From: Candidatus Atabeyarchaeum deiterrae
GTDB taxonomy: Archaea; Asgardarchaeota; Atabeyarchaeia; Atabeyarchaeales; Atabeyarchaeaceae
Assembly: GCA_037310415.1 (NCBI GenBank)
Contig: CP147780.1
Coordinates: 480,001 to 544,000, forward strand
Reading direction: 5' to 3'
Length of the DNA stretch: 64,000 nucleotides
Shown: piece after piece, positions 1-64,000 of the stretch
Numbering within the stretch: position 1 is the stretch's first letter
Layout of the letters: each line of letters starts with the position of its first letter
Program-made: the position numbers and the translations under genes
The notes under the pieces: generated by a model
Databases searched by the model: none
The model's input: only the letters and a program-made list of their open reading frames with translations
What the model was told of the DNA's origin: nothing

Positions 1-286
1 CGAACGCTTGGGGGCCACTTCGTTCCAAAAGAAGTTCTTCACCAGATGGAGAAAATACACTAGCTCCCCGCACCTTATTCAGCACTATTCGTTCTGATGG
101 TATTAAATTGAGCCTTTGAAATCCATTGACACTTATGAGACCAGCACAGTGCTGTGGCTCGCCGATGATCTTGTGTTCCTCTATGACAACTGTTTTCAAT
201 CCCCTCTTAGCAGCGCCTTTTGCAACAATTGCTCCAATTGGTCCTCCTCCGACCACGACAACATCAAACTCGTTAGAGCGGTTCAC
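1..286 (-). CDS. Geranylgeranyl reductase family flavoprotein (5' part; runs off the window start)
   Basis: Manual translation from GTG at 286: MNRSNEFDVVVVGGGPIGAIVAKGAAKRGLKTVVIEEHKIIGEPQHCAGLIS; GxGxxG FAD motif and the PxxCxG motif of GGR/DGGR; not in the ORF track. Confidence 0.85.
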   Translation of the reverse strand, partial: MNRSNEFDVVVVGGGPIGAIVAKGAAKRGLKTVVIEEHKIIGEPQHCAGLISVNGFQRLNLIPSERIVLNKVRGASVFSPSGEELLLERSGPQAF

Positions 287-432
287 TTAATATTCACCTG
301 TTGCAGTTATGGTATCTTATTGAGGCTGCGACTATTAAATGAACGCATCGTGTGAACTGTCAGCGAGGATCGATAATGCAAATTGGTGTTGGTTATTACT
401 CCTTCATGCCTTAACTCCGGAAACATTGTAAT

Positions 433-813
433 ATGGGGGCGCTAATGTCGATGTCAGAATTCAGATTCAAACAAGTCATAGTTTTGAGAACTGATATAAA
501 AATGTCTAAAGGAAAACTCGCTGTGCAGGCATGCCATGCCAGCGTAGGTGCTCTGGAGGAGACAAGAAAGGAGCACCGTGACTGGGTTAGATCTTGGTTT
601 GACGAGGGTCAGAAAAAGGTTGTCGCGAAGGTCAGAACCATTGGATCACTTGAGAAACTGAAACAGCAAGCAGATAAAATGGGATTACCAAACGCGCTTG
701 TAGAAGATAGAGGTCTTACTGAGATACCGCCAGGCACTGTCACTTCGTTGGGAATCGGTCCTGCTCCTGAAGAGATCATCGACAAAGTCACGCATGATCT
801 TGTGCTTTTGTGA
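433..813 (+). CDS. pth2: Peptidyl-tRNA hydrolase Pth2 (real start probably 451)
   Basis: KQVIVLRTD..MSKGKLAVQACHA, GQKKVV, DRGLTEIPPGTVT.LGIGP motifs. Confidence 0.95.
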   Translation: MGALMSMSEFRFKQVIVLRTDIKMSKGKLAVQACHASVGALEETRKEHRDWVRSWFDEGQKKVVAKVRTIGSLEKLKQQADKMGLPNALVEDRGLTEIPPGTVTSLGIGPAPEEIIDKVTHDLVLL

Positions 814-844
814 AGGCGCCTGATTTGCACTTGGAAGGATAAAC

Positions 845-2191
845 ATGCGATATTCCCCTAAGATCGAAGAAGACCTTGGTATCGAAGTCTATGCGACATC
901 CTCGGATGGCATCGGCGGAGAAATACGCCAGAAATATGAAGACTTCCTTGTGAAAGAGATCCCAATGTCTGCAGAGCAGTCTCAGAATGAATCCAGAAAT
1001 GACATGAAAGCAGATTACTCGGTTTTCTGGCTGGAGAAACGCGGTCTAGAAACAATCTCCGCCATTAAGAGGATTGCAAGGGAACTGCAAGTTAGTCAGA
1101 GGAGATTTTCCTTTGCTGGCATGAAGGACAGAAACGCTGTAACATTGCAGCGAGTTAGCGCTTGGAAGGTTCCGCCCGAAAAGCTGAAGGAAGTTGATCT
1201 GAGAGGAATTGAAATCACTGGGGTGTCTAAGTCAAACAACCCCATTGTTCTGGGAAGCCATTGGGGTAATGATTTTACGATCATGGTAAGAGGAATACCC
1301 CTGACCGTCGGCACCGCAGAATACCGCATCAAACGAATATCGAATGAAATAAAAGCTGCAGGTGGCATACCTGATTTTTTTGGTCATCAACGATTTGGCT
1401 TGGTGCGTCCGATAACTCACATAGTTGGCCTGAAAATCTTGAGAGGCGAGTTCAAAGAAGCCGCCATGGCTTTTCTTTCAAATACTTCGCCCTACGAGAC
1501 GGATGAAATTAGAGCAGCTAGAGCAGAACTTGGGACAACTGAGGACTTCAAGTCCGCAATGAAGAACTTCCCTTCGAAACTCACTTACGAGCTATGTATG
1601 CTTCGAAAATTGTCGTCTTCCCCGAATAACTTTGCCAATGCTTTCAGGGTTCTGCCAAGAAGGCTACTGCAGATGTTTGTGTCCGCGGCGCAAGGATGGC
1701 TATATAATAAGTTCGTTAGCAAACGACTCAAAGAAAACGTGCCCCTCAATAGATGTCTGCAAGGGGACCTGGTCTCGCCCTTGAGAGCTGATGAACTAGT
1801 TACTAAAGAATTGGTCAAAGTTGACTTATCTAACATAGATGAGATGAACAGAAACTTGGAATATGGAAAGGCGACAGTAGTTTATCCTGTTCCTGGTTAT
1901 GATATGGCTTTGCCTATTGGATTGATGCGCGATATTGTCAAGGAGGTTATGACAAAAGAGGATCTGATCCCAAGAAGCTTCTGGATTAGCAGGATGCCTG
2001 AAATTAGTTCTGCGGGTGTGTTCAGACAAATAGCTGTAACACCCAAGAATCTCAACATATCTCCTGTCATCTCGAATAGCATATATATATCAAAAGCAAC
2101 ATTTGCATTCTCGCTGGTACGAGGAAGTTACGGAACAATCGTACTTAGAGAATTCATGAAGAATGATGATCCTATTGCAGCCGGTTATTAG
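845..2191 (+). CDS. truD: tRNA pseudouridine(13) synthase TruD/Pus7
   Basis: EDFLVKE, FAGMKDRNAVTLQ, GNDF, FFGHQRFG, GSYGT.VLRE motifs. Confidence 0.95.
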   Translation: MRYSPKIEEDLGIEVYATSSDGIGGEIRQKYEDFLVKEIPMSAEQSQNESRNDMKADYSVFWLEKRGLETISAIKRIARELQVSQRRFSFAGMKDRNAVTLQRVSAWKVPPEKLKEVDLRGIEITGVSKSNNPIVLGSHWGNDFTIMVRGIPLTVGTAEYRIKRISNEIKAAGGIPDFFGHQRFGLVRPITHIVGLKILRGEFKEAAMAFLSNTSPYETDEIRAARAELGTTEDFKSAMKNFPSKLTYELCMLRKLSSSPNNFANAFRVLPRRLLQMFVSAAQGWLYNKFVSKRLKENVPLNRCLQGDLVSPLRADELVTKELVKVDLSNIDEMNRNLEYGKATVVYPVPGYDMALPIGLMRDIVKEVMTKEDLIPRSFWISRMPEISSAGVFRQIAVTPKNLNISPVISNSIYISKATFAFSLVRGSYGTIVLREFMKNDDPIAAGY

Positions 2192-2253
2192 ACTTGAATG
2201 GAAAGGCAGGTTTCCCTAGCCGTATTGAGAATGAGAATAGGTGGTAAAGAACA

Positions 2254-3573
2254 ATGAGCTTTGATCAGATGAATGGTGCTAGAAGGACACATTTCTCAAC
2301 AGAAATAACTCCTTCATTGCACGGTTTGGAGATCGTTGTGGCAGGTCATGTCAATAGGATTCGGGATATCGGAAAAGTCAAATTCATTGAACTACGCGAT
2401 AGGGATGGTCAACTTCAGATTACTGTCTTGTCTGAGAAGATTGGAAAAGAAATGTTGCTTAAAGTCAAGCAGATAGGGAACGAATTTGTTGTGATGGTCA
2501 GAGGGGTAGTTAATGCCAATCCCAAAGCTCCCCGTGGTGTAGAAGTACTTCCTTCCGACATCAAGATTCTGAATTCAGCCAGATACCCTCTACCGCTAGA
2601 CCCCACAGGGGCAGTACCTGCTGATATTGACACGAGGCTTAATGCGAGAGTTCTTGACCTCAGGCGCCCCAAACCTCATGCCATATTCAAAATGCAACAC
2701 GTTTTGCTACAGTCCATTCGACGATTTCTCTCTTCGAAAGGGTTCATTGAAATAGACACACCGAAACTAATAATCAGCGCAACGGAAGGTGGTACGCAAC
2801 TTTTCCCTGTAAGATACTTCGAGAAAACATGCTACTTGAGACAATCTGCCCAACTCTACAAAGAACAACTCTCAAGCGCGTTTGACAAAGTTTTCGAAAT
2901 CGGACCAGTCTTCAGAGCCGAGGAACACGACACTACGAGGCACCTCAACGAACTAACCCAAATTGATATTGAAGCCGCATTCATGGACTACGATGACGTT
3001 ATGAAAATACTTGAGCAGATGATAATCGAATCTCTGAAAGAAGTAACGACAAGTTGCTCTCAGGAATTTGCGACACTTGAGAAGAAGATCAACTTGCCAA
3101 CCACTCCATTCAAGAGAGTCACTTATACGCAACTCGTGGACGAGTTGGAATCACTCGACATGGAAATCGAATGGGGCCAGGATCTTGAGCTTCAGCATCT
3201 AAAAGCAATAAGTGGAAAAATCTCAGAGTTCTTTTTCATCAAAGAATGGCCAACCAAGTTGAAACCGTTCTACATCAGACCTAAGAAAGGCGATGAGAGT
3301 GTAAGTGAATCATTTGACCTCCAATTTGGCTGGCTTGAGCTTGCAAGTGGTGGAACAAGAATTCACGAGGAAGAATTGTTGGTCGACAGGCTCAGAGAAC
3401 AAGGACTCAAAACTACAAATTTCAAGGATCATTTGCGGGCATTTGAAGTCGGTATGCCGCCTCATGCCGGATGGGCGGTTGGACTGGCAAGACTTCTAAT
3501 GGCGATAACTGGGGCCGAAAACATAAGAGAATGCGTACTATATCCGCGTGATAGAGAGAGACTTACGCCTTGA
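2254..3573 (+). CDS. aspS: Aspartate--tRNA ligase (probably the non-discriminating Asp/Asn type)
   Basis: OB anticodon domain, motif 2 [21 protein letters not shown]; Pro in the KAPRG loop is typical of ND-AspRS. Confidence 0.95.
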
Positions 3574-3652
3574 AGAAGCCTGATACCAAAAAAGCTACTT
3601 TACAGTCCATCAATATCCATCTTGATGGGGATAGAACACGAATTCGCGACTG

Positions 3653-3814
3653 CTACTTGGTAAGTTCCCGTTTCTTGAGCCGAAGATCTTCCCTGCGGCA
3701 ATTGCGGCATCTCTTTGACGTAATAGGGTTCCTCGAGCCACAATATCTGCACACCTTGTAGTAGAGCAGATGATGTGCTGCAAGTCTTTTCTTCTCAGGA
3801 TCGCTTATGGGCAT
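3653..3814 (-). CDS. rpl40e: 50S ribosomal protein L40e
   Basis: Manual translation MPISDPEKKRLAAHHLLYYKVCRYCGSRNPITSKRCRNCRREDLRLKKRELTK (53 aa, below the ORF-track cutoff); CxxC..RNP..CRxC...LRxK. Confidence 0.93.
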   Translation of the reverse strand: MPISDPEKKRLAAHHLLYYKVCRYCGSRNPITSKRCRNCRREDLRLKKRELTK

Positions 3815-3899
3815 CGCAAGCCACCTTCAGCCGCTGTCCTCGAATTCAATTCATTTTATGGAGACGGTAATTAGGCTCAATCCATTATAAAACCTTTCG

Positions 3900-4763
3900 T
3901 TATTTCTTGAGCAGCTTAGCTACCTCAGAAGGCCTACTTGCAACCTTCACCGAGGCTTCTTCAAGTGCCTTGATCTTTGCTTCTGCTGTTCCAGTGCTAC
4001 CGCTGATGATCGCGCCAGCATGTCCCATTCTCTTTCCTGGAGGAGCTGTCTTGCCTGCGATGAAGGCTACGACGGGTTTTTCAAACCCAGTGTCCAAGAC
4101 GTACTCAGCGACTCTCTCTTCAGCATCCCCACCTATTTCACCAATCATGACCACACTCTCAGTTTCATTATCTTCTCTGAAGATTTCCATTGTTTCCACA
4201 AAGTCAAGACCAATTACAGGGTCTCCACCCATCCCCAAGCACGTTGACTGTCCAAGACCCGAGTTTGTCAGGTTTGCCGCAATCTCGTATGTCAGAGTTC
4301 CAGATCTACTTACTAAACCGACGCTTCCCCTTTTGAATACGTGACCTGGCATTATCCCAAGTTTGCATTCATCAGGAGTAATGATCCCAGGCGTGTTCGG
4401 TCCGATTATTCTTGTTCCTTTCTCCTTTCCGACTTTGACTATGATCATTTCATCATGCACGGGAATTCCTTCAGTTATTATCACAACTGGATTCATTCTG
4501 GCTTCAATGGCCTCTAAAGCAGCGTCCTTTGCAAAGGGAGCTGGAACGAAGATGATTGAAGCATTAGCATCATGTTCCTCAAGCGCTTCCAGCGCCGAGT
4601 CATAGACAGGTACGCCTTCAATTGCACTCCCACTCTTGCCAGGCGTTACTCCTGCGACAATCCTTGAACCATATTCTAGCATAAGTTTAGTGTGGAAAAC
4701 CCCTTGGCGACCAGTTATTCCCCAAACTATTGCCTTAGTGTTCCTGTTTACAAGTATAGCCAT
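3900..4763 (-). CDS. sucD: Succinate--CoA ligase alpha subunit
   Basis: [29 protein letters not shown] phospho-His motif. Confidence 0.97.
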
Positions 4764-4772
4764 GGGATCTGC

Positions 4773-5927
4773 TCACCTCGTTAATTCGCGCTTTACGCCG
4801 CAGATTTCAACAGCTTTCTTGGCTACATCTTCCATTGTGTCCAAGAAATCTATGCCAGCCTCGTTGAGGATCTTCTTTCCTTCCAATTCATTGGTACCGA
4901 CCATTCTTACTACTAGAGGGATTCCGATTCTTACTTTGTTCTTGGCTTCAACAATGCCACGAGCCATTTCATCGCAGCGAGTTATTCCCCCCAGAATATT
5001 GATCAAAACAACCTTAGCATTGGGGTGTGAAGTTACTATTTGCAGTGCCTTGAACATTCTTTCCGAAGTAGCTCCACCGCCTACATCAAGAAAGTTTGCC
5101 GGCCTCCCACCAAATAACCCGACCATATCAAGGGTTGCCATTACCAGTCCTGCCCCATTTCCAATGATCGATACCTCGCCTTCCAACTCAACATAGGACA
5201 TTCCAGCTTCTCTTGCTGCCTCCTCGCGTTCGTTCAACTCGCCGCCGACAGCGACCCTTGACTCCAAGTCCTTGTGGCGGAATAGCGCATTGTCATCGAT
5301 ATTCAATCGAGCATCTGCCGCGATGAAGTTGCCTTCGCTGGTTCTGACATAGGGGTTTGACTCGACAAGTTCGGCATCGTAATCCCGCATTATCTTCCAG
5401 AGATTCAGAATGACTTTCGAAACCTCAAGCATGTCCTTGCCCGCGAGCCCAACATTCTTGGCTAAGAAGCGTGACTCAAATTCACACATCCCGATCGCGG
5501 GGTCAATATAGATCCTTTTGACATTTTCAGGAGACTTCTTTGCAACCTCTTCGATGTCCATTCCCCCCATTGAACTGGCGAGAGCTATTGGTCTTCTTCT
5601 TGAACGGTCTATAGTAATCCCGAAGTAGAATTCATGATTGATTTTCAGCTTCTCCTCGACCAAAATGCCGTTTATAGATAACCCTTGGATCTTGGCTCCA
5701 AGCATTTCGCGAGCCAGTTCCCCCGCTTCTTCAGGTGTGTTGGCGAACTTAATTCCTCCTGCTTTTCCCCTCCCGCCTGCAAGTACCTGCGCTTTCAGAA
5801 CAACAGGGCACCCTATCTCCTCGGCAAGTCTCCTAGCATCTTCCGACCTACTTGCATAGCCTCTCCTGGGAACTCTAACTCCATACTTTTCAAACACTGA
5901 CTTGGCCTCATATTCAAGGAATCTCAC
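4773..5927 (-). CDS. sucC: Succinate--CoA ligase beta subunit
   Basis: [43 protein letters not shown]. Confidence 0.97.
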
Positions 5928-6197
5928 ATTGACCGCCTCACATCAGGGGACTCGTGAGTCAAATTCATCTTTAGGAAGGATACTTCATCTTCGTGCTTGC
6001 TAACACATGTTGTCATTGCGTTTTTTAAGTTTTTACTTAACGTCATTTCTATCTGCCGAACACTTGGTAGTTCCGCTATCTTTATAAATAAGGCAATCAT
6101 TAACCAAAATCGTCCAACACTACAGGCATCTTTGTGCTTTAGCTGCAACGATGTCCAGAGTTAGAGAGGGAAAGTAACAAAAGGTGAGAATCGCAAA

Positions 6198-6482
6198 ATG
6201 TCCAGAAAATCCGAAGAGAATACAGTATTCGTCGGAACCAAGCCCCCTATGAATTATGTCCTCGCTGCTATCACATTATTTCACGACAACGCGAAGCAGA
6301 TTAGCATAAAAGCGCGGGGACGAGCGATTAGTCGTGCGGTAGACGTAGCGGAGATAGTACGCAATAGATTCATGTCTGACGTTAAAGTCAAGGACATCTT
6401 GATCGGGACTGAGCAAATAACAGGGGAGCAAGGAAACAAGATTAGTGTGAGCACGATTGAGATAACGATGGCCAAGGACTAG
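6198..6482 (+). CDS. albA: Chromatin protein Alba
   Basis: [35 protein letters not shown]. Confidence 0.97.
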
Positions 6483-6633
6483 ACAAGAGAGAGACCATTG
6501 TCCCCAATCTTTTCATCCCCCTTTTTTGCCTTTTGTTTGGACTCTTTCTCTTAGTAAAGTTTTTATTGTGGGGGATTTATCCCGTACGTAGTTTACGGTT
6601 GGTAACAATACTGCCTGAGATGTATAACCTAAA

Positions 6634-7140
6634 ATGAAGACTCCAATCTGCACCATTGACATCAAAAGTGGCTTCCTATGCGGCAGATGCCAGGACAAGC
6701 TGGAAAAGGGTTTGATTACTCAGCTGGACATAGACATGGCTAAAGAGCTTCTTTCTCTCGAAGACAAAAACCCTAGTCTGAAAGACGTTGAATTCAAGAG
6801 AGCAGTAGATACTGGTCAGATGGTAATAGTGATAGTTGGGCAAGGCAATCTTCCTGAGGCACTAACATCAAAGGGCAAAGTAATCAAAGAGCTTGAGAAA
6901 AGACTTAGTAAAAAGATTAGGGTAATAGAAGAGAACTCCAACATTAGAAGAACTATAGAAGACATGGTGACTCCGGCAGCAGTACTGGGGATTAATACGC
7001 TTTGGCTTCCTGACGGAAGTCTCGAGAAGAAGGTGCGGCTCAGCGCCAATGACTCCAAGAAGTTACCTGCCGATATTCAGGTACTAGAAGAAGCCGTTAA
7101 GTCCCTTACCAGAGAAAGAATAAGAATAGTATTTGAGTAG
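6634..7140 (+). CDS. Archaeal NusA-like KH-domain protein with N-terminal Zn finger
   Basis: PIC.ID.KSG.LC..C N-terminus followed by a KH-like segment (GKVIKELEKRLSKKIRVIE). Confidence 0.75.
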   Translation: MKTPICTIDIKSGFLCGRCQDKLEKGLITQLDIDMAKELLSLEDKNPSLKDVEFKRAVDTGQMVIVIVGQGNLPEALTSKGKVIKELEKRLSKKIRVIEENSNIRRTIEDMVTPAAVLGINTLWLPDGSLEKKVRLSANDSKKLPADIQVLEEAVKSLTRERIRIVFE

Positions 7141-7339
7141 TCAATCTTTATCCAATGCTAAGCAGCGTGCTTTGCATGTTCAAGGGTAATGTTTGCGTGA
7201 ACCTGAATGCCGCAGGTTTGGTTTTCAAATGGCCTTTTTACGAAAGGAGACACCGAGTGCGCAGCAAACGCTCCTTTGGAAAACCAAAGGGTATCTGATG
7301 GAAGAATCAAGAAAAATAGTATGCACATGCGTCAGCTCT

Positions 7340-7470
7340 GGGCGGGTGATCTAGTCTGGTTATGATGCCACGCTCACACCAATCCAAAAAGGGAGCATAC
7401 CGTGGATGGACAAGCCTCAATCGAGGCTGCTCAACGACTGTCGAGAGTTCGAATCTCTCCCCGCCCACCA
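7340..7470 (+). tRNA. tRNA-Val(CAC) with two introns (anticodon loop ~7378-7399; variable region ~7407-7439); CCA encoded
   Basis: Acceptor GGGCGGG/CCCGCCC-A-CCA, anticodon stem CCACG/CGTGG with CT-CAC-A, T arm GAGAG-TTCGAAT-CTCTC; two insertions with hairpin/BHB-like pairing. Confidence 0.88.
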
Positions 7471-7540
7471 ACACATCTTAAATAACCTTACCAGATATTC
7501 ATCTTATCCTGAAAAACCAAGTTCATTTGGAGGTAACCAA

Positions 7541-7741
7541 ATGCCTAGAGAACTTCGTGAAGAGGAAGTTGACAAGTTTGTGCAGTTGTCAAAAGAAGCT
7601 GCTGAATGCCGAGTCAAGCGCGTTGGCGAGGTAGTCAAACTGAAGCTAAGAACTAATAAATACATGTACACCATCAAACTCAAACCCGAGAAAGCCGAAG
7701 AGATTGTGAAAAAACTGGGTTGCTCGGTGGTCGAGACATAG
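7541..7741 (+). CDS. rpl38e: 50S ribosomal protein L38e
   Basis: MPRE...CRVKR....VKLKLRTNKYMYT; ATG at 7541 preceded by GGAGGT; the ORF-track start at 7406 lies inside the tRNA. Confidence 0.88.
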   Translation: MPRELREEEVDKFVQLSKEAAECRVKRVGEVVKLKLRTNKYMYTIKLKPEKAEEIVKKLGCSVVET

Positions 7742-7807
7742 TCATTGACGAATTGAAATTGAAGCCATCTCCATCCGATGATTCGAATAACAGAATTCGA
7801 CTGCTTC

Positions 7808-8710
7808 TTAGAGAGAGAGGATCATGAATATTACTATTGGAATCGCACCTATCAGGCTTGTCAGTGGGAGACCTGGCAGGAATTCTCTCTTCTTGAGAAG
7901 TTGAAGTGTCAATAGGGAACCTGTGAAAACTCCTAACATAGAAAAAATACAGACAATCGGTCCGGTTTCTGGCCCAAATTGCGCCAATGCGAGCGAGACC
8001 AGCATTGAGTAAATCCCCAGGTCTCCGAGACCTATTTCCCAGTCACTTGAGACATAGCTTAAACCTGGGATATATTCCTCTTCTTCTTTTGAAACCTTTA
8101 CGATTTGTTTTATTGGGCCTCTTCTTACTGAGTATATGTCATAAATCGAGATACCCATTACCATGAGTAAGCCTGTCCACAAGGGAAGAGTCGTTCCAAG
8201 CAAGGTACCTATTGCCCCTCCGTATAGTAAGGATGCCGCGTTCTTTGCTCTTTGCGGCACTCGTGTGCTCAGTGTAGAGTAGATGAGAACAACGTTCAGG
8301 ACGAGACTAGAAGGTATTGCAACGACAAACGCTAGTTCTCCAGTTATTCCAGAGAAGAGAAATATAAGAGCACTCGCCAGAATGAGTGAGAATACGACGA
8401 ACCCAGCCAAAAGGAAACCGATTCCTATGAATACCTTGAGAAGAAGTCTCCTCCGCCTTCTTAACATGGCTAAGATTATTAACCCGCCTAGAAATGGTAA
8501 CACAGAGAGTATCACGGCGTTGACAGCGGCTGCTGCAATTCCACCCTGTGACTCGGAGATGAATCCAATCGTCGGCAGATAGATAGCGTTTATAGTTAGA
8601 AACGTAAAGACTGCTGAGAACACAATTGAAGCCATTATCGGTGTAAGGAATGACAACCGATAGTGACCTTTTCCGACTTTCTTGATAGCTTTTCCAGCTG
8701 GAATACTCAA
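7808..8710 (-). CDS. Presenilin/SPP-family (A22) intramembrane aspartyl protease
   Basis: Multi-pass TM protein with YD (IYDIYSV), GxGD (GLGD) and a PAL-like PGLP motif. Confidence 0.9.
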   Translation of the reverse strand: MSIPAGKAIKKVGKGHYRLSFLTPIMASIVFSAVFTFLTINAIYLPTIGFISESQGGIAAAAVNAVILSVLPFLGGLIILAMLRRRRRLLLKVFIGIGFLLAGFVVFSLILASALIFLFSGITGELAFVVAIPSSLVLNVVLIYSTLSTRVPQRAKNAASLLYGGAIGTLLGTTLPLWTGLLMVMGISIYDIYSVRRGPIKQIVKVSKEEEEYIPGLSYVSSDWEIGLGDLGIYSMLVSLALAQFGPETGPIVCIFSMLGVFTGSLLTLQLLKKREFLPGLPLTSLIGAIPIVIFMILSL

Positions 8711-8808
8711 GGCAAACCATCTCTTTACGGATCCGCCAAGCTTAACAAGACAGATCTATTAGTAATATAAAGCTGGTGAGCATAGTACAACAAGGGGAAC
8801 CGCGATAA

Positions 8809-9132
8809 ATGGTCAAGTATTCTGCAAGCAGGCTACTAAAACTACCTGTTTTAGACGACCAAGGACAGAAAATTGGCAGATTGAGAGACATTGTCATAGA
8901 AACTCGTACGGGAAACCTGATTTCACTCATTCTCGACAAAGTGGATTCACAGGTTGCTGCAGAGATCACTCAACAGCTATCTACTGGTGAATCTGTGATA
9001 CCAGTCTCTATCGCAAAGTTCAACGAGGATTCTGTGACTGTAGACAGGAGAAAACTCAAACTTCTATTCTTGAAGAGGAATCTGAAAAAAAGGACTATCT
9101 CAGCCCAGACTCCCAGCAACGTATTGGATTGA
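8809..9132 (+). CDS. PRC-barrel domain protein
   Basis: ASRLLKLPVLDDQGQKIGRLRDIVIETRTG is a PRC-barrel signature. Confidence 0.85.
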   Translation: MVKYSASRLLKLPVLDDQGQKIGRLRDIVIETRTGNLISLILDKVDSQVAAEITQQLSTGESVIPVSIAKFNEDSVTVDRRKLKLLFLKRNLKKRTISAQTPSNVLD

Positions 9133-9149
9133 TCACAATTCGCATGTAA

Positions 9150-10421
9150 TCATAACTCGTAGGAGTCTCCATTGCTAGGGGCGATCGCCTCAATCCTCAG
9201 CTCAGTTCTTATTCTTTCTGCAAGAGACGTGCAAGCCTCTTCTTCCCCATGAACTACATAGACTTTGGCCGATGAATTCAATCCCTCCAGAATTCCCCAG
9301 AGTTCAGATCTTCCGCAATGACTTGAGAAGTCAAAGAACTTAACCTCGGACCTTGCCTTTCTCTTCTCTCCATTATTGGATATGTATGTCCCTGTTTCTA
9401 TTAGGCTCCTGCCAGTTGTTCCTGGTATTTGAAAACTGACCAAGAAGATACCGTTTTTCGAGTCTTGTGAGAGGGCGTTCAAGTAGTTCACAGCGGCGCC
9501 ACCATCAAGCATTCCGGCAGAGGCAACTATTATGCCTGGATTTGAAAGCGCTTTTTCTTTGTCTCTCCTGTCTCGAACCCAAGTCGCCCTATCCAAGGCA
9601 CGACGTAAAAGGGAGTAGTCCTTAACAAAGTCTGGATTACTCAGGATTATCTTGCTTGCAGCCCTAACCATGCCATCGATCGTTACGGGATAGTTCACGC
9701 CATACTTTTCCAGGACACAGAGAATTTCCTGCGACCTAGCGACGGCAAAAGCTGGAATCAGAACTTTCCCTTGACTCTCTTCCAATACTTCTCTAACCGA
9801 ATCGACGAACTCTCTCTCCGTATCTTTTCTCTTTGGATGGTCTTGAAGAGCATACGTCCCTTCAATCACGACTGCATCCATATCCGAGAGATCGATCTTA
9901 GCGCCTTCTAAGAGACCACTCTCAATAGTATTTATGTCACCAGTCACCAGAACTCTTTTGCCCTCGGTTTCGATTATGGTGGATATGCTTCCTGGAATGT
10001 GACCTGCGTCTGTAAACTTGAGATGGATATTGCCATTAGGGGTGGCCTCATCCCCGACCTTTACAGGATGGCTTCTATTTAACATCCTAGCTAACTCGTT
10101 TTCCTCAAACGGAAGCAACTCCCCGCTAAGGTTTATCTCATCAGTCAGAAGAAGTTCAGCAAGCTCCAGTGTCATCTGTGTAGCGTAAAGCTCCGTGTTA
10201 CCCGAAACGTAGAGCAATGGCATTGCACCGGAATGGTCAAGGTGAGAGTGAGTGAGAATGATGGCAGATATCTCACGAGGGTTGCACGGCAGTGGAAAAT
10301 GAGGAGCTCCACTCATATAGATTCCATAGTCAACTAAGACTGATTCATTGTTCGACCTTACCAGAACAGAGGACCCTCCTATGGTCCTGCATCCTCCCAA
10401 AAATCGTATTAACGTTTTTAT
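9150..10421 (-). CDS. MBL-fold/beta-CASP ribonuclease (start probably upstream of the called TTG at 10400, candidate ATA at 10421)
   Basis: THSHLDHSG, AGHIPGS, TGD, EGTY, PAFAVARSQE, FSSH, VHGE; the conserved IRFLGG strand extends upstream of 10400. Confidence 0.9.
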   Translation of the reverse strand: MKTLIRFLGGCRTIGGSSVLVRSNNESVLVDYGIYMSGAPHFPLPCNPREISAIILTHSHLDHSGAMPLLYVSGNTELYATQMTLELAELLLTDEINLSGELLPFEENELARMLNRSHPVKVGDEATPNGNIHLKFTDAGHIPGSISTIIETEGKRVLVTGDINTIESGLLEGAKIDLSDMDAVVIEGTYALQDHPKRKDTEREFVDSVREVLEESQGKVLIPAFAVARSQEILCVLEKYGVNYPVTIDGMVRAASKIILSNPDFVKDYSLLRRALDRATWVRDRRDKEKALSNPGIIVASAGMLDGGAAVNYLNALSQDSKNGIFLVSFQIPGTTGRSLIETGTYISNNGEKRKARSEVKFFDFSSHCGRSELWGILEGLNSSAKVYVVHGEEEACTSLAERIRTELRIEAIAPSNGDSYEL

Positions 10422-10569
10422 GGGCCCCCTAGGTCGAACGATTCAAAGAATCCACAACAAGAATCACGGCAAACCTCGCTGGGGAAGCAAAGTTGTCGCT
10501 CGACTAATTAAACCTAGCTCCGAATCCAAATAAATATGTCTTAACCTCTACCTTCCGCAAGAAAAGAGA

Positions 10570-10579
10570 TAAGTTAATT
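10570..10579. repeat. Candidate att core, left copy (TAAGTTAATT)
   Basis: Identical 10-mer at 18418-18427; both copies sit where host genes give way to orphan genes. Confidence 0.55.
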
Positions 10580-10703
10580 AAACGCTACTTTAAAGTTCCA
10601 TTCTCAAAACTTATTTGTCCTCTGGCTCATTCTCACTCCATAGAGGGACTTGTTATTGTAACAAATGTCTATCGACTATTCATTTGACGATTAGTGACAG
10701 TCT

Positions 10704-11117
10704 TCACCCCAAGAATGTAGTCCACACTCCCAAGGCAATCAAAGGAATTATCCAACCACCTAACCACTTATAGAATCCCCAAACCATACTTTTCCAGAAA
10801 CTCTCACTCCTATTGTGAGATAAGAGATTATACTTCCAAACAGAATACACAAATAGCAATAAACCAATTCCAGCCGTGCCCAAATAAAATATTAGCACAA
10901 GTTTTGAACCAAATGATTCAACCATCATTGGAAGCGTCATGAAAAGACTGCCAAGTAATGGTAAAACAATTCCAGTTGAAACATAGTATATAGTACCTGC
11001 AAAACTGTAAAGGCTACTAAGCAATGCTAAAGCTCCCACAATACTGGAAAGCCACCAGAATCTAGTTTCTTCCTGAAGCTTCTTCTTTTTCGTCTTCCTC
11101 TTTTTAGACGCATTCAT
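10704..11117 (-). CDS. Element-encoded multi-pass membrane protein (basic N-terminus, ~4 TM)
   Basis: KKRKTKKKK followed by hydrophobic helices. Confidence 0.75.
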   Translation of the reverse strand: MNASKKRKTKKKKLQEETRFWWLSSIVGALALLSSLYSFAGTIYYVSTGIVLPLLGSLFMTLPMMVESFGSKLVLIFYLGTAGIGLLLFVYSVWKYNLLSHNRSESFWKSMVWGFYKWLGGWIIPLIALGVWTTFLG

Positions 11118-11202
11118 TTTCCCTAATCCCCAATTACAGTTAGAGGAGGCTAGAGATATACCTTCCTAGCTATGGTACATTCCCCTCTCCCGCCTTTCGG
11201 CA

Positions 11203-11421
11203 TCAATGCTTTAGTGTCTCTTCGGCACATTTTCGTGCCTCGTCAGCTTTAATTTTCTTAATTTTCTGGAAAATCTGATTTCCCTTAAGATTAAGCGCCC
11301 TAATTTCAGAGATCGGTTTTCCTCTCTCCGTCGCCTTTAATGCTTCATTCTCAACCGACACATATTCATTATTCAACCTTTCAATTCTTTTACATTCATC
11401 TGACTTCTTATGTTGCGTCAT
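11203..11421 (-). CDS. Element-encoded small basic helical protein
   Basis: 72-aa ORF with a strong GGAGGAGGTG SD-like sequence upstream. Confidence 0.7.
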   Translation of the reverse strand: MTQHKKSDECKRIERLNNEYVSVENEALKATERGKPISEIRALNLKGNQIFQKIKKIKADEARKCAEETLKH

Positions 11422-11748
11422 ACTGTACCACCTCCTCCACCTCTATCAACCAAGGCTAGTATTGCTTGAAGATCATTTACGACTTTTTTCTTTTCACATT
11501 CAGATATAGAGGTTATCAGTCAGCTTATCGAAAGGGCTGATAACCGTGTACCGCCCTTCGACATCCTGACATCTAAGGTGTAATATCTCATGAGATAATT
11601 AATCCGAATAATCCGAAAATACCTAACCCCCTACCCGTCCCCTAAGTAATAACTAGCATAATAATAGCACCATAATGTACATGCCACATCATAACCTGAC
11701 AGCTTGGGGTGTAATTCCCTAGCGGGAATTTTCCGATTTATCCCCTAT

Positions 11749-11904
11749 TTAATTGAAAAATACCTTTGCCGTCCGACAGCCACATTCACACTTCAAGAAA
11801 ACCGTGTCCATCATCGAGCCCTTTTTGACATTGGCAATATTCATCCACCGCCCGCATCGATGGCATTCTACCAATAGAGTTGAATAGTCTTCCAAATCCG
11901 ACAT
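11749..11904 (-). CDS. Element-encoded Zn-ribbon microprotein (51 aa)
   Basis: Manual translation MSDLEDYSTLLVECHRCGRWMNIANVKKGSMMDTVFLKCECGCRTAKVFFN; CxxC...CxC; GGAGG upstream. Confidence 0.7.
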   Translation of the reverse strand: MSDLEDYSTLLVECHRCGRWMNIANVKKGSMMDTVFLKCECGCRTAKVFFN

Positions 11905-11949
11905 TATCCCCGCCTCCCCCTTTCCTTACCATATTCATCTCACCAATGA

Positions 11950-12390
11950 TCATTGAAGTGGAATTACCTTATCAGCAAATCTCTTACCCATCCGTATTAT
12001 GACTTTATTAACCAACAAAAGATAAGTTTTCAAAAACTCCGTATAATACCTTCTATTCGACTTATCATTCGCAAGATTATCTTGAAGTTCATTCCAAGAG
12101 CCTGTCAATGTCTTCATATCAGCCTTATCCTCGAGATACATGCAAGACTGTACCACATCAGTAAGCAACATTTCATCCAACTCAAGAAAAACATTGCCAT
12201 CATAGTTTACCTTACCATCCAAAACACTGTTTACAAATTCTATTTTATCTAGAACAGTATGAATTGCTTTGCACCAGCCGTCATAAATCCACAACTCATT
12301 CTTAATCATTTTAATGACATGATCAATTCTCTTTTTTAGAACCTTGTCGATATCCATGCTTCTCGCTTCCCAGTCATACCCAATGCACAT
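11950..12390 (-). CDS. Element-encoded hypothetical helical protein
   Basis: 146-aa ORF in the operon-like run. Confidence 0.7.
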   Translation of the reverse strand: MCIGYDWEARSMDIDKVLKKRIDHVIKMIKNELWIYDGWCKAIHTVLDKIEFVNSVLDGKVNYDGNVFLELDEMLLTDVVQSCMYLEDKADMKTLTGSWNELQDNLANDKSNRRYYTEFLKTYLLLVNKVIIRMGKRFADKVIPLQ

Positions 12391-12413
12391 ACTCTATCAG
12401 TAATTCCGCTCCC

Positions 12414-13286
12414 TTAACCAAGATCAATATTGTGATCCAGTCTTAACCGTTTTACTACTTGTTTAGGTAATGCCCTGATAGCTACATCCCGATTCTTACC
12501 ACCCTTTGGAGGGATATAGACCTCACGATAAGCTGAGAATAACAATATCCCTTTTTGACCTTCATCCGCTTTAACGTATTTGTAATGCCAATCTTTTACA
12601 CCGACTTTTACACACGTCCCGAAACGATCCAGACTTTTCTTGAAAATAGGAGTTCTCTTAGAAGGCTCTTCTTCAGCTTGAGCATCGACCTTCTCTAGTT
12701 GTGCGCTCTGTGATGCTCTATCTTCTGAGATTAGCTTCTTCAATTCTGATCCCGACAACTTACAAGGCTCTTTTTCCTTCTCCCCCTTAGATTTTACATA
12801 ACACAGATAAAACGGTTTACCGCCTTTATGAGCTTCGACATTACAGTAACCACCATTAGCCCTAGCCCACTGATCCGCCAATGCCTTATTAGAAAATTCA
12901 CTATATGGCTTATCGACACGATCCAAACTAGGATCAGAGTGTTTACCTTCTTTCATCATCCGCCAGAGATTGAATGTCCTGACTTCGTCCCTAGGTACAC
13001 CCTTTAAATCCTTTCTTTCGTCACCTTCTTCAGTTAGCCAGTACCGCCAAGTTTTATACTTCTCAGCATATTTAGGATCATTTTTACACCCCTCATCAAA
13101 AATCGATTGTTTCCAAATTATATACTTTCTTGGTCTGATGTGTCCCCTGACTCCTTTGATAATCTTATTCGCTTTTATAAAATCCTTCTTTAGCTTCATG
13201 AACTCTCTGAGAGTCCTAGGATTCGGTACGCAGGCATCACTAACCTGCGGTATATCTAAACGTTTCAACTTTTTCACTTTCGACAT
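12414..13286 (-). CDS. Element-encoded basic 290-aa protein (candidate nucleic-acid-binding/replication protein)
   Basis: Very Lys/Arg-rich, GGGAGGT SD, downstream of a repeat-rich non-coding region; no family recognised. Confidence 0.7.
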   Translation of the reverse strand: MSKVKKLKRLDIPQVSDACVPNPRTLREFMKLKKDFIKANKIIKGVRGHIRPRKYIIWKQSIFDEGCKNDPKYAEKYKTWRYWLTEEGDERKDLKGVPRDEVRTFNLWRMMKEGKHSDPSLDRVDKPYSEFSNKALADQWARANGGYCNVEAHKGGKPFYLCYVKSKGEKEKEPCKLSGSELKKLISEDRASQSAQLEKVDAQAEEEPSKRTPIFKKSLDRFGTCVKVGVKDWHYKYVKADEGQKGILLFSAYREVYIPPKGGKNRDVAIRALPKQVVKRLRLDHNIDLG

Positions 13287-13576
13287 ATGCTTACTACCTC
13301 CCGATCCCCCTTCTCCTATTCTACCCTATCCCCCTTGATGTAAGGGATTGATGTAAGGGTTCAATCGCTAGGGGATTGATGTGTCCCTTAACCCCAACAA
13401 TCCTCTTGAGGATAATCGAGAAGAAAAGAGAAAGATTATCCTAAAGAAAGAATAGAAAGAAAGGGTTTTGAAAGAGAAAAGAAATGATATTTCCTTTCTT
13501 TTTCTTTTACTTGTTTTTGAATAATCACCTTGTTTTAGTTTCTCTCATACCTCCCTCAAAGGAAAGAAAAAGAAAA

Positions 13577-13776
13577 CGTATCTTCTCCCTTTCGTAAAAA
13601 GATACGAAGTCGGCTAGTTCAAAGGGAGGAAAACTAACCGACTATTACAAGCCTTTCCTTAGCCTGCGCCTTGTGGATTGAACTTGTAACCGTAAAGGCA
13701 CGATCTCACTTGGAGCAAACTAGAGATCGTACCTATGCTTGGATGGATCACCACCGACTAGTGTGGTGAACTAGTC
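13577..13776 (-). ncRNA. Candidate structured RNA (or single-strand origin) inside the element
   Basis: Five consecutive stem-loops; non-Watson-Crick pairs in three stems are G-U only on the minus strand; loop complementarities; followed by a U-rich tract. Confidence 0.55.
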
Positions 13777-13787
13777 AGGGATGACTT

Positions 13788-14228
13788 TTACTGTCTAGCG
13801 TACTGACCAATTAGATATACAGCGCAAGAATAGATAGCCATCACGACAGCGAGCACAATAACGATCATGCTGAAAATCAATCCATCCATCGAATTGAATA
13901 TAGCCATCGAGATGCCTCCAGTTAAAATACCGTACATAAAGTATCCCCCCGCGATAGCTAGACCTGTAACAGCTCCAGCGCTAGCGCCAGCCTTTGCAGA
14001 GTTTTGTCCCGCAAGCCCCGCAATGATAGCGCCAAATACTATACCTCCTATGCAGAGAGCTAGCAGTATCCAATCGTACATAAAGACCGAGATAAACCCA
14101 GTCAATCCAAAGACCACAAAGTAGATTCCCAAAGGTACGATAGTTATGAACGATGTCCCTAAGCTTGCTAGTGCTCCTGCAATATCTTGAGAACTAACCA
14201 TAACCTGATCACTCTCCCCAAACATCAT
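13788..14228 (-). CDS. Element-encoded Gly/Ala-rich multi-pass membrane protein (candidate virion/envelope protein)
   Basis: 146 aa, almost entirely hydrophobic helices. Confidence 0.75.
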   Translation of the reverse strand: MMFGESDQVMVSSQDIAGALASLGTSFITIVPLGIYFVVFGLTGFISVFMYDWILLALCIGGIVFGAIIAGLAGQNSAKAGASAGAVTGLAIAGGYFMYGILTGGISMAIFNSMDGLIFSMIVIVLAVVMAIYSCAVYLIGQYARQ

Positions 14229-14266
14229 AGTGTTTGAGACTCACATTTTTTGATGACTTCATAAAT

Positions 14267-14404
14267 CTAGTCAGAATGAAACCATTTCAGGATTTTAGAT
14301 CGCTTCTCTCTCCAATCTTTTCCAGAGATTTCACGATCCAGATATTGTTTATTCAAAATACGTAAAGCCTTAATCCGATCCCTTCGTGTTTTGTACCCGC
14401 CCAC
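14267..14404 (-). CDS. Element-encoded SHOCT-like microprotein (45 aa)
   Basis: Manual translation MGGYKTRRDRIKALRILNKQYLDREISGKDWREKRSKILKWFHSD; GTG start with GGTGAT SD; L..L......IS..(E/D)...K...IL pattern. Confidence 0.5.
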   Translation of the reverse strand: MGGYKTRRDRIKALRILNKQYLDREISGKDWREKRSKILKWFHSD

Positions 14405-14510
14405 GTTTATCACCTTTGAAGTATTTCAATAACCGAAAGCCGACACACTTAGGATCAGAGCCATCACAGACATTGACCTTATACACTTTATCGGATTTTG
14501 ACTTTGACAT
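14370..14510 (-). CDS. Element-encoded basic microprotein (46 aa)
   Basis: Manual translation MSKSKSDKVYKVNVCDGSDPKCVGFRLLKYFKGDKRGRVQNTKGSD; starts 6 nt after the preceding stop. Confidence 0.45.
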   Translation of the reverse strand: MSKSKSDKVYKVNVCDGSDPKCVGFRLLKYFKGDKRGRVQNTKGSD

Positions 14511-14516
14511 TCTAGA

Positions 14517-14939
14517 TCATCCCCCAGTTTTCCATAGAAGTGACCAGTTAGCACTATTCCCAAATATGAGAGCTAGGACAACTAGAATGATCATGAAGGC
14601 AAACTCTCCGAGCGCCCCCCACTGAGCATTTAGTAAACTTAAACCGATTCCGACAAATCCAAATAAGATCAAGCTAGCCGTAACCACCATCACGGCTATT
14701 GTACCGCCCAGTATAGCGGTTTGTAGTTTACTATCAAAGAGCCACAGACCGACTAGTACCACAAATATGATAATGCTAACACTAGCTACTATCGCCCATA
14801 TGTTCATACAGAGATAGTTAAGGTAAATTCCGATCACTCCAGTGATCAGAGCAATCGCTAGGGGAGGCATTGTAATCAACATGATGATCGATCCGATAAC
14901 CCGCCTAAGTATATCTTGCCAATCTATATTCTCAAACAT
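14517..14939 (-). CDS. Element-encoded multi-pass membrane protein
   Basis: 140 aa, ~4 TM helices, AGGTGA SD. Confidence 0.75.
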   Translation of the reverse strand: MFENIDWQDILRRVIGSIIMLITMPPLAIALITGVIGIYLNYLCMNIWAIVASVSIIIFVVLVGLWLFDSKLQTAILGGTIAVMVVTASLILFGFVGIGLSLLNAQWGALGEFAFMIILVVLALIFGNSANWSLLWKTGG

Positions 14940-14953
14940 GATCTATATCACCT

Positions 14954-15307
14954 TCACAAATGCCAGACCTGACCTAGTAATCCCCCAAACCAAGTCGCTA
15001 AATCGTCCCCAAATCTAAGCCAGTCGTCCGCCATCAAAATGACACCGATCACCAAAAACACCAAGACGAAAATGTTGAATTTTCCATTTCGAATGAACCA
15101 AAAGACCATCACAAAAGTCATGATAAACCCCGTCATGCCATGATGCCAATGAAACGTCCCGACCTGAATATTGAAAAGAGCCAGAAGACCATTCCAAACA
15201 CCTACTAGTAATTCGACTCCCCCGATCATGAACGTGATCAACGTAGTGATCGCTAGTGCTGTCCCAAGATAGACTAACATCTTATTTTTGAAATTCCACT
15301 TTATCAT
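14954..15307 (-). CDS. Element-encoded ~3-TM protein with HWHH and DD motifs
   Basis: FHWHHGMTG...GVILMADD; GGAGG SD. Confidence 0.75.
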   Translation of the reverse strand: MIKWNFKNKMLVYLGTALAITTLITFMIGGVELLVGVWNGLLALFNIQVGTFHWHHGMTGFIMTFVMVFWFIRNGKFNIFVLVFLVIGVILMADDWLRFGDDLATWFGGLLGQVWHL

Positions 15308-15346
15308 AGCAATCCTCCCCCGATGCCCTGACCTGACAAAAAGAGT

Positions 15347-15514
15347 TTACTTATCGCAAGGCTCTACAATTAAAAACTTAGTCTTAGGATCGACTTTGAT
15401 CTTCATACATTGATGATCGTGTATGTTAGCTTCTTCCGCTATTTTGGTCGGTATATACAATGCCTTGCCGTATTTGCTTATTGGGTACAACTTACCTTTA
15501 CCTTCGTTCGTCAA
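15347..15514 (-). CDS. AbrB/MazE/SpoVT-like DNA-binding microprotein (55 aa)
   Basis: Manual translation MTNEGKGKLYPISKYGKALYIPTKIAEEANIHDHQCMKIKVDPKTKFLIVEPCDK; TTG start with GAGGTGA SD; swapped-hairpin pattern (LYIP..IA...I.....V....LIVEP). Confidence 0.7.
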   Translation of the reverse strand: MTNEGKGKLYPISKYGKALYIPTKIAEEANIHDHQCMKIKVDPKTKFLIVEPCDK

Positions 15515-15551
15515 AATAGATCACCTCTCTTCTAACCAGTACTACAGTAAA

Positions 15552-15603
15552 GAGTTAATATACTAGAAAATTAACTCCGCCCGCCTACTTATATACTAGA
15601 AAA
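15552..15603 (-). promoter_or_regulatory. Candidate promoter/operator of the element's membrane-protein operon
   Basis: 13-bp direct repeat ATATACTAGAAAA (15558-15570, 15591-15603) plus inverted repeat GAGTTAAT/ATTAACTC (15552-15559, 15570-15577). Confidence 0.55.
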
Positions 15604-15635
15604 CGTTCCATTCCAAAAAATAAGAAATAGAGGTT

Positions 15636-16052
15636 TTACCGTTCCCCTTTCAGTATCGCCTCTTTCCTTGCTCTGCTTTTTGACTTGCTTCTCTTTCCCT
15701 TCTTCGTTTTCGCCTCAAGCTTCAGTATCCGTTCAAGCAAACCAACATCACTTTGAGCAGCATGAAGTGTGCTCTTACTACTCCTATAATTTTCCCAGAT
15801 CACACCGATCATAAATGGAACGAAGATTTGACCAAATTTGAACAACGCATTAACATATGCTATAGGTATGCCAGATATTGTGATATTTGCAAATGGATAT
15901 TCCATAGCCCTAAACGCCACAGAATCAAATGTTGAAGAGAACACAACAAGAAAAACAACTGCAAAAACAGTAAAAATCACATTTCCTAGAAGAAAAATCC
16001 TATTCCTATGTCTCCACTTTTCAAACAGTTCCTCAATACTTTTCTTCTCCAT
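15636..16052 (-). CDS. Element-encoded 2-TM protein with basic C-terminal tail
   Basis: Two hydrophobic segments; KTKKGKRSKSKSRARK tail. Confidence 0.7.
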   Translation of the reverse strand: MEKKSIEELFEKWRHRNRIFLLGNVIFTVFAVVFLVVFSSTFDSVAFRAMEYPFANITISGIPIAYVNALFKFGQIFVPFMIGVIWENYRSSKSTLHAAQSDVGLLERILKLEAKTKKGKRSKSKSRARKEAILKGER

Positions 16053-16098
16053 TTACTTCTATTCCCCTTTGACTCCCCCCATTCTTGCTTCACCGTCT

Positions 16099-16929
16099 TC
16101 ATGCTTTTGGTGTTACGATAATGGCGAGTTCAGGCTCCGTAGTCAATACAGGAGGTACAAATTTCAGCTTGAATTTTGGTTTCTCATCTTTCATTAGTTT
16201 AATCGAAGAGCTTTTCTCATCATAATAGTATAACAGGATTTTTCTGCTCCTCATCAAGAAACTGACGATATGAGAGATTGCGGATTCATTATGCGCACGA
16301 TCTTGCTCTTGGAATCCAGCTTGCTTACCAAGTTTGACTCGGATATCAGTTTCAATCTCAGCTTTAATCACTGGATAAACATCCTTGGAAAACTCTTTCA
16401 CGTTCTTGCCCTCTGTGAGGATTACTGGAAGATCAAACTCAGACGATGTCACTGCTAATTTCTTCATCTTGGATAACAAGTAGAGCACTTCGTCACGTTC
16501 AAGCTTCCATTTCTCGTTTTCGTCATAAGCCTGTTCCCCGTACAAACATGTTAGCACAAAGTTGACCGTACCCAATCTATCCGACATAAATAAGTAATAA
16601 ACTGTCCATGCTATGAAAGCAAGCAACCCGACAAGGAAGGGATCGAAGTAACTTCGCAAAAACGCAATTGCGGCAAACATGCCTACTAAGACGGTAACTG
16701 AACCAACCCTTCTCTGCACGTATTCACTCTTCCAGTCTTTTAGTGATGCATAATACGCTCTTTTCTTATCTTCATCTGCAAACCAAAAGAATGTTTTTTC
16801 ACGAAACCAAAATTCTTCCAAATGTTGATTCATTTTCTTTGGATAGTATGAGAAGAACATGCGCCCGCCCACATACCACAGTAGGCTTAATAGGATTTCT
16901 ATCCTGACAAACACAATGAAGGTTATCAC
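16099..16929 (-). CDS. Element-encoded membrane protein with soluble C-terminal domain
   Basis: N-terminal TM helices and a ~150-aa soluble tail; no Walker A motif. Confidence 0.7.
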   Translation of the reverse strand: MITFIVFVRIEILLSLLWYVGGRMFFSYYPKKMNQHLEEFWFREKTFFWFADEDKKRAYYASLKDWKSEYVQRRVGSVTVLVGMFAAIAFLRSYFDPFLVGLLAFIAWTVYYLFMSDRLGTVNFVLTCLYGEQAYDENEKWKLERDEVLYLLSKMKKLAVTSSEFDLPVILTEGKNVKEFSKDVYPVIKAEIETDIRVKLGKQAGFQEQDRAHNESAISHIVSFLMRSRKILLYYYDEKSSSIKLMKDEKPKFKLKFVPPVLTTEPELAIIVTPKA

Positions 16930-17058
16930 GCTAATTGCTACTATGAAGAAATCGACTATGAATAACTTCAGATTACCTGCGCCACCTATATCTTCTAATC
17001 ACAGAATGATAGAGCAAATGCATTCTTAAATCTTCCATTACGCAAGCGCTAACTTTGG

Positions 17059-18345
17059 CTAGTGGGTTTTCTCGGCTCTCTTCTTAACCTTATCTAGCGT
17101 TTCCTTTTCGATCCCCTGAGCCGATTTATAGTACTCCTCACTTTCCTTCTCTTCTTGCTTTTCTAGCTCCTCAGCTTTTTCGTACGGCGCCTCTCTCCCT
17201 AGTTCCTTCGATAGTGTGTTGACATGCATTTGTAATCCGATTACTGCGCTCAACATCTCTTTTCTCGTTTTCTCGTTTTCTTCTCTTAACTTGGTGATAA
17301 TGTCTTTTAGATCGCCTACTTCTTTTCCCAGATGGTTACCGTTCAGGTTTATGCTAATGTATATCTCCCGCTTTGCGTACTCTTCCCTGACAATATCTGC
17401 TTGCTCACGCTGATAGACCTCAGCTAGTTCCCCGATACTATGCCCTAACAAAAAGTCAACCATTCCAGTCGGCATCGCATGAGATGCCATTACCGATCCA
17501 AATGACTCCCGAAGAGCATGAGGATTTACTCCCTCAACTTTAACATCTTTAGGAATCAACCCCGCCCTAATTCCTATATCTCTCAAGTTTTTCTGTACTG
17601 ACTGCGTTTCGATTCTCTCTTTACTCGACAGCTTGTCTTTAAGGAATAACGGATCACTTGATCCTAGTGTTATGCCCTTACTCTGAAGATCAGTCAGATA
17701 GTTGTTTATTGCATCAATCGCATTTCGCCCGATAAACGTATAGAAATCTGTCCCGCTTTTCTCTCGGTATAGATCAATCTTTAGCGGACTCTCCCCCGCA
17801 TTCAATCCTTTTTCAACCTGACCATAGTTGATACTGCAACAAGTACTAACATCCATCCCACCTTGAAACAGAGTTAGGATTATTGCCTTATCTCTTAGAT
17901 TGAGAGTAAAGTCAACTAGCCTTTTCACATCGCTTGTAGTTAAAAGAGCACGCTTATGAGTGACCTTAGGCTTTGGTAATTTACTATGCCCTTTCAACCT
18001 GACCATTAGATCAAAAGTACCATAGAAAGACCTTATAGCTCCAGTCCACTGACTAGCTTGCTTGGGAGTATATCCCTTAGTTCCATCCTTCCGTACAGCA
18101 TCTTTCAGCATCCAGTTATGAAACCCGATCAATCTCTGCTTAAGTATATTCTCTCTCTGCCTGACATCCTTCTTTGAATCTTCGATAGCCTCATCGATTA
18201 GCTCTGTCGGATTCTTGCCCGCATACTCGATAAACCGTAATAGAGCACTAACATAAGCTTTGAAGGTATTAGCCTTCGTTATCTCACTTAGCCATTTCCT
18301 AGACTCTGGATATTTGTCTAAACCCTTAAAATCAGATTGGCTCAT
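17059..18345 (-). CDS. Tyrosine recombinase/integrase with C-terminal coiled coil
   Basis: N-terminal core-binding-like domain, RDKAIILTL box, REK, HALR, LLGH, VY; GMD in place of the usual GxR. Confidence 0.92.
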   Translation of the reverse strand: MSQSDFKGLDKYPESRKWLSEITKANTFKAYVSALLRFIEYAGKNPTELIDEAIEDSKKDVRQRENILKQRLIGFHNWMLKDAVRKDGTKGYTPKQASQWTGAIRSFYGTFDLMVRLKGHSKLPKPKVTHKRALLTTSDVKRLVDFTLNLRDKAIILTLFQGGMDVSTCCSINYGQVEKGLNAGESPLKIDLYREKSGTDFYTFIGRNAIDAINNYLTDLQSKGITLGSSDPLFLKDKLSSKERIETQSVQKNLRDIGIRAGLIPKDVKVEGVNPHALRESFGSVMASHAMPTGMVDFLLGHSIGELAEVYQREQADIVREEYAKREIYISINLNGNHLGKEVGDLKDIITKLREENEKTRKEMLSAVIGLQMHVNTLSKELGREAPYEKAEELEKQEEKESEEYYKSAQGIEKETLDKVKKRAEKTH

Positions 18346-18417
18346 ACTACCATATCGCCCCTTTCACTATCTGATAGAGTAATAAGGCAATATAGTTATT
18401 TAACCATATCGTATTGG

Positions 18418-18427
18418 TAAGTTAATT
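18418..18427. repeat. Candidate att core, right copy (TAAGTTAATT)
   Basis: Matches 10570-10579; ~70 bp upstream of the integrase start. Confidence 0.55.
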
Positions 18428-18475
18428 TATGAATGTTTGCGATGTGAGTTAGGAATCTAGAGTTATTAAGATGTC

Positions 18476-19207
18476 TTGGGTGTGTCTGCATTGACAGCGA
18501 GGATAGTTGTGGACGGTGAGGAGAAGCTTGAGGGATGTCATTTCCTGACAGGCTTTCACGGGGTCGGGTTGACAGGGTACATTACAGTCAACCACCTTGT
18601 TAAATCACTTCACGCTCGTCCGATAGGCTATATGGAAACACATCAGCAACCTGCCTTGATCTCATTGGTTGGGGAAAGGATTTCGTTTCCGTTTGAGCTT
18701 TTTAGGCATGATGATATCGTGATTCTTTTTCCGAGGCTTCAGCCAAAGCGCTCGGAAGTGAGAGAATTCACCCGTGAAGTTGTTAACTGGGTTGTTAAGA
18801 ACAAGTTGAAGGAGGCTATACTGATTGGCGGACTTGATAATAGGTTCAAACAAGAAAGCGAGATCATGAGGTGTCTCCCGACGAAGGCCATGCTTAGTAA
18901 AGCGAAGGCGTCAAAGATTCCTTTGCTTGAGGAATCACTTTTCGTAACTGGTCCCCTTGCTCTCATGTTAGCTTATTTTGAGATGGAAAGTTTCCCCGCT
19001 ATTGCATTCTTGCCCTATTCTGAGCGAGGCAGACCTGACCCAAGAGCAGCGGCTTTAGCGATAAAGCAGATCAACTCACTTTTCAGGCTGAATGTAGATG
19101 TCTTTGACTTGGACAATGACGCGAAGCGCATAGAGGACGAGGTTACCAAGATCATGGAGAGTCAGAAGGAAAAACCAGGATCTAACTCACAAACTATGTA
19201 CACTTAG
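18476..19207 (+). CDS. Proteasome assembly chaperone (PAC2) family protein
   Basis: GFHGVGLTGYI, IGGLD, GPLA, PDPRAAA motifs. Confidence 0.9.
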   Translation: MGVSALTARIVVDGEEKLEGCHFLTGFHGVGLTGYITVNHLVKSLHARPIGYMETHQQPALISLVGERISFPFELFRHDDIVILFPRLQPKRSEVREFTREVVNWVVKNKLKEAILIGGLDNRFKQESEIMRCLPTKAMLSKAKASKIPLLEESLFVTGPLALMLAYFEMESFPAIAFLPYSERGRPDPRAAALAIKQINSLFRLNVDVFDLDNDAKRIEDEVTKIMESQKEKPGSNSQTMYT

Positions 19208-19363
19208 AATGCACTCTTCTCACAGCTGTACTGCTTCTCTCTTGATCGCAATACGCATTTTTCACAATACTTCACACCTTATGAAGCATTTGAAAACATT
19301 TATGAGAAGATAGGTTTATTCGACCTACCTATCTATTCCCTAGTGAAATAGAGGTGATCAACT

Positions 19364-20620
19364 TTGAAAGAATATGCTGTCAAATCGATCAGCTTAGCAC
19401 CCGATGGGCAGAAGAAAATAGACTGGGCAGAATCGCATATGCCAGTTTTAATGATAATACGTGAACGATTCCAGAAAGAAAGGCCATTAGCAAATATGAG
19501 AATCTCTGCATGTCTCCACGTGACCAAGGAGACAGCGGTCTTGGTTAAGACACTGCGGGCAGGAGGAGCGGAAGTCGCATTGGCTGCCTCCAACCCTCTA
19601 TCAACCCAAGATGATGTTGCTGCCGAACTCGCCAATGAGGGTATTAAAGTATACGCCTGGCGAGGGCAGACAAAAGAAGAGTATTACGACTGCGTGAACA
19701 AGGTACTCGATTATTCTCCGAATATCACATTGGATGACGGTGCAGATCTAATAACGACCATTCATACTAAGCGAACTGAACTTCTCAAAGGAGTAATCGG
19801 TGGATGTGAAGAGACTACTACAGGTGTTATTCGGCTAAGAGCAATGGCAAAGCAAGGAGCCCTCAAATACCCCGTAGTAGCAGTTAATGACGCTCAAACT
19901 AAATGGTTCTTTGACAACAGGTATGGCACCGGTCAGAGTACTGTGGACGGGGTGTTGCGATCCACGACCATTCTCCTAGCTGGGGCAAGAGCTACTGTTG
20001 CAGGTTATGGATGGTGCGGCCGGGGCATCGCAACTCGCCTCAGAGGGATGGGATGTAGAGTGATTGTCTCAGAGGTGAATCCGCTAAAAGCTCTTGAAGC
20101 TGTTATGGACGGTTTTGATGTTATGCCCATGGTGGAGGCCGCTAGGCAAGCCAAGATCTTCATAACGGCGACCGGAGACAAGAATGTGATATCAAAGAAC
20201 CACATTGAATTGATGCAGGACGGAGCAATACTCGCTAACTCGGGACATTTCAATGTCGAGATATCTATTCCTGACCTTGAGGGATTGGCTGCTGGTAAGA
20301 GGCAGCTAAGAGAGAATCTTGAGGAGTACACGCTGAAGGATGGACGACGAATATATTTATTAGCTGAAGGAAGGCTAGTCAACTTGGCGGCGGCCGAGGG
20401 CCACCCAAGTGAAGTAATGGACATGAGTTTTTCAGACCAAGCCCTCTCGGCGGAGTACTTGACTAAACTCGGCAAAACACTTAAACCGAATGTATACCTA
20501 GTGCCGACTGACTTGGACAACCTTGTAGCGGAATTAAAACTGAAGTCATTGGGGATCAAGATAGACAGGCTAACCGATGAACAGAAGGAATATATCGGAG
20601 GCTGGGCTGAAGGAACCTAG
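19364..20620 (+). CDS. ahcY: Adenosylhomocysteinase
   Basis: [46 protein letters not shown]. Confidence 0.98.
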
Positions 20621-20705
20621 CCTTTTCCTCCGCCCTTTGTTTCTTAACAGGGTTCGAGTATCTTCCTTCTTTTTCATTCATTGAGATACACGGTGAACAG
20701 TCAGG

Positions 20706-21329
20706 ATGGTAAACAAAACTGGTCAAGTTCAAGATCCAGACAACAATGTCGCAAGGAGGGTATACATAGCCGACATAGTTTTGAGTGGAAGTACCGCATC
20801 GGGCAATATCAATGCTGAGAGATTCACCAAGGTCAAAATCTTTGGGACACTGATGAGCAAGAGAAACTTCCGAAGCGATGGAAAAACTGATTATACGGTT
20901 ATCACAGTCGACGATGGCAGCGGATTGGCCATACGGATTAAAGCTTGGGGGCACGACACCAAGCTACTAGATAGCTTCGCGCAAGGAGCAGTAATCGATG
21001 TGATCGGAAGAGTCAGGTATGGGAAGGAAGAGATCTACATTATACCAGAAATAGTGAAAGAAATAGAAGATCCAAACTGGGAGATCGTAAGAGAGCTTGA
21101 AATCATCCGCGAGTATCTGAAGCTTAAGAAGGCGAGAATAAGATCCCCTGACCTGAAATCAGATATACTCGATATTATTGACAGAATTGGTGGCAACATA
21201 GGCATCGAATACAATGAACTGGTCAAATTGATCAAGCAACCCGATGAGGAAGAAATTAAAAAGGCATTAAGAGAATTAATTAACGAAGGGTTGATCTTCG
21301 AGCCAAGACTGGGTAGGTACAGAAAATGA
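20706..21329 (+). CDS. RPA32-like protein (OB fold plus C-terminal winged helix)
   Basis: OB fold (DDGSG, VIDVIGRVR), DPNWE..R.LE helix, wH ending LINEGLIFEPRLGRY. Confidence 0.8.
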   Translation: MVNKTGQVQDPDNNVARRVYIADIVLSGSTASGNINAERFTKVKIFGTLMSKRNFRSDGKTDYTVITVDDGSGLAIRIKAWGHDTKLLDSFAQGAVIDVIGRVRYGKEEIYIIPEIVKEIEDPNWEIVRELEIIREYLKLKKARIRSPDLKSDILDIIDRIGGNIGIEYNELVKLIKQPDEEEIKKALRELINEGLIFEPRLGRYRK

Positions 21330-21339
21330 CAGAATAACA

Positions 21340-21771
21340 TTGGAGGCTAAAACGCAGATGGGTGATTATGACTACAACTATCTGTTGGATAGAGCAAAAT
21401 CTCTAGTCCCTGACAAGTTGTTAGGCAAGGACAGGTTCAACGTTCCACAAGTATCGATTTTCAATGAGGGAAACAAGACATTTGTGCTCAACTTCAAGGA
21501 AGTTTGCGACGCAATAAACCGCCAGCCCAATCAATTAATGAAGTTTCTGCTGCGTGAGCTCGCAACGTCAGGACTGGTTCAGGGAAACAGGGCGGTCTTT
21601 CAAGGAAGGTTTTCTGACAACACACTGAACGATCTTATTAGGAGATATACAAAGGAATACATAACGTGTCCATTGTGTGGTCAACCAGATACAGTTCTCA
21701 AGAAGGAAGGCAGAGTGACTATCCTTGTTTGTGAGGCGTGCGGCGCTAGGAATCCAGTTAAGTCCATATGA
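21340..21771 (+). CDS. eif2b: Translation initiation factor aIF2 beta
   Basis: LRELATSG, CPLCGQPDT, CEACGA. Confidence 0.95.
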   Translation: MEAKTQMGDYDYNYLLDRAKSLVPDKLLGKDRFNVPQVSIFNEGNKTFVLNFKEVCDAINRQPNQLMKFLLRELATSGLVQGNRAVFQGRFSDNTLNDLIRRYTKEYITCPLCGQPDTVLKKEGRVTILVCEACGARNPVKSI

Positions 21772-21806
21772 TGGATCAGGATAGCGACTGTGAATGAGGG
21801 AAGCTC

Positions 21807-22103
21807 ATGGAAGTATACCTCAGGAAATTCAAGTCACAACGCGACCTAGTCGTTGCTGTGTGTGACCGTGAACTCCTTGGGAAGTGCTTCAAAGAGGGAA
21901 AGTTGACGCTAGATGTCAGGAAAGAGTTCTATGAGGGAACTCTTGTCAGTATTGATGGTGCGTTGCAGACAATAGAATCATCGACAATAGCCAATATCGT
22001 CGGTGAGAAAATCATATCAAAGATGATCGAAGCGGGTTTAATATGTGAGGAATCGGTGATAAGGGTCTCAGGAGTCCCGCATGCGCAGAGAGTTGTCATC
22101 TAA
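21807..22103 (+). CDS. DUF424 family protein
   Basis: VAVCDRELLGK.F, FYEG, ANIVG, GVPHAQ. Confidence 0.88.
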   Translation: MEVYLRKFKSQRDLVVAVCDRELLGKCFKEGKLTLDVRKEFYEGTLVSIDGALQTIESSTIANIVGEKIISKMIEAGLICEESVIRVSGVPHAQRVVI

Positions 22104-22164
22104 TGCAGAGCTAGCTTCGACTAGCTCGAAGTTGCTATTTGCAGATTGGTAGCAATCTATTCTG

Positions 22165-22971
22165 GTGGGCGAATCCTTGATAGCCAAGCGAAATCGATTT
22201 TGCGTCGTCTGCGGATGCGAAGAAACCACGACGATTCAACTTCGGGACGGTCTTTGTCCGAAATGCTCAGTTGTTGAGCAGCCCGAAATCAAGGCACAAA
22301 CGATTCCACCTATCAGACTCTGCAGGATATGTGAAAGTCTCGAAGAGAAAGGCAAATGGCTTCCTCGAAGCTCCAAGGGGTCTAAGGAAGATCTCCTCGC
22401 ATTGCTGAAGAGAATAATGACCAAGTCAATCAAAGTCAATGCAGGGAATGTTCTCGAGGTGACAATTCCGAAAATGCCTTCATCGGTCGGTTCGTGCCCT
22501 GTGACAATTCCTGTACTCGTGAAAGTCAAGACTGGTGATCAGCAACAAACGCCTCTGTTGAATGAATTCAGCACTACTGTCAGACTCGTCCCAGTAACAT
22601 GTCCAAACTGCAGCCTCATGAAAAGGGAATACTACGAGGCAACGCTACAAATCAGGACGCGTAATGAGAATATGACTTCTAATGAGAAAATGAAACTGCT
22701 TAACCAAGTGAGCCTCTTTGTGGAGAAGATCTCAAGGAGGAACAAAAAGGCTTTCATTTCAAAATACGAAGAGCGACCAAAAGGGCTCGACTTGTATCTC
22801 GGGTCAAACCAACTTGCTTACGCATTAGCCTCAAAGTTCAGAGATAAGAAAGGAGTAATGACAAAAGAGACATTTAAGGCTGGAAAGGTAGACAAGTCTT
22901 CTGGCAACAGAAAGAACAAAATCACTATTCTGATTACATTACCTCAAGCAGTAATAGATGAACTGGAATAG
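22165..22971 (+). CDS. NMD3-family ribosome biogenesis protein
   Basis: Four CxxC pairs, YYEATLQIR, GLDLYLGS. Confidence 0.88.
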   Translation: MGESLIAKRNRFCVVCGCEETTTIQLRDGLCPKCSVVEQPEIKAQTIPPIRLCRICESLEEKGKWLPRSSKGSKEDLLALLKRIMTKSIKVNAGNVLEVTIPKMPSSVGSCPVTIPVLVKVKTGDQQQTPLLNEFSTTVRLVPVTCPNCSLMKREYYEATLQIRTRNENMTSNEKMKLLNQVSLFVEKISRRNKKAFISKYEERPKGLDLYLGSNQLAYALASKFRDKKGVMTKETFKAGKVDKSSGNRKNKITILITLPQAVIDELE

Positions 22972-23010
22972 AATAATAGGAATACTATTATCTATGAACA
23001 ATCGAAGTCT

Positions 23011-23400
23011 ATGGGTAACATAGAACGTCCAAGTTTCGCTTCGATTGCAGCACAGCAACATTTGGGAGAGATGTCTTTGCCAAAGATAAAGAAGAGGAAG
23101 ATGGAAGAACCGAGCTACGAATCCGAGATAAAACAGACTCGCATACCCGGAAAAGGAGAAGTCATAGGAATAATAATGCAGCAGCTTGGCTTTGATCATG
23201 TAAAGGTCAAATGCTCTGACGGATTTACACGTCTTTGTAGGATCCCAGGCCGAATGAAGAAGCGAGTGTGGCTACGTGATAATGATGTTGTACTCGTGGT
23301 TCCATGGGATTTTCAATACGAAATACGCGGTGATGTCGTCTGGCGGTATACGGGGGCGCAAGCCGATTGGCTTCAAAGGAAGGGTTACCTGAAGCTATGA
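23011..23400 (+). CDS. eif1a: Translation initiation factor aIF1A (start probably ~23071)
   Basis: CSDG.TRLCRIPGRMKKRVW, VVPWDFQ, GDVVWRY. Confidence 0.96.
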   Translation: MGNIERPSFASIAAQQHLGEMSLPKIKKRKMEEPSYESEIKQTRIPGKGEVIGIIMQQLGFDHVKVKCSDGFTRLCRIPGRMKKRVWLRDNDVVLVVPWDFQYEIRGDVVWRYTGAQADWLQRKGYLKL

Positions 23401-23445
23401 GATACATTCTTGCTTCTATGATCTTCTCGGGATTGTTTCTTAATC

Positions 23446-24303
23446 TTGTTAAACTGGAACTTGAATCATGGTGAGCATAGCTTGGCTGATGACACCATAG
23501 ACAAGCTTGAGCAGAGAAGGATAGATAAACATAAGTTCAGACTAAAACGCGTTGAAGACTCGCGAAGCATTGAAGGAGTAATAGATCAGTTAACGCTCTT
23601 TACATTATACGATTTGATAAACAAGGGCCTACTCAGAGTAATCCATGGAGTCATAGCCACTGGGAAGGAATCGAACGTTTACTGGGCCGAGAACGCAAAG
23701 GGGCGGAGCGTGGCAGTAAAAATCTATCGCACCTCAACGGCCGATTTCAAACGAATGCGAGAGTATGTAATTGGTGATCCTAGGTTTAAGCGAATCAAAG
23801 GCGGGACCCGTTCAATGATTTTCACTTGGGCTGAGAAAGAATTCAAGAATCTTAGAACAGCCTTTGACATCGGTGTCCGTGTCCCGAAACCAATCGCCGT
23901 GCAGAAGAACGTACTTGTAATGGAATTCCTGGGTAGGTCGGGCATACCTGCACCTAGGCTGAAGGACGAAGCACCTAGTAACCCCTCGTCGACTCTGAAG
24001 ACAATCATACACTATTTGAAATTGCTCTACACGAAAGCTGAGATAGTTCACGCTGACCTTAGTGAATATAATGTACTGATGTGGAAGGGTCCAGTACTAA
24101 TCGATATCTCGCAGGGGGTACATATATCTCATCCGCTCTCCAAAGAGTATTTGAAAAGGGACCTTCAAAACATAACTAGGTATTTCTCTTCACTTGGGGT
24201 CTCAACCAAACCTGTTCCCCAGATATATGAGGATGTTACGGGGGAGGAATACAAGGAGCAGTTCTTATCGTCTGAATCTATATCTATGAGACGAGCTCCA
24301 TGA
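23446..24303 (+). CDS. rio1: Rio1 serine/threonine kinase
   Basis: TGKESNVY, AVKIY, WAEKEFKNL, VHADLSEYN, IDISQ. Confidence 0.95.
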   Translation: MLNWNLNHGEHSLADDTIDKLEQRRIDKHKFRLKRVEDSRSIEGVIDQLTLFTLYDLINKGLLRVIHGVIATGKESNVYWAENAKGRSVAVKIYRTSTADFKRMREYVIGDPRFKRIKGGTRSMIFTWAEKEFKNLRTAFDIGVRVPKPIAVQKNVLVMEFLGRSGIPAPRLKDEAPSNPSSTLKTIIHYLKLLYTKAEIVHADLSEYNVLMWKGPVLIDISQGVHISHPLSKEYLKRDLQNITRYFSSLGVSTKPVPQIYEDVTGEEYKEQFLSSESISMRRAP

Positions 24304-24890
24304 TTCAGGCAAAAGAAGTGATTAGGATCCCCCAAGCAAGGGTAGGCGTTGTCATAGGGAAGGATGGTGAAGTTAAGAAAAGGATTGAACAGGAGACTAA
24401 TACAAAGATAACCATAGACAGTGAAGAGGGAAACGTTACAGTTGAGACGACTGAGGAGACTGAGGATCCTCTCGCAGCCTGGAAAGCTCGTGACATCATA
24501 ATGGCAATTGCCAGGGGATTCAACCCCAAAAAAGCTTTCAGGCTCCTCGAGGAAGATGAGGCCATAGAGGTGATAGAATTATCGGACTTCGTAGGAAGAT
24601 CCGAGAACGCTCTCAACAGAATAAGAGGGAGACTGATAGGGGAAAACGGAAAAACCAGACGAATCATAGAGGAATTGACAGGTGGAAATATCTCCATCTA
24701 TGGACGCACAGTAAGTATCATCGGTGAATTCGATCAATTAAGCGTTGCCAAAGAAACACTCATATTGCTCATTAATGGCGCCCAACATAGAACGGTTTAT
24801 AGATTCCTTCACAGAAAAAGCAGGGAGCTGAAAAGAGCTAGAATGGAGCTTTGGAAGCCCAGGGTTGAAGTTAAGGATCAATGGCGCTGA
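24300..24890 (+). CDS. KH-domain rRNA processing protein Pno1/Dim2
   Basis: Two KH GxxG motifs, AIARGF, GAQH.TVY; conserved position after rio1. Confidence 0.92.
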   Translation: MIQAKEVIRIPQARVGVVIGKDGEVKKRIEQETNTKITIDSEEGNVTVETTEETEDPLAAWKARDIIMAIARGFNPKKAFRLLEEDEAIEVIELSDFVGRSENALNRIRGRLIGENGKTRRIIEELTGGNISIYGRTVSIIGEFDQLSVAKETLILLINGAQHRTVYRFLHRKSRELKRARMELWKPRVEVKDQWR

Positions 24891-25073
24891 GGAATTGTGC
24901 CTGACTTACAGCCTTTGTTTGTCACCACTCTCTTCAGCCACTGACACTCTCGTACCCTTTTTGGTTCACACAATAATAGTGTTTACAGTACAAGCTTTCC
25001 GAAAACCTTAATATTACAAACTATTTCTACAATAGTCTACAACCGTTACCAAATAGTTGTCTCTAGTGGAAGC

Positions 25074-25216
25074 GCCGGGGTAGCTCAGCCAGGTAGAGCA
25101 GCGGGCTGTTAACCCGTCGGTCACACACGTGAGCAACATGTGGACTACAGGTTCGAAAGTCAAGAGGAATCTATATACCTAGTCCTCTGAGACCGGAAAC
25201 CCTGTCCCCGGCGCCA
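25074..25216 (+). tRNA. tRNA-Asn(GTT) with two introns (25125-25148 at 50/51; 25158-25199 at 59/60); CCA encoded
   Basis: GCCGGGG/CCCCGGC-G-CCA acceptor, GCGGG-CT-GTT-AA-CCCGT; both insertions form BHB-type motifs (GGTC/GACT with ACA bulges; TTCG/CGGA with AAA/AAC bulges). Confidence 0.92.
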
Positions 25217-25239
25217 CTAATATGTCCGCCATTGAATGT

Positions 25240-25365
25240 GCTCCGGTAGTCTAGTCCGGTCATCCGTCAGGTCCGAAAGGATAGAGGCCCTTCGAGCCTC
25301 CGACGCGGGAAGCCTTGATCCATTCGGATAAGGGCTCGCGAATCCGAATCCCGCCCGGAGCACCA
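25240..25365 (+). tRNA. tRNA-Glu(TTC) with two introns (25263-25277 in the D loop; 25310-25342 at 53/54); C33 and C55; CCA encoded
   Basis: GCTCCGG/CCGGAGC-A-CCA, GAGGC-CC-TTC-GA-GCCTC, GCGGG/CCCGC T stem; BHB-type motif CGCG/CGCG with GGA/AAT bulges. Confidence 0.88.
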
Positions 25366-25614
25366 CCAACTGTTCTCTCAGACGAAACAGAGTTGTTCTT
25401 CAAATCAGGCTTTTCTCGTGTCTAGTCGTAATCGAATAATGACTAGCAGTGAGTCCAGAAGCAAGAGGATCCTTAACCTGTGGCCAATGGTGTTCCTGGA
25501 GATCCTCTGCTTTTTGGCTAAGATTAGAGGAGATACTTCGAACTCCCGATGTGACCGTTTCTCTCGCCTGTCAATCTGGGAGCAGTTCAAATACCCAGAA
25601 CCCCAGACTACAAG

Positions 25615-25926
25615 GTGGTTGTCGACATCATGACGAACCCGCACGACTCAATTCTTTATAGTGAATTGGGCGAAAGCGTCATCAATTTAGCCTTCTCAGT
25701 TGCAGCCATAGTGTTATTCATCACAATTCTCTTGACAGTGAACCATTTGAGGAGAAGATTCTCAGCTACGACCTGCTTACTATTGGGGATAGAGTTAATT
25801 CTCTTCACGATGGCTGCCGACGAGCAAATACGTCTCCTCATCTTCCAAGATCTCATCGCTCCAATCATCGACTCTTTACTGATGCCACTTCAGAAGCTCT
25901 TTGGCTTGACCTGGAGATTCCTTTGA
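25615..25926 (+). CDS. Hypothetical small membrane protein
   Basis: 103 aa with 2-3 hydrophobic segments; no family recognised. Confidence 0.45.
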   Translation: MVVDIMTNPHDSILYSELGESVINLAFSVAAIVLFITILLTVNHLRRRFSATTCLLLGIELILFTMAADEQIRLLIFQDLIAPIIDSLLMPLQKLFGLTWRFL

Positions 25927-25957
25927 CCCACAATAACGAGGGATCGGGCGTGGGATC

Positions 25958-26320
25958 CTATTTTGAAGAGCAATGAGCTGGTCTGCCATGGCCCCTTCCC
26001 ATTGAACATGTTCTGAAATACATATTCAAATAAGTCTTGAAAGAACTCAAAACCTGATACCCAATTGGCACATAGAGTGAAAAGAAAAGTACAGATGCAG
26101 AGTTCAATAAACTGGTCCAACTGTAAATCAGTTGCATATCGAACGTCGCAGAAAACGTAACGACCGCGCTAATGCTCAACAGCAGATCCAAGATCGGTTT
26201 CAACATCTGCAAATCAAGCAGCTCGCCACTCATCTCTTCGGGCACTTCCTCCAGCTCATCTTCTTGCGGCAATATGTACTCAACAGTATCCGTTTCAGAT
26301 GAGACCCGAACATCACCCAA
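25958..26320 (-). CDS. Hypothetical protein (acidic N-terminus plus 2 TM); possibly frameshifted at its 5' end
   Basis: ORF track; the frame stays open upstream to 26377. Confidence 0.4.
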   Translation of the reverse strand: MGDVRVSSETDTVEYILPQEDELEEVPEEMSGELLDLQMLKPILDLLLSISAVVTFSATFDMQLIYSWTSLLNSASVLFFSLYVPIGYQVLSSFKTYLNMYFRTCSMGRGHGRPAHCSSK

Positions 26321-26535
26321 AAACCGTCTACGTGCCCGAATCTCTTGGGAAGAACCTCGAATAGAATCCGGAATCTCAAAAGGGATTCATATTCACATAG
26401 GGAAACCAAAAAAAAGGTGATGTCTTTGAGTGGGGAGATTGGACAGAACGCATGACTCGAGGGTGAGTAACCCAAAATAAGCTAGGAAAGCTCTATACTC
26501 CGTTCTCCAAAAAAAGAGAAGGAAGAAGTTGATCT

Positions 26536-27684
26536 CTAGAAGCACCTGTGAATTACAGAGCTTCCTTGTTCTTTGTACTCTTTGTTGCTTATCCAGAGCT
26601 TCTGGAAAGTCTTGAGACTGGAAAGGATTGAGCCGCCCATCCAGACTGAATATTGGCGCTCCGGAGGAGCTATGATCTTGACATCAACCTCCTCAGGCGT
26701 CAGCTCCTTTATTTCTTTCTCCAGACGCTCCTTGACTCCTGGGAACATCGTTGAGCCGCCACTGAGCACAATGTTGGCGTAGAGTTCTCTTCTGAGGTCC
26801 ACGTCGCACTTCCTGATAGAGTCTACTATGGACTCATCAAGTGGTGTGGCTTCCATTCCTATTACGCCCGGGTTGAAGAACACTTCGGGTGCGAGGAACC
26901 TTTCTGCACCAATTACTACCTTTTCCCCGTCTGGCAGCACATATTCCTTTTGCATTTCAGCTACTTTTTCAGCGAGTTTCATCTCTTTCTCAGGTTCTAG
27001 TGCAACGTAGCAGAGTTTCTCTTTGATGTCTCGAACGATTTCTCTCTCAGCAGAAGAGACTAGGCTGTATCCTCTCTGTCTTAGCAATCTGCGCAAGTAT
27101 TCTGTGATATCTCTTCCACCTAGATCAACTCTGTTGATCGCGTGGGTCAGCGCGAAACCTTCGTAGATTGGAACTATGTGAGTTACTCCATCTCCAGAAT
27201 CAACGACGAGTCCTGTGGTTCTACCTGAAGCGTATAGACTGAGAACTGCTTGCATTGAGACGTACATCGCTGGAACATTGAAGGTTTCAAACATTATCTC
27301 TGCCATCTTTTCTCTGTTCTTTCTAGGGTTCAATGGTGGCTCTGTGAGCAAGATTGGATGCTCAGCAGGGTTGACTCGCAAATCGTTGTAGAATGTGAAA
27401 TGCCATATCTTTTCCATAGCTTGCCAGTCCAATATCATGCCATGCTCGACTGGATAAACAAGACGCAGAACGCCTCTGAGGTTGAGCGCTTCTTCGCCGA
27501 TGTAGTACTCTCTTGTGTAATGCTCTACGTCAGTCATGATTGATGTGTACTTAGGGTATCCTATTATCGTTGGCCAGACACTTCTGGGACGATCCTCTCC
27601 GGCGTATCCGTTCTTGGTCAAGCCGCTGCCGTTGTCAAGAACTATTGGTTTAGCTGCAACAATTTCTTCTCCTGATGATGCCAT
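26536..27684 (-). CDS. Asgard actin (Lokiactin-type)
   Basis: [80 protein letters not shown]-terminus. Confidence 0.98.
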
Positions 27685-27771
27685 CTTTACTATTCACCTT
27701 TCTATCGATAGATTTACAGAAATTTCCTTCTGATCAATTGCTTGTCTAAGAGCGTATAAAAACGTTTATAG

Positions 27772-28470
27772 GTGAGACGTCTCATAGGTATTATGATTAA
27801 TATGAACAATAGGAATCAAGCTGCCAGCTACGTTTCTAAGGTTGTTGGAGGCGTTGACGCAAGAGAGTGGTTATTAGAGGGCTTGGTCGGTGGCCCAAAA
27901 TCTGGTTTGAATTTGCGAAGGTTCCTCGCAAAGAAGTTGAGATCCAAGATCTCTAATGCGAAGCTGTACTATAACTTACAGGTGTTGTTTGACGCAGGTC
28001 TTATCAGGCTTCGCAGCAAATGGCGTGGAAAAGAGGTTGAGCTGGATCCGAGATGGCTTCAACCTGTTCGAGAATACTTCAACGTTAAGACCCCAATAGT
28101 GTGTGTCGGCGGACTAGAAGAGCGTTTTAGGAGTCCAAGCCTGGTGGAGTCGGCTTTGACGCTCACGGACATTAAACCAATCAGATATTATCTTGTTGCC
28201 CGTGATGAGCTCAGAGGGAAAGTCTCTGGCGTACCTGGAAACGTTAAGTTTGTTCTTGTTTCATCAGAGTTGCTTGAAGGTGACCTTGCTGGAATTAAGC
28301 GAGTATTTGAAGGTGTCATTTCTGACGAGCTGGGATCCCATGAGGTTATTGTTGATTTGAGCGACGGAGTCAGACTGGGTATGCTTGTCCTTTACAGGCT
28401 CGCCGAGGACTATGGTCTTCGCCGGTTCTATTTGTCAGAGCCTGAACACAAGATAATCTGGCTCCCCTAG
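27772..28470 (+). CDS. Winged-HTH plus CARF-like domain putative transcription regulator
   Basis: N-terminal wHTH (ISNAKLYYNLQVLFDAGLI); C-terminal Rossmann-like domain with VIVDLSDGVR (compare CARF DxT/SGGxK/R) and a FYL.E....IIWLP ending. Confidence 0.7.
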   Translation: MRRLIGIMINMNNRNQAASYVSKVVGGVDAREWLLEGLVGGPKSGLNLRRFLAKKLRSKISNAKLYYNLQVLFDAGLIRLRSKWRGKEVELDPRWLQPVREYFNVKTPIVCVGGLEERFRSPSLVESALTLTDIKPIRYYLVARDELRGKVSGVPGNVKFVLVSSELLEGDLAGIKRVFEGVISDELGSHEVIVDLSDGVRLGMLVLYRLAEDYGLRRFYLSEPEHKIIWLP

Positions 28471-28473
28471 CTA

Positions 28474-29235
28474 TTAGATTTTCCTTCTCCTATGGTCGTT
28501 GTAAGCTCTAACCTCTATCTCATTTCCTCCGATTGTCCTATAGATTTTCGGAACCACAATCGTAGTGTCAAGCTGACTGCAGTACCGTATATCATCGTTG
28601 AAGCCCATCCTGATGAGGTACCTACCATGCCTAGTCTTTGACAATAGTGAGTAAATGAGAGAGTCCGTCATTATCCGCTCTACAACCTTCGAATTGGCCC
28701 TTGCCTTGCTTTCTATTTTTCTCTTGATTAGTTGCGCGCAAGCCGAGTCATCTCGACTTGGTTTCTCACCCTCACCCGCTTGGATTATTGAGATGTCGGT
28801 GCCCTCGTCGACGGCCAACCTCTTGGCCTTCTTAGCCACTGCCGTTGCATTTAGAAACGCTCCTATTAGTGTGTCTTCGCATGACGGTAGCTGCTTGCAT
28901 CTTTCAAGAATTCTCGTGCAGTTGCTTGTCGTCAGTACTATGTTCATGTTTCTTACTCTCTGAGAGGAATATTCTGAAGGCGAATTCCCCAGTTGAAAGC
29001 CAGATATTCTCAATCCTCTTCGTTCACCGCATAGGATTGAGTTGGGCGTCGTCTTCGCAAGTTCCTTTGCACGACAGATAGTTGAGGCAGGAATAATACT
29101 TAAAGCGCCATTGTTTATGGCAGTGATCATGGTGCTACTGGCTCTTAGTACATCTACCACTACGACTACGTTTCTCTCTTTGGATGCTTCTTTTATTCCA
29201 TCGGTGCCTACTCGCACCTTGATATTTCCTGGCAA
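28474..29235 (-). CDS. comB: 2-phosphosulfolactate phosphatase family protein
   Basis: VVDVLRASST, GER.G, GNSP, TTSNCT, GAFLNA. Confidence 0.92.
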   Translation of the reverse strand: MPGNIKVRVGTDGIKEASKERNVVVVVDVLRASSTMITAINNGALSIIPASTICRAKELAKTTPNSILCGERRGLRISGFQLGNSPSEYSSQRVRNMNIVLTTSNCTRILERCKQLPSCEDTLIGAFLNATAVAKKAKRLAVDEGTDISIIQAGEGEKPSRDDSACAQLIKRKIESKARANSKVVERIMTDSLIYSLLSKTRHGRYLIRMGFNDDIRYCSQLDTTIVVPKIYRTIGGNEIEVRAYNDHRRRKI

Positions 29236-29303
29236 AACCCACTCACGTTACAAAGCGCCTTAATGTCGTCTTAGTAGGGAAAACGCATGACACAGTTAAG
29301 TTC

Positions 29304-29834
29304 TTACTGGTTGGGTTGATGAATGATCTTCTTGCTCCTTTTGAGTTCAATGGGCGTTCCAGTCTTGATTTTGACCGCTCCCATGATGTTGGTTAGCGGC
29401 GGAGCAAAGGTTGCCTCAATCCACTCCCTTGTTCTTGCCTCTGCTTCTTCTCGCGTCCCTGCTTCTTTATTCACATCTATCCTTAGGAAAATGTTGTATG
29501 GCTCCTTTTCGTCTTTGTGTTTCAGCAAGGCAAGGAAGGCTTTCGAGCCTTGGGGCACTTCGATGCTGCCCTCATATTCAACATAGCTCTCATTGGCAGA
29601 CTTTATCTCGGTCATCTTAACGTTCTTCAGGACTGTTATGCTTCGGAGAGTCTCTAATAGCTTTTCCGAGTCTTCTCTAAGCTGTAGTTCACGCTCTAGC
29701 GCTACTTGTATGTAGAAATCCATTCTGAATAAGGGCAATTGCCTTTCCTCCATGCGCATCAAATTGGAACAGTCTTGTGAGAATCTATCAAGTTTCAGCA
29801 GTAATCTCTTCTCAAGACACTTTTTTATAGGCAT
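29304..29834 (-). CDS. Hypothetical protein (start uncertain)
   Basis: ORF lying between pgsA-like and comB genes on the same strand. Confidence 0.6.
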   Translation of the reverse strand: MPIKKCLEKRLLLKLDRFSQDCSNLMRMEERQLPLFRMDFYIQVALERELQLREDSEKLLETLRSITVLKNVKMTEIKSANESYVEYEGSIEVPQGSKAFLALLKHKDEKEPYNIFLRIDVNKEAGTREEAEARTREWIEATFAPPLTNIMGAVKIKTGTPIELKRSKKIIHQPNQ

Positions 29835-30444
29835 CCTTGTTTTTTAGGCTTGCGTATGCGTGGGCTGCTCTATGCAGAGCAGTGAAGTTTGCTAGGATTG
29901 CTACTATGATCAGCCCATATATCATTATATATTCATAGACTATTCCGAGAATCCCTGTTATCGACACGATCAAGAGCCTTTCTGATCTCGCTGCCACCCC
30001 GATATCGCTCTTCTTGACACCAGTTGCTTCGCTTTTTGCCCTTGTGTAACTAACCATGAGTGATCCAACCATACCTATACAAACCCATATTCTAAACTGC
30101 ACGCCCAAGACTATCGTCCCGCCAAGTGGTGTCGTAATGGGATTGAATATGTAGCTGAGCACTATTATTGCGTCCCCGTATCGGTCAAGCATGGAATCGA
30201 GGAAACCACCCCACTGCGTGGTCTTGCTGGTAATCCTTGCGATTGCCCCGTCCACTCCGTCCATGAGTCCAACCAAGAAGACCGTCACTCCAAAAGCGAA
30301 ATAATCTCCTTTGGCCATGAGAAATGGTGTGATTGAAGCCAATAGTGCACCGAAAACTGTTATCATGTTGGGAGTCAGCTTCAATCTTATGAAAAGGGTG
30401 GCTATGGAATTCACAAGTGGCCTAAATATTCCTCTTACTCTCAA
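29812..30444 (-). CDS. CDP-alcohol phosphatidyltransferase (archaetidylinositol phosphate synthase-like)
   Basis: TPNMIT, DGVDGAIAR....T.WGGFLDSMLDRYGD, MVSYTRAK.E. Confidence 0.93.
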   Translation of the reverse strand: MRVRGIFRPLVNSIATLFIRLKLTPNMITVFGALLASITPFLMAKGDYFAFGVTVFLVGLMDGVDGAIARITSKTTQWGGFLDSMLDRYGDAIIVLSYIFNPITTPLGGTIVLGVQFRIWVCIGMVGSLMVSYTRAKSEATGVKKSDIGVAARSERLLIVSITGILGIVYEYIMIYGLIIVAILANFTALHRAAHAYASLKNKDAYKKVS

Positions 30445-30475
30445 TCTGTCAGTTCTCCTTTTGAACCCGTCTTGT

Positions 30476-31588
30476 TTATCTGACGACTTGGCTCGTGCCT
30501 ATTGTTGCATCTATTATATCTCGTCCAAAGATCACGGCGTTCTCAATGATCTTGCCGTCGCCCACCTGTGAATCACTGAGGACGATTGTGTTTTCACATC
30601 TGACGTCTCTCCCTATCTTGCAGTTGTCTTGTATTGATACATAGGGCCCTATTGTGCTTCCCTCTTTGACTTTGGATCTTTTTCCAATCACTGCCGGTCC
30701 TATGATCGTTGAGGGGGTAGGACTATGATAATCGGGCAATTTGCTTCCGACTGGCGATATGCTGTTGTTCGGGTAGAATCTCCCCAGAGCCTTGTCGGTT
30801 ATTAGTGAGTTTCTGAGGATAAAACGGTTAGCGCCCAGCAGCGTATGAAAATCATCAACATCAAAACAGTAATCTCGACTGCCTATTGCCATGTATCTGG
30901 CCCTGCCAGTTTCCGAGATGTATCTATTCAGTGCATCGATTACCTTTGTTGAGCCACTCTTTGCTACGGCATGAGCATACTTGAAGAGAATTTTAGGACA
31001 GATTACCACGCCTATCGAGGTTCTTACAGAAACTTTCTGATTGCTTCCTCTTTTGGCACTTGTCATCTCTGATTCCTGGAGCTTCACCACCGAACCAGCA
31101 TTTGCTCCTACTCCCAGACTGCATACTACCATACTTCCCCGTGGAGTTTGAGGGTAGCTACTGCCTGCAGCGACGTGAAGTACACCGTCCCTTTCATGGT
31201 TTCTGACTAGGTTTCTCACTATGTCAGGCTTCAAGACCAAATCGACAGGGGTTAGAAGAAAGTCATCGTCAATAGATTCCTCAGCTGCAAGAAAGGAGTG
31301 AATTGGACCTGCCTCGTAGTTGTCAGCGCGTATGCACGAAAATTCAACTCCTTTGTGGCGCCTTGAGGTTTTGACATACTTCTCAACTTTACACCCTATA
31401 TGACCAGTAACGATTTTCACTTCTGTTAGCCCTGCAAGTTCTAATGGTTTTAGCACATATTCTATGAGAGGCTGGTTGGCGACAGGTATGAGGGCCTTCG
31501 GAATCGCGCTGGTCAGAGGGGTGAGCCTTGTTCCGCTGCCAGCAGCTAAGACTATACCTTGCACGCTTGTCTCAGCACCTAAATTCAA
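30476..31588 (-). CDS. Sugar-phosphate nucleotidyltransferase with C-terminal hexapeptide repeats
   Basis: LAAGSGTRLTPLT..IPKAL; left-handed beta-helix repeats. Confidence 0.88.
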   Translation of the reverse strand: MNLGAETSVQGIVLAAGSGTRLTPLTSAIPKALIPVANQPLIEYVLKPLELAGLTEVKIVTGHIGCKVEKYVKTSRRHKGVEFSCIRADNYEAGPIHSFLAAEESIDDDFLLTPVDLVLKPDIVRNLVRNHERDGVLHVAAGSSYPQTPRGSMVVCSLGVGANAGSVVKLQESEMTSAKRGSNQKVSVRTSIGVVICPKILFKYAHAVAKSGSTKVIDALNRYISETGRARYMAIGSRDYCFDVDDFHTLLGANRFILRNSLITDKALGRFYPNNSISPVGSKLPDYHSPTPSTIIGPAVIGKRSKVKEGSTIGPYVSIQDNCKIGRDVRCENTIVLSDSQVGDGKIIENAVIFGRDIIDATIGTSQVVR

Positions 31589-31788
31589 TATCTAATACTT
31601 AATGCTTGGCGGTGAATTCGATTCGTTCACGCTAAGTTGTGATCTCTCGAACAGATAATACTTACTTGGATTCTTGCCGTTCAATTCTTTGGGGTTTATT
31701 ACTGCTCTTAAGGCACAATACGACGAAGAAGGTCATTCTTTTAGCAGGTTGTCTTTCATCCTAAGAATCGGGTTGAGATGGTCTCATT

Positions 31789-33330
31789 TTGAGTGGTCTC
31801 AGGTACTTTTCGGAAATTTGCAGAGCAGCGTCGAGTGTTCGAGTATTAAAAGCCCTAGGGCAAAAGATCTTTAGAAACGACCCGCCCATTGACGCAATGT
31901 ACTATTATAGATTTGGACTCAATAAGGAAGATGTCAAATCTGGAGCCACTTTCATGTTCCTAGTTACTTTTACCGTCTCATTCGTATTGCTGTCTCAGTT
32001 GATTGGATTCATCTCATTCTTTGTAAGTTTGTTGTTTGGTTTTACCATTTCTGCGTGGTTTCAAAATCTGATCCCGAGAAGAGTAGAGAGAGAAAAGATA
32101 TTAATCTCGTACCAAGTTCCGCTTGTCTTGCAGGAGATGATATTAGCTTCCGCTGGGACAGGATCCATATTTGACTTGATAACCTTTGTCGCAAGAGGGA
32201 GGCATCCCGTCACTTCAAGAGCATTTGCAAGAATCGCCAGCCACGTTAGCAATGGAGCAGAACCAGAGAGGCTTGTGAGAAACTATGCAAACCACCAACC
32301 CTGCCAGTCACTGAGAAGATATCTTGTTGATGCTGTCTCGGTGGGTCTTGAGTGGGACGAACTTAAGAAGGTCATTAAGGAAAGAAGGGGAGAAGCGGAG
32401 TTTGAGTATCAGAAGTATACGATGCAGGTTGAAACTAGGATGCTTCTTATAGTAGGTCTGGGAACGTTCTGGCCAATCATTTTCTCTATCGCTGTACTTG
32501 TTAACGGGTCATGGAGTGGCCAACCGTCAATGATCTTGGCGGCTTTCATTTTTGTTCTTTTGATTATTATTATGGAGAATCGGCTAATGAAACCCATTAG
32601 AAAAGCGGAGATTCTGGGTGCATCAGTGAGTTTCTCACGAGCAAAAGGGTTGCTCGGTCACACCGCCAAGGAAGAGCTTCAAGAGGTAATCATTGTGTTG
32701 TCTCTTCTGGGAGAGGCGTTGCATCGAGAGAAGGCATCTCCCGAACTCGCAATAAAGAGAGTGAGCGAGATGTATAATGGTTGGCTCAATCCCTTGCTTG
32801 CCGAAATGGTACGCCAGGTTTTCTACGACGGTGTAACGCTTAGGCACAGCCTGCTTTGGTTCAAGAACAGGTTCTCGAATGTCCAATGCCGCCAAATAAT
32901 CAGGATCTTACCACAGATGTTTGAGAAAACCGCAGAGCATGCCGGGGAGAGGCTAATTGAAGTGGTTTCATACATCAAAGAAAATCAAGGCCTGATAGAG
33001 GAGAGAGAAAACATAGTCAAGGCCCAAAGGTTCAAGGCCAAGCTTCTTTCGTTCTTTTCGCCAGCCACACTGGGCTTGGTCTCTGCGCTCTCACCATTGT
33101 TCACTATCCTTAGTACCAGGCAAATCGCACTTACGGCATTCAAACCTTTGATCTGGACCTATGATAGCATTGTGACTACGATAGTCCTTCTCACTATGAC
33201 GATCATAAACACTTTTAACGTCATGAGAACCGTTGGCGCAAAGAAGCCAATAATATCCGCTTTGGTAGCCGCAGCCATCTTTCTCACAGTATTCGTTTTC
33301 TCAATTCGCTTAATGAATGGGCTCGCTTGA
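31789..33330 (+). CDS. Type II/IV secretion F-family (TadB/C-like) membrane platform protein
   Basis: Two cytoplasmic helical domains alternating with TM bundles, like archaeal TadC/ArlJ. Confidence 0.6.
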   Translation: MSGLRYFSEICRAASSVRVLKALGQKIFRNDPPIDAMYYYRFGLNKEDVKSGATFMFLVTFTVSFVLLSQLIGFISFFVSLLFGFTISAWFQNLIPRRVEREKILISYQVPLVLQEMILASAGTGSIFDLITFVARGRHPVTSRAFARIASHVSNGAEPERLVRNYANHQPCQSLRRYLVDAVSVGLEWDELKKVIKERRGEAEFEYQKYTMQVETRMLLIVGLGTFWPIIFSIAVLVNGSWSGQPSMILAAFIFVLLIIIMENRLMKPIRKAEILGASVSFSRAKGLLGHTAKEELQEVIIVLSLLGEALHREKASPELAIKRVSEMYNGWLNPLLAEMVRQVFYDGVTLRHSLLWFKNRFSNVQCRQIIRILPQMFEKTAEHAGERLIEVVSYIKENQGLIEERENIVKAQRFKAKLLSFFSPATLGLVSALSPLFTILSTRQIALTAFKPLIWTYDSIVTTIVLLTMTIINTFNVMRTVGAKKPIISALVAAAIFLTVFVFSIRLMNGLA

Positions 33331-33369
33331 ATTGCAGGAGTTCAATCTGTTAGTAGTATTGCATTCAAT

Positions 33370-34350
33370 CTATTGATGGAACAGGAATGAAGATAGGCGT
33401 TTGATCCCATCAAGTCCTCTCACCTCATTGTCTAGCAGCGGCAACTCAGTTAGCCTGAACTGGTCAGAATATATGTGCCGAATTCGAGTGAGGTGTTGTT
33501 CTTGCATCGTCTTTCTAGCCTTGCAGAATTTGCATTCCACCTCCTCCGGGAATATCATGTTGACTATGATGTGTGAGACTGGGATTTCAAATTCGTATAG
33601 TGCAGTCAAAAGCATCTCTGTTTGCTCTACGGCCATTGCCTCTGGTATCATCACAGGGACAAAACTAGTTACGTCTTTGTTACTTAGCTCTCCTCTGGCT
33701 TTCTCCACTGTCAGCTTGAGTCTCTCCATCATCTTTATGCTCTGATCCTTTTCGTCACTGCCTCGTCCAACGATGCTCTTCAAACCTCCCCAAATGCGTC
33801 CCATCGTGTATCTCAGCTTTATTAATCTCCCAAGCCAACTTTCCAAAACGTCAGGCAAGGATAGAAGGCGGAGAGTGTGTCCAGTCGGGGCGGTATCGAA
33901 GATTATCAAATCATGCTCTGGCTTCTCGATGTATTCCAAGACCTTTGCAAAAGCAAGTGCCTCGTCTGCACCTGGGGGGGCGCCCATATCCAAGCCGCCA
34001 AGCGATCCAATTCCAAGATCTGGAAAGTCTGAAACAACATTATCCTCGGATTTCGGGTTTTCTTCCGCTTTTGAAAGATCTCCTTGGATCTGCTTCAAGG
34101 CGACCTTAGGATCTATCTCCAGTGCAGACAGATTTCTTACGCCTTCTATCGATTTTGCTTCAGGCCCTATTTTTTGGTTGAAAATAACGCCTAGGCTATG
34201 GGCTGGATCAGTACTGATGACCAACACATCAATGCCTTTACTCGCTGCCCAAACTGACGTCGCAGCAGCGCAACTAGTTTTTCCCACCCCACCTTTTCCA
34301 CCAAATAGTAGAAAACGTTTCCCAGAACTAACAAGATCTTCGAGTGTCAA
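33370..34350 (-). CDS. ArsA/GET3-family ATPase (GET3-like)
   Basis: GGKGGVGKTS, STDPAHSL, PGADE, DTAPTGHTLRLL, CKFC Zn motif; single ATPase domain. Confidence 0.93.
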   Translation of the reverse strand: MTLEDLVSSGKRFLLFGGKGGVGKTSCAAATSVWAASKGIDVLVISTDPAHSLGVIFNQKIGPEAKSIEGVRNLSALEIDPKVALKQIQGDLSKAEENPKSEDNVVSDFPDLGIGSLGGLDMGAPPGADEALAFAKVLEYIEKPEHDLIIFDTAPTGHTLRLLSLPDVLESWLGRLIKLRYTMGRIWGGLKSIVGRGSDEKDQSIKMMERLKLTVEKARGELSNKDVTSFVPVMIPEAMAVEQTEMLLTALYEFEIPVSHIIVNMIFPEEVECKFCKARKTMQEQHLTRIRHIYSDQFRLTELPLLDNEVRGLDGIKRLSSFLFHQ

Positions 34351-34555
34351 TGCAATTCACCTTTCCAAATGGGAAGACTGTTAGGAACAGAGCAATGCCA
34401 ATTCTTTGCTCAACTGAGCATCCTGAAAAAGGTGTATTGCAACACGGAAAATGATAGCCTTGCATATAAACATTGGCATGGGAAATGAGACCGTTCACAA
34501 GGCACAACGTACTCGTTCAACTAGCCAACGAGCTCGGTCAGGTGGCTTACAGCGA

Positions 34556-35458
34556 CTAGCTCAGCGGTTCAACCTTGAGCATTTTGCTGTTGAAAAGTCT
34601 GAAGAATACTCTAAAGGTCATGCTGATACCCACACGTTTTATCATATCTACAATTTCACAATATAGATTTTGGAAAGAGAAAGATTGTTCTACGCTACTC
34701 AAGTCCACACCTAGTTCGTTTGAGAAGCTTTCTATCAAAGATTTGATTTCAGGCTGGAGAGTGACTACTATGTGTTTTGATGTCAACAGGAGAGGAAGGA
34801 TCTTCTCATCCGTAGCGACGGGGATCCTTGTTGCACTCGTGTCTGCGTAGCTGAGTACAAGCCAGATAGAGTCTGAATCCAAGTCAACTTGGATACTCTC
34901 AATGGCCTTCACTAATAGTTTAACCCAATCTGAAAGATTAGAAAGGTCTGATTTCTTATCCGGTAGAACGGAGACTGAGATGTCTTGATCTGTTGAGTAC
35001 TTCGTTATGAGCGAATTGTCGAGAATCCTCGGCATAGCTTCGATGATTGAACTCCCATTTCTGACAAGAAAACCTCTTATATTGTTGAAGCCCGACGTGA
35101 AGTTGTCTCCCAGCAAGATGACGTTGCCTTCTTGCTTACGCTTAAGAGCGCCACTCGTGATCCATGCTTGGGTTTTTGGCTCATCGTCACTGATTTTTAC
35201 GCCTTCAACTCTGCGAACGCAGAGATTTCTGTCAATCCAGAACACATGAACATGAGGCAATGGTTCAAGCTGCACTCTTCCTTGGTCCAATATTCGAGAC
35301 ATTTCCTCGTCAGAAACAAGTACCCTTTTTGGAAAGCTCCTCGAGACAAGTCGACGACAGAGGGAACAGAAGCCACTCGCCTCAAATATCTCATTCTGGT
35401 ATTTCTGTGAGAGGAGCCTACTGTTTTCCATCTCTTGAACCACAGTTCTCAGCCTCAC
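34556..35458 (-). CDS. Hypothetical protein with N-terminal CxxC/His motif (Asgard-type)
   Basis: GFCSLC...PHVHVFWIDRNLCVRRVE; overlaps the GTPase 3' end. Confidence 0.7.
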   Translation of the reverse strand: MRLRTVVQEMENSRLLSQKYQNEIFEASGFCSLCRRLVSRSFPKRVLVSDEEMSRILDQGRVQLEPLPHVHVFWIDRNLCVRRVEGVKISDDEPKTQAWITSGALKRKQEGNVILLGDNFTSGFNNIRGFLVRNGSSIIEAMPRILDNSLITKYSTDQDISVSVLPDKKSDLSNLSDWVKLLVKAIESIQVDLDSDSIWLVLSYADTSATRIPVATDEKILPLLLTSKHIVVTLQPEIKSLIESFSNELGVDLSSVEQSFSFQNLYCEIVDMIKRVGISMTFRVFFRLFNSKMLKVEPLS

Positions 35459-35993
35459 TGCTTACAATCAATTTCAGTAACCCAAGGAATGGCGAGGAAA
35501 CATCAACGCCCTCCTTCGCGCTTACAAGATAGTACCCACTCAACCTTTTCTTAGTTACAAATCCTTCTATATCGCTCTCTCTGATCGAACCATCTGACAA
35601 CTCTCTCTTGTTTCCAACGATCACTATTGGAAATCTGTTGGCTTCTTCGCCATCCAGCATTAGCCCGAGCCATTGATCAAGGTGGAGGTACGATTCAATG
35701 CTCCCGACATCAAACGCTAGTATTGCGCCTCTCAATCCCTTCGACCACAAAGGCAACAATACTCTGAACTGTTCTTGACCCCCAACGTCCCATATTTGGA
35801 ACTTGTATTGGCGCCCATCCTCGGCATTGAGCCTCTTAGTATAGAAATCGCAACCAATAGTTATCTGCTCAGATGGATCATAGCAACCTGAGACATATCT
35901 CTTGATCAAGCTTGTTTTGCCAACTCCTCCATCTCCAGCCACTACTATCTTGAGGACGTTACCGTTGTGGCTGGAATGATTGATCTCTGACAA
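35418..35993 (-). CDS. Ras-superfamily (Rab-like) small GTPase
   Basis: G1 GDGGVGKTS, G2 TIGCDF, G3 WDVGGQE, G4 NKRE, G5 SAK. Confidence 0.95.
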   Translation of the reverse strand: MSEINHSSHNGNVLKIVVAGDGGVGKTSLIKRYVSGCYDPSEQITIGCDFYTKRLNAEDGRQYKFQIWDVGGQEQFRVLLPLWSKGLRGAILAFDVGSIESYLHLDQWLGLMLDGEEANRFPIVIVGNKRELSDGSIRESDIEGFVTKKRLSGYYLVSAKEGVDVSSPFLGLLKLIVSSEAENCGSRDGKQ

Positions 35994-36299
35994 CGTCTTG
36001 GTCTCCGGTTTTAGCGCTCTTCCACTGTCTGCTACTATCGTCTTGCCTAGTTCGATATAAAAAGTCCAATGAGCATCGACTCGAATGACGACGATTGCTC
36101 AATCTAACGTTTAATCGCGATGGCGGGCGTTGATATGTTCCCAAACTCTCAACATCGGTGCCTCATTTAGTGGTCTTTTTATCTCCCGACCCGTCCACTA
36201 AGTGATGGCTACCCCAAAGGAAGTCTTCTGACCTCCCCATGCCTCCCAGATATGTTCTGTTTCTAATCTGTGGGGTAGCCACCTAATGCCTCGGCTCTT

Positions 36300-37025
36300 T
36301 CAAGCCGAACTGAGAACTATCAGGCATATCATATAGAGAGAATGAGAAGTGATCGGTGCTAGGACCCTTCGATGTCTCAATTGAAAAGATAGACCTAGTA
36401 GGGCACCTAGCAAGAATAATGGAAAAATCGACCAAGGATCCATATGTGTGATCGCGAAAAGCATAGATGCTAGAAGCAACCCCTTCAGTTTGCCTGAACT
36501 CTTTTCGAAACCCTGTTGAATGAATCCTCTGAAGATGACCTCTTCAACGGGTGCGACAACAAGGATTATTGAAGAAAGGAGCAAGATTGTTTCGAAGGGA
36601 GAGTTAACTGCGAAAGCTGTTCTTACGTATTCAGCCTCAGGCTGCGGTCCGAGTATTGACTGATTCAGAGCAGACGCAACTACGGAAACAGGAACCATCG
36701 CCAATCCCACAACAACTCCAACTGCGACATCCGCTAAAACGTTGGTCCGACTTCTTGCATACATGCCGAGTTGGGGACGAGTTATTGCGTATTTCTTGGA
36801 ATACAACAGAAGCGGTGTCAGAAGTAGTGCCTCTGAGAAACCTAGAATCGCCGTTCCGATAGGAGATCCAATCGTCTGAATACTCAGTTGACTCGAAAGG
36901 CCGGTGAGCAATACGTTGAGTGACAATGTAAGAACAACATTGAGCATTAAAGTGCACAGGGCTATCTCAAATGGGATTCTCCAAGTCAAGTTCTGCTCGC
37001 TTAGGCTGATTCTAGGATTACTCAT
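36300..37025 (-). CDS. CPBP/Rce1-like intramembrane glutamic protease
   Basis: APVEEVIFRG, FAITH, PITSH motifs. Confidence 0.92.
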   Translation of the reverse strand: MSNPRISLSEQNLTWRIPFEIALCTLMLNVVLTLSLNVLLTGLSSQLSIQTIGSPIGTAILGFSEALLLTPLLLYSKKYAITRPQLGMYARSRTNVLADVAVGVVVGLAMVPVSVVASALNQSILGPQPEAEYVRTAFAVNSPFETILLLSSIILVVAPVEEVIFRGFIQQGFEKSSGKLKGLLLASMLFAITHMDPWSIFPLFLLGALLGLSFQLRHRRVLAPITSHSLYMICLIVLSSA

Positions 37026-37083
37026 ACTCGTTCATCGATTGTTGTCGATTGAGTTTCGGACCGCATTTCTCATTTTCTGCCCG

Positions 37084-38829
37084 CTACTCGATTACGGTAT
37101 CAATGAACCGACCCTCATTCACATCATACAGTCCCTTGTCAGTCAACCTCATCTCAGGCACTACAGGCAGAGATAGGAAACTTGCAGATGCTATTAGAGA
37201 CCTCACTTCAGATCCAAGTTTCGCGGCCTCAGCTTCGAGAAGTTCCTTTCTTTTGGCGGTTTCCCCAGCTGATTTTCTTGTCATCAACCCGCCGATTTCC
37301 AAGCTAAGTGATGCGATTAGTGTCCCTCCGCTCGACAGTGCTACTCCTCCTTGCATGCTAGCAACTGTTTTGGCAGCAAAGGCCATATCAAGAGGGTTTG
37401 AACCTATGACGATCAAGTTGTGAGAATCGTGTGCAATGCTCTGAGCAATGGCACCCCTGAGCGCGCCCAAACCTGTGACAAAGCCTTTGCCTATGTTTCC
37501 GGTCTGATGATGTCTTTCAACAACTGCCGCATATAGGACATCTCCTGTCGCTCTTATGATTCCATTTTCAACAGCGAGCTGCTTGCTCTCCCTTGAAGTG
37601 ACAATCGTTCCCTCCCTTATTCCAATGACCCTAACCATGAGTTTGTTTACCTTCTTCATGCTTTTGAAGATGAAGTCTGAGGAGGTAAGTCTTCTCTTGA
37701 AGACGAAGCTGCTGGTCAGTTTTCTTGGGAATCTGAGCGATTTCTCGAAGAGGCGCTGATGAAGCTCAGTTCCCATAACTATGACTTTTTTGATTTCCAT
37801 TTGCTTCAAGTCTTTTAGGAGGAGAATATCAGCAAAGTGACCTGGTGAAATACTGCCGATCTCGTTCTCCATGTGCAAGTAAGTTGCTGGATTAATGGTT
37901 ACTAGTTGAATGGCGGTAATTGGATCCAATCCTTCTGACAAAGCTCTTTTTAGAATGTGATCCATGTGACCCTGATAAAGAAGATCACTTACCGTTATAT
38001 CATCGGACACAAACATGCAATGTCTAGTGTCTATTGTCCCTGCGATTAGTGGTTTGATGAGATTTCCAAGGTCTTTTGATGACGATCCTTCTCTTATCAT
38101 TAGCCACATTCCAAGCCGGAGTTTCTCCAGACCCTCATCTTTGCTTACCGATTCATGATCTGAACGGATTCCTGAAGCGATGTATGCTGAGAGTTCTTTG
38201 CCTCGCAATCCTGGAGCGTGACCATCAATTCCTACGTGCATCCTTCGGGCGAGTTCTATTTTGCGGATTACATTGGATGAACAAGAGAGAACTCCAGGAA
38301 GATCCATCATTTCCCCTAAGCCGATCACATTGGGTAGATTCAATGCCTTCTGCGTATCTGCTAAATCTAGACGTGCCCCTGACGTTTCCTTGCCGGGTGC
38401 TGAAGGAACGCACGAAGGTGCAACGAAGAAAACATGGAGAGGGAGCGTCTTAGACTCTCTGATGACGATTCTCATGGCATCAATGCCTGCTACGTTCACG
38501 ATCTCGTGTGGATCCCAGACAATAGATGTAGTGCCATGTTGAGTTGCTACTTTTGAGAATTCTGTAAGTGTTAGCATGCTACTCTCGACATGAATGTGGG
38601 CATCAATCAATCCAGGAACTGCGAACATGCCGTCTCCGCGAATTGTGAGAGTGCCGTTGCCAACTTGGTCTAAAGAATCGCCTATTGATACGATACGCTC
38701 TCTCTTAATCATGATGTCCGATCTATATACTTCGCGAGTATCTACGTTTACAATGTTAACATCTTTAATAATCAGATCGGCTTCTTCAGTGCCGAGGGCT
38801 GTTTTGATGTATTCACATAGTGTGAAAAT
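37084..38829 (-). CDS. ade: Adenine deaminase (true start probably upstream of 38712; candidate ATT at 38829)
   Basis: PGLIDAHIHVESS, DPHEI, DGHAP, SDHE, REGS, AHDSHN; the conserved ADLII...IVNV.T.E N-terminus is in frame upstream of the called ATG. Confidence 0.93.
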   Translation of the reverse strand: MFTLCEYIKTALGTEEADLIIKDVNIVNVDTREVYRSDIMIKRERIVSIGDSLDQVGNGTLTIRGDGMFAVPGLIDAHIHVESSMLTLTEFSKVATQHGTTSIVWDPHEIVNVAGIDAMRIVIRESKTLPLHVFFVAPSCVPSAPGKETSGARLDLADTQKALNLPNVIGLGEMMDLPGVLSCSSNVIRKIELARRMHVGIDGHAPGLRGKELSAYIASGIRSDHESVSKDEGLEKLRLGMWLMIREGSSSKDLGNLIKPLIAGTIDTRHCMFVSDDITVSDLLYQGHMDHILKRALSEGLDPITAIQLVTINPATYLHMENEIGSISPGHFADILLLKDLKQMEIKKVIVMGTELHQRLFEKSLRFPRKLTSSFVFKRRLTSSDFIFKSMKKVNKLMVRVIGIREGTIVTSRESKQLAVENGIIRATGDVLYAAVVERHHQTGNIGKGFVTGLGALRGAIAQSIAHDSHNLIVIGSNPLDMAFAAKTVASMQGGVALSSGGTLIASLSLEIGGLMTRKSAGETAKRKELLEAEAAKLGSEVRSLIASASFLSLPVVPEMRLTDKGLYDVNEGRFIDTVIE

Positions 38830-38972
38830 TCCCAGCCTCCCACATGTTTCTGCATGGGATGGGATTGAAAGAGAACCCTCTAGTTACTATCCTTACTCTT
38901 TATATGTGTGTTCTTAGGATTCTTAACTACCGTGCGCCCGACAGGAGTCAGATTGGTGCTGAGGGAGCCCAA

Positions 38973-39926
38973 ATGGAACTCAAATCCCTAATCGAGATTA
39001 CGCGTCCGCATAATTGCCTAATGGGCGGGCTCACTTGTGTCGTAGGAGTGCTAGCCACGAACAGGGTTTATTCCCTTAATTTGGGCAGCCTTCCCCCAGC
39101 GACTTTCCTAACAAATCTTGGTTTGCTGTTTCCATCTAGACTTGTTGAAACCCTCGTCCTAACCTACCTCGTGTATGTTTTCATCGCCGCTGCTGGAAAC
39201 ATAATCAATGATATTTACGATGTCGAAGTGGACAAGGTCAATAAGCCGAGCCGTCCGTTGCCACGTGGGGCATTGACACTGAGGCAAGCTAAAGCACTAA
39301 CGGTGATACTTTGGTTCATTGGAGGCGCTCTAGCATTTGCCACGAGTCTGATAGCTGGTTTCATGGCGATGCTGTTTGCCGCATTTGGATACATATATGC
39401 CGCAAGAGTGAAGGCGTTGGGAGTTGTTGGTAATGTTGCGGTGGCTTCAAGCTTCAGTTTTGGGATGTTCTACGGAGCAGTCGTATCGACCGAATCCAGA
39501 AGCTACTTTGCTCTTCTCAGCGCGGATTCTTTCCTGTTTGTGCCGCTTATTATTTGGATCTACTTTTTGACATCCACGTTTGTCCTGTTCGGTAGGGAAG
39601 TCATCAAGGGGATAGAGGATCTACGAGGAGACAAATTGAGGTCTGTGAAGACAATCGCTCGTCAGCATGGGACTAAGACGGCAGCCCTAATTGCGGCAAC
39701 CTCCAACATTCTTGGAATTGTGTTCTTCAATCTGAGTTGGCTCATGGATCAGACGAAGCTTCTGACAGTCCCGTTGTTGGTTATTGGAAGTCTGGCCGTG
39801 CTTGGTTCATCGATAATTGTGTTGAGAAAGTATCAGAACCGAAAGCAACAGGGCAGGGCAAGTCTATTCGATAAGTTGGGGGGGTTCTGCGGACTGCTTG
39901 AGTTCTTACTTGTGAACATCCTTTGA
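38973..39926 (+). CDS. UbiA-family prenyltransferase (DGGGP synthase-like)
   Basis: TRPHNC, INDIYDVEVDKVNKPSRPLPRG, REVIKGIEDLRGD; likely start MELKSL at 38973. Confidence 0.92.
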   Translation: MELKSLIEITRPHNCLMGGLTCVVGVLATNRVYSLNLGSLPPATFLTNLGLLFPSRLVETLVLTYLVYVFIAAAGNIINDIYDVEVDKVNKPSRPLPRGALTLRQAKALTVILWFIGGALAFATSLIAGFMAMLFAAFGYIYAARVKALGVVGNVAVASSFSFGMFYGAVVSTESRSYFALLSADSFLFVPLIIWIYFLTSTFVLFGREVIKGIEDLRGDKLRSVKTIARQHGTKTAALIAATSNILGIVFFNLSWLMDQTKLLTVPLLVIGSLAVLGSSIIVLRKYQNRKQQGRASLFDKLGGFCGLLEFLLVNIL

Positions 39927-39927
39927 G

Positions 39928-40905
39928 TTATCGTTGCGTTGAATCATGAGATGACTCGACGACTGGGACGCTACGACGTAACCGATCCGCGTGTAGGTTT
40001 GCAGCTTTTATAGTTGTGCGCAGTACTTTGAGCGCCCACTCTGCTTCGTCTGGGGTGGCATCCTCTGAGTTTCTCGCGAATTTGTTCCGTAACCTTCGCA
40101 GTCTTATGATGTCACTACCTCGGACACACATGCCGTCTGATTCTAGGTTTGCCAGTTGTTCTTCCAATGTCATGGGATCATCTAGTGCATCAGGGTGAGA
40201 CTTGAGTAGCTTGGATACAATGATCTGCTGTATTCCTCCGTCACAAGATTCTACACAGGATCGGTATCGCCCTTCTCTCAGCAACTTCACGGCCTTCTTC
40301 AGCGGGCGTTTCCTTGAGTTAGAAGAGAGGATTTTTGTCTCCTGGGATGAAGCGTTGTCTGGATCAGCATTCTTTGCAGGATCAGCGCATCCATATATGT
40401 TGCTCAGGTGTCTTGAGTCGAACAAGTTCTGCAATCTAGGACGAAGATGTTTGTGAAAGGCGACTAGCGTAACTATTAGTAGCCCAAAATAGGTTGCCGC
40501 CGACAAATCATCCATTAGCAGATATGCGAACAATGCGTACCCGAGTTCGGGATTCGCAATATAGATTGATGCCAGAAAATACTGCAATGTCGCAAGAACC
40601 AAGCATAGTGATGTCGCAGGGATCCAGAATCTCTCTGTTATTGCCGGAAACAACAGGTAGCTCACTGAAAGGCAGAAGTAGTATGTGAGGCTTGTGAACA
40701 GTACCTTCTCAATGGTTGCAGAATTGACTGAAGTTATGCCGATCAGAAATAGCGGCAGGAGAACAATCAGTACAAGATTGAATGAAAGAAAGAACAACAG
40801 TGTCCGGGAATGACTCTTTCGTGCCTTCGCCAGAATGAATGAAGCTAAAGATGAGGAGACGATTAAAGCGATGATGCAAGAAGATGACAATTCAGTATAG
40901 ACCAA
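39928..40905 (-). CDS. Multi-TM membrane protein with C-terminal HEPN-like helical domain
   Basis: ~5 N-terminal TM helices; C-terminal AVKLL..G.Y.......IQ..I / L.RLRNKFAR....T..EA pattern. Confidence 0.6.
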   Translation of the reverse strand: MVYTELSSSCIIALIVSSSLASFILAKARKSHSRTLLFFLSFNLVLIVLLPLFLIGITSVNSATIEKVLFTSLTYYFCLSVSYLLFPAITERFWIPATSLCLVLATLQYFLASIYIANPELGYALFAYLLMDDLSAATYFGLLIVTLVAFHKHLRPRLQNLFDSRHLSNIYGCADPAKNADPDNASSQETKILSSNSRKRPLKKAVKLLREGRYRSCVESCDGGIQQIIVSKLLKSHPDALDDPMTLEEQLANLESDGMCVRGSDIIRLRRLRNKFARNSEDATPDEAEWALKVLRTTIKAANLHADRLRRSVPVVESSHDSTQR

Positions 40906-40960
40906 TCAGCACGACCCTAGGTCTAGTTTAAAATGAAACTAATTAAAGGCAACCAATGCA

Positions 40961-41626
40961 TTATTGCTTTTCTTTCTCTTTCTTGGACTTGGCCGGAGGC
41001 TCGCTTGCATCAAGTTCTCTCTTTAGTTGTTCAAGATCTTTCTCTATTTCTTCCCGTTCTGTACTCCTGCTGGCGGATGGAACTTTCGGTAACTGACCAG
41101 ACTCTTCCATCGCGACCTCGGCTTCTAGTTTCTCAAGCTCACCGTCAACGCCAGCTTCATCCTCATATGCTCCGAGACCAGAACTCAGTATCTCAGATGT
41201 CTGTTCCACACTGCGCATCAGTGACTCATTCTTAGCAATCTGCTCAATTGATTTTTCCACATCGACCAATTTCTGTGCTTGTACGAGTTCTCTCGCTGTG
41301 AGATCGAGCGCTTTAGACATCTCAACATCGTCAGAAGCGCTTTCAATGGCTTGAATCGAGTCCTCAAGACTGGCCCGCATGCGATCATATCTATTCATTA
41401 ACATCTGGTACCGCTGCCACCTGGCCAAATAGAACTTTGCAGCAGCCTTGTTCCGGTGTCTAATGCTGTCTTTGCTCTTCTCATAGTACTCCATTGCCTG
41501 TCTCTCAAAGCTGCGGCTCCTAAATGTCAATTTGTTGATACTCGATCTTACTTGTGCTATGCTCTCATCTTTGCTCTTCTTCTTCTTCCCGAAGATTCTC
41601 GCAATGAGGTCGCTCAAACCATCCAC
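40961..41626 (-). CDS. ESCRT-III subunit, Vps20/32/60 (Snf7) class
   Basis: Amphipathic N-terminus LIARIFGKKKK, NKAAAK..L, LE.SIQAIESA, acidic ELEKLE and LPKVP tail. Confidence 0.88.
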   Translation of the reverse strand: MDGLSDLIARIFGKKKKSKDESIAQVRSSINKLTFRSRSFERQAMEYYEKSKDSIRHRNKAAAKFYLARWQRYQMLMNRYDRMRASLEDSIQAIESASDDVEMSKALDLTARELVQAQKLVDVEKSIEQIAKNESLMRSVEQTSEILSSGLGAYEDEAGVDGELEKLEAEVAMEESGQLPKVPSASRSTEREEIEKDLEQLKRELDASEPPAKSKKEKEKQ

Positions 41627-41653
41627 CCGCTTCTACTCATTTTTCCATGGACA

Positions 41654-42265
41654 TCATTGTACCTTTGACTCTTTCAATTTCTTAATCTCTTTCTCAAGCT
41701 CAGACTCTTTCCCACTGGGGACAGGGAGAGAAGTCGTTGCCTCCACTTCTGCATCAATCTGTTCCATGGCTTGTTTCACATCTTCGGATGTTACCGTCGT
41801 CGAAGCGATCGCTCTATCCACGCTACTCTCCGTTACTTCCTGTGCCAGTTCAACATGCTGAAGTTCTTTGTCGATATCATTCACAGCCTCAGCGATGTCT
41901 GGAACATTCACCGCAGTCCTTAGATCCTTGAGCATACCCCTGACTTGACCTAGGATCTCCGCAACGTCCTTCGCCATCTGCGACTGGCGCATCCTGAAAA
42001 CCATACCTTCGATTCTAAGCCTGTACATGTCGACTCCCAAGTACCATTTCTGATAGCGCAAGTATTGCTCGATGTATAGTTTGGATGCAGCTTCATTTCC
42101 TTCTTTTCTATATTGCAAGGCCTTCTCCCTATTGCGCCTCGCTTCAGTCTCAAGTTGTCTACGCTGGAATTCTAGCTTCTTGCAGAATATGTCCATATTG
42201 ATTATCAGTTTCTGGAAGTCCGATCCTTTGAGCCACTGGGCAAATCGTTTCAACATCGATGGCAA
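41654..42265 (-). CDS. ESCRT-III subunit, Vps2/24/46 class
   Basis: Amphipathic N-terminus, GNEAASKLY.EQYLR, RIEGM..RM, LPVP and a MIM-like ELEKEIKKLKE tail. Confidence 0.88.
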   Translation of the reverse strand: MPSMLKRFAQWLKGSDFQKLIINMDIFCKKLEFQRRQLETEARRNREKALQYRKEGNEAASKLYIEQYLRYQKWYLGVDMYRLRIEGMVFRMRQSQMAKDVAEILGQVRGMLKDLRTAVNVPDIAEAVNDIDKELQHVELAQEVTESSVDRAIASTTVTSEDVKQAMEQIDAEVEATTSLPVPSGKESELEKEIKKLKESKVQ

Positions 42266-42490
42266 AAAGTCTCACCTACTATATCAAACAGAATCCTTTA
42301 AAATAAACCTTTTCGTATATGAATGAAAGTATATAAGGCAATCATAACGTCTCTCATAATTGCTGTCATAACTGGGCAGTCTCGAATGTCTCGAGCAAAA
42401 ATGAATCTGACAGGACTGTGCGCCGATTCCGCACCTTCCACTTCCCAGGAATTCTAATTGTATCTCAAAGATTGAAGTGAGTCAGTTCAA

Positions 42491-43108
42491 ATGGGCAGAG
42501 CAGCAGCGATACTCGCTGGAGGGGAATCGCAAAGACTAAAGACCAAGTCGTTGGTGATGTTGGCCGGAAAGCCGATGATCCTCCGCATAATAGATGAATG
42601 TAGATCTGTTACAGATGAAGTTCTGGTCATCGTCAATTCCCAAGAACAGATGAATTCGATTGCCCGCTTAGTCGGAGAGACAGACGCCAGAATCATAGTA
42701 GATAGGAGTGAATCGTTTCAAAGCCCGTTACTTGGAGCGCATACAGCATTTGAGAACTCGAGGCAGGAACTCACCCTTCTACTTCCTTGTGACACGCCGC
42801 TCATCAAGACGCAAGTCTTGGAGTTACTCTTCTCCATGGTTAGCGGGTGGGACGCAGTCGTTCCCAGGCATCCCAATGGACATATCGAGCCTCTTCATGC
42901 AGTCTACAGAACCGGCGTAGCCCTCAAATCAGCTGAGGATGCTCTTTCGTCTGGCGAGAGGTCCATGAGAGATCTTATAATCAAGCTAAGAGTGCTGTAC
43001 CTCTCAACAGAAACCATAAGGCAGCTCGATCCTGAACTAGAAAGCTTCACGAACGTGAATACTCCTGCTCAGCTGAAACAACTTGAGGCGAGAATCACAC
43101 ATCATTAA
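42491..43108 (+). CDS. mobA: Molybdenum cofactor guanylyltransferase
   Basis: ILAGGESQR, PLLG, CDTP, EPLHAVY, FTNVNTP. Confidence 0.92.
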   Translation: MGRAAAILAGGESQRLKTKSLVMLAGKPMILRIIDECRSVTDEVLVIVNSQEQMNSIARLVGETDARIIVDRSESFQSPLLGAHTAFENSRQELTLLLPCDTPLIKTQVLELLFSMVSGWDAVVPRHPNGHIEPLHAVYRTGVALKSAEDALSSGERSMRDLIIKLRVLYLSTETIRQLDPELESFTNVNTPAQLKQLEARITHH

Positions 43109-43122
43109 CGCAAGGTGTTCGT

Positions 43123-43896
43123 ATGAGACCCTCCACACCTCCCTCCAAGATCGACATAATAGGGATTGAGGGGATCCCAGAAATAAAGAAAGGCGATAAC
43201 CTGCCAAAAATAATATGTGAAGCGATTGAAAAGCAGCATACCCCTCTTGAAGAGGGGGACATAGTTGTCGTAACCAGCAAAGTCGTGTCCCTGTCCGAGG
43301 GAAAGATAATTGATTTGAGTACTATAAAACCTTCACAGTTCGCCAGAAAGGTGGCAGAGGTATTAGAAAAGGATCCAAGGCAAGTTGAAGTAATACTAGG
43401 GGAGACCAAGTCTATAGTGAGGATGACTCGGAAGCATCTCATAGTCGAGACCAAGAATGGATTTGTTTGCGCAAATGCGGGGGTGGATAAGTCAAACGTC
43501 AGAGGAGAAAACATGGTGGTAGCATTACCAGAGGACCCAGATCTATCAGCAAGAATGATTAGGGAGGGTATCAAGGAAATCAACGGAGTGAATGTCGCTG
43601 TCGTCATTGCAGATACGTTTGGAAGGTCTTTGAGAAAAGGCGTGACCAACGTCGCAATAGGAGTAGCAGGGATATCGCCAATCTTGGACTTGCGTGGAAC
43701 CGATGACATGTATGGATACAGACTTCGAGTCACACAGATCGCCGTGGCCGATGAATTGGCAGCTTCCGCAGAACTAGTTATGGGAAAGACCAACTGGATT
43801 GCAGCAGTGATAATCCGAGGCTACAAATACATCACAAATAGCGATGCTACGGCAAAGGAGCTTACCCTGCCCGAAGGGGAAGACGTGTTCAGGTAG
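43123..43896 (+). CDS. cofE: Coenzyme F420-0:L-glutamate ligase
   Basis: TSKVVSLSEG, CANAGVDKSN, LPEDPD.SA, DTFGR, ADELAA. Confidence 0.95.
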   Translation: MRPSTPPSKIDIIGIEGIPEIKKGDNLPKIICEAIEKQHTPLEEGDIVVVTSKVVSLSEGKIIDLSTIKPSQFARKVAEVLEKDPRQVEVILGETKSIVRMTRKHLIVETKNGFVCANAGVDKSNVRGENMVVALPEDPDLSARMIREGIKEINGVNVAVVIADTFGRSLRKGVTNVAIGVAGISPILDLRGTDDMYGYRLRVTQIAVADELAASAELVMGKTNWIAAVIIRGYKYITNSDATAKELTLPEGEDVFR

Positions 43897-43919
43897 CCAA
43901 CGAAGCACTTAAGAAACAT

Positions 43920-44930
43920 TCATTTTTGCATGAGCATGGCACAGTAGCCAACTATAGCGTCTCTCGATCCTTGTGTGTCATAGGATGTTGCGTATTTCAC
44001 AAGTTCGGCTTTGGATACACCAAATGCTTTTGCAGCGACTATTGCGGTTGCTACTGGAGCATACCCACACATTGTCATTTGCTTCTCTCTAACAACACCG
44101 AGGAAACTTCTTTCGTTAAGAGATTGAATTGATTTGATGGCTTCACCATCGGTATTCCTTACCCAAGTCAACACTTTCTCAATCGGAGACATTCCCACTG
44201 GTGCATAGCCGTAAGTAGAACCATAATGAGTCATGTCTGTGCTTGCTATGACGACTACATCTTTTTCTGTCTCTTTTGCTGTTTCGGCTATGGCATTGCC
44301 TATTTCCGTGCATGTTTCCAGATCACTTAGAGAGGTAGCTATTGGGACTATCCTGAGTTTGTCGCCGTAAAGAGATTGAAGGAATGGCAGTTGGACTTCC
44401 AAGGAATGTTCTTCTTCGTGAACCGAAGGATCGTCGGCGATAATCTCTGCGTGACTCAGTAACGCAGTGGCGAACTCTTCGTCAATTTGCGTATCGCCAA
44501 GAGGAGTTCGCCACGCACCTTTCTTCATTATGCCTACACCAGCTCCGTACCCGTGAATGGGACCTATCATAACGAAAGTCTGAGGAATACCGTCGAGTGC
44601 TATTCGGTGATAAAGCGATGCTGCGACAGGTCCAGAGTATATGTACCCCGCATGGGGTGAAACTCCCACGACTATCTTCCTAGAACCAGTCTGGTTAACC
44701 TTGGGAATAGAACCCGGGCCTTGTTTGCTTAAGTAACAGCTGTTAATGGTCTCAAGCAAAGTCTTGCGATCACCAGGATAGAATCCAATCGCACACGGCA
44801 TTCTGAGGAATCTGTGGCTCTTGTCTGCTGAACCTAACATTGCCTGCGTCCTCCGTCTTTCATTGCCAGATTGAAAGTCGTTTGCGCTTTTTGGGCTGAT
44901 AATTAGATGAATGGTGCCTAATATATTCAT
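43920..44930 (-). CDS. MEMO1 family protein (AmmeMemoRadiSam protein B); start likely downstream of the called one
   Basis: PHAGYIYSG, TPLG, EHSLEVQLPFLQ, ASTDMTHYG, MCG. Confidence 0.93.
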   Translation of the reverse strand: MNILGTIHLIISPKSANDFQSGNERRRTQAMLGSADKSHRFLRMPCAIGFYPGDRKTLLETINSCYLSKQGPGSIPKVNQTGSRKIVVGVSPHAGYIYSGPVAASLYHRIALDGIPQTFVMIGPIHGYGAGVGIMKKGAWRTPLGDTQIDEEFATALLSHAEIIADDPSVHEEEHSLEVQLPFLQSLYGDKLRIVPIATSLSDLETCTEIGNAIAETAKETEKDVVVIASTDMTHYGSTYGYAPVGMSPIEKVLTWVRNTDGEAIKSIQSLNERSFLGVVREKQMTMCGYAPVATAIVAAKAFGVSKAELVKYATSYDTQGSRDAIVGYCAMLMQK

Positions 44931-44955
44931 ATTGAGAACAGACTCATTCCTTGAA

Positions 44956-45504
44956 CTAGTGTCGCCTTATTTTTCTGGATGCAGCTATTTTCCTTTTCAA
45001 TTTGGTACCACAAACTGGGCAGACATCTAGCCTTGGCGAAGGATAATATTCTCTGTAGCAACCCGAGCATTTGAGATTCCAATTATATCGACGGCGAATC
45101 CCTTTTTCAACATAGGGTTGATATGAAAGACCCAGCATTTCAGCTATGTTCTGGATCCCGTAGTCGTCTGTAACCAATACTGGCATATAATTCATACGTT
45201 TTAGTTCAAGTGCCAGAGCTAGTAGAGACCTATCAGCTGATGAAAGAGATGTTTCTCCAGCTTTCTTGGCGGTCTCATCTACTAGCTTCAACGAAGTCTC
45301 ATTCGGAGCCATCACTTCTATGGAAGCTTTATTGAGGAGGGGAAGTGAAGTGGAAGAATCAACTGTCTCATTGGGCAATTCGCTCAATACCTCTGATGTC
45401 GTGAATATTGATGCATCGGCCACGTGACCAGCAAATCCGCTTAGAATCGCGCATGTATCTAGCACCAGCACCAATCTTCCTTTTCCGTCAAGCCCTGACA
45501 TCAA
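44956..45504 (-). CDS. nob1: Nob1 endonuclease (PIN plus Zn ribbon)
   Basis: VLDT, LSSAD..LLALA, TDDYGIQN, CxxC...CPVCG. Confidence 0.93.
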   Translation of the reverse strand: MMSGLDGKGRLVLVLDTCAILSGFAGHVADASIFTTSEVLSELPNETVDSSTSLPLLNKASIEVMAPNETSLKLVDETAKKAGETSLSSADRSLLALALELKRMNYMPVLVTDDYGIQNIAEMLGLSYQPYVEKGIRRRYNWNLKCSGCYREYYPSPRLDVCPVCGTKLKRKIAASRKIRRH

Positions 45505-45592
45505 AAGTCAAGCCACACCAACTTACGTTCATCACTTGGTTTTTTTTTTTGAAAAGACTTGGTCCCCATTATTGGAGGGATAGGAGCTAACG

Positions 45593-46414
45593 TCACTTTA
45601 CAGAACTGATGTTCAACCTGCGCTTCAGACGCTCATAGAAGTTCCACCCTGTTCGCAGGAAAGTCACCGTTCTCTTGGATTTCGAGATCTTGATTTCATT
45701 GACTCCTGATAGACGCTTTTGATATGCCCCATCAATGAGCGTCATGAGATCACTTTCATTAAGTAGTTTGATTGTGATGGTAGCGCTAGATGGAACTATG
45801 TAGGGTTTGAAATTTGTCGAAAGAGCACATATTGGAACCACTATCATCGCTTCCAATCGCGGGTCCACAAGATTTGCGCCAGCGCTAAGAGCGTATGCAG
45901 ATGCCCCCGTATTGGTTGATACTATTATACCATCCAGTCTATCCTTAGCCATGAAGAATTGATCCACTTGGACCTCCAATTCAACTGGATGGGAAGGCAA
46001 GGGGCAACCCAATCTGATTTCGTTCAGTGCGATTTGAGTTTCAAGATTGCTCTCCAATGTGAAGCATACGTCTTTCACGTATTCGCCTCTCAGCAATTTG
46101 TCCAGTGCTTCCTTGGACTTGTCCCAGTCTGCGTCACAGAGAAAGCCAACGGTTCCCATTCTAATCGGGAAAATCGGGATCAATCCGTCGGTCATATGAA
46201 CGGCGCGGAGAACTGTCCCATCTCCGCCGATGGTTATTAGCAGTTCAACATCAAAGTCTCTTGTGATCTTCTCCATGTGTTTCAGTTTGTCGGCAATCTC
46301 TTCATCTAATCTTACCGTGATCCCTTTTTTTTCGAGATGTGAACTGATCTCTTTTGTCAGGTTAATGGCTTCAACCTTGTCTGTCCTGGAGATGATGGCA
46401 ACACTCTTGAACAA
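45593..46414 (-). CDS. nadK: NAD kinase
   Basis: GGDGT, GFL, ALNE, DG..VST.TG.SAY.LSAG. Confidence 0.93.
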   Translation of the reverse strand: MFKSVAIISRTDKVEAINLTKEISSHLEKKGITVRLDEEIADKLKHMEKITRDFDVELLITIGGDGTVLRAVHMTDGLIPIFPIRMGTVGFLCDADWDKSKEALDKLLRGEYVKDVCFTLESNLETQIALNEIRLGCPLPSHPVELEVQVDQFFMAKDRLDGIIVSTNTGASAYALSAGANLVDPRLEAMIVVPICALSTNFKPYIVPSSATITIKLLNESDLMTLIDGAYQKRLSGVNEIKISKSKRTVTFLRTGWNFYERLKRRLNISSVK

Positions 46415-46690
46415 GAATCGTAATCACCTTGCGTGCAGTCCCATGTAAGGGATAATACAGATGGTTCAGAATGTTTGAGAAACAGTGAACTGATTAATAC
46501 TTTTCTCAAAACTAATACCTTGATTTTACGCTTATAATTCTTGCCTAGATTGTTCTGGAGAAGACCTCATTGACCTCGCTATTTGAGTGAGCGAAGCGAA
46601 ACTCTTAAGAAGGATGGCACTTTTTAACCTTCTATTAACTCGCCATATGTGTTTGATTCTGCTTCTGATGGATTTCAGGAAGTGGCTCGG

Positions 46691-47086
46691 TTGAGTAAGA
46701 AACCTGTCGACGCTGGAAGCCTAAAAGAAGGGCATTATGTAATCATTGACGGAGAACCAAGCAAAGTAGTCAGCATTGACAAGGGTAAAACCGGGAAGCA
46801 CGGGCATTCAAAAGCTCACATCGTGGCGATAGGGCTGTTTAACAATTCCAAAAGAAGTCTAGTGCTACCAGTTGACTCCAAAGTTGATGTTCCAATAATC
46901 GACAAGCGAGTCGCACAAGTCATCTCAATGTCTGGCAACGCCTTAATGCTTATGGACATGGAGAAATACGACAACTTCGAGGTTAACAAATCCGAGGTTG
47001 AGATAGCTGAAAAACTTGAAGTAGGGGATCAGGTAGAATACTGGGACGCCATGGGAAAGAAGAAGGTAATACGTTCAAAAAGCTAA
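46691..47086 (+). CDS. eif5a: Translation factor aIF5A
   Basis: KTGKHGHSK hypusination loop; likely TTG start at 46691. Confidence 0.96.
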   Translation: MSKKPVDAGSLKEGHYVIIDGEPSKVVSIDKGKTGKHGHSKAHIVAIGLFNNSKRSLVLPVDSKVDVPIIDKRVAQVISMSGNALMLMDMEKYDNFEVNKSEVEIAEKLEVGDQVEYWDAMGKKKVIRSKS

Positions 47087-47138
47087 GTCCTGAACTAACG
47101 TGAATGAAATGCGCCCTGCTGATCCAAGACCTCTTTCT

Positions 47139-47537
47139 TTACGGTTCGAGGGCTTCCTCGATTTTCTTTGCATATTCTCTCAAGATACGAATAACAAGTC
47201 CAAGGTTTGCTTCCTCAGAGCCTGCACCTATAAGCAGGAGCCTTGGTCCTGCACTCGTAAGGATAGTATAGCCGCCAGCTCCTCTCACTATTACTTCCCA
47301 AAGGGATCCTTGTTCCATCTTCTGAACACTCATTTCACCCATACTCAACAGAGCTGCAGATAGAGCGGAAAGCAAGTCAGGGTCAACTTCTCTTCGAGCA
47401 AAGAATGCAACTCTTCTCCCCTCCCTGCTTATTAACGCTATTGCCTCGAGATCAATATCATTGGAGATTTTCTCAAGTAGTTTGCCAATGCGCTGTTCAG
47501 TCGATTTGTCAAACATGTAACCACCAGATGCGGCCAA
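47139..47537 (-). CDS. Roadblock/LC7 domain protein
   Basis: ALISREG, LSALSAALLSMGE, ANLGL. Confidence 0.9.
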   Translation of the reverse strand: MAASGGYMFDKSTEQRIGKLLEKISNDIDLEAIALISREGRRVAFFARREVDPDLLSALSAALLSMGEMSVQKMEQGSLWEVIVRGAGGYTILTSAGPRLLLIGAGSEEANLGLVIRILREYAKKIEEALEP

Positions 47538-47734
47538 CAGAACCGCCCCACGTAACTATTATATGTTCTGGCTTATATTTAGAGATGTAATTTAGGACCC
47601 CAATCATTTCGCACTGCGGGTACGATGCTTACAGAATAATCTGAAGGTATATGAACTTGCCCTCAGGTTGGATTCTCACCGAAGTTGTTGTGCAACGCCA
47701 TTGACTATGATTTGAACGCAAAGAGGAATCAGAT

Positions 47735-49102
47735 TTGTCTGTATTTCAGAAGCTTGGAGAAGCACTTCATTCAGCACTGAAAAAGCTGACTGGGTCAGCA
47801 TTGGTTGATGAGAAAGCAGTAAAGGAGCTCACAAGAGACATTCAGCGCGCCCTTCTACAGTCAGATGTCAATGTCGAACTTGTACTCGAGCTTTCCAAAA
47901 GAATCGAGGACAGAGCATTATCAGAGAAACTTCCTCCAGGCATTACCAGGCGGGAGCACATAGTCAAAGTTGTTTATGAAGAATTGACGAGAATACTTGG
48001 GGACAAAAATGCTCCGTTGGAGTTGCACACTGACAAACCAAATGTTCTAGTCCTCGTTGGCATCCAAGGTTCGGGCAAAACTACATCGATCGGAAAACTG
48101 GCTAGGTACCTTACCAAGAAAGGGCATAAGACAGGAATCGTAGCAGGCGACACCTTCCGTCTCGGAGCCTACGAGCAACTCAAACAGATCTCTGAGCAAA
48201 TTGAAGTCCCAATATTCGGCGAACCGAAGGAGAAGAACTCAATCAAGGTGATAAAACAGGGAGTCGACAGCTTCAGGAAACAGGGTTATCAAGTGATCTT
48301 GGTGGATACCGCTGGGAGACACAAAGAAGAAAGCTCCCTAATGAAGGAAATGAGAGAAGTAGTCGAAGCTGTTAAGCCAGACGAGGTTATTCTCGTACTG
48401 GATGGGACTGTAGGTCAGCAGGCAGCAGTTCAAGCCAGAGCCTTCAAAGAGAACACAAAGGTCGGCTCAATACTTGTGACGAAACTCGACGGATCGGCAA
48501 AAGGAGGAGGAGCGCTCAGTGCTGTCGCAGCGACAGGTGTACCCATAAAGTTCATCGGTACAGGAGAGAAAATGGATGACCTCGAGAAGTTTAACCCTCA
48601 AGGTTTCGTCGGAAGGCTGCTGGGTGTCGCCGACATCGAAGCGCTCGTGGAGAAAGTCAAGGAAGCAGAGGTAACTCCGACCAAGGAACGGGTACAGACT
48701 TTTCTGAAAGGCAAGATCACTCTTACAGACTTCTATGACCAGATAAAGAACTTTGGGAAAATCGGAACAATGGACAAGCTTCTAGGGTATATGGGACTGG
48801 GACCGAAGCTTCCAAAAGATGCCCAAGAAGCCGCAGAACTTAGGATACAGAGATGGAAAGCTATAATGCAGTCCATGACGAAGGAAGAACTTAACAATCC
48901 GAAGATAATAGGTGGCACAAGGGTAACTCGGATTGCGCGCGGGTCAGGCACGGTGCCGAAAGATGTCAAGGATCTTCTTAAACAATTCTTCGCCTCACAG
49001 AAGATGATGAAATCACTCGGACGCAGAAGAGGAATGGGCAAGATACCTGGAGTTCCCGATGCTCTGCAAGCCAAACGATTCGCAAAGGATGAACGAAGTT
49101 GA
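47735..49102 (+). CDS. srp54: Signal recognition particle protein SRP54
   Basis: GIQGSGKTT, DTFR, DTAGRH, TKLDGSAKGGGALS, M domain. Confidence 0.98.
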   Translation: MSVFQKLGEALHSALKKLTGSALVDEKAVKELTRDIQRALLQSDVNVELVLELSKRIEDRALSEKLPPGITRREHIVKVVYEELTRILGDKNAPLELHTDKPNVLVLVGIQGSGKTTSIGKLARYLTKKGHKTGIVAGDTFRLGAYEQLKQISEQIEVPIFGEPKEKNSIKVIKQGVDSFRKQGYQVILVDTAGRHKEESSLMKEMREVVEAVKPDEVILVLDGTVGQQAAVQARAFKENTKVGSILVTKLDGSAKGGGALSAVAATGVPIKFIGTGEKMDDLEKFNPQGFVGRLLGVADIEALVEKVKEAEVTPTKERVQTFLKGKITLTDFYDQIKNFGKIGTMDKLLGYMGLGPKLPKDAQEAAELRIQRWKAIMQSMTKEELNNPKIIGGTRVTRIARGSGTVPKDVKDLLKQFFASQKMMKSLGRRRGMGKIPGVPDALQAKRFAKDERS

Positions 49103-49704
49103 GATACTTTATTTTAGCAATTGAGGAATTCTCTGAAACAAGTATGCAGGAGATAGACAGAGGCCATCTGAGGCATGAAGTCGTCCAAGTCATCAACTGT
49201 GTGCGTTCTTCTCTCTTCACCTCCTTTGGAGTAAGAAAAGATGTGAACGTGATCCTCTGCCCTATCAATACAACTGGGAGACAGATTAGAATCGGCGGAG
49301 AGACACTCAGATACATGGGACCAGATGAGAGGTCGATATTGACGCTGCTACTCAAATCAGGTAGGATATCAACACCTGAGAAAAGGGGTCAAGTGGAGAT
49401 CTCTTCCCCGGGGATAACTGTGGAGAGAAACGATCTGCCGTCCCTTGCCGCAGAGTTGCATGATTCTTCCATATTCGTAGAGAGTCCTGAAGGGTCCGAC
49501 CTGGGAAAGATGGGGTTTGCCGAGAGAGTAGCGTACATCTGTCCACTAGGGATGAAAACCGATCTGAGAGAGATCATTGCACAATTTCAAGGGCGTACAA
49601 CAATGCTGTGTAACACAGCAGGTATTAACCAACCTGAGAAGATGATCTTGCTCATTAACGCTGCGATTGATAGAACGTTGAGTCGACATGAAATGGCCTC
49701 CTGA
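49099..49704 (+). CDS. TrmY-like SPOUT protein (divergent tRNA m1Psi54 methyltransferase)
   Basis: NC..SSLF.S...R.D, PDERS, SPGI.V; immediately upstream of pus10. Confidence 0.7.
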   Translation: MRYFILAIEEFSETSMQEIDRGHLRHEVVQVINCVRSSLFTSFGVRKDVNVILCPINTTGRQIRIGGETLRYMGPDERSILTLLLKSGRISTPEKRGQVEISSPGITVERNDLPSLAAELHDSSIFVESPEGSDLGKMGFAERVAYICPLGMKTDLREIIAQFQGRTTMLCNTAGINQPEKMILLINAAIDRTLSRHEMAS

Positions 49705-49739
49705 GAAAAAGAGGGCGAAAATCAAGGTGACTCCAAGAA

Positions 49740-51080
49740 ATGGAAATTACTGAAATAGCATCAAGGCTTCTGGAGAGATATCCCCTTTGTGACCACTGTC
49801 TTGGCAGGCAATTTGCATTACTGGGAGTCGACCTTGATAACGAGATAAGAGGGAGATCCCTCAAGAATGTTCTTGCTATGCGCTACCAATCGTTCATCGA
49901 AAGCAATAATGCCAGTGAAGAGATGATCAGAGACCTAAGAATCTTGGCGACGAACGGAAACTATAAACCTGCTTTGAAAATCCTGAAGAAAATTGGAGTA
50001 ATCGAGGAAGACTCTAGTAGGAAATGCTTCATATGTTCAAACGTCTTGGACAATCTGGATGAACTAGCCAAGAAAGCAGCAGAGTCACTGACCCGGTTTG
50101 AGTTCAAGACTTTTCTTGTTGGTTCTGTAGTCCCTCCCGAAGTCAGTGAACTTGAGGATGAAGTGAGGAGTGGCACCGGTTCTAACTGGTGCGAATCCCT
50201 AAAACGTGAGATAAACAGAGAGATTGGAAAGAGACTGAGAAAACTGGCGGAAAAAGAACCCGATTTTGACTCACCAGATTTGACTTTGTCAATAGATCCG
50301 TTTAAACAGGAGATCGCTGTAAAACCAAATCCATTGTTTATCAGCGGACGCTACAAGAAACTTGTCAGAGGGATTCCACAAGCAACCTGGTTGTGCAGAA
50401 AGTGTAGAGGAACTGGATGTGCAGACTGTAATTGGACAGGAAGGACATATCAGTACTCTGTCCAAGAATTCATCTCAAAGCCATTTCTTGAAGAGACAGG
50501 GGGACTTGACTGCAAATTCCATGGGGCGGGTAGAGAGGATGTCGACGCACGAATGCTGGGTAGCGGACGCCCATTCATAATAGAGGTAAAAGAACCGAAG
50601 AAACGGTTTATCGACTTACCCATGATATGCGATAGAATAATGAAGTACTCAGATGGACGAGTAGTAGTGTCCGGTCTCAAGACATCTTCACGTGAGGATC
50701 TGAGAAGAATAAAGTCAATGGCAACGGCAACCGAGAAAACCTACGAAGCAATCATAAGCATAGAAAGAGAGGTGGGTGATGGGGATGTCAAGAAGCTGCT
50801 CGCCAAGTTATCCGGCGCGACTATAAGCCAAAGAACTCCTCTGAGAGTTCTGCACAGGAGAGCCGACAGGATTAGATTCAAGAAGGTTCACGATCTGCAG
50901 ATTAACCTGACCGCACCACGCGAGATGGTAGCAACAATCAGGTGCCAGGGAGGGTTGTATGTCAAAGAACTCGTCACTGGCGACAGTGGCAGAACGATGC
51001 CCAGCTTTTCGGAAGTCTTGCAAGCGAGGGCCGAATGTAGTGAACTTGATGTCATTGATGTAGCTGATCAATTTATATAG
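49740..51080 (+). CDS. pus10: tRNA pseudouridine(54/55) synthase Pus10
   Basis: LCDHCLGRQF, GRY.K..RGIPQ, GREDVDARMLG.GRPF, QRTP.RV..RR, GLYVKEL. Confidence 0.97.
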   Translation: MEITEIASRLLERYPLCDHCLGRQFALLGVDLDNEIRGRSLKNVLAMRYQSFIESNNASEEMIRDLRILATNGNYKPALKILKKIGVIEEDSSRKCFICSNVLDNLDELAKKAAESLTRFEFKTFLVGSVVPPEVSELEDEVRSGTGSNWCESLKREINREIGKRLRKLAEKEPDFDSPDLTLSIDPFKQEIAVKPNPLFISGRYKKLVRGIPQATWLCRKCRGTGCADCNWTGRTYQYSVQEFISKPFLEETGGLDCKFHGAGREDVDARMLGSGRPFIIEVKEPKKRFIDLPMICDRIMKYSDGRVVVSGLKTSSREDLRRIKSMATATEKTYEAIISIEREVGDGDVKKLLAKLSGATISQRTPLRVLHRRADRIRFKKVHDLQINLTAPREMVATIRCQGGLYVKELVTGDSGRTMPSFSEVLQARAECSELDVIDVADQFI

Positions 51081-51198
51081 TTCAGCAACTTATTTATGCC
51101 CCGAATGGAAGTAGACTACCAAAAGCCAACATTGAGTCATTTATCCATTCGACACTTCAGTAGACTACATCGAAAACAGAACATGGGATAGTGTACTT

Positions 51199-51489
51199 AT
51201 GAGAGGCACAAAGGGTTACAAGGGCGGAACGAGGAAGCTGTTCCGAAAGAGCACCCGACAAAAGGGTATGACTCCTTTAGGAAGACTACTACGTCGGTAT
51301 GCGCCGGGAGAAGAAGTCGTGATCATGATAAATTCAGCCATTGCAAAGGGACAACCTCACAGAAGATACCAAGGAAAAGTTGGAAAAATCATTGAGAAAA
51401 GAGGACGGGCATACGTCGTCGCTGTGAACAACGGCAATGCGAGGAAACAACTTATTGTAAGGCCAGAGCATTTGGTCCCCCACAAATAG
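51199..51489 (+). CDS. rpl21e: 50S ribosomal protein L21e
   Basis: KGQPHRRYQGKVG, RGRAY, VRPEHL. Confidence 0.97.
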   Translation: MRGTKGYKGGTRKLFRKSTRQKGMTPLGRLLRRYAPGEEVVIMINSAIAKGQPHRRYQGKVGKIIEKRGRAYVVAVNNGNARKQLIVRPEHLVPHK

Positions 51490-51500
51490 GAGTTGGTTTC

Positions 51501-51842
51501 TTGCCGAAAGAAGTGCTTGAAGAGAAATCTGTAACTCTGGCAGAAGTCCAGGAGATCTTAAAGGAGAATGAAAAGAAAGGTGAGCTGAGCTACGTCCAGA
51601 GAGTCACTCTGGACTACTCGTCGAAGTTCTCTCAACTGCCACTTGAGATCGCCCAGAAGCTGGTGGACGAACTGCAAAAGGAGTTTAAGCTGGACCTTGA
51701 CACAGTGATTCAGATCGCAAACTGTATGCCCAAATCACCAAGTGAACTAAGAACTGTAATGGGTCCAGCAAGTGAGAGTTTGTCAAACCAAGATAGACTG
51801 AACGATATCGTAGAAATCATCAAGAAAGTTGCTATACGTTAA
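51501..51842 (+). CDS. rpo4: RNA polymerase subunit Rpo4 (F)
   Basis: ELSYVQR.TLDY..KFS, IANCMP...ELR; conserved L21e-Rpo4-DUF655-ksgA order. Confidence 0.92.
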   Translation: MPKEVLEEKSVTLAEVQEILKENEKKGELSYVQRVTLDYSSKFSQLPLEIAQKLVDELQKEFKLDLDTVIQIANCMPKSPSELRTVMGPASESLSNQDRLNDIVEIIKKVAIR

Positions 51843-51871
51843 TAACGAAAACTCCTGAGAGGACGAGGGGG

Positions 51872-52459
51872 ATGAAAGCACAGTTCCCTACTAGAAGGTA
51901 TGAACAAGTTGCCTACGTTCTCGACTATCTGCCTCAAGGTCGACCTGCAGACAGAAGAATGACATACCAGAGAGAACAACTTGTGCAAGCTGTCGGTGAG
52001 TCTTTTTTCACTCTGCTTGAGTTAATACCGAGGAGGAACGTGCAGTTCTCGCCAAGAGAAAGGCTGGTCATAGGAAAGGATGGGGGTCAAAAAATAGACC
52101 ATGTTAAAGGACGTATTCAATATGAAGATCTGACTGCTGTAGCCCGAAATGAATTGGTTGTTGTCATAGAGAGTGTAATAAACTCTGACGAAGATAGGTT
52201 CACAAAGTTCTTCAACAATGCGGGCCCTATTACTACTAGGCTGCATCAATTGCAGCTTCTCCCTGGCGTTGGAAAAAAGACCATGTGGGAGATACTGGAG
52301 GAGAGAAAGAAGAAACCTTTTTCGAGTCTGGCGGACCTAGTCGAACGAGTCCGGATACAGGACCCGAAGAAGATAATCATAAAGAGGATAATGACAGAGC
52401 TTCAGACCGAGGACAAGTATCAGGTTTTCACTTGGAAGTATAAGACCCTTCAGCAGTGA
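51872..52459 (+). CDS. DUF655 family protein (HhH)
   Basis: VLDYLP.G, FTLLE, FFN...PITTRLH.L.LLPG.GKK. Confidence 0.93.
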   Translation: MKAQFPTRRYEQVAYVLDYLPQGRPADRRMTYQREQLVQAVGESFFTLLELIPRRNVQFSPRERLVIGKDGGQKIDHVKGRIQYEDLTAVARNELVVVIESVINSDEDRFTKFFNNAGPITTRLHQLQLLPGVGKKTMWEILEERKKKPFSSLADLVERVRIQDPKKIIIKRIMTELQTEDKYQVFTWKYKTLQQ

Positions 52460-52492
52460 TCTTTCACTGAAACGTTTTTTGATGGGAAGACA

Positions 52493-53356
52493 ATGCAGGC
52501 AAATGTATTTCACGTTCGTGAAATCCTGAGGTCTTATTCAATAAGACCTACAAAGAGAAAGGGACAGCATTTCATAGTGAATCCAGAGATCGCGAAGAAA
52601 CAGATCACGTACGCGGGTCTCAGTCCCAAGGATCTCGTCTTCGAAATAGGGGCGGGCTTAGGAGGCCTAACGGAGACAATCGCGAATAGAGGCAATAGTG
52701 TAATTGCTATTGAGATAGATGAGAGACTCATCAGATTGCTCAAAGCTAGATTCGAGGGACAAAGCAATATATCTGTGATAAGGGCTGATGTTCTCTCCTT
52801 TAATCCCAGACAAGTCGACAAAATAATCTCTAACATTCCATACAGCATATCTTCCCAAATCACTTTCAAGGTTCTTGAACTGCAGTTCGCCACTGCTATT
52901 CTGACTTATCAGATAGATTTCGCTAAAAGGATGGTCGCTCAGCCTGGATCCCGGGACTACAGTCGACTTAGCGTCAATGTATACTATCGAGCCGAGGCAG
53001 AGATACTTGACAGAATACCTAGGGATGCCTTTCATCCCGTCCCATCGGTCGACTCAGCGTTCATTAGACTGAAACGAAGAAAACCCCCATTCTTTGTTAT
53101 CGACGAAGAGTTTTTCTTTGAGCTACTACGCGCATTCTTCCCGTACAGAAACCAGTTCCTTAGAAAGGTTCTGAAACGGTTTCTTCGTGTCAAAGGATTA
53201 GAGAACCTCAACGTTTTGGAGATAATCAGGAACGCAGAGGTTGATGATGTAAGAATAAGGGATATCTGTCCAGAGTCTTTTGCCAAACTAGCAAATGAAA
53301 TCCGCCATACACTTAATCACCCTTATCAAGGAGCTCAGAGCCATCAGTTCCACTGA
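52493..53356 (+). CDS. rsmA: 16S rRNA dimethyladenosine transferase KsgA/RsmA
   Basis: GQHF, EIGAGLGGLT, SNIPYSISS, F.P.PSVDS. Confidence 0.95.
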   Translation: MQANVFHVREILRSYSIRPTKRKGQHFIVNPEIAKKQITYAGLSPKDLVFEIGAGLGGLTETIANRGNSVIAIEIDERLIRLLKARFEGQSNISVIRADVLSFNPRQVDKIISNIPYSISSQITFKVLELQFATAILTYQIDFAKRMVAQPGSRDYSRLSVNVYYRAEAEILDRIPRDAFHPVPSVDSAFIRLKRRKPPFFVIDEEFFFELLRAFFPYRNQFLRKVLKRFLRVKGLENLNVLEIIRNAEVDDVRIRDICPESFAKLANEIRHTLNHPYQGAQSHQFH

Positions 53357-53981
53357 ATCCTATTGATAATGCAAGAATCTGTTCGAAGAAAAGACGCTTC
53401 TTTGCTATTATTCTCACATCCATGCCAAATCTTTTGAGCTTCTTGATCGTGGTCTTCACTCCGTAAGATGGATGCAACAGGAAAGCCATTCCACCATGCC
53501 TTAAATGCCTTGGTAACTCATCAACAAAAAGGTCTATCACCGCTCTGCCCGTTGGTCCTCCTGCCCAAGCTTTCTCAAGCCATCCACGTTGATACTCAGA
53601 CGATTTTGTTTGCAGGTAGGGAGGGTTAAACAAGATCACGTCAAAAAGCACATCTTCGCGAAAAGGCTTGAATAGGTCACCTCCCAATTCAGCGATCTGG
53701 CCTGCTGAGCCATTCAATTCGCTGTTTCTGGATGTACATCGCAATGCAAACAAGTTGATATCTACCGCAATGACTCTGCGCGCACCAAGCAGAGCAGCTT
53801 TAATCGCAAGTATGCCTGTTCCAGTTCCAATATCCAAAACATAACTTCCTTCATTTATGCAGAGATTGTCCTCAAGAAGAAATGAATCATCACTAGGAGA
53901 GTAGACTTCGCCGTCTACTAGTATCTCTGGTTCGAGATCCGATCTTCTCTTCAATGTTAACCCCTGTAGCCTCAAATGCAC
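53313..53981 (-). CDS. HemK2/Mtq2-family methyltransferase
   Basis: VYSPSDDSFLL, DIGTGTG, FNPPY, AGGPTGR. Confidence 0.92.
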   Translation of the reverse strand: MHLRLQGLTLKRRSDLEPEILVDGEVYSPSDDSFLLEDNLCINEGSYVLDIGTGTGILAIKAALLGARRVIAVDINLFALRCTSRNSELNGSAGQIAELGGDLFKPFREDVLFDVILFNPPYLQTKSSEYQRGWLEKAWAGGPTGRAVIDLFVDELPRHLRHGGMAFLLHPSYGVKTTIKKLKRFGMDVRIIAKKRLFFEQILALSIGFSGTDGSELLDKGD

Positions 53982-54619
53982 ACATATGTTGATGGTCTCA
54001 CCTCAAGAGCCGCACCCCGCGCTACCAAGACCATTGCATTCTCTGTTGGCAAGACGACAATGTCTTCTGGCTGAAAAGGGCCGTATTCATCCAAATCTGC
54101 TCCGACCAGTTTAGGTATGGACTGAAGTATACGCACCAACATGAGGTTTGAAGGACTTCGCCCACTAGCTTTAGAATCCATAAGGGGGGTTCTGTATTCA
54201 GGGTTGCCAAAACTGTTCGACGCGTGAACGTATCGACCAGTGTGTGCCTTGATGTCTTTCTGTAGAGTATCGACCAACGCAACCTCGTTGTCTGAAAGTG
54301 TACGAGTGATGGCTTCTTGGTTGTCTTCCAGAGAAAGCAATACGATTTTTCTTATCCTCATCTTTAGCAAGTTTTTGAACATATACTCAGCATATTCCAC
54401 TTCTCGTTCGCTTTCAGATCTCGCAATAGATTCACTGTTCTTTTTTGGCAGTGAAGCTTTCAGACCTGACAAGTACTCTGAGGCTCTCTGAAGAAAATCG
54501 CTGGAAAGAGGCTGGATGCCCTCCGAATCCTTTTCCCGTTTCCAAGCGCCAAAGATCTCGTCGTACAAGCCACTTTCGCCTTTCTTGTTTAGGAAGATAG
54601 GTTCCTCACCTACCTTCAC
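53972..54619 (-). CDS. GINS subunit Gins51 (Sld5/Psf1-like)
   Basis: W.REK, R..KI, C-terminal B domain LVGADL..YGPF.PEDIV.LP..NA; adjacent to PCNA. Confidence 0.88.
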   Translation of the reverse strand: MKVGEEPIFLNKKGESGLYDEIFGAWKREKDSEGIQPLSSDFLQRASEYLSGLKASLPKKNSESIARSESEREVEYAEYMFKNLLKMRIRKIVLLSLEDNQEAITRTLSDNEVALVDTLQKDIKAHTGRYVHASNSFGNPEYRTPLMDSKASGRSPSNLMLVRILQSIPKLVGADLDEYGPFQPEDIVVLPTENAMVLVARGAALEVRPSTYVCI

Positions 54620-54628
54620 CTATTGTTT

Positions 54629-55396
54629 CTATTCAGCCTCTCGCCTTGGAGCCAGGAAATATGTTATTCTTCCACCATTCGAGATGTTGAAGTCTATTCT
54701 GAGTGGCATGTTTGTTGAAAACTGAAGTATTATTGTCTCTGAGATTGAACTTGCCTTCATCATGTCGCTTAGATAATTGAGCGCATAAATCGCAGTTGAA
54801 TCCTCTTTGACTTCGAGGTCGAGTAAAGCTTCACTACCTTTTCTGAATTCTACTAATGCATCGTTTGTGTCGCCAGAGGCTTGCATCGTTAAATTGTCCG
54901 GTTTTGCTATTACCTTAACTTGGTCGCTCACTACCTCGGCATCCTTAATTGCTTCGGCGATAGCTTCTGTGGTGAGCTTTGCATTGACATTGAACTCCAC
55001 TTTTGGCGTGGGCGGTTCCTCCGTTCCGAGATCCAACAACGACAAGCTGAAGGTTCTGATTGATTTTCCTCGGAATCTAGCTATCATCTTGTTACTCTTT
55101 TCATCATGGACTAATTCAAGTGAGTCACCCGAGCCTGCCCTTCTCATTATTTTACCCATTTCCTCAAGATTTATCCCCATCCGAGTCTCCGCGCTACATT
55201 GATACTCTTCGAAGGCCTCTTTGGACAACTCAAAATCAACCATAGCTACACGAATGGGGTCCATTGCCCTCAGTCTCAGAGAAGATGGAGTGACGACGAA
55301 ATTCGCTTGATCGACTAGGGTTGAAAGTGATTCGACAACAGAACGCCACAACCTCGCGTCGGAGAGCACTGCTTTGAACAAATACCATTCCTCCAT
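54629..55396 (-). CDS. pcn: DNA polymerase sliding clamp PCNA
   Basis: LRAMDP.RVAMVD, YALNYL, PLRI.F, YFLAPR. Confidence 0.97.
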   Translation of the reverse strand: MEEWYLFKAVLSDARLWRSVVESLSTLVDQANFVVTPSSLRLRAMDPIRVAMVDFELSKEAFEEYQCSAETRMGINLEEMGKIMRRAGSGDSLELVHDEKSNKMIARFRGKSIRTFSLSLLDLGTEEPPTPKVEFNVNAKLTTEAIAEAIKDAEVVSDQVKVIAKPDNLTMQASGDTNDALVEFRKGSEALLDLEVKEDSTAIYALNYLSDMMKASSISETIILQFSTNMPLRIDFNISNGGRITYFLAPRREAE

Positions 55397-55451
55397 TCAA
55401 AATCGCTAAGTGACCATCTATTTCCAGAGATACAGTATTCTGTGGAAACAC

Positions 55452-55787
55452 TCATATTAATTCTCCCCCACTCCTCCCTTGTATAACTAAGCGTGATTTG
55501 ATCTCTTGAAGCTCGTTGTAGAGGTCATAGTCAATTCGACTCATGTCTCGAACAATTACTGGATTGATCTCGGGAAGCTCGTCTTCCTTTCTCGATACGG
55601 AACCTATTATGCGGATCCTGTCGCCTTCATGAAATCCACAAGCAGCATTCACCTTCGCTTCGCCGCTTCCGTCGCCAATAATGAACGGGTTTGTTCTTAT
55701 AACGACGGCATCAATTCTCACGAGTTGATCCCCATCTGCGATTTCCCCGATTTTCTTCTCGACCGCCGAGCGATAGAACTTGAACAA
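55452..55787 (-). CDS. Small OB-fold protein, RPA14-like
   Basis: R.A...KIGEI, DGSG, RIIG, PVIVRDMS.ID..LY C-terminal helix. Confidence 0.7.
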   Translation of the reverse strand: MFKFYRSAVEKKIGEIADGDQLVRIDAVVIRTNPFIIGDGSGEAKVNAACGFHEGDRIRIIGSVSRKEDELPEINPVIVRDMSRIDYDLYNELQEIKSRLVIQGRSGGELI

Positions 55788-55831
55788 CTAATGGAGGCCC
55801 CCACCTTGACTTTTCAAGCCAGTCGTTCGGG

Positions 55832-56182
55832 CTAGTACTCTCTCCATGTATGATTACATTTCAGGCATCTGAAAAAGATCGTCGCACCCTCATCCGCAGC
55901 CCGAGTCTGAACCTGCCAATAAGCAGCAAGATTGTTATGGCATTTTGGGCAGTCCACTTTTGCTGTAGGCATTGTGTTGGCTTCCCTGTTGTCACCCTCG
56001 AAAACAACAATCTTGTCTCTTGCCGTATGAGCTATTTTCTCTCGTAGAACGTATGAGCTTCCCACATCGCTGTCCTTTTCTGCGTGCCCACACTTGCGGC
56101 AAGTCAACAGACAATCCAAACCTTTCTTGGTAGGGATGAGCATTGCCCCGCATTTGGGGCAGAATTTAACCATGAAGCACAC
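55832..56182 (-). CDS. tfs: Transcription factor S (TFS)
   Basis: FCPKCG, CPKC, QTRAADE, FFRC.KC.HTWRE. Confidence 0.95.
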   Translation of the reverse strand: MCFMVKFCPKCGAMLIPTKKGLDCLLTCRKCGHAEKDSDVGSSYVLREKIAHTARDKIVVFEGDNREANTMPTAKVDCPKCHNNLAAYWQVQTRAADEGATIFFRCLKCNHTWREY

Positions 56183-56268
56183 CTTGTCGATCTATTGACC
56201 CGACGACCCCTTCGGACACTTCTTCATAACATGCAGGTTTTCCCAAACATCGCTGCCGATTTGTAGTT

Positions 56269-56733
56269 CTATGATCTCTGTTTGTCAGGGGGACTGATCA
56301 TAGCCTGTTGATCTATGTGTTCCATAATGTTGTTTAACAGTTTTTTAAAGCCTTTGATCGCCGACAGGTCGCCTTTCTTCCGGTCTTTGAGGTCTTCTTC
56401 ATTGAACTCTGACGCCACCACACTTGCTGCGTCTTCAATATCAATCATATTTCCGAGCCATGCCGATGCTATGAGCGACTCAGCTACATCCCCTAGATCA
56501 CCAGATCGCGCCCTTTTAGGCGCCATGTATCTCAATCCAGCTTCTGTAAGTGCTTGGGAAAGAATCTTGTCCGAGGCTCTTAGACCCTCCGGTCGTCTCA
56601 TTATGAGAGAGATTGCCAGCGAATAGACAAGATTCGTTATACTGTCTCCGAGTCTTGCCAGACCTTTGTCCTTCCCCAACGACTTGTGATTAATGGTCTT
56701 TGATAGAATATCTCTGTTCCTTGGGAGACTCAT
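56269..56733 (-). CDS. Archaeal minimal ribonuclease III-family protein
   Basis: DKGLARLGDS..NL.YSLA, GD.AE.L. Confidence 0.82.
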   Translation of the reverse strand: MSLPRNRDILSKTINHKSLGKDKGLARLGDSITNLVYSLAISLIMRRPEGLRASDKILSQALTEAGLRYMAPKRARSGDLGDVAESLIASAWLGNMIDIEDAASVVASEFNEEDLKDRKKGDLSAIKGFKKLLNNIMEHIDQQAMISPPDKQRS

Positions 56734-56754
56734 TTATGGCTCTTCCTCACCCAC

Positions 56755-57039
56755 TTATTTCTGGGTCTCAACCAGATTCGTAAACTTCTTGTTAAACTCC
56801 TCCGCAAGTGATGCCAGTTTTGCCGATGCTTCAATCAAAGTCGAAATCGCACTCTTGTCCTTTGTTCTTAAGGTCAGGCGAGGAACTGATCGCATTGGAT
56901 GCTCAATAGTATAACTGGCGAAAACGACTTTCTCATCATCAAATAACAAGTCGCGTAGCGCGTTAAGCAGGGTGTTTCCTTCCCCCTCAACCAGTATTTT
57001 CAGCTCAGAATCCGATAGACTGATCACAGACACCTTCAT
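56755..57039 (-). CDS. rpo11: RNA polymerase subunit Rpo11 (L)
   Basis: GEGNTLLNAL, FASYTIEHP. Confidence 0.93.
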   Translation of the reverse strand: MKVSVISLSDSELKILVEGEGNTLLNALRDLLFDDEKVVFASYTIEHPMRSVPRLTLRTKDKSAISTLIEASAKLASLAEEFNKKFTNLVETQK

Positions 57040-57053
57040 ACTCTTGACCTCAA

Positions 57054-57626
57054 CTAATAGAAGGGCTTGCCGTAGTTAAGTGATATCCTTCTTGTTTCGA
57101 CGTTATAGCAAGTTGGGCACGAAAGCTTTGCTCCAGTCCTCACAAGAGGCGTCCCGCACTGTGAGCACAAAGTATAAAGAACGCCTAACGTACTGCCAGC
57201 AGTTGATAGCTGGTAGGGAATATGATCTGCATTAATAACCTTTGCTCTAACAATGTCTCCTGGTTTGAATTCCGAGTCTAGATTCTCAGTATATTCATCA
57301 CTAACCTGAGATATGTGTATAAGTCCGGAAATGGTCGACGAGAGGCTTTGTTTCCTGATCCTTGCTATGCTAACCTCAGCAACCTGTTTATGCACAGCCA
57401 TGATTTTGCCTATCGCAATGTCCCCGTCCCTGGGAGGTATGGGTCTAGCGAGTTTACGATATACCTTGACTTTCTTCTCGCCTTTGTCAATCATGACAAT
57501 GCCCACTTGGGCCGAAAAGATTGTACCGCTTTCCTCGTAGGTGCCCTCAGAAGGGACAAACTCTTCGATGACACCGATTCTGTCCCCAGGTATTACAAGG
57601 CCCTCGGGAGGTGATTTGTCGCTCAT
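57054..57626 (-). CDS. csl4: Exosome complex RNA-binding protein Csl4
   Basis: V.PGD.IG..EE, S1 domain (GDIVRAKV), CxxC..CxxC..ETR. Confidence 0.93.
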   Translation of the reverse strand: MSDKSPPEGLVIPGDRIGVIEEFVPSEGTYEESGTIFSAQVGIVMIDKGEKKVKVYRKLARPIPPRDGDIAIGKIMAVHKQVAEVSIARIRKQSLSSTISGLIHISQVSDEYTENLDSEFKPGDIVRAKVINADHIPYQLSTAGSTLGVLYTLCSQCGTPLVRTGAKLSCPTCYNVETRRISLNYGKPFY

Positions 57627-57899
57627 ATGATCTCTTCCCTCGATGGGATTTAATACACGTTTGGATTAATGAAGGTTAACCAATAATGGGAAATTGCACC
57701 GAACTCTTAAAAGGCTACCTAGTGCGTTGCTTTGTGAGCATTATCAGAAACCGGTCAATGAGGCAAGTACCAGTAAACACGATCTGAGTTCATACCACTC
57801 TATCTTTGATTCACGCTCTCGTTTGTCGCAAGGCGAGGTGTGACGCGCGAGTGCATATCATTGCATCTATTGAACTAATAAATCTAATGGGGGATTTTT

Positions 57900-58511
57900 G
57901 TGAAGAGGAGGCAGTTGGAAATTCTTCTGTCATCGCTGAAGGTGAATCCAAGACCGAAACTAAGGTTCGAGGAGTATAACCTTGATCCGCAAAGTGCGTC
58001 TACAATGCTGTATATCGCCTTATCACAAGGTGATTTGCTGAGCAAAGAAGTCATCGACCTCGGTTGTGGAAATGGCATCTTGTCAATAGGTGCCGCAATT
58101 CTGGGCGCCAAACGGGTCGTTGGAGTCGACATCGACGTAGATTCGATAGGCGTGGCGAAAGAGAACGCGAAGAACTTGAATGTAAGGGTCGACTTCGCTT
58201 CCGGATCAATAGAGTGCGTGCGAGGAGCATTTGACACGACAATAATGAATCCGCCTTTCGGCAGTTGGAACAAGGGCTTGGATGTGAGGTTCCTTGAAAA
58301 GGCAATAGGAGTATCTGAAGTCGTGTATTCGATTCACAAGGCAAGCAACACAAGCCGCTCATTCCTATCGAGGAAGGTAGAAGGCTTTGGCAGAGAGACG
58401 AGGAGACTGGGACAAATCCAGATCACTCTACCACGACTTTATGAATTCCATCAGAAAGCGAAATATAAGGTTAGCGCGGATTTGTACCGAATCGTAGCGA
58501 AGAGCCCTTAA
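57900..58511 (+). CDS. METTL5-family RNA m6A methyltransferase
   Basis: LEI.LS, P....E.Y, DLGCGNG, MNPPFG, VYSIH, FH. Confidence 0.9.
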   Translation: MKRRQLEILLSSLKVNPRPKLRFEEYNLDPQSASTMLYIALSQGDLLSKEVIDLGCGNGILSIGAAILGAKRVVGVDIDVDSIGVAKENAKNLNVRVDFASGSIECVRGAFDTTIMNPPFGSWNKGLDVRFLEKAIGVSEVVYSIHKASNTSRSFLSRKVEGFGRETRRLGQIQITLPRLYEFHQKAKYKVSADLYRIVAKSP

Positions 58512-59521
58512 CCCAAAGAAAGATATCGTTCTAGGAGTTCGTCCGAGAAAACCAACTGTACCTCTTCAGGCGTTAATACTGGCCTTTTGAAGTGCTCAGC
58601 CTCATCAATCGCTATTCTTGGGCAAGCGGTTATAACGAATGCGTCGACTTCTGCCAAAGATTCAAGGCGATCAGGGATGAGGTTATCGACACAGAGTAGG
58701 ATTGTTTCCTTGCCTTTTCTTTCTAGTTCCCTTCTGACGCCATCGGCCCTTTGAAGATCGAACTGCCCGAACTTCGTGCCCAATACAACCCCGAAAACGG
58801 TTGCAGACCTAGCAGCCATTACACTTGCATACCGTGACCTGAGAACGCGTCGAAGTAGCTCACCTGTTGTGTAAACTTCATTTGAGAACAAATCGATCAC
58901 AACAGAGTCTTTTCTGGTTGCCAAAGCCAATCCTATAGCGTGGAACTTCCCTCCCCCGATCAACACTAACCGTTCAACGCGACTTGAGATTGACTTTGCA
59001 GTTGAATAGTCGCAGCCAAGAATTTGTCCATCACAGGAGACCTTCCCAGTCGCCTTCCCTACTACCACTTTTAATCCGCGGCTCTCTAAGTACTCTCTCA
59101 CTTTAGGGAGTTCTCGAATGTGCTGAATCGTGGACAGAACGCCTATTCTTCTCGAATCACCAAGTAACTCTACAATTTTGGGCAGCATGGTTCGAACGTC
59201 CAGAGTGGCAAACGCTTCGACATATATGGTCGGCACGGAAGTCTTTGCTGGCCATGGTCCGTGACCATAGTGGATCAGAAGGTCAGCATTCAAACGTGAG
59301 GCGGCATTCACTGCAAGGTCACAAGCTCCGTAACAGGTGTCAAGGGATATGATGGTTTCAGCGCGAGTCTGTTCTTTGATTCTCTTGGCTATTCTCACAC
59401 AGTATTTGATTAACCCATCAGGAAACTGGAGAAGTACACGTTTGCTCTTCCTTGATTTGACTTCCTCAATCACTCTGTCTATCTCCAGATCATAGATTGA
59501 TGATTGTTCCAAGCTTTCCAT
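58508..59521 (-). CDS. dph2: Diphthamide biosynthesis enzyme Dph2
   Basis: LQFPDG, CYGACD, HYGH, GQILGC, GGGKFH, ACPRI. Confidence 0.95.
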   Translation of the reverse strand: MESLEQSSIYDLEIDRVIEEVKSRKSKRVLLQFPDGLIKYCVRIAKRIKEQTRAETIISLDTCYGACDLAVNAASRLNADLLIHYGHGPWPAKTSVPTIYVEAFATLDVRTMLPKIVELLGDSRRIGVLSTIQHIRELPKVREYLESRGLKVVVGKATGKVSCDGQILGCDYSTAKSISSRVERLVLIGGGKFHAIGLALATRKDSVVIDLFSNEVYTTGELLRRVLRSRYASVMAARSATVFGVVLGTKFGQFDLQRADGVRRELERKGKETILLCVDNLIPDRLESLAEVDAFVITACPRIAIDEAEHFKRPVLTPEEVQLVFSDELLERYLSLG

Positions 59522-59613
59522 ATTATGAGACCTTCTTACATTGATTGAATGCCAAGATAGGTATTCTTTAAAGTTTGGAAGGCTGCCTATCTAATGGGAG
59601 ATGATGCTGAACC

Positions 59614-60846
59614 ATGGAAATATCGGAGCTGTCTGCTTCGGTGATATGGGATTCGAAGGCGCGACCAACCATAAGGGTTGATCTGAAAGCTGATGGGATA
59701 AAGACTTTTGCTTGCGCGCCTTCTGGTACCAGCGTCGGGAAATTCGAAGCACAAGCTTTCCCAAAAGAAGGAGCAGAAAGGGCTGCGCTAATAGTCAACA
59801 AAGAGATCAGCAAGCAACTGACTGCCTTTGAGATAACCGATCTAGCAGAAGTTGACGACAAACTAAGGAGCATTGACGGGACGGACAACTTCAGTCGAAT
59901 TGGTGGAAACACAGCCATTGCTATCTCAACAGCCGTAGCCAAGGGCCTGTCTGAATTAGAAGGGAAGATGCTTTGTGAGTACTTATCAGAAAGGAGAGAA
60001 ATGAGGCTGCCATTTCCACTTAGTAACATCATCGGAGGAGGAAGACACACTATCGGCGATTCTCTGGACTTCCAAGAATTTCTGGTTATACCGATCGGCG
60101 CAAAAAACCTTGTGCAGGCTGCCACTTTCAACTCACAAGTTCACAAGGAAGTGGGTAACATGATAACCGAAAAACATCCAAGTTATGTATTGGGAAGAAA
60201 CGATGAAGGTGCTTGGGCAGCTCCTCTAAGAATCAGTGAGGCTCTCACTCTACTCGCATCTGCCCTAGAGAAGATTGAGAAGAATTCTGGAGTGAAGGGA
60301 AAAATCGGAATTGATGTAGCAGCGTCGGAGTTCTGGGATGGAAGAAGATACAAATATAAAAAGGAAGGGCAAGAACTCAACATCGATGGACAGGTAAACT
60401 ACATGGAGAAACTAGCTGAAGACTACCCAGTAATTTACCTTGAAGATCCTTTTGAAGAGAATGATTTTGACGCCTTCAGCAAGCTCAACCAAGAAGCGCG
60501 CGGTAAGTTCCTCGTGGTTGGTGACGACCTTATTGTGACTAATCCAAAGCGGTTGGAGGCAGCTATTATTAAGCACTCAATAAGTGGCGCTATCATCAAA
60601 CCTAATCAAATCGGCACTCTCACGGATGTCAAGACAACAGTGGAAATGGCGAGTAAGAATCACATTGTCCCAGTCGCTTCTCATCGCTCTGGGGAAACTG
60701 TAGATACCTCTCTTGCTCACATAGCAGTAGGGTTGAATTGTTCAATATTGAAAATAGGGATATCGGGAAGCGAACGCTTAGAAAAGCTCAACGAACTGAT
60801 GAAGATAGAAAGATCGCTTCGCATCGGAATGGCGAAACTCTTCTAA
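59614..60846 (+). CDS. eno: Enolase
   Basis: APSG.S.G..EA, FQEF, DEG, DVAASEF, EDPF, GDDL, KPNQIGT, SHRSGET. Confidence 0.96.
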   Translation: MEISELSASVIWDSKARPTIRVDLKADGIKTFACAPSGTSVGKFEAQAFPKEGAERAALIVNKEISKQLTAFEITDLAEVDDKLRSIDGTDNFSRIGGNTAIAISTAVAKGLSELEGKMLCEYLSERREMRLPFPLSNIIGGGRHTIGDSLDFQEFLVIPIGAKNLVQAATFNSQVHKEVGNMITEKHPSYVLGRNDEGAWAAPLRISEALTLLASALEKIEKNSGVKGKIGIDVAASEFWDGRRYKYKKEGQELNIDGQVNYMEKLAEDYPVIYLEDPFEENDFDAFSKLNQEARGKFLVVGDDLIVTNPKRLEAAIIKHSISGAIIKPNQIGTLTDVKTTVEMASKNHIVPVASHRSGETVDTSLAHIAVGLNCSILKIGISGSERLEKLNELMKIERSLRIGMAKLF

Positions 60847-60919
60847 CCATTGGAATGAATGAGAAGGACATCACTATTGAGTCACTAGTAGAGTCGATTC
60901 CTCCTCGTTTACTCGGCTT

Positions 60920-61078
60920 CTACAGAGAGCGCCCACCTTTCTTGTTCCACACACGTATCAATGTGTCCTTCCTTACGGGGCATGCTCCTCCATGAAGCAT
61001 CTTGCAGTTCTCACAGTCTCGCCTTGTGAAACTTCCGTACGTGAACTCACATGGATAAGCCAACCACTTGTTCACCAT
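60920..61078 (-). CDS. Cys-rich microprotein (52 aa)
   Basis: Manual translation MVNKWLAYPCEFTYGSFTRRDCENCKMLHGGACPVRKDTLIRVWNKKGGRSL. Confidence 0.45.
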   Translation of the reverse strand: MVNKWLAYPCEFTYGSFTRRDCENCKMLHGGACPVRKDTLIRVWNKKGGRSL

Positions 61079-61145
61079 TTCAATCCCTTAGGGAGAAATC
61101 GATATATATACTTTCCAAAGGTCGATAGAATACGTGCATAGTCCA

Positions 61146-61424
61146 CTAGCTCAACTCTGGTATGAATCTGCCATTCAGATCGCGTCTCATTATTTTCTCT
61201 TTTCTTTTTCTTATTGCTAGAACAAGTGGGGTCTGATAATGTATGGCAGATTCGCAGTGCTCAGTATCTGTTAGAATTACGGTTTTCCCATGCATACCCT
61301 TGTTCCTGGCCTCGACTATGCAGATATGACACCATTTCTCCATTAATCTATCTCCCCCTTTTTGCCAAGAATCAGATTCAAAAGATCCAATAACCGGCCG
61401 ATTTTGCCGAGGGAAAGAAAGCAC
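61146..61424 (-). CDS. Small hypothetical protein (CxxC...HC; RDxxGRF tail); start likely MEKWC near 61343
   Basis: ORF track; AGGGGGAG SD-like sequence before MEKWC. Confidence 0.5.
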   Translation of the reverse strand: MLSFPRQNRPVIGSFESDSWQKGGDRLMEKWCHICIVEARNKGMHGKTVILTDTEHCESAIHYQTPLVLAIRKRKEKIMRRDLNGRFIPELS

Positions 61425-61606
61425 CGCTCTCTAATACCACTTGGATTGCTTTCATTGATTGCTCCAACTTCCATTAGCTTGAGTACCTCTGAAAGGCACA
61501 TCACGAGTTCTTCAACAACTGCCGAAGATATGTTGACAGTCTCATCTGCGAGTGTTACCAGATCGGCGCCTGACGTTTTCTGCGTTGGCAGAATGGTTTG
61601 AGACAC
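61343..61606 (-). CDS. Small hypothetical helical protein
   Basis: 87-aa ORF abutting the next gene. Confidence 0.5.
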   Translation of the reverse strand: MSQTILPTQKTSGADLVTLADETVNISSAVVEELVMCLSEVLKLMEVGAINESNPSGIRERCFLSLGKIGRLLDLLNLILGKKGEID

Positions 61607-61699
61607 TTCGTTCCACCGATTCTGGATTAGAATCCAGCATTAGTATATAGCAACGGGGGGAGACTTTCATAGAAGTGAACATTTATCTTGATAATGTGG

Positions 61700-61957
61700 C
61701 TATCCCAGCCAATCACCAAGAGTTTGTTCCTCTTGCCTCAATAAGCGAATCCTTCTGAATACTTCTCTCATCACGCCTCTGTCGTATCCACAGAGGCGAT
61801 AAATTGCCTTCTTGCTGAGTTTCCTACCCTTCTTCTCAGAATCGATGATTCTTTGAGCGACCGCAGCAACGTCAACCATGAGGGCCGTCCACCAAACGAA
61901 AACCTGCTTTCTCTTGGACTCCAGGTCGTAGTTGACCTTATCAGAGTCCCCTTTCAC
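61700..61957 (-). CDS. Small hypothetical protein, possible HTH
   Basis: LSKKAIYRLCGYDRGVMREVFRRI; GGTGA SD. Confidence 0.55.
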   Translation of the reverse strand: MKGDSDKVNYDLESKRKQVFVWWTALMVDVAAVAQRIIDSEKKGRKLSKKAIYRLCGYDRGVMREVFRRIRLLRQEEQTLGDWLG

Positions 61958-61995
61958 AGAACTATCTCACCAAGTCCGCTTCTTAAGTAATTTCC

Positions 61996-62313
61996 CTAGT
62001 CAATCATAACACACTCTTTCCTGCACCTGGCGACGCAGTAATTACAGGCTTCGGTTCCCAATAGAATAGAACAGAGCTCTTTGAGCAGTTGGTCGCCGAA
62101 TGGGGGAGAACCATTATGGAGATAGTCCTTGAACTCCGCAAACCATGACGGACTGAAGTACCGATGCTGAACAGCCAAGCTACACGCCTCTTTTCTCACT
62201 ATTTCTGCAGTTATCCACCATCTTTTCTTTCCAGTTCTCCCAGAAGGTCTTCCGCTTTGAGCCTCGACCAACAATCTCTCCACCCTATGGGCATACCTCA
62301 ACCAAGTAGGCAA
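61996..62313 (-). CDS. Small hypothetical Cys-rich protein
   Basis: C-terminal CxxC...C...C. Confidence 0.45.
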   Translation of the reverse strand: MPTWLRYAHRVERLLVEAQSGRPSGRTGKKRWWITAEIVRKEACSLAVQHRYFSPSWFAEFKDYLHNGSPPFGDQLLKELCSILLGTEACNYCVARCRKECVMID

Positions 62314-62367
62314 CTAGTAGGAGCAAAACGAATAGTACCTACATTATGGGAATCCAACACCGTACCG

Positions 62368-63135
62368 CTATGGGGGAATACCAGTTAGGCGTAAGCTTAG
62401 AAGATCGCCTGTCACGATAGAACAGAAGAGCGACAACGCGAGTACAGCTGTCACGGGGATCCTAAGCGGGTACCAGATCATAATATCTAGGTCATCTGGA
62501 ACAGTCAGTCCATGACTTTTCAAGGCTGAAGCACGACGCTTGAAGCTATCTGTGACAGGAACGGACGATACAATAATCAGCCACTTTGGCGCGGAAATGG
62601 ATTTATTGTCGGGATCTTTTCCGAAACGGGTTCTCCTGTATGCGCAGAGAAGTACCAGATTCCGCCCTCTCTCATAATTCGAGAATGGTATGTTCTTCTT
62701 TCTGAGGAAACTGAACAGAAGATTCTCCAAGAAATTCAGAACGAAGATGAGTGACAAGAACATGACAAGATTTATTGTCGCGGAGATAGGTGTAAGCAAT
62801 ACACCTTTAGACAGACCAGATAAAGGAAGTATTGTTGGAACATAGAGTGACAGAAAAATCAATGCCTTCGCGTCAGCACCACCGAATACTCCAATCCTAA
62901 AGAGAGCCAACGAGATCAGGATAGCTACGAAACAGGAAAAGAGTGTTGTAAGAAGGATCTCGATTCCTTCATAAGTCAGCCACCTGAGAAAAAATGATGC
63001 ACAACCCCCAATCAAGGCAAGAAGCCAAAGCCTGTCTGGGACGAAACCGGTTCTCAAATCGAACCAAGATGCAAATACTAGCAGCAAGAAACACAGCAAA
63101 ACCGGCAACACATCTGAACATGGGCTTATAACCAA
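62368..63135 (-). CDS. Prepilin/prearchaellin peptidase (A24, PibD/FlaK-like)
   Basis: ASWFDLRT..VPD..W, FGGADAKAL, C-terminal W....IP. Confidence 0.9.
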   Translation of the reverse strand: MVISPCSDVLPVLLCFLLLVFASWFDLRTGFVPDRLWLLALIGGCASFFLRWLTYEGIEILLTTLFSCFVAILISLALFRIGVFGGADAKALIFLSLYVPTILPLSGLSKGVLLTPISATINLVMFLSLIFVLNFLENLLFSFLRKKNIPFSNYERGRNLVLLCAYRRTRFGKDPDNKSISAPKWLIIVSSVPVTDSFKRRASALKSHGLTVPDDLDIMIWYPLRIPVTAVLALSLFCSIVTGDLLSLRLTGIPP

Positions 63136-63282
63136 CTAGGATATCACCGATAATGCGTAGAGGACCAATGTATTTTAGATACACTAAGAATGATTCAACG
63201 CTTTACTTTGAGAGGCTATGCACAGCAGAAGAAAGAGATAATATGTGAATGCTCATAACAAGATTAGAAGAGAAAAGGCAGA

Positions 63283-63834
63283 GTGACAGTTTTGGGAGAC
63301 AGGAGTAACAGATCATACAAATTCTATCAAATGGAGATGACACTCGACAGAATTAGGCTCATTCAAGTCAAGAAAGTTCCTAGTTTGACAATAAGAAACT
63401 ACCACGCGAGTGACGCGAAAGGGCTTGTTAGAGTATTCAACAGCGTATTCTTGGGAAGCAATGACCCAATTCCCCGGATATCCGAGCAGGATCTGGGCGA
63501 TTTGCCTTCCGATAGAATATTGCTAGCAGAATCAGAGGGAGAAACTGTGGGGTTCCTCATGTGTGGAATCAAGACTTTGGAAGGAGAGGTTGTCGGCGTA
63601 ATTGGTTATGTGGGAGTTATCAGTAAGTGGCGTAGAAAAGGAGTGGCAACTCTTCTGGCAGTTGAAGCCGGGAGATACTTCTTAAAGAATAGATTGAAGA
63701 AGGTAATCTGCGAAGTATACTATCTCAACAAGAATTCTTACAAGTTCATTGAGAGCTTTGGCTTCAGCCAGACCGCAACGATCTACGTTCCAGTCGAGGA
63801 TGTTGTGAAGTCGCTCTATAGAGTGAAACTGTAA
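63283..63834 (+). CDS. GNAT-family N-acetyltransferase
   Basis: VGV...WRRKGVAT.L, N..S..F....GF. Confidence 0.9.
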   Translation: MTVLGDRSNRSYKFYQMEMTLDRIRLIQVKKVPSLTIRNYHASDAKGLVRVFNSVFLGSNDPIPRISEQDLGDLPSDRILLAESEGETVGFLMCGIKTLEGEVVGVIGYVGVISKWRRKGVATLLAVEAGRYFLKNRLKKVICEVYYLNKNSYKFIESFGFSQTATIYVPVEDVVKSLYRVKL

Positions 63835-63887
63835 ATCCGAAACGGTCATATGCGAATAGCTGCAATCAGCCTGATCTGAGACCCATC

Positions 63888-64000
63888 CTAGCTAGTTGGC
63901 TGCTGCAGGTTGTGAGTTATTAGCGTCCTAATTAGGGCCTTGAATGTCTGAAGCAGACCGATTCCTAAAACGGAAATGGTTTCGTATATTTGGAACTTTT
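63888..64000 (-). CDS. 3' end of a probable small GTPase (runs off the window end)
   Basis: KFQIYETISVLGIGLLQTFKALIRTL resembles the G5 plus alpha5 region (ETSA..G.G....F..L). Confidence 0.5.
   Translation of the reverse strand, partial: KFQIYETISVLGIGLLQTFKALIRTLITHNLQQPTS

What the first reader, a model, noticed from the sequence alone, without database searches (positions are those of the whole stretch)
10570..18427. Compact integrated element built mostly from small membrane proteins, with no recognisable capsid, ATPase or Rep: candidate new type of Asgard virus/satellite
Seen: ~7.85 kb bounded by TAAGTTAATT repeats; about 14 co-oriented minus-strand genes; six predicted TM proteins (16099, 15636, 14954, 14517, 13788, 10704); an AbrB-like regulator; Zn-ribbon and SHOCT-like microproteins; one basic 290-aa protein; two structured non-coding regions. 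Established: pleolipoviruses, inoviruses and spindle-shaped archaeal viruses use hydrophobic virion proteins, but normally also encode a large spike and/or a P-loop ATPase, and neither is visible here. Inference: a minimal enveloped or vesicle-borne element, or a satellite, which may rely on host membrane-remodelling machinery (the host has ESCRT-III) for egress.
Basis: partly seen in the sequence, partly recalled or inferred. Interest (0 to 1): 0.9.

Follow-up and report, generated by a model that had tools for sequence, protein, structure and literature searches.

The report
Published cryptic integrated element of Atabeyarchaeia
The stretch is a real 7,848-bp mobile element inserted by its own integrase into an Asgard (Atabeyarchaeia-2) chromosome, but it was already published in 2024 as the unclassified element iMGE-xvi, and nothing found here shows that it is a virus or a satellite.

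Summary
A low-GC block (0.40 against 0.47) at 10570-18427 is bounded by a 10-bp direct repeat. It carries an intact tyrosine integrase and 13 co-oriented ORFs, six of them small membrane proteins. It lies between a beta-CASP RNase gene and a PAC2 gene. The sister genome has these two genes adjacent. One wetland run holds a contig that skips exactly 7,848 bp at the repeat, so some cells lack the element.

The genome length (2,756,679 bp) identifies Atabeyarchaeia-2. The element is the "7848 bp integrated element (iMGE-xvi)" of Valentin-Alvarado et al. 2024, described there as circular and unclassified, with the same att motif.

The cargo is all ORFans. There were no Pfam, PHROG, NCBIfam or PADLOC hits. 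The three proteins searched matched only themselves among billions of proteins. AlphaFold models were unusable. No open frame has a P-loop or HUH motif. No host CRISPR spacer matches, and coverage shows no copy-number excess.

It fits the known class of "cryptic integrated elements". The virus, vesicle or satellite reading is neither refuted nor supported. The AbrB-like and SHOCT-like labels are not supported. One five-hairpin non-coding block is statistically strong.

The parts
10570..10579 (.). Left att core (attL copy of TAAGTTAATT). With base 10569 it equals the reverse complement of the published AATTAACTTAT.
   Evidence: joint at 10569->18418; PMC11529989
18418..18427 (.). Right att core (attR copy of TAAGTTAATT), 73 bp upstream of the integrase start.
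17059..18345 (-). Tyrosine integrase, 428 aa, intact, with a C-terminal charged tail that is poorly conserved among homologues.
   Evidence: PF00589 1.1e-15; phrog_1 and phrog_216 integrase; 243 homologues, the best 65% and most 40-50% identical, from Bathyarchaeia and Methanomethyliales; HxxR, LGH and Tyr conserved
16099..16860 (-). 253-aa ORFan (276 aa from the GTG at 16929) with two N-terminal hydrophobic helices and a C-terminal part of about 150 aa without hydrophobic segments.
   Evidence: only a self-hit among 1.84 billion representatives; AF2 pLDDT 40; weak APS-kinase-like stretch, E 0.014-0.054, without a P-loop
15636..16052 (-). 138-aa ORFan with two hydrophobic helices and a strongly basic C-terminal tail (pI 10.2).
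   Evidence: no family
15347..15514 (-). 55-aa ORFan.
14954..15307 (-). 117-aa polytopic membrane ORFan.
14517..14939 (-). 140-aa polytopic membrane ORFan.
14370..14510 (-). 46-aa basic micro-ORF, called by gene finders on three contigs.
14267..14413 (-). 48-aa basic micro-ORF overlapping the previous one by 44 nt. 'SHOCT-like' is not supported and its reality as a gene is uncertain.
13788..14228 (-). 146-aa glycine/alanine-rich polytopic membrane ORFan.
   Evidence: only a self-hit among 5.8 billion proteins; a 1-nt deletion variant in a C6 run on contig L015
13577..13790 (-). Block of five consecutive stem-loops, specific to the sense strand and followed by an oligo-T tract. Probably a structured 3' end or terminator of the first gene block, or an origin-like element.
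   Evidence: z = -6.85 on the minus strand against -2.93 on the plus strand; sequence; no Rfam family
13287..13576 (.). Purine/pyrimidine-skewed spacer with a 13-bp unit repeated 1.9 times (13335-13359), upstream of the 290-aa gene. Candidate promoter or origin.
12414..13286 (-). 290-aa basic ORFan (pI 9.7), the largest cargo protein.
   Evidence: only a self-hit among 5.8 billion proteins; Atlas pLDDT 0.47; AF2 pLDDT 50.8, best PDB Z 5.8, which is noise level
11950..12390 (-). 146-aa (135 aa from the second Met) ORFan without hydrophobic segments.
   Evidence: Atlas model pLDDT 0.60; no family
11749..11953 (-). Two overlapping alternative small ORFs: a 51-aa CxxC...CxC ORF (11749-11904) and the 55-aa ORF that gene callers chose (11786-11953).
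11422..11748 (.). 327-bp non-coding spacer with short tandem repeats; only marginally structured.
11203..11421 (-). 72-aa basic ORFan.
10704..11117 (-). 137-aa membrane ORFan with a lysine-rich N-terminus; the last gene before the att core.

Best explanation
The region is a 7,848-bp site-specific integrative mobile element of Atabeyarchaeia-2. It is identical to the published iMGE-xvi and belongs to the class called 'cryptic integrated elements'.

Shown:
- Its own tyrosine integrase gene sits next to one end, and a 10-bp AT-rich core is duplicated at both ends.
- The insertion lies in the spacer between the divergent beta-CASP RNase and PAC2 genes.
- The element is single-copy.
- It is missing from the sister species and from part of the natural population.
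- Its depth never exceeds that of the chromosome.
- Its 13 other ORFs have no detectable relatives. Six of them are small polytopic membrane proteins.

Inferred:
- The integrase recombines the core on a circular form with the chromosomal site, and reverses this on excision.
- Between such events the element is copied passively with the chromosome, because it has no recognisable replication, packaging or conjugation gene.
- The genes form two or three same-strand transcription units, separated by the hairpin/oligo-T block and by the 327-bp spacer.
- The membrane proteins act in the host membrane. They could serve exclusion, immunity or an unknown transfer route, rather than forming a demonstrable virion.

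How the element moves between cells is unknown.
For: Identity:
- The genome is 2,756,679 bp in one contig. This is the Atabeyarchaeia-2 length in PMC11291895.
- The paper reports a 7,848-bp element with att AATTAACTTAT in Atabeya-2. Here the spacing is 18418-10570 = 7,848 and the core is the reverse complement.

Integration:
- The integrase is intact.
- The site is empty in G001 and G002.
- In run X5 a contig skips exactly 7,848 bp, and the flank contigs end or start at the core.

Single copy, no paralogues of the cargo.

No hallmark genes:
- Pfam, PHROGs, NCBIfam and PADLOC are negative.
- No P-loop or HUH motif lies in any open frame.
- The 290-aa, 253-aa and 146-aa proteins hit only themselves.
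- There is no DNA match in the phage or plasmid collections.

No copy excess: element depth is 88-102 against flanks of 132-143 in X5, and equal to the flanks in X2.

The class is known and common. Most thaumarchaeal integrated elements are cryptic, and many lack any replication candidate (PMC6563490).
Against: - The publication calls the element 'circular' in its Discussion, and its size matches the lower bound of the paper's 'putative ICEs (7.9-12 kbp)'. An extrachromosomal phase therefore exists or was inferred, and passive-only replication is an assumption.
- Logan contigs drop rare forms, so my failure to see attP says little.
- Six membrane proteins in 7.8 kb, one-strand gene order, a basic 290-aa protein and a strongly structured strand-specific block are also what a capsid-less enveloped virus or a rolling-circle replicon might look like.
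- Novel replication or virion proteins cannot be excluded, because the AlphaFold models were too poor to search.
Confidence: 0.6

Rival explanations
1. It is a temperate, capsid-less, membrane-enveloped virus, or a vesicle-transmitted plasmid. It would be analogous to Plasmaviridae L2, Pleolipoviridae or plasmid-vesicle elements. The small membrane proteins would build the particle, the basic proteins would condense the DNA, and host membrane-remodelling machinery would release it.
For: - Six of 13 cargo ORFs are small polytopic membrane proteins, and two proteins are strongly basic.
- All genes are on one strand.
- The integrase is intact and the element is polymorphic in the population.
- The host encodes two Snf7/ESCRT-III genes.
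- From my own knowledge: tiny archaeal viruses such as Clavaviridae APBV1 consist of ORFans with small hydrophobic structural proteins.
Against: - There is no large secreted or spike-like protein. The largest cargo proteins (290 and 253 aa) have no signal peptide or large predicted ectodomain (my reading).
- There is no NTPase.
- No PHROG or Pfam family of any virion protein was hit.
- None of the 42 spacers in the host array matches.
- There is no depth excess and no attP contig.
- No relatives were found in IMG/VR.
Confidence: 0.2
2. It is a satellite that lacks its own particle and replication genes and is mobilised by a helper virus of Atabeyarchaeia-2, for example the 40-kb tailed Opia virus described in the same paper.
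For: - It is small, has an integrase, and lacks replication and structural genes.
- A tailed virus of the same host exists (PMC11529989).
Against: - It shares no DNA with any phage record at blastn sensitivity.
- No homologue of any capsid-remodelling, packaging or primase gene typical of satellites was found.
- Nothing links it to a helper.
- Membrane-protein cargo is not typical of known satellites (my own knowledge).
Confidence: 0.08
3. It is a decaying remnant, a deletion derivative of a larger element that lost its replication or structural module and is now fixed cargo.
For: - Coding density is only about 79%, with 501-bp and 327-bp gaps.
- Frameshift variants of two membrane genes occur in some contigs.
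- The genome holds another, clearly degraded integrase of the same family at about 1,009,200-1,010,070.
Against: - The integrase is full-length with catalytic residues conserved.
- Both att cores are intact.
- An exact empty site coexists in the population.
- All ORFs are open in the reference and in three independent contigs.
- No larger relative is known.
Confidence: 0.1

Closest known systems
iMGE-xvi of Atabeyarchaeum deiterrae group 2 (Valentin-Alvarado et al., Genome Res 2024, PMC11529989; bioRxiv 10.1101/2024.03.22.586370, Fig. S4)
   Same: It is the same object. The host genome length, the 7,848-bp size, the 11-bp att motif, the tyrosine integrase and the mostly hypothetical ORFs with transmembrane proteins all match, and the paper leaves it unclassified.
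   Different: - The paper counts 12 ORFs; I count 14 possible ORFs, two of them doubtful.
- Its legend suggests a ClpP-class membrane protease, which no profile search here supports.
- It calls the element circular, which I could not see in Logan contigs.
Cryptic integrated elements (CIE) of archaea (Krupovic et al. 2019, PMC6563490)
   Same: It carries an integrase, is bounded by att repeats, has no virus, conjugation or transposon hallmark, and offers no replication candidate, as in many CIEs. Its size is in the small range.
   Different: - The class is defined by exclusion and implies no homology.
- This element shares no gene other than the integrase family with any other element examined.
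- It is unusually rich in membrane ORFans.
Yucahu-i, the 10,867-bp element of Atabeyarchaeia-1
   Same: It has the identical 11-bp att core (two copies 10,867 bp apart in G001), a tyrosine integrase and the same habitat.
   Different: - The integrase is unrelated (<25% identity according to the paper).
- Yucahu-i has an SF3 helicase, a resolvase and a type IIG restriction-modification system. This element has none of these.
- The chromosomal locus differs.
- Atabeyarchaeia-2 keeps an unoccupied Yucahu-type site at 2,543,927.
Pleolipoviridae and Plasmaviridae (capsid-less enveloped viruses; features from my own knowledge and PMC13107129)
   Same: Small genome (7-17 kb), temperate members with integrases, and several small membrane proteins.
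   Different: There is no spike-size protein, no NTPase, no HUH or Rep-Arvir (DUF7845) replication protein, and no sequence or profile similarity.

Membership tests
Integrase-mediated integrated mobile element | Tyrosine recombinase with the catalytic domain | tested here: met
   PF00589 1.1e-15. HxxR, LGH and Tyr are conserved with 57 homologues.
Integrase-mediated integrated mobile element | Direct repeat (att core) at both ends | tested here: met
   A 10-bp exact repeat occurs only at 10570 and 18418 in the window.
Integrase-mediated integrated mobile element | Empty target site in relatives or in the population | tested here: met
   The flanks are adjacent in G001 and G002. A contig in run X5 skips exactly 7,848 bp.
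Integrase-mediated integrated mobile element | Excised circular form (attP junction) | tested here: inconclusive
   No back-joint appeared in four runs of Logan contigs. The JGI and IMG/VR scans were negative, but the 290-aa gene was not found in either collection. The paper calls the element circular.
Cryptic integrated element (PMC6563490) | No virus, conjugation, casposon or transposase hallmark gene | tested here: met
   Pfam, PHROGs, NCBIfam and PADLOC are negative. No P-loop or HUH motif is present.
Pleolipoviridae | Conserved NTPase (VP8-like) and large spike protein (VP4-like) | tested here: not met
   No Walker A motif lies in any open frame. The largest cargo ORF is 290 aa without a hydrophobic segment. 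No PHROG or Pfam hit was found.
Pleolipoviridae | VP3-like internal membrane protein | tested here: inconclusive
   Small membrane proteins are present but have no profile match. Such proteins diverge beyond sequence recognition.
Fuselloviridae and other spindle-shaped viruses | SSV-type integrase whose gene is split by integration | tested here: not met
   The integrase ORF is whole in the integrated state, and the att core lies 73 bp outside it.
Integrative conjugative element | Conjugation ATPases (VirB4/TraG-like) and a mating-pore module | tested here: not met
   There is no P-loop, no ORF above 428 aa and no family hit.
Rolling-circle replicons (HUH or Rep_trans/Rep-Arvir) | Initiator endonuclease | tested here: inconclusive
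   No HUH motif lies in a real ORF, and there is no Pfam hit, including DUF7845. A fold-level test was impossible because the models had pLDDT 40-51.
AbrB/SpoVT/MazE (the 55-aa ORF) | Match to the swapped-hairpin domain profile | tested here: not met
   No Pfam hit at E<=1. A PF04014 six-frame scan finds 5 host loci and none in the element. hhalign against the host domains gives probability 0.8%. No PDB sequence hit.

The most novel reading that the evidence does not exclude
iMGE-xvi is the provirus of a new kind of capsid-less Asgard virus or vesicle-borne replicon. Its particle would be built only from the element's own small membrane proteins and basic DNA-binding proteins. It would be replicated by host enzymes from the hairpin/repeat region and released with host ESCRT machinery.
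Probability: 0.15. Interest if true: 0.8.

Novelty: already known. Interest (0 to 1): 0.25.

Why it matters
Asgard archaea have few known mobile elements. A small, self-integrating 7.8-kb circle with a defined att site could become a vector backbone for this uncultured lineage. If it were shown to be a membrane-only virus, it would add a new virus type for the closest relatives of eukaryotes and a possible link to ESCRT-driven budding.

As it stands the element is a published, unclassified cryptic element. It also adds evidence that the cargo has no relatives in very large databases, and it corrects some tentative annotations.

Tried and rejected
**Relatives of the cargo**
- IMG/VR and JGI metagenome scans with the 290-aa and 276-aa proteins found nothing.
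- Word-index searches of 5.8 billion proteins (290-aa, 146-aa) and a full HMMER search of 1.84 billion representatives (253-aa) returned only the query itself.
- tblastn of all ORFs against the own genome, against G001 integrase loci and against contigs of integrase relatives found only the integrase.

**Neighbourhoods of integrase relatives**
- L016-L019 and L029-L031 are unrelated elements, some with Prim-Pol or primase genes.

**Structure**
- AF2 of the 290-aa protein (pLDDT 50.8) gave a best PDB Z of 5.8, which is noise.
- AF2 of the 253-aa protein (pLDDT 40) was not searched.
- ESM Atlas look-ups gave no usable family.

**RNA**
- Rfam found no family.
- No RNA holder was listed among the sequencing runs.

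**CRISPR**
- The 42 spacers of the single host array have no match longer than 17 nt.
- A 34-nt, 88% match in G001 lies in a coding region, not in an array.

**Circular form**
- No attP joint was seen in Logan contigs.
- Exact-pattern scans of JGI and IMG/VR were negative, but those collections appear not to hold the element.

**Annotations considered and rejected**
- The APS-kinase-like stretch is 39 residues without a P-loop.
- The TrbA, LegK1 and TruD hits have E of about 0.01, far below their cut-offs.
- The ClpP-class protease suggestion in the preprint legend has no profile support.

Full report
**1. Observation**

The decamer TAAGTTAATT occurs exactly twice in the 64-kb window, at 10570 and 18418. 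Only one shuffle in 100 gave two or more matches. Between the copies the GC content is 0.404, against 0.466 for the whole genome.

Essentially all plausible genes lie on the minus strand. The rightmost is a 428-aa tyrosine integrase (PF00589 1.1e-15; integrase PHROGs). Thirteen further ORFs follow.

No open frame on either strand contains a Walker A or an HUH motif. Coding density is about 79%, with two long gaps of 501 and 327 bp. The flanking genes are ordinary host genes: a beta-CASP RNase and a PAC2 proteasome-assembly chaperone. ARAGORN finds no tRNA gene in the window, so none sits at the insertion site.

**2. It is an insertion, and it is polymorphic**

In the two genomes of the sister genus the left and right flanks are adjacent, 269 bp apart. 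The aligned spacer carries a single degenerate copy of the core (TAAGCGATT) where the element sits here.

I laid Logan contigs of four wetland and sediment runs on the region. In run X5 one contig joins 10569 to 18418, skipping exactly 7,848 bp, with 10 bases shared by both sides. The flank contigs end and start precisely at the core. Flank depth is 132-143 and element depth 88-102. So part of that population lacks the element.

Two cautions apply. The junction side is only 20 nt. The run belongs to the same study as the probable source, so this re-observes the published evidence rather than replicating it independently. No attP back-joint was seen. Contigs drop rare forms, so that absence says little.

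**3. Identity**

The window lies in a single 2,756,679-bp contig, and the closest relative G001 is 2,808,651 bp. These are exactly the lengths of the two complete Atabeyarchaeia genomes (PMC11291895).

Valentin-Alvarado et al. [quoted passage not shown] Here 18418-10570 = 7,848, and bases 10569-10579 are the reverse complement of that motif.

The preprint's Fig. S4 legend lists 12 ORFs, mostly hypothetical, with transmembrane proteins. The finding is therefore a rediscovery of a published element. No later paper in the library mentions it.

**4. What the cargo is**

None of the 13 cargo ORFs reaches significance in Pfam, PHROGs, NCBIfam or PADLOC. Three proteins were searched at scale:
- The 290-aa and the 146-aa membrane protein matched only themselves among 5.8 billion proteins.
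- The 253-aa protein matched only itself in a full HMMER pass over 1.84 billion representatives.

All five contigs that carry the 290-aa gene are the same element; the two with the right-hand flank (L012, L013) show the same insertion site. blastn at distant sensitivity finds nothing in the phage or plasmid collections.

AlphaFold without an alignment gave pLDDT 50.8 for the 290-aa protein. The best PDB Z was 5.8, within the noise range the tool states. The 253-aa protein gave pLDDT 40. The 135-aa protein has an Atlas model of pLDDT 0.60 and no family.

- No Pfam hit.
- A genome-wide PF04014 scan finds five host loci and none in the element.
- hhalign against the host domains gives probability below 1%, although the IP-x-x-I motif aligns in register.

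'SHOCT-like' has no support either.

**5. The integrase and its relatives**

The integrase has 243 homologues. The best is 65% identical, on a 2-kb contig. The rest are 40-50% identical and come mainly from Bathyarchaeia and Methanomethyliales, as the paper also says. Elements next to seven such relatives, including two in Atabeyarchaeia-1, share nothing else with this element. Some of them carry Prim-Pol or primase genes.

The Asp at the canonical first-Arg position (GMDVST) is conserved in at least 90% of 58 family members. HxxR, LGH and the Tyr are conserved as well. It is a family trait, not decay.

**6. Non-coding parts**

The minus strand of 13577-13790 folds into five consecutive stem-loops of about 10-15 bp. 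Its z-score is -6.85, against -2.93 for the plus strand. The block follows the 146-aa membrane gene directly and is followed by an oligo-T run. My reading is a structured 3' end or terminator of the first gene block. An origin-like function is possible. With a single sequence, no covariation test can be made. The second spacer is only marginal, at z = -1.95 and -0.31. Rfam has no match.

**7. Virus, plasmid or neither?**

Against an active virus or replicon in the samples I could examine:
- Depth is not above the flanks.
- No attP contig was seen.
- None of the 42 spacers in the host's only CRISPR array matches.
- No relatives exist in IMG/VR.
- There is no NTPase, no spike-size protein and no replication initiator.

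In favour of keeping the idea open:
- The cargo is rich in membrane proteins.
- Gene order is on one strand.
- The 290-aa and several smaller cargo proteins are basic.
- The integrase and att sites are intact.
- The host has ESCRT-III genes.
- Some tiny archaeal viruses consist only of ORFans (my own knowledge).

The established category that fits without further assumptions is the 'cryptic integrated element'. It makes up most integrated elements in Thaumarchaeota, often has no replication candidate, and was explicitly said to possibly hide new viruses or plasmids (PMC6563490).

My odds are:
- About 0.6 for a cryptic integrative element that is mostly copied with the chromosome.
- About 0.2 for an enveloped virus or vesicle-borne element.
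- About 0.08 for a satellite.
- About 0.1 for a decaying remnant.

**8. Verdict**

The object is already in the literature as an unclassified element, so novelty is 'already known'. Interest is low to moderate.

Noticed in passing
window 13577-13790 (minus strand): Five consecutive stem-loops, several with G-U pairs, give z = -6.85 on the sense strand against -2.93 on the other strand, and an oligo-T run follows. No Rfam family matches. No homologous sequence exists to test covariation.
   Followed up: partly
window 17059-18345; alignment of 58 homologues: The whole integrase family has Asp where tyrosine recombinases normally have the first catalytic Arg (GMDVST, at least 90% conserved), with an RDR/RDK motif just upstream. 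This is a family trait, not a defect of this copy.
   Followed up: partly
G000:C1:2543927 (outside the window); L037, L038: Atabeyarchaeia-2 keeps an unoccupied copy of the Yucahu-i target (…GGACACAATTAACTTATAATAG…) at the locus syntenic with the occupied site in Atabeyarchaeia-1 (2,590,417 and 2,601,284, 10,867 bp apart). Two unrelated integrases therefore use the same 11-bp core at different loci.
   Followed up: yes
G000:C1:~1009200-1010070 (outside the window): A frameshifted, stop-ridden remnant of an integrase of the same family (38-52% identity in three pieces) marks a past, decayed integration.
   Followed up: partly
L029:561-575: The closest integrase relative (65% identity, on a 2-kb JGI contig) has AATTACTTAT about 45 bp upstream of its start. 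This differs by one base from the att core here and may be the att of a related element.
   Followed up: no
window 13945, 13796, 14756: Frameshift variants occur in two membrane genes in some assemblies: a 1-nt deletion in a C6 run (contig L015), and minor-depth indels in run X5. They may be errors, strain variants or relaxed constraint.
   Followed up: partly
window 11749-11953: Two mutually exclusive small ORFs overlap in different frames: a 51-aa CxxC...CxC ORF, and the 55-aa ORF that gene callers chose (its start overlaps the upstream stop). Which one is real is open.
   Followed up: no
window 41072-42178: Two adjacent Snf7/ESCRT-III genes (PF03357, 2e-20 and 1.3e-11) lie on the minus strand.
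   Followed up: no
whole window: ARAGORN reports no tRNA gene in the window, whereas another first-stage note claims three tRNAs with two introns each. Multi-intron tRNAs may escape ARAGORN.
   Followed up: no

Follow-up and report, generated by a model that had tools for sequence, protein, structure and literature searches.

Cytidines at Positions 33 and 55 in a Single-copy, Two-intron tRNA-Glu(UUC) Gene of an Atabeyarchaeia Genome and in Other tRNA Genes of Asgard Archaea

Few bases in biology are as strongly conserved as the uridine at position 33 and the uridine or pseudouridine at position 55 of tRNA, because each of them forms a U-turn, the first in the anticodon loop and the second in the T loop. 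In Methanopyrus kandleri, a gene-encoded C8 is reportedly edited to U8 in the tRNA by the enzyme CDAT8, and tRNA genes that carry several introns are said to have been described for the Thermoproteales by Sugahara in 2008. Position 33 itself is a C in tRNA-Cys(GCA) of the Sulfolobales (Wolff et al. 2020, PMC7668247) and in the initiator tRNA of eukaryotes (PMC5041475, PMC9023262), and multi-intron tRNA genes are also on record for the Atabeyarchaeia and Freyarchaeia (PMC11291895; bioRxiv 10.64898/2026.10.13.758758).

The gene that is the subject of the current report lies in a window of 64,000 nucleotides (the whole stretch of DNA that was analysed) from the curated, complete genome of Atabeyarchaeia-2 (here G000), a wetland Asgard archaeon (PMC11291895). 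It specifies a tRNA-Glu(UUC) with C at both position 33 and position 55. As in the tRNA-Cys of the Sulfolobales, which is likewise known from genes, the C33 is encoded in an archaeal elongator tRNA throughout a clade and the product is presumably functional; the two cases differ in the amino acid and the phylum concerned, and in the Sulfolobales only one tRNA is affected and position 55 is unchanged, whereas several tRNAs are affected in the Asgard genomes and the affected set differs between close relatives. The eukaryotic cytoplasmic initiator tRNA-Met (C33, A54/A60) provides another example of a working tRNA that combines a C at the anticodon U-turn with a non-standard T loop, but the initiator binds directly to the P site whereas tRNA-Glu(UUC), as an elongator, has to go by way of the A site. 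In its architecture the gene resembles the multi-intron tRNA genes of the Thermoproteales and of the Atabeyarchaeia and Freyarchaeia, with introns at non-canonical places (the D loop and between positions 53 and 54) and relaxed bulge-helix-bulge motifs.

Read from the sequence, the gene occupies positions 25240-25365 of the window on the forward strand and consists of three exons, two introns and an encoded CCA end, in agreement with ARAGORN when run on the spliced form and with the published tRNAscan-SE entry. The latter (PMC11291895, Supplementary Data 4) places Glu TTC at 505240-505365 with a score of 66.9; it locates one intron, at 505310-505342, and records two as observed. With genome coordinates equal to window coordinates plus 480,000, its gene and intron ends are identical to 25240-25365 and 25310-25342. 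The gene itself is therefore already annotated in a published table. Exon 1 (25240-25262; AGTCCGGTCA) supplies the 5' strand of the acceptor stem, U8, A9, the 5' strand of the D stem and most of the D loop. Exon 2 (25278-25309), which was also recognized by ARAGORN, supplies the end of the D loop (A21), the 3' strand of the D stem, the anticodon arm, the variable loop CGAC and the 5' strand of the T stem, GCGGG. Exon 3 (25343-25365), seen in the same two ways, contains the T loop TCCGAAT, the 3' strands of the T and acceptor stems, A73 and CCA. The acceptor stem is GCTCCGG/CCGGAGC with the discriminator A73, the D stem GTCT/GGAT, the anticodon stem GAGGC/GCCTC (25284-25288 and 25296-25300) and the T stem GCGGG/CCCGC, interrupted after G53 by the second intron.

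The anticodon TTC (25291-25293, as called by ARAGORN on the spliced sequence) is preceded in the loop C-C-T-T-C-G-A (25289-25295) by a C at 25290, where U33 is expected, and the T loop T-C-C-G-A-A-T (25343-25349) has a C at 25344, where U or pseudouridine 55 is expected. The spliced RNA would thus have the anticodon loop CCUUCGA and the T loop UCCGAAU. In silico splicing and ARAGORN yield a 78-nt tRNA-Glu(ttc) with these same loops and with all four stems paired, so that the preliminary description was right about both cytidines, and about the intactness of the stems (all of which are perfect), of the two intron motifs and of the CCA end. Neither ARAGORN nor Rfam called a tRNA in the unspliced DNA.

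Intron 1, of 15 nt (25263-25277), lies in the D loop and has a relaxed bulge-helix-bulge in which, by eye, three of the four positions of the central helix pair. Its boundary is ambiguous by a single A, and excision of 25262-25276 would give the same product. The assignment draws further strength from co-variation of the inner hairpin, which is CC/GG here, CCC/GGG in the Atabeyarchaeia-1 genome (G001) and CTC/GAG in a third genome of the family (G002), and the spliced D loop, AGTCCGGTCAA, is exactly the intronless D loop of the tRNA-Glu(CUC) gene at genome position 668490. This intron was not found by tRNAscan, yet the authors of the genome paper counted two introns in the gene (PMC11291895). 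Intron 2, of 33 nt (25310-25342), lies between G53 and T54, as seen in the sequence, in the minimum free energy fold and in the published tRNAscan-SE intron. It forms, in that fold, an 11-bp hairpin with one mismatch. Its central helix, CGCG/CGCG, lies between the bulges GG^A and AA^T, so that the cuts fall directly 3' of G53 and 5' of T54; the outer helix is weak, giving a bulge-helix-bulge that was read by eye as relaxed. The genome also has two genes for proteins that match the splicing endonuclease family tRNA_int_endo (PF01974; 103.9 and 70.4 bits). With cloverleaf, bulge-helix-bulge motifs and endonuclease all present, the locus is an archaeal intron-containing tRNA gene.

Two other tRNA genes lie in the window, Val(CAC) at 7340-7470 and Asn(GUU) at 25074-25216, and both have U33 and U55, as the preliminary description had said of them. 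The tRNA-Asn(GUU) gene, which is on the forward strand and has two introns of its own, ends 23 nt upstream of the Glu gene, and a TA-rich box, TAATAT, lies between the two. One contig from a peat metatranscriptome matches 25070-25126 exactly, across the 5' exon of the tRNA-Asn gene, and then diverges inside the intron, which indicates that the peat contains a relative whose intron is different. Among the assembled contigs of that metatranscriptome and of three other RNA runs, none covered the tRNA-Glu(UUC) gene.

The possibility that the two cytidines are errors of sequencing or assembly, or that the gene is a pseudogene superseded by another copy, deserves mention, given that the tRNAscan score is just moderate and that the unspliced gene is invisible to two search programs. 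We consider it hardly credible. The assembly is a single contig of 2,756,679 bases (completeness 97.25%, contamination 6.32%) that represents SRVP_Atabeyarchaeota_2_curated.FINAL, which was curated by hand, with validation by long reads (Valentin-Alvarado et al. 2024, PMC11291895). The same two cytidines occur in the independently assembled genome of Atabeyarchaeia-1, which belongs to another genus, and C33 occurs in G002 as well, where the anticodon loop is again CCTTCGA and the T loop is TTCAAAT (U55). The introns of the Atabeyarchaeia-1 orthologue are clearly different from those described above while its exons are the same, and across the family the exons of this gene are conserved while the introns diverge. 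These features, together with the perfect stems and the lack of a redundant copy, led us to dismiss the idea of a tRNA pseudogene. As for a second copy, the genome has complete Glu-type 5' and 3' ends at 505240 and 668490 and nowhere else; the latter is the Glu(CUC) gene, with loops CTCTCGA and TTCGAAT (U33 and U55). Neither this search for end patterns nor the published table, which has a single entry each for Glu TTC and Glu CTC (PMC11291895), revealed a second, canonical tRNA-Glu(UUC) in the genome.

The C33 in the seven-nucleotide anticodon loop is conserved in the orthologues of the related species (G000, G001 and G002). The history of position 55 is less simple. Atabeyarchaeia-1 and G002 are of one genus, and C55 of tRNA-Glu(UUC) occurs in Atabeyarchaeia-2 and Atabeyarchaeia-1 and is absent from G002, so that this position must have changed at least twice. 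Further afield, the tRNA-Glu(UUC) genes of G013, G040, G007 and the Freyarchaeia (the last by our own reading of its intron) have both U33 and U55. The tRNA is evidently needed and used: it is the sole Glu(UUC) species, and GAA outnumbers GAG in 1264 long open reading frames of the Atabeyarchaeia-2 genome (36.0 vs 31.8 per 1000 codons). The suggestion in the preliminary description that it might have a specialised role finds no support here, since the only decoder of a codon used about 36 times per 1000 would have a general role.

Neither substitution is peculiar to tRNA-Glu(UUC). We read the loops of all listed tRNAs, apart from a few with unresolved introns, by way of the published coordinates of three complete genomes, and found C33 in 8 of 121 tRNAs and C55 in 5 of 121 (4-7%). 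Among the 43 tRNAs of Atabeyarchaeia-2, C33 is found in Glu(UUC), in Arg(UCU) (genome 266760-266856, forward strand, loop CCTCTAA) and in Arg(CCU) (genome 569171-569275, reverse strand, loop CCCCTAA), and C55 in Glu(UUC). The 40 tRNAs of Atabeyarchaeia-1 include Glu(UUC), Arg(UCU) and Pro(GGG) with C33, and Glu(UUC) with C55; the Pro(GGG) gene, at 714679-714780, has the loop CCGGGGC where its Atabeyarchaeia-2 orthologue has CTGGGGC. The Freyarchaeia genome (G037, 3,576,204 bases), with 38 tRNAs, has C33 in Arg(UCU) and Gly(UCC) and C55 in Asn(GUU), Ile(GAU) and Lys(CUU), the T loops of which are TCCGAGT, TCCGAAT and TCCGATT, respectively. The two Arg tRNAs of Atabeyarchaeia-2 read AGA and AGG, the most used Arg codons of that genome. 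Its initiator tRNA and its other U34 tRNAs (Lys, Gln and Gly) have U33. In the course of this reading, four entries of the published table appeared to be mislabelled through unrecognised introns: 'Met CAT' at 1545581-1545739 of the Freyarchaeia genome, with its Glu acceptor stem and an intron at 34/35, reads as Glu(CUC), 'Leu CAG' at 2410455-2410592 of Atabeyarchaeia-2 resembles Thr(CGU), and, in Atabeyarchaeia-1, 'Pro TGG' at 808089-808245 reads as Thr(GGU) and 'His GTG' at 366154-366350 resembles Val(GAC).

The survey could be extended to further Asgard genomes for two kinds of loop. C33 of Arg(UCU) also occurs in G002, in G033 (of another family) and in G115 (of a third family), and 14 other genomes have U33 in this tRNA. 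A T-arm pattern with C55 (GYGGG-TCCGAW-TCCCRY) matched 7 tRNA genes in 5 of 151 Asgard genomes and its version with A57 matched 4 further genes in 4 genomes, making 11 matches in 9 of the 151, so that at least 9 of these genomes have C55; reversed control patterns had no match in the same 151 genomes. Nine of the 11 matches read as tRNA genes (for Thr, Lys, Ile, Arg, Ala and Asp), and a tenth is a duplicate Ala gene in G061. Three C55 T arms, those of Arg(CCU), Thr(CGU) and one on G115:C77 that has no amino-acid call, accompany the C33 Arg(UCU) in G115. The first cases of C55 all had TCCGA, and we entertained the idea that C55 requires G57, as in a CCG motif for ac4C; it was given up when four tRNAs with TCCAA appeared. 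In a control Asgard genome, G007, U33 was present in 31 of the 31 tRNAs read and C55 was absent. An exact pattern for the anticodon arm, run on 400 Asgard genomes, matched in four genomes outside the family within coding sequence rather than in tRNAs; the pattern is specific to the stem sequence of Glu(UUC), and is silent on C33 in other lineages.

Some of these substitutions are shared and others are confined to one genome. The C33 of Glu(UUC) and that of Arg(UCU) are common to the whole family. In contrast, C33 of Arg(CCU) was found in Atabeyarchaeia-2 only (G001 and G002 have U33), C33 of Pro(GGG) in Atabeyarchaeia-1 only and C55 of Thr(GGU) in G002 only, and a pattern for the C55 arms of the Freyarchaeia Ile and Lys tRNAs had no match in five further genomes from that genus. 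The cytidines to which the preliminary description drew attention in one tRNA are thus found again in other tRNAs of its own and of related genomes, and Glu(UUC) is not unique. The genome paper (PMC11291895) and the later preprint (bioRxiv 10.64898/2026.10.13.758758) make no mention of C33, U33 or U55 in Asgard tRNAs, and a search of the literature uncovered no report of them; so far as the literature shows, it is new that C33 and C55 recur among the essential tRNAs of several lineages of Asgard archaea.

In the reading that we prefer, and to which we would give a probability of roughly 0.6, the gene specifies a working tRNA that retains both C33 and C55 and that is one product of a recurrent, tolerated flux from U to C in some Asgard lineages. 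The low frequency of the cytidines and the many one-species cases would fit weak purifying selection better than efficient editing of the transcripts. The two cytidines of tRNA-Glu(UUC) are then not a coupled pair, and represent separate instances of the flux at the two positions. The preliminary description had considered two chance hits at exactly the U-turn bases unlikely, an argument that has lost most of its weight. The tRNA-Glu(UUC) of G002, with C33 and U55, demonstrates that the two changes are separable, the C55 of that genome being in the Thr tRNA named above, and with the frequencies of C33 and C55 given for the three complete genomes one double hit is unremarkable: ~0.3 would be expected by chance, against one independent case observed. 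Coupling of C33 and C55 within a tRNA is not significant, and was set aside.

At the level of whole genomes the two substitutions might be less independent. All 6 of the genomes with C33 in Arg(UCU) carry a tRNA with C55 (4 by the T-arm pattern, and G000 and G001 by virtue of their Glu gene, which is split by introns), and the pattern for C55 was found in 0 of 11 genomes with U33 from the same BLAST list, against a base rate of 9 in 151. Counted by lineage, the association of C33 in Arg(UCU) with C55 is 4 of 4, a count limited by kinship and by small numbers. The converse does not follow: Arg(UCU) has U33 in G061, G166 and G316, three genomes with C55 for which C33 had been predicted, so that the association is one-way only. 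Such co-occurrence, which counts against the preferred reading, is suggestive of a factor at the level of the lineage, and that factor could be an unrecognised enzyme instead of weak selection. The strong constraint on U33 elsewhere, as in the tRNAs of G007, speaks against that reading as well.

One rival reading is that of the preliminary description, a system of C-to-U editing. An unrecognised enzyme that deaminates the second base of seven-nucleotide hairpin loops would restore U33 and U55 after transcription and leave the genomic state free to drift between T and C. It would account for the fact that both deviant sites are changed from U to C at the same relative position of their loops and in the same lineages, and for the flips between T and C among close relatives in Arg(CCU), Pro(GGG) and Thr(GGU); the CDAT8 enzyme of Methanopyrus would be a precedent, in that there, as here, an archaeal gene has C at an otherwise invariant U where homologous tRNAs have U. 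CDAT8, however, consists of a cytidine-deaminase domain fused to THUMP and acts at position 8 rather than in hairpin loops, and most tRNAs of M. kandleri carry C8, whereas 4-7% of tRNAs carry C in the genomes described here. If C were neutral at the edited sites, far more tRNAs might be expected to have it.

The gene content of Atabeyarchaeia-2 also argues against editing of this kind. Searches of the complete genome with the profiles PF00383 (dCMP_cyt_deam_1) and PF14437 (MafB19-deam) gave no match at E<=0.01, while both families were detected in 12 of 14 control genomes, and a six-frame scan for the canonical zinc motif of the cytidine-deaminase fold, H/C-A-E...P-C-x-x-C, found no instance of it apart from two degenerate matches in short frames. 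Domains of the RibD or dCMP-deaminase type also seem to be missing from the genome. The search for a deaminase-THUMP protein turned up four THUMP proteins, namely ThiI, an RMKL-type methyltransferase and two small THUMP-only proteins (2169267-2169866, reverse strand, 199 aa; 446375-446911, reverse strand, 178 aa); none of them has a deaminase domain, and an enzyme like CDAT8 is therefore absent. Editing at C33 and C55 is thus not supported by what the genome appears to encode, although a deaminase of unknown fold would evade these searches.

Evidence of a different sort comes from introns that pair with position 33. In the splicing helix of the Arg(UCU) precursor the base that faces position 33 is G in the four lineages with C33 in which the helix could be read, among them the Atabeyarchaeia family, G033 and the Freyarchaeia genome G037, and it is A in both of the U33 genes whose helix was read, those of G022 and G065. 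This co-variation implies that the pre-tRNA carries C33 and has been selected as such, and it speaks against editing. The Arg(CCU) intron of Atabeyarchaeia-2 still has A opposite C33, which is more in keeping with editing. Position 55, for its part, also varies in a way that editing could not repair, as the T loop TGCAAAT of a tRNA-Cys(GCA) gene in G007 (G007:C16:11213-11284) has G55 instead of U55. On balance we regard C-to-U editing as distinctly unlikely.

A further alternative is that the cytidines are retained in the RNA because they were selected to make the tRNAs poor substrates for an enzyme that requires U. The enzyme in question might be a toxin, from a mobile element or a competitor, that cuts tRNA, or else the Elp3 modifier of wobble uridines in the case of C33, or the pseudouridine-55 synthases in the case of C55. 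Glu(UUC) and Arg tRNAs are among the classes attacked by known anticodon nucleases, and several of the affected tRNAs belong to such classes; moreover, the affected set changes quickly between relatives, as it would in an arms race, and Elp3 was found in Atabeyarchaeia-2 and in all five of the relatives tested. (The same result disposes of the notion that loss of Elp3 had relaxed the need for U33.) Against an adaptive origin, no nuclease or toxin was identified in the present analysis, C33 occurs also in the tRNAs Arg(CCU) and Pro(GGG), which do not have U34, and the Lys, Gln and Gly tRNAs of Atabeyarchaeia-2, which do, keep U33. The gamma-toxin of K. lactis, which we had considered as a precedent for escape from a nuclease, was dropped from consideration, since the U33C change had no effect on its cleavage of the Glu anticodon stem-loop in vitro (PMC2275089). 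Adaptive change of this sort strikes us as improbable.

It is also conceivable, if doubtful, that C is acceptable at both U-turns because of an undescribed factor common to the Atabeyarchaeia, the Freyarchaeia and the lineages to which G033 and G115 belong; this would explain why C33 and C55 are found in the same genomes. Such a factor could be an enzyme of new fold that edits C to U or otherwise modifies C at the second base of seven-nucleotide loops, or it could reside in altered ribosomes or altered proteins that handle tRNA.

Returning to the reading that we prefer, in which a working tRNA keeps its cytidines, the course of events might be as follows. The gene would be transcribed, and a splicing endonuclease, probably of the heteromeric type given its two genes, would remove both introns. 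The mature tRNA most likely retains C33 and C55, as judged from the genomic evidence, and would function with them, C being perhaps the least disruptive replacement for U in a U-turn. It would have no pseudouridine at position 55, and C33 might also deprive it of the Elp3-type modification of U34, because replacement of U33 by C has been reported to abolish the activation of human (eukaryotic) Elongator. The underlying flux would touch a few per cent of the tRNAs in some intron-rich Asgard lineages, and the changes, of which some are shared by a family and many are confined to one species, seem to be tolerated as nearly neutral to mildly deleterious. Candidate reasons for this tolerance are weak selection in the intron-rich lineages, escape from an enzyme, for example a tRNA nuclease, that depends on U, and a factor of the lineage as outlined above.

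Whatever the reason, an essential, single-copy elongator tRNA for a much-used codon lacks both U33 and U55, and these substitutions are found repeatedly in other tRNAs of the group of archaea that is nearest to the eukaryotes. If the mature tRNA keeps its cytidines, it would offer a natural test of how much departure from the U-turn rule the ribosome can accommodate, of how a tRNA behaves without pseudouridine 55 and of how Elp3 handles a U34 tRNA with C33; if the cytidines are converted to U, a new kind of tRNA editing that operates without a known deaminase would be implied. In either case, the tools that find and score tRNA genes penalise genes of this kind, which makes the under-annotation of tRNAs in Asgard archaea worse.
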